A stretch of 30,642 nt of DNA, taken from assembly GCA_043822305.1 (NCBI GenBank), contig JBDRBU010000102.1, positions 1-30,642 on the forward strand, written 5' to 3'. Of this stretch, positions 1 through 30,642 are shown in pieces; position 1 is the stretch's first letter; each line of letters begins with the position of its first letter. The position numbers and the translations under genes were made by a program. The notes beneath the pieces are model-generated. The model was not told the DNA's origin and searched no databases. It saw nothing but the letters and a program-made list of their open reading frames with translations. The stretch is from Candidatus Firestoneibacteriota bacterium. GTDB lineage: Bacteria; Oederibacteriota; D2-FULL-39-29; JBDRBU01.

Positions 1-162
1 GATAAAATACACAGTGAAGAATTGAACTGTAAAAAGGTCAATATCCTAACCTTAAATTAGGATAAATTCAAATTAAAGGAGGCTTCAGGCAAAGGTAGAA
101 ATATTAAATAAATTTTCTACAATCAAACCTGAAGAACCGTATATTACATTTATGGAGAGTTT

Positions 163-1323
163 ATGCATAAAAAAATATTTTTGTTTTTCTTGTTAAGTTT
201 GTTTTTTGGTTGTGCCGTTAAACAAGAAGTTGTAAAACCAACTGAAATGCCTGCCCAGGAAGAAAAGTTTATTGAAGTTGAGGCAGAAGCAGAGATTGTT
301 CCTACACAGGAGAATCTTCTAATTACAAAAAGAGATGGTTTAGAAGCCGCAAAAAGAAAAGCAGTAGAAAAAGCAGTTGGTGTTTATGTTACAGGACAGA
401 TGATGGTGTCTAAAGCAGTGTTACTTCACGATAAGATATTCAGTAAAACGGCTGGTTATATAAAGGATTATAAGGTTGTTTCCGAGGGGATGGCGGGTGA
501 GTTTTACAAGACAAAGATTTGGGCAAAAGTAAAAATGGGGGATATAAAAAATGACATAGATGCTTTAGAACTTATGATTAAAACAACCGCCGGGAATCCC
601 AGGGTTGTTGTTATTATTGATGAAGAAGTAGATGGAGTACTGTCTGGAACATCAAATGCTGAGACAAATATTATTGGACAGTTGCTTAATAGTAATTACC
701 GTGTTGTTGACCAGGAACAGTTAGAAAAGATTAAAGAAGAAGATACATTAAAAGCAGCTGTCTTAGGTGATGAAAAAGCAGCATCAATTATAGGTAAAAA
801 ATTCGAGGCTGAAATTGCTGTTATAGGGAAAATAAAAAGTACAGTTAAAGAAGTAGAACCGGCTGGTGTTAAATTTATCCAGTGTAATTCTGATTTAAAT
901 GTTAAGGTTATAAAAGTTTCGACAGGCGATTTGTTGTTTTCGTTTGCTAAAAATTGCAGACAGAATGATATTACAAAAGAGATGGCTGTAAGTACAGCTA
1001 ACACTAAATTAGCTGAAATAGCCGGCAAAGAATTTGTTAGTAGTATTGCTGAAAAACTTACAGAGAGCAACATTATTAAAATAACTATTTCTGGGATTTC
1101 TTCAATAAATATACTTGAAGATTTTAAGAAGTTTTTAAGATCGTATGAAAGTGTAACCGAAGTAACTGTTCGTTCTTTTGTAGAAGATACGGCCGAAATA
1201 GAATTAGATGTTGTGTATGGAACTGCTCCTGATTTTGCATCTCGTCTGGGCAAGGCAAAGAAGTGGGATATAAAAATAATAGAAGTAGGCGGTCATAGTA
1301 TTATTGCAGAAATTAAAAAGTGA
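163..1323 (+). CDS. Lipoprotein, FlgT N-terminal/LPP20-like plus CsgG-like domains
   Basis: Signal peptide with lipobox LFFG-C; 'A.EAAKRKAVEKAVGVYV' helix typical of FlgT-N/LPP20; 'PRVVV...YRVVDQ...AEIAVIG' resembles CsgG/TolB-N. Confidence 0.65.
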   Translation: MHKKIFLFFLLSLFFGCAVKQEVVKPTEMPAQEEKFIEVEAEAEIVPTQENLLITKRDGLEAAKRKAVEKAVGVYVTGQMMVSKAVLLHDKIFSKTAGYIKDYKVVSEGMAGEFYKTKIWAKVKMGDIKNDIDALELMIKTTAGNPRVVVIIDEEVDGVLSGTSNAETNIIGQLLNSNYRVVDQEQLEKIKEEDTLKAAVLGDEKAASIIGKKFEAEIAVIGKIKSTVKEVEPAGVKFIQCNSDLNVKVIKVSTGDLLFSFAKNCRQNDITKEMAVSTANTKLAEIAGKEFVSSIAEKLTESNIIKITISGISSINILEDFKKFLRSYESVTEVTVRSFVEDTAEIELDVVYGTAPDFASRLGKAKKWDIKIIEVGGHSIIAEIKK

Positions 1324-1330
1324 GGTCTGG

Positions 1331-1567
1331 ATGTCTGAACCAAAAAATATAAGAGAAGTGCATGAATTACTAAGAAGGATGCAAGAAAACAAAAAAGTAG
1401 ACCCAGAGGAAGTAGTTTATTATTTAAAAAATGCTTTGTTTGAAAAAAACAGTCACGGTATCTGGATAAAAAGAGAAGAGGATAGTGAAACTTCTGCACT
1501 TTCTGTTGTAAAAATTGACCACGAAAAAGAATTGGTAGCACTTCGTCTGAATGCTGAAAAAAAGTAA
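1331..1567 (+). CDS. Small hypothetical protein
   Basis: GAGG RBS before ATG 1331; tightly packed between neighbouring genes. Confidence 0.6.
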   Translation: MSEPKNIREVHELLRRMQENKKVDPEEVVYYLKNALFEKNSHGIWIKREEDSETSALSVVKIDHEKELVALRLNAEKK

Positions 1568-1570
1568 TTT

Positions 1571-3247
1571 ATGATAAGACTAATCCTTTGTTTTAGTATT
1601 ACCTGGTTCTTAATTTCTAATCCTGCCTATTCTTTAACCGGTTGGACAGATGTTAAACAAATAACTAATACTACAGGAACAATTGATAGTTTTAGTTGTC
1701 AGATTAATCCTGATAATGGAAATATATATTTTGTGTTTGCAGATGATAGTGGAGTTCCTAATAAAAATGGTATTTTTATTAAAAGAAGCATGACTAATGG
1801 TAAAACATTGGAGAATCCATATTTTGTATCACCCTTAAATGTAAATTCAATAAATCCAGCAGTTTATTCTAAAAATAATTATGTGTATTTATGTTGGCAG
1901 GATAATAGGGATAATATATGTCAGATATTTTTTAAGAAAAGTTTAGATAATGGAGTTACCTGGGAAAGTGATATCCAGATAAGTGATGGAACAACTGATT
2001 CTTCAAAGATGGACTTAATCTTAGATTCTTCAGATGCTCTTCATATCATATGGATAAATAATGGAGAAGTTAAATATAAAAAGGGATTTAATAATGGTAT
2101 TAACTGGTCAGATGTTAAAACTATAAATAGTGGAAGTTGTGATGCTCCTAAGATTTTAATAGTTAATAATGAGCCATATATTTTCTGGCAGGCTGGTTCA
2201 CCGTCTATTATAAAGTACTGTAAAAGTTCTGATGGTGGATTAAATTGGAGTGATCCTTGTTCTATTTCTTCTTCAAATGCTTCTCTTGTCTCAGTTGCAT
2301 CTGATAGTAAAAATAATATATATGCTGTCTGGCAGCAGGATAATAAAATTTATTTTAGAAAATATGAAAATGGTAGTTGGTTTTCAGGGATAAGCATTAA
2401 TACATCAGGAATAGCAAAGTTCCCATCCATTACAGTTGATTCTAATGATAATATTCATATCTGTTGGATAGATGATAGGGATGTTTTAAATAAGATTTAT
2501 TATACTAATAGTAGTGATAAAGGAAGCACCTTTATCCATGAAATTCCGTTAAATACAGTTTCTGTTACGGGTAGTATTGCTCTTATTTCTTATTCTTTGA
2601 ATTTGCATTTATTCTGGAAAGATGGAAGTCAAGTATATTACAGGATGGAAGATGTTACCTCGCCATCTTTAATTTTAAGTAGCGAGACACATAAGGTTGA
2701 TATAAAAAGTAGTAATAATAGCCCAGAGTTTACCTGGCAGGCAGAAGATAATGCTGGTGGGATAGGCATAGCCGGATTTAGTTATGTCTTTGATAAAAAT
2801 GATGGAACAGTTCCTCCGGCTATAGTTAACTATTCCGGGAGCTCAATCTCATTTCCTTATACAGAAAATGGAACATATTTTTTTCATATAAGAAGTGTTG
2901 ATGAATTAAATAACTGGAGTGAGACATTTCAGTATGAAGTTATAGTAGATAATGATACTCTTTTACCCAGAGAAGAAATCTGGTGTCAGCCAAATCCGGT
3001 TAAAAGTAGCAAACCAAATATAAGATATTTTTTAGCGAAAGATTCATACATAACTATAACATTATATAATGAGGCTGGAGAGAAAATAACTTCTATGGAT
3101 AAAGAAGGGAATGTGGGTGTAAATAATGAGACTACCATTGATATGTCCAACTATGCAAATGGTCTGTATTTTTATAAGATTAATGCAAAAGATAAACTAA
3201 CAGGTAGTTCGGAAGAATTTGTAAAAAAATTAATATTATTGAGGTAA
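1571..3247 (+). CDS. Secreted BNR/Asp-box (sialidase-like beta-propeller) protein with T9SS type A-like C-terminal sorting domain
   Basis: Signal peptide; Asp-box motifs SLDNGVTW, SSDGGLNW, SSDKGSTF; C-terminus 'QPNP...ITLYNEAGEKI...NGLYFYKI...KKLILLR'. Confidence 0.8.
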   Translation: MIRLILCFSITWFLISNPAYSLTGWTDVKQITNTTGTIDSFSCQINPDNGNIYFVFADDSGVPNKNGIFIKRSMTNGKTLENPYFVSPLNVNSINPAVYSKNNYVYLCWQDNRDNICQIFFKKSLDNGVTWESDIQISDGTTDSSKMDLILDSSDALHIIWINNGEVKYKKGFNNGINWSDVKTINSGSCDAPKILIVNNEPYIFWQAGSPSIIKYCKSSDGGLNWSDPCSISSSNASLVSVASDSKNNIYAVWQQDNKIYFRKYENGSWFSGISINTSGIAKFPSITVDSNDNIHICWIDDRDVLNKIYYTNSSDKGSTFIHEIPLNTVSVTGSIALISYSLNLHLFWKDGSQVYYRMEDVTSPSLILSSETHKVDIKSSNNSPEFTWQAEDNAGGIGIAGFSYVFDKNDGTVPPAIVNYSGSSISFPYTENGTYFFHIRSVDELNNWSETFQYEVIVDNDTLLPREEIWCQPNPVKSSKPNIRYFLAKDSYITITLYNEAGEKITSMDKEGNVGVNNETTIDMSNYANGLYFYKINAKDKLTGSSEEFVKKLILLR

Positions 3248-3250
3248 AAC

Positions 3251-4999
3251 ATGAGATTAAATTATGGTGTAATGTTTTTTACAGTGCAGAAAAGTATAAA
3301 AAATATAGAAAATAAAATATGGTGTCTGTCCCTATTTATTCTACTAAATTTTTCTTTAAGTACTAATTATAATATTTGTTTAGAAGGAGAAGATTCTAAT
3401 AAGGAGGCAGGGTTGTCTTCAAGCAATTACAAGTTGGATAGCAAGTTAGCACCTGCTTTTATTACGGAGAGTATCTCTACAAATTACATTGTTAAAAATG
3501 GTTTTTTTCAGACAATAAACATTGATTTAATTTCACCACCTCCTGTTATCAATTTAAATGCACAGACTTTAGATGATGGGAATATAAAATTAAGTTGGAC
3601 ACAGGTTGTAGATGATGAAAGTTTTATTAAAAATTATAGAATATATAGAAGTCCAGTCAAAGGGAAGTTTAATGAATTTATCAGTGAAATAGATAGTAAT
3701 GAATGGACAGATAATAGTGGTTTAATATATGGAGTTACTTATTATTACAAAGTTCAGGCAGTTGATGTTGCCGGGAATGAGCAAGGCACTGGTAATACTA
3801 TTGTAACTGGACTATCAAAAAGTTTAAGTTCTTCAGTAACGACATTAGTTGCTTCTTCTAAACTAAATGGAGACATAGAATTAAGATGGAATGAAATTCC
3901 TTTAATTAGTTATTATAGGGTATACCGTTCAAATTCATATGGGGAAAAAGGCACCCAAGTAAATGCAGATGGTGTTACTTTAACCGGTTATTATATGGAT
4001 ACCACGGCCAATGGAATAATAAATGGCAATAGGTACTACTATACAATTAAAGTAGTTCAAGTAGCTGATGATGTTAATAATGAGCAAGATAAAGGCAACA
4101 ATCAATCTTCCGCAGCATGTGATTCTTCTATACCTACATCTCCAAAGATAAGTTCATCAACACATCCAGATAATAAAAATAATATCAACAATTTTCCGGG
4201 ATTTAATTGGATAGAATCAGTTGACCCTAATTTCACGACAGGTGGAGGAACAGGAATTAAAGGATATTATTATGCTTTAAGTTTAAATTCTAAAGAAGAT
4301 TATAATAATTCATGGAGTTTTACTCCAAGTTTAGAAGCAAAGTTTAGCAATGTTGAGGATGGCCACTGGTATTTTTGTCTGGTTGGAATAGATAATGCAG
4401 GAAATATTAGTAATGTTTCAAGATATGAAATTTCTATAATTACAAAAGGTATTTTTAAAGGCACTATTTTTGATAATGATGGTGTTACTCCTTTAAAAGA
4501 TATAAAAATTGACCTTTTTAAAGGGGGAAAACAAATAGCTTCGACAAGGACAGATTTAAAAGGTAATTTTATTTTTGAGAAAGTTGAGTTTGGGAATTAT
4601 AAAATCAGGATATTTAAGCCGGGATTTACTCCTTTTGAAACTGAAGAACTTAGTTTAAATAAAGATAATAATGTTGTTTGTGTTAGTAAATCTTTTAATA
4701 ACCCGCAAAATGTTAATATTGGAGATGTGGCGAGTTATCCTAATCCAGCTAAAGGTGATACTATAACTTTTGTGTATTATGTAGAAAAATCTTGTTCTGT
4801 TTATATTGATATATACAACTCGCTCGGAGAAAAAATTATTACTTTAGAAGATACTCAAACTATTACTGGTTTTCGTGAAACTCCATGGGTAATGACAGGT
4901 ATTTCGACAGGAGTATATCTTTATTCTATAAAACTAAGAGAGAATGATTCTGGAAATCTTATAAAATTTCCAATTAAAAAGTTATCGGTAATCAAATGA
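3251..4999 (+). CDS. Secreted fibronectin type III / carboxypeptidase-regulatory-like protein with T9SS-like C-terminal domain (start uncertain)
   Basis: FN3 motifs 'LSW...YRIYRS...YYYKVQAVD.AGNE'; 'TDLKGNFIF..V.FGNYKI'; C-terminus 'SYPNP...IYNSLGEKI...TGVYLY...KKLSVIK'. Confidence 0.8.
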   Translation: MRLNYGVMFFTVQKSIKNIENKIWCLSLFILLNFSLSTNYNICLEGEDSNKEAGLSSSNYKLDSKLAPAFITESISTNYIVKNGFFQTINIDLISPPPVINLNAQTLDDGNIKLSWTQVVDDESFIKNYRIYRSPVKGKFNEFISEIDSNEWTDNSGLIYGVTYYYKVQAVDVAGNEQGTGNTIVTGLSKSLSSSVTTLVASSKLNGDIELRWNEIPLISYYRVYRSNSYGEKGTQVNADGVTLTGYYMDTTANGIINGNRYYYTIKVVQVADDVNNEQDKGNNQSSAACDSSIPTSPKISSSTHPDNKNNINNFPGFNWIESVDPNFTTGGGTGIKGYYYALSLNSKEDYNNSWSFTPSLEAKFSNVEDGHWYFCLVGIDNAGNISNVSRYEISIITKGIFKGTIFDNDGVTPLKDIKIDLFKGGKQIASTRTDLKGNFIFEKVEFGNYKIRIFKPGFTPFETEELSLNKDNNVVCVSKSFNNPQNVNIGDVASYPNPAKGDTITFVYYVEKSCSVYIDIYNSLGEKIITLEDTQTITGFRETPWVMTGISTGVYLYSIKLRENDSGNLIKFPIKKLSVIK

Positions 5000-5880
5000 A
5001 AAAAATAATATTTTTGATACTATTTTTAATTTTAAATGCCTATGCCGACAATATGGGTGAAGAACTTTCTGTTATTCCACATTTAAGAATGGGGGTTGGA
5101 GCAAGAGCCTTAGGTCTGGGCGGTGCTTTTGTGGGACTGGCTGATGATGCTACAACTACTTATTGGAATCCAGCAGGTCTGGGCAGAATAAGTATTTACA
5201 AGACTCATATTTCTGCCATGTATACAAAAATGAGTTATGACAGGATGTATAATTTTTTAAGTATATATGATCGAGGGGATTATGGTGGGGTAGGATTAAA
5301 CTGGAATAATTTTATGGTGGATAATATTGAAGAAAGAGACGAAAGCGGTGAATTAAAAAGTTTATTTAATTATTCAGTAAATACTTTTACAGTTTCATAT
5401 GGAAATAGCATATTGGATAATTTTAAAGCGGGGTTAAATTTAAAGTATTATTATATTAAAACAGGGAGTAGTGATGCCAAAGGATTGGGTTTTGATATTG
5501 GAACTTTATATAAGCCATTTGGTCCATTATTTCAAATTGGTTTAGTAATTCAAGATGTTAATTTTGGGATTTACTGGAATACTGGAAAAAGGGATGTGAT
5601 CTATCCAGTAGTAAAATGTGGGTTTTCTTACAATATTATTTATGAAAAGTTTATTGTTGTGGCTGATATTGAAAAACCTTTTAACACGGGATTTAAAACT
5701 CATTTTGGCACCGAGTATTGGTTGAATGAATATTTTGGAATAAGAGGGGGTTTGTCAGAAGTAAATTTAACAGCTGGACTTAGTTTTAAAATTACAAATT
5801 ATCAAGTGGATTATTCGTATTTACTTGATAATAACAATCTGGGAGATATTCACAGATTTTCTGCTTTGGCATATTTTTAG
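4996..5880 (+). CDS. porV: PorV/PorQ (UPF0164) family outer-membrane beta-barrel
   Basis: Signature GVGARALGLGGAFVGLADDATTTYWNPAGL; C-terminal 'HRFS...YF'. Confidence 0.8.
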   Translation: MKKIIFLILFLILNAYADNMGEELSVIPHLRMGVGARALGLGGAFVGLADDATTTYWNPAGLGRISIYKTHISAMYTKMSYDRMYNFLSIYDRGDYGGVGLNWNNFMVDNIEERDESGELKSLFNYSVNTFTVSYGNSILDNFKAGLNLKYYYIKTGSSDAKGLGFDIGTLYKPFGPLFQIGLVIQDVNFGIYWNTGKRDVIYPVVKCGFSYNIIYEKFIVVADIEKPFNTGFKTHFGTEYWLNEYFGIRGGLSEVNLTAGLSFKITNYQVDYSYLLDNNNLGDIHRFSALAYF

Positions 5881-5888
5881 GTTATGAT

Positions 5889-5979
5889 TAGTAAATAGTC
5901 AGTGAAAGCCGTGAGGATTATATTCCCCCTTTATTAAGGGGGAATTAAAAAATAGATGGTTTTCACTGAATACTTACTA
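5889..5979. repeat. Nested palindromic element: GTAA-N4-TCAGT...ACTGA-N4-TTAC outer arms enclosing a CCCCCTTTATTAAGGGGG hairpin
   Basis: TAGTAAATAGTCAGTGAAAGCCGT pairs imperfectly with ATGGTTTTCACTGAATACTTACTA; inner hairpin at 5922-5945. Confidence 0.65.
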
Positions 5980-6434
5980 TGATTAAATGGAAGAAGTTAA
6001 ATATAAAAAGGATTTTTAGATATATTTATCTTAAATTAGTCAGGACTAATGATACACCGCCAAAGGTTGCTCTGGGAGTGGCTATAGGTGTATTTCTGGG
6101 TGTTTTCCCAACATTTGGAGTGGGGTTAATTTTAGCTTATTTTTTTGCGTGGTTATTAAAAGTCAATAAAGCGGCTGCCGTATTAGGTGGTTTGATCATG
6201 AATCCCATGACAACACCATTTTTTTGGGGTATCTCCGCTTTAATTGGTGTTACAATTACTGGAGGTAGTAAGGAAGTTATTTTAAGTGAGATAAGTTCAG
6301 GAAGTATTTTTAAGGCAGCAGGACATAGTTTTTTAGTATACATAATAGGTAATTTGATAGTTTCTATAATTTTTAGTATAATATCATACTATATTACTCT
6401 TGAAATTCTAAAAAGAAGAAGGTATAATAAATAG
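5979..6434 (+). CDS. DUF2062 family membrane protein
   Basis: 'DTPPKVALGVAIGVFLGVFPTFG...VNKAAAVLG...NPMT.PF' motif. Confidence 0.85.
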   Translation: MIKWKKLNIKRIFRYIYLKLVRTNDTPPKVALGVAIGVFLGVFPTFGVGLILAYFFAWLLKVNKAAAVLGGLIMNPMTTPFFWGISALIGVTITGGSKEVILSEISSGSIFKAAGHSFLVYIIGNLIVSIIFSIISYYITLEILKRRRYNK

Positions 6435-6478
6435 GGACTTGAATGTAAGCAGATACCTATTTATTTGCGATTACAATA

Positions 6479-6502
6479 CGCAGGCTAAAGCCTGCGACTA
6501 CC
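6479..6502 (-). repeat. GTAG-type REP sequence (singlet)
   Basis: CGCAGGCTAAAGCCTGCG-ACTACC; same family as the doublet at 18524-18580. Confidence 0.75.
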
Positions 6503-6544
6503 AATTGTTACCAATGCATTACAAATTTTTTATTGGAGGTAATT

Positions 6545-7531
6545 ATGAAGAAAATATTGTTGTTTGCTGGAATTGTTTTTGCATTTTTTGGTTGTTCAAA
6601 GGATCTGGAAAGGAGTAATCCACTTGATCCTAATAGTAATCTATTTCCACCAGGGCAAACCAATAATCAAATCATAGAAGGTAAGGTTTTAGATAATAGT
6701 ACTATGATGACAATTCCGAATGCACAAGTTACAACTGACCCGGCAACAAAAACTGTAATGAGTAATGATACGGGAAATTATCAGATAACAGATGTAACCC
6801 CGGGTAATTATACTTTAAAAGCAACTGCACCCTGGTTTGCACAGTATACTTCAAACAGTTTTAATGTTACATCTACGCAAAAATTTGTTATGGATATTGT
6901 TATGAATACTAATATTGTTTTTCAAGAAACATTTAATGCTTATACGCCCGGTCTAATTCCACCTAATCCACCCTGGTTTTCATATTGGCAAGGTGGGAGT
7001 ATATTTGTTGAAGTTCCACCACCACCGGAGCAATTTACATATGGTTGTAAGTTGTATAGTGGTAATACAGCATCAGATTATGCTCGAATTACAACGAGTT
7101 TTAGTAGTGGTCCTGCATTTAAAGTAGTTTGTAAAATGTTAGCAGATATCTATAATAGTGCAGCAGGTAAAATGAGAATTAAATTATTAGATATAAATGG
7201 TACTCCCATAATAGAATTTGGATTTGCGGATGGTGGTGCTATGCTTGGGGTTGGGTATGATACTCCTGCAATATCCATGAATAAAGATATTACATTATCT
7301 TTGTTAACAGGTACTTATTATTTCTTTATAATTGAAGCGGATAATGTAAGTAATACAGTGAATTTTTATGTGAAAGATAAAAATAACACTCTCATTCGTG
7401 AGTACAAAAATATACCTATATGGCCATCTTCTGCTTTAGATTTTAAAAGTTTTTCTGCAGAAATAGGATGTGATGTTGCTACAATTTACGCGAATGGATA
7501 TATTGATGATATTATTATAACAAAAAAATAG
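6545..7531 (+). CDS. Lipoprotein with carboxypeptidase-regulatory-like (prealbumin-fold) domain and C-terminal beta-sandwich
   Basis: GGAGGT RBS before ATG 6545; lipobox FFG-C; 'IEGKVLD...IPNAQV...GNYQITDVTPGNYTLKA'. Confidence 0.75.
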   Translation: MKKILLFAGIVFAFFGCSKDLERSNPLDPNSNLFPPGQTNNQIIEGKVLDNSTMMTIPNAQVTTDPATKTVMSNDTGNYQITDVTPGNYTLKATAPWFAQYTSNSFNVTSTQKFVMDIVMNTNIVFQETFNAYTPGLIPPNPPWFSYWQGGSIFVEVPPPPEQFTYGCKLYSGNTASDYARITTSFSSGPAFKVVCKMLADIYNSAAGKMRIKLLDINGTPIIEFGFADGGAMLGVGYDTPAISMNKDITLSLLTGTYYFFIIEADNVSNTVNFYVKDKNNTLIREYKNIPIWPSSALDFKSFSAEIGCDVATIYANGYIDDIIITKK

Positions 7532-7546
7532 GGACAGATACCTATT
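7526..7546 (+). repeat. AAATAGGGACAGATACCTATT dispersed palindromic repeat
   Basis: Related copies at 6429-6462 (with a 12-bp insert), 9941-9956 and 16614-16629 (minus strand). Confidence 0.65.
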
Positions 7547-7562
7547 ATTATGTTATTCAAAA

Positions 7563-8873
7563 ATGAAAAAAGATGTTATAAACATAGGTTTAATTGGTTT
7601 TGGGGTTGTGGGTTCATCTGTGGTTAAAATACTACAATCCAATTCTGCTAAAATTGAAAGCAGAATAGGTGGTAAAATTAATCTAAAATGGATAGCCGAT
7701 AAAGATATTACAACCACCAGAAATATAGAAATTGATAAAAAAATTCTAACCTCAGATGTAAACAAGATATTAAAAGACCAGGATATAGATATTGTCGTAG
7801 AACTTATTGGTGGTCTTGAACCTGCATATAATCTTATTACATCTGCCTTAAAAAACGGGAAACATGTAGTTACGGCAAACAAGGCCGTACTGGCTAAATA
7901 CTGGGAAGAGATAATGACCATAGCCAGAGAAAACAATGTTGATGTTTATATAGAAGCAAGTGTGGGCGCAGGTATCCCTGTTATTCAATCCTTACATGAT
8001 GGATTGGCAGCAAATTATATTAAATCAATATATGGAATTGTAAATGGGACTACCAATTATATGTTAACCAGAATGCTTGAAGAGAAAAAGGATTTTAAAG
8101 AAGTTTTAAAAGATGCTCAAAAGAAAGGTTATGCAGAATCAGATTCCACAAATGATTTGGAAGGGATAGATGCGGCTAACAAGATAGCCATTCTTTCATC
8201 TATTGCTTTTGATACGATAGTAGATGTAGAGGATATATATAGAGAAGGTATAAGTAGAATTACAAAGAAAGATATTTTAGATGCAAAAGAATTAGGTTAT
8301 ATTATAAAACTTCTGGCTATTGCTAAGGATGATGGTCATGAATTGGATGTTAGAGTTCATCCAGCCTTAATATCTTCCGAGCACCAACTTGCTTCTATTG
8401 ATGATAATTATAATGGTATATATATAATTGGTGATGCTGTTGGACCGGTGATGTTTTATGGACAGGGTGCTGGTGGGGATTCGGCTGCGTCAGCAGTTAT
8501 TAGTGATATTATTTACATTGCCAGAAACATAATAAATGGGGTAGCCGGTAAGGTTCCAAGTGTATTTTTTAAGAAAGAAAGGATAAAAAGAAAGATAAAG
8601 TCTATAAGAGAAATAAAATTCAGGTACTTTTTAAGATTTATCGTTGTTGACTATCCAGGAGCACTGGCTTCTATTTCCGGTATATTAGGAAAGTTTAATA
8701 TAAGTATTTCATCAGTTATTCAAAAAGAGCAAAGAAAAGGTAATAAAGTACCAGTTATAATTATGACTTACGAAGCAGAAGAGAAGAATATGAAATTATC
8801 TTTAGAGGAAATAGATAAACTACCTATAATAAAAGAAAAAACTTTTGCAATAAGAATGGAAAAAGGTGAATGA
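7563..8873 (+). CDS. hom: Homoserine dehydrogenase with C-terminal ACT domain
   Basis: [40 protein letters not shown] motifs. Confidence 0.97.
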
Positions 8874-9946
8874 AAAAAGAAAGTTTTATTTACAAAGGAA
8901 TAATTGAAAAATATAAAAAGTATTTACCTGTGACAAGTAAGACTCCAGTCATTACCCTTCTTGAAGGAAATACCCCACTCATTCCAGCGGATAATTTGTC
9001 CAGGGCTATAAATAAAGATTTGGAAATATACTTAAAATATGAGGGTGTTAATCCTACGGGCTCGTTTAAAGACCGTGGAATGACCTTGGCCATATCTAAG
9101 GCAAAAGAAGAAGGGGCTAAAGCAGTTATATGTGCTTCAACCGGTAATACTTCTGCATCTGCTTCGGCATATGCGGCCAAAGCCAAGATGAAATGCATAG
9201 TAATATTACCTGAAGGGAAGATTGCCTTAGGTAAATTAGTTCAGGCATTAATGCATGGGGCTGTAGCTTTATCAGTTAAAGGAAATTTTGATGATGCTTT
9301 TAATATTGTAAAAGAGATATCTTCAAAATATAAAATAACATTAGTTAATTCACTAAATCCATACAGGATTGAAGGACAAAAGACGGCGGCTTTTGAGATA
9401 TGTGATATTTTAACGCCAGATTTTCAAGCCATGCCAGTTGGAAATGCAGGAAATATTACAGCCTACTGGAAAGGATATAAGGAATATAAGGAAAGAGGTA
9501 AAATAAATAAGTTGCCTATTATGTTAGGTTTTCAAGCCGAAGGGGCAGCGCCAATTGTTAGAGGTTATCCAATAAAAGATCCAGAGACGATAGCCACAGC
9601 AATCAGGATAGGTAACCCTGCTTCCTGGAAAAAAGCAGAAGAAGCCAGAGATGAATCAAAAGGGCTAATTGATATGGTGAGTGATAAAGAAATTATTTCT
9701 GCTTATAAGATGGTGGCTTCATTAGAAGGAATATTTTGCGAACCAGCCTCTGCGGCTGGAATTGCGGGTGTGATTAAACTAACAAAAAGAGGTTATTTTA
9801 AAAAATATAAAAGTAATAAAAAATTAAAAGTTATATGTATATTAACCGGTCATGGTTTAAAAGATCCTGACAGAGCCATAAAAGTTTCAGATATGCCTAA
9901 AGTAGTTAAGCCAAAAATAGAAGAAATATTGAAGTATATAAAATAG
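8870..9946 (+). CDS. thrC: Threonine synthase
   Basis: [10 protein letters not shown] (PLP lysine), [37 protein letters not shown]. Confidence 0.97.
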
Positions 9947-10010
9947 GGACAGATACTTAAAAGAACAACCCCCTAACCCCCTTTATTAAGGGGGAATTAG
10001 TCCCTATTTT
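9941..10010. repeat. Composite palindrome: AAATAGGGAC...GTCCCTATTT arms enclosing AACAACCCCCTAACCCCCTTTATTAAGGGGGAA
   Basis: Read directly; the inner element recurs at 13855-13888 and 5922-5945. Confidence 0.7.
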
Positions 10011-10026
10011 ACCTATTAGGAGTTTT

Positions 10027-10533
10027 ATGGGAATAGTTTTAGATAACATGCCATATGTTGTTGAAAAAATGCCCGGAGGTCAAATTTTATTAACCTCAGT
10101 TGATTGGACTATTAACTGGGCTCGGGCATCTTCTCTTTGGCCACTTACTTTTGGATTGGCTTGTTGTGCCATAGAGATGATGTGTACAAATGTGTCCAGA
10201 TTTGATTTGGATAGATTTGGCGTTTTTCCAAGACCAACACCCCGACAGGCGGATTTAATGATTATCGCTGGAACTTTAACTAAGAAAATGGCTCCAAGAG
10301 TTTTAAGATTGTATGAACAAATGCCGGAGCCTAAATTTGTTATTTCAATGGGAAGTTGTGCGAATACGGGTGGACCATTTTATGATTCGTACTCAGTAGT
10401 TAAAGGTGTTGATAAAGTTATACCAGTTGATGTCTATGTAGCCGGATGCCCTCCCAGACCGGAAAATTTAATCCAGGGAATTTTGAAACTACAAGAAAAA
10501 ATAATGAAAAGAAGCATCAAGAAAAGTAAATAA
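10027..10533 (+). CDS. nuoB: NADH-quinone oxidoreductase subunit B
   Basis: [32 protein letters not shown]. Confidence 0.97.
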
Positions 10534-10554
10534 AGTAAGGAAAGTAAAGAAAAG

Positions 10555-11025
10555 ATGAATAAACAAGAATTGTTAAGCAATATTAAAACGAAATTTCTTT
10601 TAATTGAAGAATATACATATGCTGAGGGTGTATTCAATGACGGCACTTTAACCTTAAAAGTACCAAAGGAAATTTTGTTGGATTTATGTCTGGAGTTAAA
10701 ACAGAATAAAGAATTCTCTTTTGACTTTTTAATGTGCCTTTCTGGAGTTGACTATATGGATAGATTTGAAGTTGTCTATCATCTATATTCAATGGAATTA
10801 AAACATAAGTTAGTTTTAAAAGTTAGTCTTGATAGACAAAATCCAGAAGTTGATTCGATGGTTCCAGTCTGGTTGGGCGCAGACTGGCCTGAAAGAGAAG
10901 TTTACGATATGTTTGGTATAATATTTAAGGGCCATCCTAATTTAAAAAGAATTTTACTTCCGGAGGATTGGGCTGGATATCCATTAAGGAAGGATTATGC
11001 AAGAGCACCCGATATGTATGACTAA
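10555..11025 (+). CDS. nuoC: NADH-quinone oxidoreductase subunit C
   Basis: W.EREVYDMFGIIFKGHPNLKRILLP..W.GYPLRKDY. Confidence 0.95.
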   Translation: MNKQELLSNIKTKFLLIEEYTYAEGVFNDGTLTLKVPKEILLDLCLELKQNKEFSFDFLMCLSGVDYMDRFEVVYHLYSMELKHKLVLKVSLDRQNPEVDSMVPVWLGADWPEREVYDMFGIIFKGHPNLKRILLPEDWAGYPLRKDYARAPDMYD

Positions 11026-12124
11026 AAATAGTGAATTTGAAGAGTTTTATTTAAATATGGGACCTCAGCATCCGAGCACCCATGGGGTTTTACATTTATT
11101 ATTAAAAATGGATGGTGAAGTTGTTGTTCATTCTGTGGTTGATATTGGATATTTGCATAGAGGTCTGGAAAAATTAGCTGAAAAACGAACTTATCAGGGA
11201 AATATTGCCTTAAGCGATAGATGGGATTATTTAGCTTCTATGAATAATAATTTTGCTATGTGTCTAACAGTAGAAAAAATAATGAAGTTGCAAATACCAA
11301 AAAGAGCAGAGTATATAAGAGTCATTATGGCCGAGTTAAATCGTATCGCCAGTCATTTGATTTTATTCGGGACATATGGTATAGATATGGGTGCCTGGAC
11401 GGCTATCTTGTATGGTTTTAGAGAAAGGGAAAGAATAATGGACCTGTTTGAATCAGTCTGTGGGGCAAGACTTACTTATAATTATTTTAGAATTGGCGGA
11501 GTTTCAGCAGATTTACCGGCTGGATTTGTTGAGAAAACTAAAGAATTTATTAAATATTTTAGAAAGAAGTTAAAAGAATATGATGATTTATTAAGTAATA
11601 ATGTAATTTTCCAAGATAGGGTTAAAAATATAGGAATTTTTCCAAAAGAATGTGTAATAGATTATGGATTAAGTGGACCAAATTTAAGAGGGTCTGGAGT
11701 AAAATTTGATATTAGAAAAAATGACACATATTCAGTTTATAATGAATTTGATTTTGATATCCCGGTTGGGACTAAAGGTGATGCCTGGGACAGATATTAT
11801 GTTAGAATGAGAGAGATGTATGAAAGCACGAAAATAATTGAACAAGCATTAGAAAAATTACAGGATGGAGAAATTTGGGCAAAAGTTCCAAGAGTTATCA
11901 GATTGCCTAAGGGCGAAGTTTATATCAGGACAGAAGCGCCAAGAGGGGAATTAGGGATTTATTTAATAAGTGATGGAGGAACTTCTCCATATAGAATGAA
12001 AATTAGGGGACCTTCGTTTGTAAATTTACAGATTTTACAGAAAGTATTAAATGGTTTAAAGATCGCTGATGTTGTTGCCGTTTTAGCTAGTATTGATATT
12101 GTCTTAGGAGAAGTTGATAGATAA
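11018..12124 (+). CDS. nuoD: NADH-quinone oxidoreductase subunit D
   Basis: NMGPQHPSTHGVL, GYLHRGLEK, C-terminal DIVLGEVDR; no NiFe CxxC motifs; ATG 11018 overlaps the end of nuoC. Confidence 0.96.
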   Translation: MTKNSEFEEFYLNMGPQHPSTHGVLHLLLKMDGEVVVHSVVDIGYLHRGLEKLAEKRTYQGNIALSDRWDYLASMNNNFAMCLTVEKIMKLQIPKRAEYIRVIMAELNRIASHLILFGTYGIDMGAWTAILYGFRERERIMDLFESVCGARLTYNYFRIGGVSADLPAGFVEKTKEFIKYFRKKLKEYDDLLSNNVIFQDRVKNIGIFPKECVIDYGLSGPNLRGSGVKFDIRKNDTYSVYNEFDFDIPVGTKGDAWDRYYVRMREMYESTKIIEQALEKLQDGEIWAKVPRVIRLPKGEVYIRTEAPRGELGIYLISDGGTSPYRMKIRGPSFVNLQILQKVLNGLKIADVVAVLASIDIVLGEVDR

Positions 12125-13167
12125 TGAAACAACTACCCGGTTTAGAAATAATATGGTTAAAATTGATTGAAATTTTTGAAAAGATTTGCGCCTCATTAGG
12201 TATTCCATATTTTATAGTTTTTGTTATTGAAAAAATGTTTTTTGGAATTGTTCTTCTTGGTTTTATTTCTATTACAGTTTTATTTTTAATCTGGATGGAA
12301 AGAAAAGTATCGGCTCATATGCAATCAAGGCTTGGGCCTATGGAAACCGGTGGATGGCATGGCTGGGCACAAACTATAGCCGATATGATTAAGATACTTT
12401 TAAAAGAAGATATTATCCCAGAAAAAGCAGATAAATGGGTTCACAGGATTGCTCCAATTGTAATGTTTGTCCCGGCTCTAATGGGATTTCTGGTTATTCC
12501 ATTTGAAAAGAATTTAATTGGACAAGATTTAAATGTTGGTGTTTTGATTATTTTTGCTTTTTCTGGATTAGCTGTTTTAAGTATAATCATGGGTGGCTGG
12601 GCTTCTAATAATAAATATTCATTACTTGGAGGGATTCGTTCTGCGGCTCAAATGGTGAGTTATGAGATTCCTTTATTATTGTCTGTTCTGGGTGTTATTA
12701 TGATTACAGGGAGTTTAAAGATGACAGATATTGTAAGTGCTCAGAGTAAGATTTGGTTTTGTTTTACTCAGCCACTTGGATTTATAATTTATATAATTTC
12801 TGCTACGGCTGAGGTAAATAGAACACCTTTTGATATTCCTGAAGCAGAGTCAGAATTAGTTACTGGTTATAACACTGAATACAGTGGGTTGAAGTACGGT
12901 TTTTTTATGCTTTCAGAGTTTACCAATATGTTTATTGTATCTGCTGTAGCCACTACTGTTTTTCTGGGAGGATGGAAAGGAGTAATTCTTCCCCCGGTAG
13001 TCTGGTTTTTACTTAAAACATATCTAATTGTATTTTTGTTAATGTGGTTTAGATGGACTTTTCCTCGGTTAAGAGTTGATAGACTGATGGATTTCGGATG
13101 GAAGTTTCTTATTCCATTGGCATTTTTAAATATATTTTTAACAGGATTCTTTATTTTGATTAAATGA
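12124..13167 (+). CDS. nuoH: NADH-quinone oxidoreductase subunit H
   Basis: ERKVSAHMQSRLGP, SNNKYSLLGG.R..AQMVSYE, NRTPFDIPEAESELV, PRLRVD. Confidence 0.96.
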   Translation: MKQLPGLEIIWLKLIEIFEKICASLGIPYFIVFVIEKMFFGIVLLGFISITVLFLIWMERKVSAHMQSRLGPMETGGWHGWAQTIADMIKILLKEDIIPEKADKWVHRIAPIVMFVPALMGFLVIPFEKNLIGQDLNVGVLIIFAFSGLAVLSIIMGGWASNNKYSLLGGIRSAAQMVSYEIPLLLSVLGVIMITGSLKMTDIVSAQSKIWFCFTQPLGFIIYIISATAEVNRTPFDIPEAESELVTGYNTEYSGLKYGFFMLSEFTNMFIVSAVATTVFLGGWKGVILPPVVWFLLKTYLIVFLLMWFRWTFPRLRVDRLMDFGWKFLIPLAFLNIFLTGFFILIK

Positions 13168-13592
13168 AAAAATATTTGCAGAACATAATAACAGGTTCAA
13201 TCAGTCTTATAAAAGGAATGGCCGTTACTTTAAAATATTATTTTATTAAACCTATAACTGTTCAATATCCGCATGAGAGATTAGTCGTTTCTTCCCGCTG
13301 GCGTGGAATGTTAAGGCAGATTTGTGATCCTAATGGAGATGAGATTTGTGATGGATGTGGAATATGTGTGAAGAATTGTCCAGTTTCCTGTATTTCTATG
13401 GAAGTTTATAAGGACGAAAAGACCGGAAAAAGAAAAACAAGTTCATATTTGATAAACTTTGGAAGATGTATGTTTTGTGGTTTATGTGTAGAATCCTGCC
13501 CAAAAAAATGCCTTATTCATACTACAGATTACGAATTTGTAAGTTATGATAAAGAAAGTTTAATATTAGGTAAAGATAAAATATTGAGGTAA
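13164..13592 (+). CDS. nuoI: NADH-quinone oxidoreductase subunit I
   Basis: TVQYP..R...RWRG; two CxxCxxCxxxCP clusters. Confidence 0.93.
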   Translation: MKKYLQNIITGSISLIKGMAVTLKYYFIKPITVQYPHERLVVSSRWRGMLRQICDPNGDEICDGCGICVKNCPVSCISMEVYKDEKTGKRKTSSYLINFGRCMFCGLCVESCPKKCLIHTTDYEFVSYDKESLILGKDKILR

Positions 13593-13619
13593 ATACTTGC
13601 TAAAGAGGCTGTGTAGCCA

Positions 13620-13725
13620 TGTCATTGCGAGGGACGGAGTCCCGAAGCAATCTCATTAGTTGAAGATTGCCGAAGGCAAGAATATCGAGATGCATGAGAT
13701 TGCTTTGCTTTCGCTCGCAATGACA
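13620..13725. repeat. TGTCATTGCGAG...CTCGCAATGACA palindromic element (RPE/REPIN-like)
   Basis: 12-bp perfect terminal inverted repeat plus inner AAGCAATCTCAT/ATGAGATTGCTT pairing. Confidence 0.8.
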
Positions 13726-13739
13726 CTTTTTAGTGTAAG

Positions 13740-13821
13740 GCCGGGATGGCGGAATTGGTAGACGCGTACGTTTGAGGGGCGTATGGGTTTTCCCGTGTGG
13801 GTTCAATTCCCACTCCCGGCA
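13740..13821 (+). tRNA. tRNA-Leu (anticodon GAG)
   Basis: Acceptor GCCGGGA/TCCCGGC; D-loop GGTAGA; anticodon arm TACGT-TTGAGGG-GCGTA; long variable arm; T-loop GGTTCAATTCC; CCA not encoded. Confidence 0.95.
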
Positions 13822-13854
13822 CTAAATTAGAAAAAAAACGAAAAAAACGAAAAA

Positions 13855-13888
13855 AACAACCCCCTGGCCCCCTTTAATAAGGGGGAAT
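13855..13888. repeat. AACAACCCCC-N3-CCCCCTTTAATAAGGGGGAA repeat copy (possible tRNA terminator)
   Basis: Near-identical to 9964-9996. Confidence 0.7.
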
Positions 13889-13915
13889 AAAAAAATAAGA
13901 AAATTTGGAGGAAAA

Positions 13916-14713
13916 ATGTTAATAGTTGGTGAGAGAATAAATGCTACAAGAAAACTTATTGGAGAAGCTGTGACGAAAAGAGATAGAGAGGTTATAATAA
14001 AAGAAGTTATGGAGCAGGAGAAAGCAGGAGCAAAGATGATAGATGTAAATTCTGGCAAATCTCCTGATAAAGAAATTGAAGATATGAAGTGGCTTATTGA
14101 GGTGGCTCAATCTGTTACAAATTTACCACTATGCCTTGATAGCGCCAATCCGAAAGTATTAGAAGTTGCTTTAAAGTTAAATAAAAATGGAAAACCATTA
14201 GTTAATTCAGTTACTGATGAACAAAAAAAAATAGAAGAAGTATGCCCATTAGTTAAAGAACACAACTCAGGAATAGTTGCTTTAACCATTGATGAAAAAG
14301 GAGTTCCGAATAGTGTTGAAAGAAGGAAAGAGATTACTAATAGTTTAGTTAAAAAAATAGTAAACTTTGGAGTCAAAATAGAAGATATTTATGTTGACCC
14401 ATGCATATTTCCAATTAGTACAGATACTGTAAATGCAATACATTCTATAGAATCAATAAAATGGATAAAATCAAACTTTCCAGGGATTAAAACTGTAATT
14501 GGTTTAAGTAATGTATCATATGGTCTTCCTTTAAGAGGTTTAATGAATCAAGCCTTTATAGTTTTATGTATAAATGCTGGTTTAGATGCTGCTATTATTG
14601 ATCCCCTTGATAAGAAAATGGTGTCTTTGATTTATGCAACAAACTGTCTTCTTAATCTGGATGAGTATTGTCTGGAATATATAACAGCAGCCAAGAAAGG
14701 GAAATTAATGTAA
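13916..14713 (+). CDS. acsE: Methyltetrahydrofolate:corrinoid methyltransferase (AcsE/MeTr-like, pterin-binding barrel)
   Basis: IVGERINA, AGA.MIDVN, LCLDSAN, VNSV, YVDP, GLSNVSYGLP.R..MN.AF, GLDAAIIDP. Confidence 0.8.
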   Translation: MLIVGERINATRKLIGEAVTKRDREVIIKEVMEQEKAGAKMIDVNSGKSPDKEIEDMKWLIEVAQSVTNLPLCLDSANPKVLEVALKLNKNGKPLVNSVTDEQKKIEEVCPLVKEHNSGIVALTIDEKGVPNSVERRKEITNSLVKKIVNFGVKIEDIYVDPCIFPISTDTVNAIHSIESIKWIKSNFPGIKTVIGLSNVSYGLPLRGLMNQAFIVLCINAGLDAAIIDPLDKKMVSLIYATNCLLNLDEYCLEYITAAKKGKLM

Positions 14714-14720
14714 TTTCAAA

Positions 14721-16058
14721 ATGAAAGTAGAAAGTGCCATAAAGTATTTAAATAGTTTTACTGATTATGAAAAAACAACAGGATATTCTTATAATGCTGC
14801 TTATTTTAATCTTGCCAGAATAAAGTATATACTGTCCAAATTAGGGAATCCTCATTTAAAAATACCATCCATTCATATAGCCGGGACAAAAGGTAAAGGT
14901 TCTGTCGCAAATTTAGTTTCAGGTATTCTGGCTAATTCAGGATTAAAAGTTGGTTTATATACCTCTCCACATATAATCACTTTTAAAGAAAGAATAAAAA
15001 TAAACAAAAAGATGATAACTTTAAAAGAAATTTCTCTTTTAATAAATAAGTTAAAACCGGCGATTGATAATTTAATAAGTAATACCAAATACGGACTTCC
15101 AACATATTTTGAGGTTTATACAGCCTTAGCCTTTTTATATTTTTATATTAAAAAAGTTGATATTATGGTTCTTGAAGTTGGCCTGGGAGGAAGATTAGAT
15201 GCCACGAATGTTGTCACACCCTTGGTTTCAGTTATAACACCGATTAGTTTGGACCATACAAAAGAATTAGGAGATATACTTTTAAAGATCGCAAAAGAAA
15301 AACTTGGCATAATCAAAAGGAAGACTATGGTCGTATCATCTCCTCAGAATCCGTTAGTTACAAAATTAATAAAAAAAGTAAGCAAAGAAAAGAATTGCCG
15401 GTATTTGGAAGTGGGTAAAGAAGTATCTTTTAAGATTGAAAAAAGCAATATTAAGGGGAGTATATTTTCTATGTTTGGAATTAGAGGAGTGTATCATAAT
15501 CTTAAACTCAAATTAATCGGCGAGCATCAGGTTTTAAATTCTGTAGTTGCTGTTTCAGTAGTTGAAGTTATATACGATAAATTTAAATTAAGAATGAAAA
15601 AGTCATTGGAATCTTCTATAAAAAATGGTATAAAAGATTTAGTTTTGCCAGGCAGAATTCAGATTGTAAGCAAAAACCCCTGGATTGTAGTTGATGGTGC
15701 GCATAATATGGCATCAATGAAAGTTTTAAAAGATTCACTAATTAAATATTTCCCATATAAAAAATTAATATTGGTTTTTGGAATGTCAGCAGATAAGGAT
15801 ATAAAAGGAGTAGCAAATATTATTTCAAAAATTACAGATTTGGCCATATTAGTAAAATCCTCAAATTATCGTTCTGCAGAACCAAAGGTAATGGCAAAAT
15901 TAGTCAGGTTTGAAAAATTTATTTGCTCTAATTCTGTAAAAGAAGGGATAAGGGATGCAAGGAAAATATCTAATAAAAATGACCTGATATGTATAACTGG
16001 TTCATTTTATGTCGTCTATGATGCCTTAAAGCGGGGTTTAAATGTGGTTAATAATTGA
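14721..16058 (+). CDS. folC: Folylpolyglutamate synthase/dihydrofolate synthase
   Basis: HIAGTKGKGS, GLYTSPH, EVGLGGRLDATNV, DGAHN, TGSFY. Confidence 0.96.
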   Translation: MKVESAIKYLNSFTDYEKTTGYSYNAAYFNLARIKYILSKLGNPHLKIPSIHIAGTKGKGSVANLVSGILANSGLKVGLYTSPHIITFKERIKINKKMITLKEISLLINKLKPAIDNLISNTKYGLPTYFEVYTALAFLYFYIKKVDIMVLEVGLGGRLDATNVVTPLVSVITPISLDHTKELGDILLKIAKEKLGIIKRKTMVVSSPQNPLVTKLIKKVSKEKNCRYLEVGKEVSFKIEKSNIKGSIFSMFGIRGVYHNLKLKLIGEHQVLNSVVAVSVVEVIYDKFKLRMKKSLESSIKNGIKDLVLPGRIQIVSKNPWIVVDGAHNMASMKVLKDSLIKYFPYKKLILVFGMSADKDIKGVANIISKITDLAILVKSSNYRSAEPKVMAKLVRFEKFICSNSVKEGIRDARKISNKNDLICITGSFYVVYDALKRGLNVVNN

Positions 16059-16572
16059 TGGATATAATGTGATAAAGTCTACAAAGTTTTTAGATGATTT
16101 TAAATTTAATGAATTAAAAAATCAAAGAGAAAAATTTATATTTTTAATGGGTAATTATAGATTTAAAACTAATCATAAAATAACTATTGTCTTTGATGGC
16201 AGTAAATCATCGCAAGAATTTGTTAATAAAGAGAATGTGAATGGCTTAGAAGTGATATATTCAAAGTCTGGACAGATTGCCGATGAACTCATAAAAAACA
16301 TAGTAGAAAATTCAACTAATCCTAAGGATATATTAGTCGTGTCTTCAGATAAGAGTGTTTCGCATTATGCAAGAATGTTAGGTGCTTCTACCTCTAATTC
16401 CGAGGAGTTATATTCTAAACTTAAAATTCCTTCGCTAACATATGGTTTAACAAAGTCAGAGTATATTGAAAAATATGTAAAAGGCTATGATGATGAAGAA
16501 AATTTAAAACATTTCCAAAAGGGTTTATCAAAAAGAGATAAGAAAGATAAAAGAAAGTTGAAATTATGGTAA
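16042..16572 (+). CDS. NYN-domain (YacP/Rae1-like) ribonuclease
   Basis: IIDGYNVI, IVFDG, 'YS..GQ.AD..I', VVSSD. Confidence 0.88.
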   Translation: MWLIIDGYNVIKSTKFLDDFKFNELKNQREKFIFLMGNYRFKTNHKITIVFDGSKSSQEFVNKENVNGLEVIYSKSGQIADELIKNIVENSTNPKDILVVSSDKSVSHYARMLGASTSNSEELYSKLKIPSLTYGLTKSEYIEKYVKGYDDEENLKHFQKGLSKRDKKDKRKLKLW

Positions 16573-16578
16573 ATTTCC

Positions 16579-16606
16579 TTGTATTTTTTTAATTTTATGT
16601 TATAAT
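16579..16606 (+). promoter_or_regulatory. Putative sigma70 promoter
   Basis: TTGTAT-16-TATAAT with TG extension. Confidence 0.5.
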
Positions 16607-16630
16607 ATATTATAAATAGGTATCTGTCCA

Positions 16631-16671
16631 TATGACTTTCCGTTGTTCGCCAAGAGCGAACAGACTATGAG
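16631..16671 (+). repeat. Leader repeat copy 1 (TATGACTTTCC-GTTGTTCGCCAAGAGCGAACAGACTATGAG)
   Basis: Second copy at 17654-17723; contains a TGTTCGC/GCGAACA hairpin; abuts the RBS. Confidence 0.7.
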
Positions 16672-16679
16672 GAGGTATT

Positions 16680-17645
16680 ATGTTAAAAAGAATTATGGTA
16701 GCAGGTATTGTTGTCTGTTTTTATGGTACTATATTATTTGCTGATTCTGATGATGAGATAATGAAAAGATTATCTTCTGTAACAGGAATATCAAAATCAG
16801 AAATCATTAGATATAAGAGTAAATCTACTTTAAATGATATATTAATGGCATATGTGGTTTCATGTTATGCCGGTGGTAATGTGGAGATTATTTTGAATGC
16901 GAGTGATTCCGGGAAAAATATGAAAGGATATTACAAAAGTTATAATATTGGTGAAGATATTCAAAGTAAAATAAGCAGCAAGTACAGTGAATTAAGTGCA
17001 AAAGTGTTTAAAGAAGAATTTAAAATAGCGGATTATTCTGGAATAAATAAAGAAAAAGTTGCAGGATTGATTTCTCAAAAAACAGGTGTATCAAAAGGGT
17101 CTGTTTTAGAATACGGTTTTGGTTCAGGACTTTCTGTAAATGATATTTTATTAGCATGTGTGATTGCATCAAAGACAGGAAATAATTTATCTAATATTGT
17201 TGAAATAAGAAAGCAAACAGGAAGTTGGAATGGTGTTTATGAGAGATATTGTATAAATAGCAATAGCCAAAGTGTAATCAATAGTAAATGTGGTGAATAT
17301 TCAGAGGAAGTAAATTTATTAGCATCCATTCCTGTCGCAAAAGAGAAGAAATCTATAACTGGAGAGATGGAATCTTCTACGGCTGTTATATCGAGGATTA
17401 CCGGAGTTTATAAAGGGAAAATATTGGATTGTTATAAAGAAGGCGAGAGTGAAAGTGATATAATAACGGGTTGTGCCATCAGTAGCAAAACTGGTAATGA
17501 CATTTATAATATAATGAAATTAAAAAACGAAGGTGGATGGAAAAAGGTTTATAATTATTATTGTATATCAAAAACAACACAAGATAAGATAGGCGAAATA
17601 ATATCAAAAGTAAATGAGGTTTTACACCCCCCTGCATCTGAATAA
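16680..17645 (+). CDS. Secreted protein of three tandem ~75-100 aa helical repeats
   Basis: Signal peptide; repeated 'S..TG.SK..I..Y......DI.....I.SK.G.....I......G.W...Y..Y.I....Q..I'. Confidence 0.75.
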   Translation: MLKRIMVAGIVVCFYGTILFADSDDEIMKRLSSVTGISKSEIIRYKSKSTLNDILMAYVVSCYAGGNVEIILNASDSGKNMKGYYKSYNIGEDIQSKISSKYSELSAKVFKEEFKIADYSGINKEKVAGLISQKTGVSKGSVLEYGFGSGLSVNDILLACVIASKTGNNLSNIVEIRKQTGSWNGVYERYCINSNSQSVINSKCGEYSEEVNLLASIPVAKEKKSITGEMESSTAVISRITGVYKGKILDCYKEGESESDIITGCAISSKTGNDIYNIMKLKNEGGWKKVYNYYCISKTTQDKIGEIISKVNEVLHPPASE

Positions 17646-17653
17646 TATAATAT

Positions 17654-17723
17654 TATGACTTTCCATAATGTAAATAAATAATATTAGGAATAGTTGTTCG
17701 CCAAGAGGCGAACAGACTATGAG
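17654..17723 (+). repeat. Leader repeat copy 2 with a 28-bp AT-rich insert
   Basis: TATGACTTTCC[28 bp]GTTGTTCGCCAAGAGGCGAACAGACTATGAG before the GGAGG RBS. Confidence 0.7.
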
Positions 17724-17738
17724 AAAGGAGGAAAAAAT

Positions 17739-18011
17739 ATGTCAGAGACTAAAGGAAGTTTAGGTTTTTATATTATTGTCTTGATCGTAGGAGCAGTTAT
17801 AGGAACTGTTTTAGGTGAGGTGATTGGCAGTTTAATACCAAAAGATGGTATTATTCATGATTTTTTTGTAACAGGTGTAACACTTGGTATAACAAAACCA
17901 TTAGAGGTAGATTTAAAGTTTTTTGCTTTAGTTGTAGGGTTGACTATTAAATTAACAGTTAGTAGTGTTATTGGAATATTAATAGCTGCTGTGATTATGA
18001 GAAAAGTGTAG
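17739..18011 (+). CDS. DUF4321 family membrane protein
   Basis: AAGGAGG RBS; 'GAVIGTVLGE...GI..P...DL....L..GLTIKL...S.IG'. Confidence 0.75.
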   Translation: MSETKGSLGFYIIVLIVGAVIGTVLGEVIGSLIPKDGIIHDFFVTGVTLGITKPLEVDLKFFALVVGLTIKLTVSSVIGILIAAVIMRKV

Positions 18012-18164
18012 TCGGAGTGTTAACCCCAATTAAAAAGACCGCTAAAGACATATCGGGTAAATAGTTGGCGAACCACAATAGATTAAAACATCATAAAAAC
18101 CTGAAGAATCATTATTCTTATATCAAATGAAAATTTGTTTTTTTTGATAAAGGAGGAAGAGAAA

Positions 18165-18476
18165 ATGGCTATTAACACGGTAAAAGTACCAAAGGAAATG
18201 GAACTGCTATTTATTAAAGCGCAGGAATATGTGAGTAAGTATTTTGCGAATAGAGTTGAGGACACTACAAAAGGAGAAATTTTTATTGGTGGTGAGAGAT
18301 ACATTTTAGTCAGGGCAGCTTCTATGTCCGTTGAATTTTTAGATTTTATTAAAAGTATCTATCCGGGGTTAGAGAAAAGTGAATCGGTGAAGGTATCTTC
18401 AAGTATTCTTTTTGATATTGCTCATGCTATTGGTAGGCTTGACCTGCCCCCAAATATTATACCACTTTTTAGTTGA
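18165..18476 (+). pseudogene. Truncated XylR-N/V4R-type sensory domain protein
   Basis: AGGAGG RBS; 'GEIFIGGERYILVRAASMSVEF' typical of V4R-containing sensor N-termini; family-like sequence stops at HAIG, where an IS-end-like sequence begins. Confidence 0.6.
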
Positions 18477-18480
18477 GACT
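18440..18480. mobile_element. Possible IS3-family terminal inverted repeat remnant
   Basis: TGACCTGCCCCC start resembles IS3-family ends and coincides with the gene truncation; no transposase follows. Confidence 0.45.
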
Positions 18481-18502
18481 TAAACATAAATTTACCTTGT
18501 CT

Positions 18503-18607
18503 GGTAATGGGTCAGTTATCGAGGGTAGTCGCAGGTTTTAACCTGCGTACAAATAACGCAACCTGAAGGTTGCGACTACCAAAAGCGACAATCACTGACC
18601 GATTACC
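18503..18607. repeat. GTAG REP doublet (REPIN, 18524-18580) nested in GGTAATGGGTCAGT...ACTGACCGATTACC arms
   Basis: GGTAGTCGCAGGTTTTAACCTGCG and CGCAACCTGAAGGTTGCGACTACC in inverted orientation. Confidence 0.8.
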
Positions 18608-18636
18608 TTGAAAATTCCTCTTGATAATATTATACT
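18608..18636 (+). promoter_or_regulatory. Putative native tRNA-Ser promoter
   Basis: TTGAAA-17-TATACT, 8 bp upstream of the tRNA 5' end. Confidence 0.65.
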
Positions 18637-18644
18637 TATATAGA

Positions 18645-18686
18645 GGAGGGTTAGCCCTAACTGGTAAGGCACCTGACTTGAAATCA
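18645..18686 (+). repeat. 5' half of tRNA-Ser(TGA), copy 1 (putative attL core)
   Basis: GGAGGGT-TA-GCC-CTAACTGGTAA-GGC-A-CCTGA-CTTGAAA-TCA; no variable arm, T arm or 3' acceptor strand follows. Confidence 0.88.
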
Positions 18687-18828
18687 GAAATTAAGCATAT
18701 GACGCTTCCCTTATTTTTAAAGAAAGATCAACAAACTAAAGAATTTTTCTAGAATTTGTTCATTCTCGCATTTGATTACATCTCATCAGATTTAACTGCA
18801 TTTTGGTCACGATTTGGGCAAATTTGAT

Positions 18829-18869
18829 AAGCACCTATCTTAAGAAGTTTTTAGGCTGGTGCTTTTTTT
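18829..18869 (+). terminator. Terminator-like hairpin AAGCACC...GGTGCTT + T-tract
   Basis: Related hairpin with the same TTAAGAAGTTTT loop at 29777-29810. Confidence 0.6.
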
Positions 18870-18907
18870 ATTTTGTAAAAAGATTTTTGGAGAATATGTG
18901 AAATTTC

Positions 18908-18936
18908 TTGTCAATTTACGATTGTTAATGTATACT
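18908..18936 (+). promoter_or_regulatory. Putative sigma70 promoter for island 1 cargo
   Basis: TTGTCA-17-TATACT. Confidence 0.65.
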
Positions 18937-19030
18937 ATACACAGAAACAGGAGGGAAATTATGCATTTCCCGGAAAGGAAAAAGATACTAAATAGGTTTG
19001 CTAAAATAAGAAAGGATTAGATAATAATAG

Positions 19031-19060
19031 AACCCACTTCTAAGGAGTGGGTTTTTGTTT
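19031..19060 (+). terminator. Intrinsic terminator upstream of the TPR gene
   Basis: AACCCACTTCTAAGGAGTGGGTT hairpin followed by TTTGTTT. Confidence 0.7.
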
Positions 19061-19081
19061 ATAGTAATAATAGGGAAGAAG

Positions 19082-20464
19082 ATGAAAAAAGTTAAATTAA
19101 TATTAATATCAGTTTTTATGCTTTTGATTGTATTTTCGTGTAAGAATTCACAACAGCATAGTGTTAATGACAATAAAGCAATAAAAAGTAAGAACGAAAA
19201 AATAAATAAAAATAAAGGAAATAATCTTTCAGAATATCAACATCAGTATGATTTAGGTTATAATTATTTAATAAAGAAGGAATATGATAAAGCTATATAT
19301 ACCTTGACTAAAGCAATAGGATTATACCCAACCAATATAGCTTATTATGATAGAGGCAATGCTTATTATTATAAAGGAGAAATTGATAAGGCAATAGATG
19401 ACTTTAATAAAAGTATAGAAATAGAAAAAAACTTTTATCCACCTTTTATAGGTCGTGGCAATGCTTATTTTTGTAAAGGACAATATGATAAGGCAATATC
19501 AGATTATACTTTCGTAACACATTGTATTGATGATGAAATGATTTATTTTGCACGGGGTATTGCATATAAAAGAATAGGAAAGAATGAAAAAGTGGGACAA
19601 GACATTAAAAAGGCTAAAGAGATAAGTATGGGTTTTTATAGTTCAATGGAAGGGGAAGTTTATGTTAAAAAGAATATACAAATAAAGGATCATATTGGGT
19701 TTTGTAGCCGTGGACATTATTATGCATATATAAAAGAATATGATAAAGCTATTGCCGATTTTAACAAAGCGATAGAACTACTCCCAAATTACACCTATTG
19801 TTATTTTCTTAGAGGTATAGCATATGAAGGAAAAGGGGAAAAAGAGAAGGCAGAAAAAGATTTTAAAAAAGTAGAAGAACTAAAGTTTAATAAACAAAAT
19901 AAACTTCCAAAGCCTGATGTTCAAAATAAATGTTCTTGTGAATGGCGAGAATTTGAGAAGATTCTAAAAGAAAAGATTAATCAAATTGGGCCAGAAATAT
20001 TTGAAGAAAAGATAGGTAATCGCTTAAGCAGTTATTTTACACCTTTTGAAATAAATTGTGTAAAAGAGTTTAAATCTAAAGTTGAGGAATTACTTTTAAA
20101 TTATTTACAAAAACAATCTGATAATGCATATGGTGCAATATATATTCTGGCTTATATTAAGTCGCGCCGTGCTTTACCATTACTTCGTCAGCAATTGTTG
20201 AAGGATCGATTTTTTTATGGTTGGGAGGGATATGACTATAAGGACGAAAAGGCGTATCTTTCTGATAATCAATATCCTCATCACTTAGCATATATTGCAG
20301 CTGTTGAAGAAATTACTGGACTTTCAATTGTAAAAGCTATAAATCTTTCACAAGAAGAACGAGAAAACCTAGAAAAAGATGCATTACTTGCAAAACCAGA
20401 TGTTTCAAGTACGAAATATTATTGTGCAAAGTGGTTATTACTAAAACTAACATCAAAGAAATAA
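19082..20464 (+). CDS. TPR-repeat lipoprotein with uncharacterised helical C-terminal domain
   Basis: Lipobox VFS-C; several TPRs ('AYYDRGNAYYYKGEIDKAIDDFNKSIEI', 'EYDKAIADFNKAIELLP'). Confidence 0.85.
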   Translation: MKKVKLILISVFMLLIVFSCKNSQQHSVNDNKAIKSKNEKINKNKGNNLSEYQHQYDLGYNYLIKKEYDKAIYTLTKAIGLYPTNIAYYDRGNAYYYKGEIDKAIDDFNKSIEIEKNFYPPFIGRGNAYFCKGQYDKAISDYTFVTHCIDDEMIYFARGIAYKRIGKNEKVGQDIKKAKEISMGFYSSMEGEVYVKKNIQIKDHIGFCSRGHYYAYIKEYDKAIADFNKAIELLPNYTYCYFLRGIAYEGKGEKEKAEKDFKKVEELKFNKQNKLPKPDVQNKCSCEWREFEKILKEKINQIGPEIFEEKIGNRLSSYFTPFEINCVKEFKSKVEELLLNYLQKQSDNAYGAIYILAYIKSRRALPLLRQQLLKDRFFYGWEGYDYKDEKAYLSDNQYPHHLAYIAAVEEITGLSIVKAINLSQEERENLEKDALLAKPDVSSTKYYCAKWLLLKLTSKK

Positions 20465-20529
20465 ACCTATTATTTTTGAGAAAAATACTTTATTCTAATT
20501 CTTTGAAGTGGTAAGGTAAGGGAAAGAAG

Positions 20530-21252
20530 ATGAGAAAACTGATATATTTTGTAATAGTAGTAGTTTTTGTGGTTGGAGTAATTCCAACTAATGCTTTTTC
20601 TGAAGTAATAGTAGAAAAACAATATTATTCTACATCTGAAATAAAAGTGAGAGCTCTGATATTCTATAGAGATGGAAAAGAAATTGCAAGAAAAGTATTT
20701 GATATAGATGGTAACATTAAAGAAGTTATAGGAAAAATTCCTGATGGTATAGCAATAGAATATCGTAAGAATGGAAAAATAAGAGAAGAAAGGAGTTATA
20801 AAAATGGAGAATTAAACGGATTGAGTAAACAATATGATATTAATGGAAATAAAACAATAGAAGGAATTTTCAAAGATGGGAAGTTAGAATTAACGAGAAA
20901 ATATGATACGGAAGGGAAACCAAGACTTGAAAGTAATTATAAAAACAATAGACTTAATGGTGCAACAAAAAAATATTACGATAACGGAAAGGTTATTGAG
21001 GAAATATACAAAGATGGTAAAAAAATAAAATATGAAGGAGATGCGAGTATGGATATATTAAATAAGATAGGTTTGGTTCTTAACATTATTGGTTCTCTTC
21101 TTATTGCTTTTTCTTTTGGAAAGCATCTTGGAGGAGCCTATAACTTGAATAGAAAAGGTAAAAAGATTTATATGGTATCTTTTAAATACCCCAAGATGTT
21201 TTGGGTGGGAGTAATTATCCTTGTAATAGGTTTTATTATACAAATAATATAA
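20530..21252 (+). CDS. Secreted MORN-variant repeat (YwqK-like) protein, apparently fused to a small 2-TM protein
   Basis: Signal peptide; 'YKNGELNGLSKQY..NG', 'YKNNRLNGATKKYYDNGK'; internal GAAGGAG + ATG at 21049. Confidence 0.75.
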   Translation: MRKLIYFVIVVVFVVGVIPTNAFSEVIVEKQYYSTSEIKVRALIFYRDGKEIARKVFDIDGNIKEVIGKIPDGIAIEYRKNGKIREERSYKNGELNGLSKQYDINGNKTIEGIFKDGKLELTRKYDTEGKPRLESNYKNNRLNGATKKYYDNGKVIEEIYKDGKKIKYEGDASMDILNKIGLVLNIIGSLLIAFSFGKHLGGAYNLNRKGKKIYMVSFKYPKMFWVGVIILVIGFIIQII

Positions 21253-21281
21253 TACATAAGCCATTTTATTTAGGAGGATTA

Positions 21282-22337
21282 ATGGATAGAATATTTTTAG
21301 CCATACCTTCAAAAGGATTTGGGTATAAATACCAGAAAGATATTTTAAAAAAACTTTGTGGTTTGGCTGGTTATGAACCATATACACTTGAGGATGATAA
21401 TAATCCACAAAAAAAGATAGAAAAGGTTTATATTGAAGAACAAATTAAGAATAGTCAATATTTTGTTGCAGATCTTTCAAGTGGCCGTCCTAATATTGCA
21501 TTAGAATTAGGTTGGGCTATGAAACTTGAAAATATAAAAGGGATATGTAAAATAATTTCTTCAATTGAACCGTTGTTTAATCAAATTTCTGACCTTCAAG
21601 GAGAAAATTTTCTAATCTATAAAAGTTTTGGAGATTTACAAAAACAATTTACTAAATGGCTGATCGATAATGTTAAACCAATTAAAGATGGGCTAAAACC
21701 ATATATTGAGGATGAAAATCTGAATGTTTTAGATTCGGGTTCTAATCCAACTTTTAAAGAAAATTTTTCAGATTATCAGAGTTTTTCTAAAGATTGGGTT
21801 ATTTCTCCTTCTACAGTATATGGACTTACATCTCAGGGTTTATTAATATCAGGTGGATTGCTTCCTGTTATGACAAGAGTTTTATTAGCTGAAAAATATA
21901 TTTTTAAGATGGATGTAAGAATTGTGAATAAATATGTTGGGATATGCTTTCATGGAAGCATTTCTTCAGTTGGAATCCCTAGTTCATTCTATATGCTTAA
22001 TCTGGATTTAAAACAAGAAAATAATAATTTAACAGTTGTTCCACATATATTTGTTAATGGAAATTATTATAAATTTAAAGAAAAAAATATACAGATTATA
22101 TTGGATGATGACAGTTTTATGAATTTATATATAGAAGCAAAAGGACCACTAATTACATTAAAAGATAGTAATAATTTAAATAAAAATATCACTTTTAATT
22201 TTATAGAATATGGGAATAGAATTTTGCCAACTTTTCAATCAGGAAATATAGGTTTTAGGTGTTCTGGTTATCAAGAAGATATTCAGGGATGTGAAAAGGC
22301 ATTAATAAGAAAAGTGGAATTATGGATTAAATCATAA
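21282..22337 (+). CDS. Nucleoside 2-deoxyribosyltransferase/TIR-like domain fused to a ConA/DUF1080-like beta-sandwich
   Basis: AGGAGG RBS before ATG 21282; 'IFLAIP...I..S.YFVADLS..RPNIALELGWA...SDLQG'; beta-rich C-terminus ending 'SGNIGFR...IRKVELW'. Confidence 0.65.
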   Translation: MDRIFLAIPSKGFGYKYQKDILKKLCGLAGYEPYTLEDDNNPQKKIEKVYIEEQIKNSQYFVADLSSGRPNIALELGWAMKLENIKGICKIISSIEPLFNQISDLQGENFLIYKSFGDLQKQFTKWLIDNVKPIKDGLKPYIEDENLNVLDSGSNPTFKENFSDYQSFSKDWVISPSTVYGLTSQGLLISGGLLPVMTRVLLAEKYIFKMDVRIVNKYVGICFHGSISSVGIPSSFYMLNLDLKQENNNLTVVPHIFVNGNYYKFKEKNIQIILDDDSFMNLYIEAKGPLITLKDSNNLNKNITFNFIEYGNRILPTFQSGNIGFRCSGYQEDIQGCEKALIRKVELWIKS

Positions 22338-22499
22338 AAGAATAAATTAAAGAAAATAATTTTTATATTGAGTTTATCTGTAATTGTTAGCTTAAATTTT
22401 AGTTGCCAATCTAATAATACTAACGTTTCTGCCAATTGTAATACAGATAGCGCAAATCAGAAGGAATACATAAAATATGGACTCCAAACACTAATATAA
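22338..22499 (+). pseudogene. Lipoprotein N-terminal remnant lacking a start codon
   Basis: Frame reads KNKLKKIIFILSLSVIVSLNFS-C-QSNN... and stops after 53 codons. Confidence 0.4.
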
Positions 22500-22708
22500 A
22501 TAATAAAATGAAGGCTAGTTGACATAATTCAGACTTATGAGAATAGTAAATAAAGTCTAAAGTGAGTAACCCCCCCACGAATCAATTAAAAATAGTGCAC
22601 CTGACTTTTCGTTAGATTTGATCCTTCATTTTATATTTTATCTCAATTGATTTTTATAAATGTATATAACACTTTTGAGATTTAGACTTTAATTTATTGC
22701 ATTTTTCA

Positions 22709-22737
22709 TTGAATATAAAAAATGATAGTGGTATAAT
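22709..22737 (+). promoter_or_regulatory. Island-borne promoter facing tRNA-Ser 5'-half copy 2
   Basis: TTGAAT-17-TATAAT with TG extension. Confidence 0.65.
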
Positions 22738-22858
22738 AAAAAATAATATTTTAAATATAATATAAATTTTTGGGCACGATTTGGGCAAATTTAAGGTGCA
22801 ACAAATTAGTCAAAAATTGAGGTGTAGAAAAGTATAGAAGATATAAAGAAATTTAGGA

Positions 22859-22900
22859 GGAGGGTTAGCCCTAACTGGTAAGGCACCTGACTTGAAATCA
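22859..22900 (+). repeat. 5' half of tRNA-Ser(TGA), copy 2
   Basis: Identical to 18645-18686. Confidence 0.88.
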
Positions 22901-23146
22901 AATTTAAACGATTTGCTGTTCCCTTTGTTTCCAACAAAATTCTTAATTTATAATAGTTTTTCAAAATAAAACATGTTTACATTTAGTTAGATTTAGTCAC
23001 TTTAAGTCACATTTATGACACAAAAATGTCACAAAAATTTTACTGGGTGTTTGGACGGTTTTATATAAAAACTTCAGAAAAGGTTTTAAATAAATTTTAA
23101 TAAAATTTTGATAGATTTTTTGTATAAAATAATGATATAATTATAA

Positions 23147-23772
<626 letters not shown>

Positions 23773-23820
23773 AGATATTACTGTAAGAATTAAAGTTATA
23801 TAAAGAAAACCATACAGTTT

Positions 23821-26252
23821 ATGAGTAACGAGGAGAAAAACAAAGTACTTTTAGAGAAAATAAAAGTTATCGAATCTCAAATTGATTTACTTACCGAAGA
23901 AAAAAGAAAGATAGTTTATGAGTTGAATAGTTAACTTCATGGAAATTCTAATATTACTCCTACAGGTATCTCAGAAGGCAAAATATTGTTTATGATGAGA
24001 AACATGATACTTCGAAATTTTCAATAACTGAGAGAATAAAATTGTTTAATAGTCTATTTAGAGGACGCAGTGATGTCTATGCACGTTTCTGGAAAAGTAA
24101 AAAGACAGGAAAGACTGGGTATAGCCCTGTTTGTAAAAATGAATGGATAAAAGAGGTTTGTAAAAAGCCTATAATAAAATGTTATGAATGTCCTAATAGA
24201 GAGTTTTCTTTACTAACAGAGGATGTGATACTTAAACATTTACAAGGTGAGCATATCGTTGGGATTTATCCTATGTTAGCAGATGAGAGTTGTTATTTTT
24301 TAGCTGTTGATTTTGATAAAGAAGGATGGATGGAAAATGTTTTTGCTTTTAAAGAGTTATGCTTGCATCATGGTATTCTAGTGTCTGTAGAACGTTCGCG
24401 ATCTGGGAATGGGGCACACGCTTGGATATTTTTTGAAGAGAATGTTTCAGCAATGATAGCGAGAAGAATGGGAAGTTTTTTAATTACAGAAACCATGTCA
24501 AGACGATATCAACTTGATATGAAAAGTTATGATAGATTATTTCCTAATCAAGATACCCTACCAAAGGGAGGTTTCGGAAATTTAATAGCGTTACCTTTTC
24601 AAAAGGAATCTATGAAACAAGGTAATAGTGTTTTTGTGGATGATAATAGTAATCCTCATGTTGACCAGTGGAAATATCTATTAAGTTTGAAGAAAATGAC
24701 ATTTTCCGAGATTGAGAAAATTTCAAAAGAAGTTTCTACAAGTAATCAAGTTGTTGGAATAAAAACAAGTCAAATCAGTGAAAATGAACTACCATGGATG
24801 AAATTGCCATCTGGAAAGAGGAGATATAAACCTGTAATAAATAATTTACCGGATAAAATTGAGGTTGTTATTGCTAATAAAATATATATTAAAGACGATG
24901 GATTACCTTCTGTGCTTTTAAATCTGGTTAAACAATTAGCTGCTTTTCAAAATCCAGAATTTTATAGAAGGCAAAGTATAAGGTTATCTACATCATTAAC
25001 TCCAAGGATAATATGCTGTTCTGAGATTTTAGATGGCTATCTTTCTATACCAAGGGGTTGTATAGACGGTCTCTATTGTTTAATGAATGAATATGGTATG
25101 AAGATTGTTATAAGAGATGAACGAATATCTGGTAAAAGAATCAATTTTAAATTTTATGGGTTGTTAAATAATGTGCAAAAAATCGCCGTTCAAAAAATAT
25201 TAAAAGATAATATAGGAATTTTAGTTGCTCCTCCTGGTGTAGGTAAGACAGTAATGGCTATTCACACTATAACTAAAAGAAAAACAAACACATTAGTTTT
25301 AGTACATCGTAAGCCACTCTTGGAACAATGGCGTAGACAGTTATCTTCATTTCTTAATATTGATTTAAAATGTATTGGTCAAATAGGTGGTGGGAAAAAT
25401 ACTCCAAATGGACTTTTAGATATTGCAATGTTACAAAGTATGGAAAGAAAGGGAATAGTAAATGACAGGATATCTGATTATGGTTTTATTATAATAGATG
25501 AGTGTCATCATATTGGTGCTGTTTCTTTTGAGAGGGTTTTAATGCAAGCAAAAGCAAAACATGTATTAGGACTTACCTCTACTCCATACCGGCGTGATGG
25601 ACATCACCCAATTATTTATATGCAATGCGGTCCAATACGTCACCATATAAAAGTAAAGGATGTTAATCAACAGATTTTTAAGTTTATCGTAATCCCCCCC
25701 AGAGCGACCAAATTCATTTATGAATGGTCAGAGAAATCTAATATTTGTAATATTTGGCCGGAATTAATAAATGACGAACAGAGAAATAAACTAATAGTAA
25801 GTGATATTGTAAAAGCTGTGCAAGAAGGAAGATTTCCAATTATTCTTACTGAGAGGAGAGAGCATCTTGATATATTGGCTCACGAGCTTCATCATGCAAT
25901 TGAACACTTGGTTGTTTTACATGGTGGTATAAAACCAAAAAGGCGTAAAGAAATGTTAAACAAATTATCTAAATGTTCTTATGATAAAAAGAAAGCTATT
26001 TTAGCTACAGGTGCTTATATTGGTGAAGGTTTTGATGCTCCAGCATTAGATGCACTTTTTATAACAATGCCTATTTCCTTTAAAGGAAGAATAGTGCAAT
26101 ATGCAGGTAGATTACATCGACAATACGAAGGCAAAAAAGATATTTGTATTTATGATTATGTAGATAAAGATGTATCGATTCTTGAAAGGATGTATCAGAA
26201 GAGATTAAAGACTTATAAGGCGATGGGTTATAAAATACAAGAGTTTGAATGA
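23821..26252 (+). pseudogene. TOTE-type archaeo-eukaryotic primase + SF2 helicase; 5' end disrupted, main ORF 24042-26252 open
   Basis: LFRGR.DVYA, GIYPML...CYFLAVDFD, ERSRSGNGAHAW, GNLIALP; Walker A APPGVGKT, DECH, QYAGRLHR; coiled-coil start at ATG 23821 hits TAA 23932 and is out of frame with the main ORF. Confidence 0.75.
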
Positions 26253-26288
26253 AAAAAAATTACTTTTTGTATGGATAAGGAATGATTT

Positions 26289-28007
26289 ATGGAGAAAATA
26301 GGATTGGGACCCTTTTTAAAAGAAGTTGAAGAATGTATTAATAATCTTTCAAAGGAAGAAATAAAATCTATGTTAATGGAGAAAGCAAGAAATACGAAGC
26401 CAGATGAAAGACATCTTTTCTTGTCGGAAATCAAATCAGCAATGTTAGATAGGTTAAAAAATAATTCTTCAGTATCACAGGATGGAATTAGTAATAGTGT
26501 TTTAGAGCATGATAAAAAACTTAATGAAAGTGAAAAAGATGTTTTACTAAATGATATTGATGATTTTGTAAAGGAAATAAACGAAGGGGAATATTCGCAA
26601 GGTTGGGGTTGGGATGATGAAATACATGATGAGAGAGAGTTTGGAGATGAAAGTTGGGTAGATGAGATGGATAACTTATTTGATAGGACAGATGATATAT
26701 TTCTATCTGGTGATATGGAAGGCGCTTGTTGTTCTTATGGAAAATTATTGAAAGCCTTTCACTTAGGAGAAGAGTCAGGTCATTTCTCAGGTCAATCATC
26801 ACCAGAAGAAATGGTATCTACAGATGTATCTGAGGCAAAAAATAGGTATTTAAGGGCATTATATGAAATTACTGATAAAAAAAATAGGGCAGAGACTATA
26901 TTTAAAGAGATTGAGGATCTTGCATATATAGGTGCTCATGATTTTAATTTAAATGTAATTGAAGAAGCACTTCCTGCTAAACCGGAGAACTGGGATATAT
27001 TTTTAATGGATATGAAGAAAATTTTACTAAGAGAAGTTATTAAAGATGTAGGGACTAGATGGGGGTATGGTGAAAACAATTTTAATATGGTATGTTATAT
27101 TATTGAAAAACTTGAAGGGATAAAAGGGTTAGAAAAATTTGCAGAAGAATATGGTGAAAAGGTTTACAAAGCATATCTTGTATTGGTAACTAAGTTGTAT
27201 GAATTACAAATGTACAGAGAATCTCTTGAATCTTATCAAAAAGGACTTAAAGTAATTCCAACTCAAAATTTCATTCGGGCACAGATATCTGATTTAGCAG
27301 CAAAATCCGCAGAAAGTATTAAGGATAAAGAGACTGCCTTTAATGCATATAAAGAGGCATTCTTTTCACATCCAAGTTTGAAAAGGCTTCTTGCTTTAAG
27401 AAAAAGCAGTAATGAATTATGCAAGGCTAACATAATGGAAGATGTTGTTGATTTTTTGGAAAAACATCAATGGAAGGGAAGTTTTATTGATAATTCCAAG
27501 ACATTATTAATACAATCTTATATTCTTACAGAAAAATATGATAAGATGTGGGAAGTTACTAAAAAGGAGGAACCTTTGGGATGGTCTTTTGGTGATAATT
27601 CACAGGCAATAGCTGTTCCATTTTTACTAATGTCTTGTGTAAGGAAAATGTCGTTAAAGAGCAATTCTGCTATTAAAAAAGTTTGGGATTGGAATAGGTT
27701 TGATGATGATAAAAGTGACTTCAAGAATATTGTTGAAAGAGAAATTCTATCTAAGGATATTTCATTAGAAGAAAGAATAAAACAAGTAGAATGGGTAAAG
27801 ATAACTATTGAGAAACGGATTGATGCTATAGTGTCTAATAAACATCGTGGAAGTTATGACAAAGCGGCATTACTTCTATTTGGATGCACAGAGACTTTAA
27901 ATATGCTTGATAAATCTGATGAGGCTCAATCTTTTTTTAATAAAATAAAGTTACGATATAATCATTACAGTGCTTTTCAAAGAGAGATAAAGTCTTTACA
28001 AATATGA
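26289..28007 (+). CDS. Large acidic alpha-helical hypothetical protein
   Basis: 572-aa ORF; C-terminus 'IV.NKHR.SY.KAA..L...RY....AFQ.E' resembles the helical tails of SWIM-associated proteins. Confidence 0.75.
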   Translation: MEKIGLGPFLKEVEECINNLSKEEIKSMLMEKARNTKPDERHLFLSEIKSAMLDRLKNNSSVSQDGISNSVLEHDKKLNESEKDVLLNDIDDFVKEINEGEYSQGWGWDDEIHDEREFGDESWVDEMDNLFDRTDDIFLSGDMEGACCSYGKLLKAFHLGEESGHFSGQSSPEEMVSTDVSEAKNRYLRALYEITDKKNRAETIFKEIEDLAYIGAHDFNLNVIEEALPAKPENWDIFLMDMKKILLREVIKDVGTRWGYGENNFNMVCYIIEKLEGIKGLEKFAEEYGEKVYKAYLVLVTKLYELQMYRESLESYQKGLKVIPTQNFIRAQISDLAAKSAESIKDKETAFNAYKEAFFSHPSLKRLLALRKSSNELCKANIMEDVVDFLEKHQWKGSFIDNSKTLLIQSYILTEKYDKMWEVTKKEEPLGWSFGDNSQAIAVPFLLMSCVRKMSLKSNSAIKKVWDWNRFDDDKSDFKNIVEREILSKDISLEERIKQVEWVKITIEKRIDAIVSNKHRGSYDKAALLLFGCTETLNMLDKSDEAQSFFNKIKLRYNHYSAFQREIKSLQI

Positions 28008-28423
28008 TGAATTTTGTTTTGTAAAAATCTTTATACCTTGCACATTATTATTTACTATAATCAAGAACGGTAAAGCATTTTCAATTGTTTCCCATGTCAC
28101 TTGATATGACAGTCGGTTTTTTAAATTTATTAAAGCAGAACGTCCTTGTCTGCTTTCCATATAAATCCCGGTTAACTTTTTAAAAATGTATGTTTCTATA
28201 AATTCTATAGCAACGGTTTTTAAATCCTTATTTTGTTTTGCCTCTTTAAGATAATCCTTGGTTATAGAAACCTTTTTAGTCTCATCTTATCAATTATTGT
28301 AATAATGTCTGGCAAACTCTTTCCAACCAACCAGATACAAATCAATACTATAGTAAATACACTAACATAAGAAGTTGTTTTTAGAATATTTACAATATCT
28401 GAAATGAACTTAAAAAAATCCAT
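27996..28423 (-). pseudogene. Frameshifted membrane-anchored hypothetical protein
   Basis: AAAGGAG RBS + ATG 28423; TM segment; one extra A in the A5 run near 28275 would join it to an open frame (KKVSITKDYLKEAK...) ending at 27996. Confidence 0.55.
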
Positions 28424-28502
28424 GATTATTGTCTCCTTTCCCAATAAGTATATAACATTTTATGGAAATCTTCGATTTCTCTTTTTATCCACGATTAAAA
28501 AT

Positions 28503-28685
28503 TTAGATTTTGGCCGTAACCCCTGTGTTATCTGCAGTCGAATGTCGATGACTTTTGAAATCCCGCAATAATTCATCCGATTTTCTCTTTATATACTGTA
28601 TCTGTATTTCGAGTGATAAGTCTTTTGTCTCCTTGTATTGTTTATCCCGTATCTTCCTAACCATCTCAATTGCTTTTACTGACAT
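28503..28685 (-). CDS. Small putative antitoxin downstream of the PIN toxin
   Basis: 'KAIEMVRKIRD' motif; overlaps the 3' end of the PIN gene. Confidence 0.65.
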   Translation of the reverse strand: MSVKAIEMVRKIRDKQYKETKDLSLEIQIQYIKRKSDELLRDFKSHRHSTADNTGVTAKI

Positions 28686-29139
28686 AGGTTGTTACCTCCC
28701 TTGGAGAATAGATTGATATTATCTTATACCCTTTCTCAAGATTCACAGCATTAAACTGCTGAATTTTATTAAAATTCACGACATGCTGAAAATTCCAACT
28801 TACCAATATGTCTATATTTGCTACAGATGCTAGAGCAATATGCATAGCATCATTTTTATAGTTTTGTGTCAGGATACTATGAGTAAGATAAGATTCGGCA
28901 AGATCTATAACTTCTGTGTTTAAATCAAGAAATTCATGTTCACAATCTCGAAATTCTCCATATATCTTTTTAACCTCATCAGGAGCATCTTTAATCTCTG
29001 CATCCGTAAGAGAAGAAAGAACTAAAGAAAATATACCCATTCTGAAATCTGAAAGAAGTCCTTCAGACCATTCTTTAAATTCAAGGTCACAACAACCACC
29101 AATTACTGAAGTATCAACATAAATTCTAGTTCTTTTCAT
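28666..29139 (-). CDS. PIN-domain (VapC-like) toxin
   Basis: IYVDTSVIGG, S.L...E, DAMHIALA, LVSWNF.H, I.SP.EV. Confidence 0.9.
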   Translation of the reverse strand: MKRTRIYVDTSVIGGCCDLEFKEWSEGLLSDFRMGIFSLVLSSLTDAEIKDAPDEVKKIYGEFRDCEHEFLDLNTEVIDLAESYLTHSILTQNYKNDAMHIALASVANIDILVSWNFQHVVNFNKIQQFNAVNLEKGYKIISIYSPREVTTYVSKSN

Positions 29140-29199
29140 AGTATTTCTTTTTTAACTGGAATCCGTCATATCAAAACCAACTAACCTATTTCTATTATA

Positions 29200-29227
29200 A
29201 TTATACCATAAAAGATGTTTAAGTCAA
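29200..29227 (-). promoter_or_regulatory. Promoter of the PIN TA operon
   Basis: Minus strand TTGACT-16-TATAAT with TG extension. Confidence 0.65.
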
Positions 29228-29308
29228 GAAAAATATTTTGAAATACAGCGAATTTTAAAAAATGATAGCATTTTAAAAATTATTATGCTATAACGATAAA
29301 ATAAGGTT

Positions 29309-29350
29309 GGAGGGTTAGCCCTAACTGGTAAGGCACCTGACTTGAAATCA
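29309..29350 (+). repeat. 5' half of tRNA-Ser(TGA), copy 3
   Basis: Identical to copies 1 and 2. Confidence 0.88.
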
Positions 29351-29541
29351 ATTAAGATGGATTAACCGCTTCTCTTATTTCTACAGTTAAATCCTTGTAT
29401 CACAATGATAAACCTCAGATTGAACCATTTTCAGAGTTAATCAGATTTGGTCTCTTTTTGCCTGTTTTATTACACAGTTTTAGCACAGTTTTGGACTTGA
29501 AATTTTTAAACAAGAAATATGTTGAGAAGTTTTTATAGTAG

Positions 29542-29618
29542 CGGTTTTTAACTTAAATGGATAGAGCAGAGGTTTCCTAAACCTCGCGCTGGAGGTTCAA
29601 TTCCGCTCGGGCCCACCA
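29542..29618 (+). pseudogene. Degenerate tRNA-Arg(CCT)
   Basis: TGGATAGAGC, anticodon arm GAGGT-TTCCTAA-ACCTC, GGTTCAATTCC, CGGGCCC-A-CCA; the 5' acceptor strand (CGGTTTT) does not pair. Confidence 0.75.
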
Positions 29619-29776
29619 AAAAAAAGATTGTATATTCTGAAAAATCCTTTGAAATTCAAAAGAATGTTAATTTTGCGATTTTTCTCACCGGAAAAACATT
29701 TCACACCATTTCACACTTTTTCACCCTTTTTGACATAAATGTAGTCCCAATTTGGTCCCACTTTTTCCGGAACAAG

Positions 29777-29810
29777 AAGCACCACCTTAAGAAGTTTTAT
29801 AGGTGCTTTT
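29777..29810 (+). terminator. Terminator-like hairpin homologous to 18829-18869
   Basis: AAGCACC...TTAAGAAGTTTT...GGTGCTTTT. Confidence 0.55.
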
Positions 29811-29925
29811 GAGTTTTTAGGTTAAATTGTTTAGGTTATATCACAGAAACTGTAGAATTACTTCAAGGATTCATAGCAGCAATTTAAAGGAAAATAATTC
29901 ACTACAACAAAAACAAAATATTTCC

Positions 29926-29953
29926 TTGACAAAACGAACTTTTGAGGTATAAT
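29926..29953 (+). promoter_or_regulatory. Consensus sigma70 promoter
   Basis: TTGACA-16-TATAAT. Confidence 0.7.
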
Positions 29954-29998
29954 AAGATAGAAGCTTGCTCAAGTTTAATGCAGAGAAATGATGTAAGT

Positions 29999-30640
29999 CT
30001 AAATATATGAGAGAGTTTTTTGATTTTGACTCGTTTTAGGCCATTTTGGAGATAAGTAATGAGAAATTTGAAAGAGTTTGAGATGATCGAGCCTGCCTTT
30101 CTCAGTACGAAAGCCAAAACGAACTTTTTCCCATTGTCTATAAATGTTAATAAGAGTTTCAGAATTACCGGATCTTGGGACACGAAAATCTTTAAGAAAA
30201 GTAATCATATATTCGAAGTTAGAGGACATAAGAGTTTTGATGATAGATTTAAAGTGGATAGATTTTTCATGCCATTTTTCAAGATAGAGTTGATTTCTTT
30301 TGTCATAAGCATTTTGAGGGGTTTTAGAGTTAATAAAAATATCTCTAGTTTTATCTTTAAAAGAAATAATATCTGGGATAATAGAATTTTTATGATGATT
30401 AAGAAGTTCATCAAGGTTATATCTATCCATGATGGAATAATTTTTAGGATTTTTAAGGATAGTGAATTGGGATTTTCTAATTTCCCAATAAAGATCCATC
30501 GAATTATTTTCAGAAAGTTGATTATAGTAATCAATAATGGTCTTATTAAGGTGACGATTAACATCTTGCATAATATGGAAATAGTCAAATTGAATTTTGA
30601 TACCTTTTCCATAGACATCAATGATAGCAGGTGGAAAGGA
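29999..30640 (-). mobile_element. Transposase C-terminal part (ISL3/IS256-like DDE), 5' end beyond the window
   Basis: Frame open to the window edge: 'FPPAIIDVYG...IQFDYFHIMQ' (DxFH motif) and 'VPRSGNSE......RQWEK.RFGFRT'. Confidence 0.65.
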
Positions 30641-30642
30641 AG

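Follow-up and report, generated by a model that had tools for sequence, protein, structure and literature searches.

How does a contig come to carry the front half of one tRNA gene three times over, in one direction, with the back half missing each time and several kilobases of DNA between the copies? The window that raises this question (the whole stretch of 30,642 nucleotides analysed here, contig JBDRBU010000102.1 of assembly GCA_043822305.1 from a Candidatus Firestoneibacteriota bacterium, below referred to as C102) contains the 42-mer GGAGGG...AAATCA exactly three times, at 18645-18686, 22859-22900 and 29309-29350, always on the plus strand. No further match exists in the window even when up to three mismatches are allowed, and none is expected by chance (0 matches in 100 dinucleotide shuffles). 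The 42 bp are positions 1-42 of the only intact tRNA-Ser(TGA) gene of the genome, which lies on another contig, C9 (complementary strand, 18111-18199), and copy 1 is identical to it through position 43. The identity block spans the 5' strand of the acceptor stem, the D arm, the 5' strand of the anticodon stem and the loop, and reaches 3-4 nt into the 3' strand of that stem. The sole tRNA found by ARAGORN in the window is a tRNA-Leu(GAG) at 13740-13822, so no 3' half follows any of the three copies, and Rfam at gathering thresholds concurs. A riboswitch or leader RNA was also tried as an identity for the repeats and was rejected, since no Rfam family appeared even at E up to 1. The first-pass annotation had reported the three positions and the absent 3' halves, had read the repeats as tRNA-derived att sites and had placed the complete tRNA-Ser(TGA) outside the window, and on all of these points it is borne out. 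The copies and the site preceding them are as follows.

18608-18636, plus strand: promoter-like site TTGAAA-17-TATACT, with 10 of 12 matches, 8 nt upstream of copy 1
18645-18687, plus strand: copy 1, tRNA-Ser(UGA) positions 1-43, outermost attL-type junction
22859-22900, plus strand: copy 2, tRNA-Ser positions 1-42, hybrid junction of units 1 and 2
29309-29350, plus strand: copy 3, tRNA-Ser positions 1-42, hybrid junction of units 2 and 3

We consider the best explanation, with a probability of about 0.8, to be that the repeats are the junctions of successive integrations into a single tRNA-Ser(UGA) gene by tyrosine-integrase islands of one family. Positions 1-42 of the tRNA, its 5' part, would be present in the attP site of each island, and the strands would be exchanged in the anticodon loop. 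Each integration would thus displace the old 5' half together with everything upstream of it, while the element's own 5' half would rebuild the gene, with the result that the intact tRNA would remain downstream, beside the newest integrase, and 5' halves would accumulate upstream.

The surroundings of the intact gene are consistent with this scheme. A tyrosine integrase near the intact tRNA-Ser had been set beforehand as a check, and on C9 an integrase of 362 aa (PF00589, 6.4e-43) lies directly upstream, ending 42 nt before the 5' end of the tRNA on the same strand. Its residues R196, K221, H284, R287, H310 and Y319, which we take to be the catalytic Arg-Lys-His-Arg-His-Tyr set of heterobivalent (lambda-type) tyrosine integrases, are invariant in an alignment of 26 sequences (the C9 integrase and 25 homologues). 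The N-terminus, where integrases of that class have an arm-binding domain, resembles Arm-DNA-bind_2 at E = 0.0018 (18.7 bits, below the cut-off of 22 for that family), and upstream of the integrase there is an ORF of the excisionase type (HTH_17) that has been truncated by an IS. On C102, no recombinase family of Pfam was detected between 18645 and 30183, either in the 8 main ORFs or in 20 additional small ones (50 aa or longer), and a six-frame search of the whole genome with PF00589 gave no match on that contig, in agreement with the earlier statement that the units between the copies contain no recombinase.

The promoter-like site before copy 1 is probably, to judge from its sequence, the displaced native promoter of tRNA-Ser(UGA); no site of this kind was found upstream of the intact tRNA, and expression of the sole tRNA-Ser(UGA) gene would now rely on upstream sequence supplied by an element. 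Promoter-like sites in the AT-rich region are not enriched over shuffles (68 against a shuffle mean of 63.9), so the site at copy 1 is weak evidence. It also enters into a very improbable alternative, namely that the 5' halves persist because they serve as RNAs, for instance regulatory ones resembling tRNA halves or leaders for downstream operons. Each copy does lie upstream of plus-strand genes, the promoter-like site stands at the right distance from copy 1 and the three copies are perfectly conserved, but the identity block ends where the att fragments of relatives end, copy 1 and the gene that follows it have a terminator-like hairpin between them, and the three units carry unrelated cargo.

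Relatives of the C9 integrase bear Omnitrophota and Firestonebacteria names and almost always lie beside a tRNA. In genome contigs, 59 of 80 loci have a tRNA no more than 250 bp from the 3' end of the integrase, on the same strand as the integrase in 23 cases and on the opposite strand in 36. In the closest set of metagenome loci, which was chosen with the C9 integrase's own peptides, the tRNA is downstream on the same strand at 58 of 79, on the opposite strand at 2 and absent at 19. Displaced 5' fragments were found upstream at four relatives' loci, L044 (positions 1-40), L116 (1-43), L164 (1-39) and L186 (1-39), each of which shows both ends of an element with its own integrase; L116 is the nearest homologue (61 % identity), and its 6.9-kb element adjoins a tRNA-Ser(CGA). 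Three other loci (L042, L096 and L124) have classic 3' fragments that start at positions 31-32. The blocks of identity of the 5' and the 3' fragments overlap only at the anticodon loop, which is where the first-pass annotation had put the crossover.

Orientation is clustered in a tree of 77 integrases, from which 4 of the 80 loci were left out owing to internal stops, yet it flips often (11 changes are needed, where shuffles average 18.3). A single origin of orientation as a clade trait is rejected, at least 3 changes being forced by well-supported branches. The first-pass annotation had called 5'-half duplication the rarer class; this holds for islands overall, of which 159 of 3919 have 5' fragments in Table 1 of the Islander report (PMC4383910), and fails in the clade nearest to the C9 integrase, with its preponderance of loci in the 5' orientation.

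The genome itself has a similar leaning. A census of the remaining tRNA-gene fragments, 20 bp or longer, returned seven, of which six are 5' halves ending at positions 38-43 (the three Ser copies, one Arg on C72 and two Thr, on C71 and C19), the seventh being a relic of Arg positions 15-72; one additional piece resembling a 5' half lies on C94. The Thr fragment on C71 bounds a 3.9-kb island that adjoins an intact tRNA-Thr and has no integrase. The Thr scar on C19 has decayed to 94 %, and all three Ser copies are perfect. Farther afield, a genome of the same order and another family (G004) has a copy of positions 1-42 of its own tRNA-Ser(TGA), a 5' half that differs from the gene by one mismatch. 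None of the 13 genomes of the organism's class in the collection contains the 42-mer with up to three mismatches, the upstream flank drew DNA matches to short repeats only, and a 30-mer taken from the tRNA half had no match in a scan of metagenomes.

Unit 1 (18645-22858, 4.2 kb) is the one that can be tied most directly to the element on C9.

18688-19055, plus strand: left (P') arm, with the motif TTTTGGTCACGATTTGGGCAAA (18800-18828) and, at 19029-19055, a terminator-like hairpin
19055-22337, plus strand: cargo, a TPR protein, a MORN-repeat protein and a 378-aa protein
19055-20464, plus strand: TPR protein
20530-21252, plus strand: MORN-repeat protein
21201-22337, plus strand: 378-aa protein, with TIR-like leads
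22768-22858, plus strand: right (P) arm, resembling the last codons of the C9 integrase and the spacer before the intact tRNA

In the left arm, 29 bp are 96.6 % identical to the C9 arm upstream of the intact tRNA, including an exact stretch of 21 nt, and there is local similarity to arms of the tRNA-Arg type (z = 8.5-10). The right arm has an exact 25-nt stretch, TTTTGGGCACGATTTGGGCAAATTT, in common with the arm upstream of the intact tRNA; over the 94 nt upstream, 68 of 100 aligned columns match the C9 arm (shuffle maximum 0.60), and blastn aligns 22768-22900 with positions 1369-1504 of the C9 reverse complement at 78 %, core included. A tblastn search of the genome with the C9 integrase yielded a single match of 13 residues at 22769-22807 (E = 6.6), beyond which no integrase pseudogene was found inside units 1 or 2; the match overlaps the arm motif and is therefore no proof that an integrase was lost. 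The 378-aa ORF occupies the place expected for an integrase and was rejected as one (hhalign probability 0.2 % against the integrase alignment). Supply of an integrase in trans is plausible for unit 1 only, on the strength of the 21-25-nt arm motif common to it and the integrase-bearing element, and the resident C9 integrase might still be able to move this unit.

Unit 2 (22859-29308, 6.45 kb) is larger and carries a different cargo.

22901-23110, plus strand: left (P') arm, with direct repeats in helical phase, ATGACACAAA and ATGTCACAAA, at an 11-bp offset about +115 from the core
23156-23772, plus strand: DUF433 / DUF5615 gene pair (PF04255, 2.5e-25; PF18480, 1.7e-20)
24042-26252, plus strand: 736-aa primase-polymerase (AEP-TOTE) fused to a superfamily-2 helicase (PF22548, 8.5e-96; ResIII, DEAD, Helicase_C)
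26289-28007, plus strand: 572-aa cargo protein with no significant family
28666-29139, minus strand: 157-aa weakly PIN-like protein at the right end (PF01850, E = 0.0028, below the family cut-off)

The arm repeat has 9 of 10 matches, a value equalled in 2 of 300 shuffles. The DUF433 / DUF5615 pair is presumably toxin-antitoxin-like. The 736-aa protein, which PADLOC scores as a PrimPol at 5.5e-90, may be either a defence gene or the replication module of unit 2; full-text searches on a 'TOTE' system found nothing, so its label follows the Pfam name only.

Beyond copy 3 the parts are these.

29351-29541, plus strand: left (P') arm of unit 3, with a relative in the arm of the C71 island that adjoins tRNA-Thr and has no integrase (z = 14, 0 of 200 shuffles)
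29542-29830, plus strand: pseudo-tRNA-Arg(CCT), then an arm of the tRNA-Arg type (score of 23.8 bits with the tRNA model, whose cut-off is 29)
29958-30642, minus strand: diverged insertion sequence of the ISL3 family that runs off the contig end (transposase fragment 29999-30640, PF01610, 2.7e-8)

The arm of unit 3 has a 9/10 repeat at +122 (equalled in 1 of 300 shuffles) and lacks the arm motif of the C9 element, the longest common stretch being 11 nt. The pseudo-tRNA-Arg(CCT) is a second att relic, nested in unit 3: its stretch 29555-29612 has 98 % identity with positions 15-72 of the real gene on C21, and the tRNA-Arg-type arm resembles the C72 arm at z = 29.6.

Successive integration into one gene would have C102 continuing into C9, and the orientation of the fragments fits the intact gene only if C102, on its plus strand, leads into C9 on its minus strand. 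The assembly, a draft of 125 contigs, keeps the two separate, each ending in an IS. The end of the ISL3 element on C102, about 140 bp, is present at 9 contig ends at 88-92 % identity; the element whose end opens C9 is another one of ISL3 type, on the plus strand, and the terminal transposase of C102 is on the minus strand, so that a single IS copy cannot bridge the contigs. There may be more units in the gap. Downstream of the C9 tRNA the order tRNA-Ser(tga), 361-aa gene, tRNA-Ser(gct) is kept in relatives, and of 9 proteins encoded upstream on C102 none lies within 8 kb of the tRNA-Ser in same-order relatives, so upstream synteny cannot confirm the link.

The draft state of the genome also lends something to the improbable alternative that the array is a chimera of separate loci or strains, joined during assembly at the 42-bp tRNA stretch. 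The sole public run with any of this DNA (0.06 of sampled words), from a sample other than the source, contains contigs that are short pieces from related organisms, leave most of the region uncovered and in no case join two 42-bp copies; one of these pieces, a 504-nt contig that matches the left end of unit 2 (22859-23078, 96 %), diverges exactly at 22859. The same break at 22859 also counts in favour of successive integration. Against such a chimera, the three copies all have one orientation, arm-like sequence flanks each of them on the expected sides, and unit 1 has a right arm similar to the one beside the intact tRNA. A repeat of 42 bp would, moreover, generally be shorter than the reads and the k-mers usual in assembly. 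Tandem arrays of this kind are also documented elsewhere (PMC4383910, PMC3146451).

Whether the units are members of one family can be judged from their arms. Strong similarity (z of 8.5 or more; 0 of 200 shuffles) is seen in 4 of 28 pairs of arms, some of them across different tRNA targets. Of 7 left arms, 5 have direct repeats matching at 9 or more of 10 nt, with an offset of 10-11 bp and a distance of +72 to +122 from the core (0-4 of 300 shuffles); the same test gave no significance in the left arm of unit 1, in C94 or in any right arm. The three Ser left arms are 56-59 % identical globally (shuffle mean 53 %, maximum 58 %), with local z-scores of -0.3, 2.7 and 3.4, which is barely above shuffles, so that 'one family' rests on the network of arm similarities and not on each pair. 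GC content does not separate islands (0.25-0.32) from core (0.28-0.36).

The same arms bear on the origin of the units, which in our preferred reading would have lost an integrase rather than never had one. It is unlikely that the locus is instead a dedicated platform for cassette capture, a tRNA-based analogue of an integron in which units 1 and 2 never had an integrase and are moved in trans by the resident one. Such a platform would account for the presence in a single genome of three units that have perfect cores but no integrase (unit 1, unit 2 and the tRNA-Thr island of C71), for the motif of the integrase-bearing element in both arms of unit 1, and for Ser copies still perfect when the C19 scar is not. 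Yet the arms of units 2 and 3 share only stretches of 8-11 nt with the resident element and do not have its motif; the C71 island is at another tRNA, one that an integrase specific for tRNA-Ser would not be expected to use; the C9 integrase scores 86.9 bits against an integron-integrase cut-off of 265; the excisionase-type gene beside it is broken; and the four relatives with both ends visible are autonomous in their integrase. The arm sequences of the three units differ, so they look like separate elements of one family and not like the cassettes of one platform, and the earlier proposal of cassettes accreting in the manner of an integron is not upheld. Equally doubtful is a broader version, in which units 1, 2 and the C71 island would belong to a class of very small islands that have no integrase, retain just the core, the arm sites and a handful of cargo genes, and are moved into and out of tRNA genes in trans by a resident integrase of the 5' type; if it were true, the front half of a tRNA would be a cassette dock for defence genes in an uncultured lineage.

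Under successive integration by islands of one family, the most fitting description of units 1 and 2 is that they derive by deletion from integrase-bearing elements or are non-autonomous relatives of these. The locus is a clean and well-bounded case of the minority '5'-fragment' type of tRNA-gene integration, in a poorly known AT-rich uncultured lineage, and it points to a whole clade of integrases acting on the upstream side of tRNA genes. Programs that search for islands by their 3' fragments, or that demand an integrase for each island, would under-count the islands in such genomes. The islands also point to candidate defence genes, among them the TOTE-type primase-helicase, the TIR-like protein and toxin-antitoxin-like pairs.

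In comparison with known systems, the array resembles an integron in having ordered units, a repeated recombination site between them and one recombinase gene at one end. Unlike in integrons, the recombinase is not an IntI (the score given above is that for the NCBIfam subfamily; for the equivalog it is 55.7 bits against a cut-off of 435), the repeated sites are tRNA 5' halves and not attC hairpins, the recombination site lies within an essential tRNA gene, and in place of mostly single-gene, promoterless cassettes there are multi-gene units (3 genes in unit 1 and 5 in unit 2) with several hundred bp of their own arm sequence. The term 'integron-like', which had been applied to the array, is not supported in view of these differences.

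Closer parallels exist among accreting islands. Work by Pavlovic et al. (2004) and Bellanger et al. (2011) is said to have described cis-mobilizable elements of Streptococcus thermophilus that are att-bounded, without recombination genes and accreted in tandem. Those elements reportedly use the 3' end of fda as their site, and their mobilisation is said to have been shown experimentally. Units 1 and 2 are flanked by perfect cores and have no recombinase, unit 1 has arm kinship to the C9 element, and both units are probably islands of this type, with defence and surface proteins as cargo. Integrase-less tandem islands are also described at ssrA in Dehalococcoides (PMC3146451), where they are att-bounded, devoid of recombination genes and stacked beside a related recombinase-encoding element, as here; deletion with tandem accretion is proposed there as their origin, together with co-mobilisation with the neighbour. 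The Dehalococcoides islands involve the ssrA 3' end and a serine recombinase, as against a tRNA 5' half and a tyrosine integrase in the present case.

The Islander collection (Hudson, Lau and Williams 2015, PMC4383910) supplies the general frame: a tyrosine integrase lies beside an intact tRNA gene and the far end of the island is recognised by a displaced piece of that gene in the same orientation, the site is centred on the anticodon loop in 2083 of 3919 islands (Table 1), and tandem arrays number 125 with at least two members and 4 with at least three. The intact gene on C9 and the three displaced fragments on C102 conform to this pattern, in orientation only if C102 on its plus strand leads into C9 on its minus strand; an integrase inside each island is seen only in the C9 element, and since Islander takes a tandem member only with its own integrase, units 1 and 2 would be filtered out. 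The locus departs from the Islander islands overall in that 5' halves prevail both among the other tRNA-gene fragments of the genome and in the nearest clade of the integrase. On this reading the array reflects a known process in its less common front-half form, and it reveals no new mechanism.

Exactly three copies of the first 42 nucleotides of a tRNA-Ser(UGA) are present in the window, all on the plus strand (18645, 22859 and 29309), as the first-pass annotation had proposed; no further match with up to three mismatches was detected there, and 100 shuffles gave 0 matches. The sole tRNA that ARAGORN and Rfam report in the window is a tRNA-Leu(GAG) at 13740, so that none of the three copies belongs to a whole tRNA, which upholds the earlier statement that they lack a 3' half. 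The window makes up all of contig C102 in a 125-contig, 2.15-Mb draft genome. The intact gene that had been predicted to lie outside it is found on another contig of this genome, C9, where a fourth exact copy forms positions 1-42 of an 89-nt tRNA-Ser(TGA). No other tRNA-Ser(TGA) is present among the 42 tRNA genes that, along with one tmRNA, ARAGORN reports in the whole assembly. The identity block spans the 5' strand of the acceptor, the D arm and the anticodon stem and loop, and ends 3-4 nt past the loop. Just before the first copy lie short repeats (17652-17720 and 18439-18608), the former repeated at five other places; a part of the latter (18504-18608) has 100 % identity to C117:25804-25908 on another contig and holds GC-rich hairpins with GTAG/CTAC ends. 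An ORF at 18135-18476 appears to stop at the start of these repeats.

A tyrosine integrase had been expected near the intact tRNA gene, and a 362-aa ORF (PF00589 at 6.4e-43) does lie directly upstream of it on C9, on the same strand, with 42 nt between its stop codon and the first base of the tRNA. Residues R196, K221, H284, R287, H310 and Y319 are invariant in an alignment of this protein with 25 homologues. A six-frame search of the genome for PF00589 returned four genes over the cut-off, namely the C9 integrase, a 207-aa open frame on C94 that stands ~250 bp short of the contig end, and two genes of Xer size (on C119 and C108); the window's contig, C102, had none, in keeping with the earlier claim that the units between the copies contain no recombinase. 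Upstream of the C9 integrase, 44 codons remain of an HTH_17 (excisionase-type) gene (C9:19398-19661; 2747-3004 in the numbering of L001, the C9 integrase locus); they cover only positions 15-49 of the 51 in the profile. Directly next to them are the final 41 codons of an ISL3-family transposase, which reaches the contig end; the end of the same ISL3-family element also occurs at six other contig ends. Given the partial profile and the adjoining transposase, the integrase-bearing element looks, from its sequence, to have had its excision gene truncated by an ISL3-family IS.

Among the candidates scored, 5250 homologues of the C9 integrase were found at E <=1e-20 and, where a source was named, the name given was Omnitrophota or Firestonebacteria. 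A tRNA or tmRNA gene lies within 250 bp of the integrase 3' end in 59 of 80 loci from species-representative genomes, on the same strand in 23 and on the opposite strand in 36 (none in 21). For 79 metagenome loci from closer relatives, which were retrieved with peptides of the C9 integrase itself, the corresponding counts are 58, 2 and 19, several of the 19 tRNA-less loci having no room for one before the contig stops. The far end of the elements is visible only in loci with enough flank, among which displaced 5' fragments occur upstream in L044 (positions 1-40), L116 (1-43), L164 (1-39) and L186 (1-39), and displaced 3' fragments from positions 31-32 in the opposite-strand loci L042, L096 and L124. 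The integrase of L116 ranks among the three nearest homologues, at 61 % identity, and adjoins a tRNA-Ser(CGA); the locus bounds a 6.9-kb element. The identity blocks of the 5' and of the 3' fragments have only the anticodon loop in common, and strand exchange is therefore located there by these comparisons, which is the 'A' site of Islander, a catalogue of tRNA- and tmRNA-gene islands. In a tree of 77 integrases, from which 4 of the 80 loci had been dropped because of internal stops, orientation is clustered yet changes repeatedly (11 changes, versus a shuffle mean of 18.3), and at least three of the changes are forced by well-supported branches. Both sides of one gene have been used in the metagenome locus L186 (1890-14201), where a 5' fragment of a tRNA-Arg(CCG) has been displaced to 9 kb upstream of the gene and a 3' fragment to 3 kb downstream of it. 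In L125 (4954-5197) a tRNA-Arg(TCT) is followed by its T-arm end repeated three times, in copies of 20-22 bp spaced ~100-120 bp apart.

To take a census of tRNA fragments, all tRNAs of the genome were blasted against the assembly, and matches of at least 20 bp outside annotated tRNAs were retained.

tRNA fragments outside annotated tRNA genes
C102, three copies: tRNA-Ser fragments
C72:1327-1368: tRNA-Arg(CCT), positions 2-43
C71: tRNA-Thr(CGT), positions 1-38
C19: decayed Thr copy, positions 4-39, 94 % identity
C94: additional 5'-half-like piece
Window 29555-29612: tRNA-Arg(CCT) piece, 58 bp, positions 15-72, 98 %

All of these except the Arg piece in the window are 5' halves that end 0-4 nt past the anticodon loop. 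A 3.9-kb island (C71:5307-9354) stretches from the Thr 5' half (1-38) to the intact tRNA-Thr; its two cargo genes are an 817-aa and a 178-aa ORF, and it has no integrase. Integrase-less islands bounded by 5' halves are thus not confined to the Ser locus. A relative from another family of the same order, G004, has its own tRNA-Ser(TGA) 5' half (positions 1-42, one mismatch) at C20:1129-1170 of its assembly (locus L114), and its intact tRNA-Ser(TGA) is close to the end of another contig.

Unit 1, between the first and second copies, encodes a TPR protein, a MORN-repeat protein and a 378-aa protein (21201-22337). The last of these was ruled out as an integrase by comparison; it matches no Pfam family, and what PADLOC (E = 0.0083) and Atlas features offer are TIR-like leads only. 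Its residues 28-165 give TIR-like or nucleoside-deoxyribosyltransferase-like leads in Atlas and PADLOC, and its Atlas entry starts at residue 28. Unit 2, between the second and third copies, carries a DUF433/DUF5615 pair (23156-23772), a 736-aa AEP-TOTE primase-polymerase-helicase fusion (24042-26252), a 572-aa protein without a family and a weakly PIN-like protein. The DUF433/DUF5615 pair precedes the primase-polymerase/helicase gene, which is of the 'TOTE conflict system' type; a full-text literature search for 'TOTE' found no paper. Unit 3, after the third copy, consists of an arm, a pseudo-tRNA-Arg with an arm of tRNA-Arg type, and a diverged ISL3 element cut off by the contig end. The pseudo-tRNA-Arg(CCT) within 29542-29830 matches positions 15-72 of the real gene (C21:288-363) at 98 % identity, and the arm after it is closely related to the arm behind the Arg 5' half at C72:1327-1368; relative to C72, the copy in the window carries ~45 additional nt, which complete the 3' half of the tRNA. 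The region looks like an att relic left inside a Ser-targeting element by a sister element that targets Arg.

The stretches that flank the core copies (left arms after a core, right arms before the next) were also compared. The right arm of unit 1, the 94 nt before the second copy, agrees with the 94 nt before the intact tRNA in 68 of 100 columns (shuffles against the C9 arm: mean 0.53, maximum 0.60), and the two have in common the 25-nt exact stretch TTTTGGGCACGATTTGGGCAAATTT; nearly the same motif, 21 nt of it exact, recurs in the left arm of unit 1 at 18800-18828. On C9 the motif falls within the final, poorly conserved codons of the integrase gene, and the match before the second copy is therefore ambiguous: it may represent an integrase relic, an arm site or both at once, and is no proof that an integrase of its own was ever present in unit 1. 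In the arms of units 2 and 3 the C9 arm motif is absent, the longest common stretches being 8-11 nt. The left arms of the different junctions form a loose network, in which 4 of 28 pairs are strongly similar (0/200 shuffles).

Strongly similar pairs of left arms (Ser1 and Ser3, left arms of units 1 and 3)
Ser3 and the Thr arm on C71: z = 14
Ser1 and the Arg arm on C72: z = 10.1
Ser1 and the Arg-type arm in the window: z = 8.5
The two Arg-type arms (window and C72): z = 29.6

Most of the remaining pairs among the 28, including the left arms of units 1 and 2, are at chance level. Five of seven left arms contain a direct repeat, 72-122 nt from the core and with an offset of 10-11 bp, in which at least 9/10 nt agree; 0-4 of 300 shuffles reached this level; the same test detected no such repeat in Ser1, in the C94 arm or in any of the four right arms. 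We infer that these repeats are putative arm-type binding sites that vary between element lineages.

The window's contig ends inside an ISL3-type element with its transposase on the minus strand. C9, read towards the tRNA, starts with the terminal part of another ISL3-type element, which is on the plus strand. Both IS ends are repeated at many contig ends. The two contigs would accordingly be separated by at least two IS copies and possibly by more DNA. Relatives keep the order downstream of the intact gene on C9, i.e., tRNA-Ser(tga), a 361-aa gene and tRNA-Ser(gct); of 9 proteins encoded upstream on the window's contig, none was found within 8 kb of the tRNA-Ser of these relatives. Between tRNA-Ser(tga) and the 361-aa gene, C9 has ~3.4 kb of extra genes (C9:14788-17950; a MazG-like gene, an HNH endonuclease with PADLOC HNH at 1.4e-22, and a 650-aa ORF), where G005 and G009, of the same order, have only 60-90 bp; no 3' tRNA fragment marks this insertion. 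One public run contains any of the window DNA, as short contigs from related organisms only. One of these contigs, 504 nt long, aligns to 22859-23078 (9 differences), and its sequence before 22859 does not resemble the window; this single contig is consistent with a boundary at the second copy.

The tRNA-Ser array is not an integron. The terms 'cis-mobilizable elements' and accretion were reportedly coined in work on Streptococcus thermophilus. The ssrA islands of Dehalococcoides are described as tandem arrays with 20-bp repeats as their bounds; some members lack an integration module, and the paper discusses these as candidate 'cis-mobilizable elements' that would move by accretion (PMC3146451). 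Table 1 of Islander lists 3919 islands, 159 of them with a 5' fragment and 2083 anticodon-centred; its tandems number 125 with at least two members and 4 with at least three, and its rules require an integrase in each tandem member (PMC4383910). The tRNA-Ser array fits as a further case of these known tandem tRNA-gene islands, of the 5'-fragment type and with integrase-less members.
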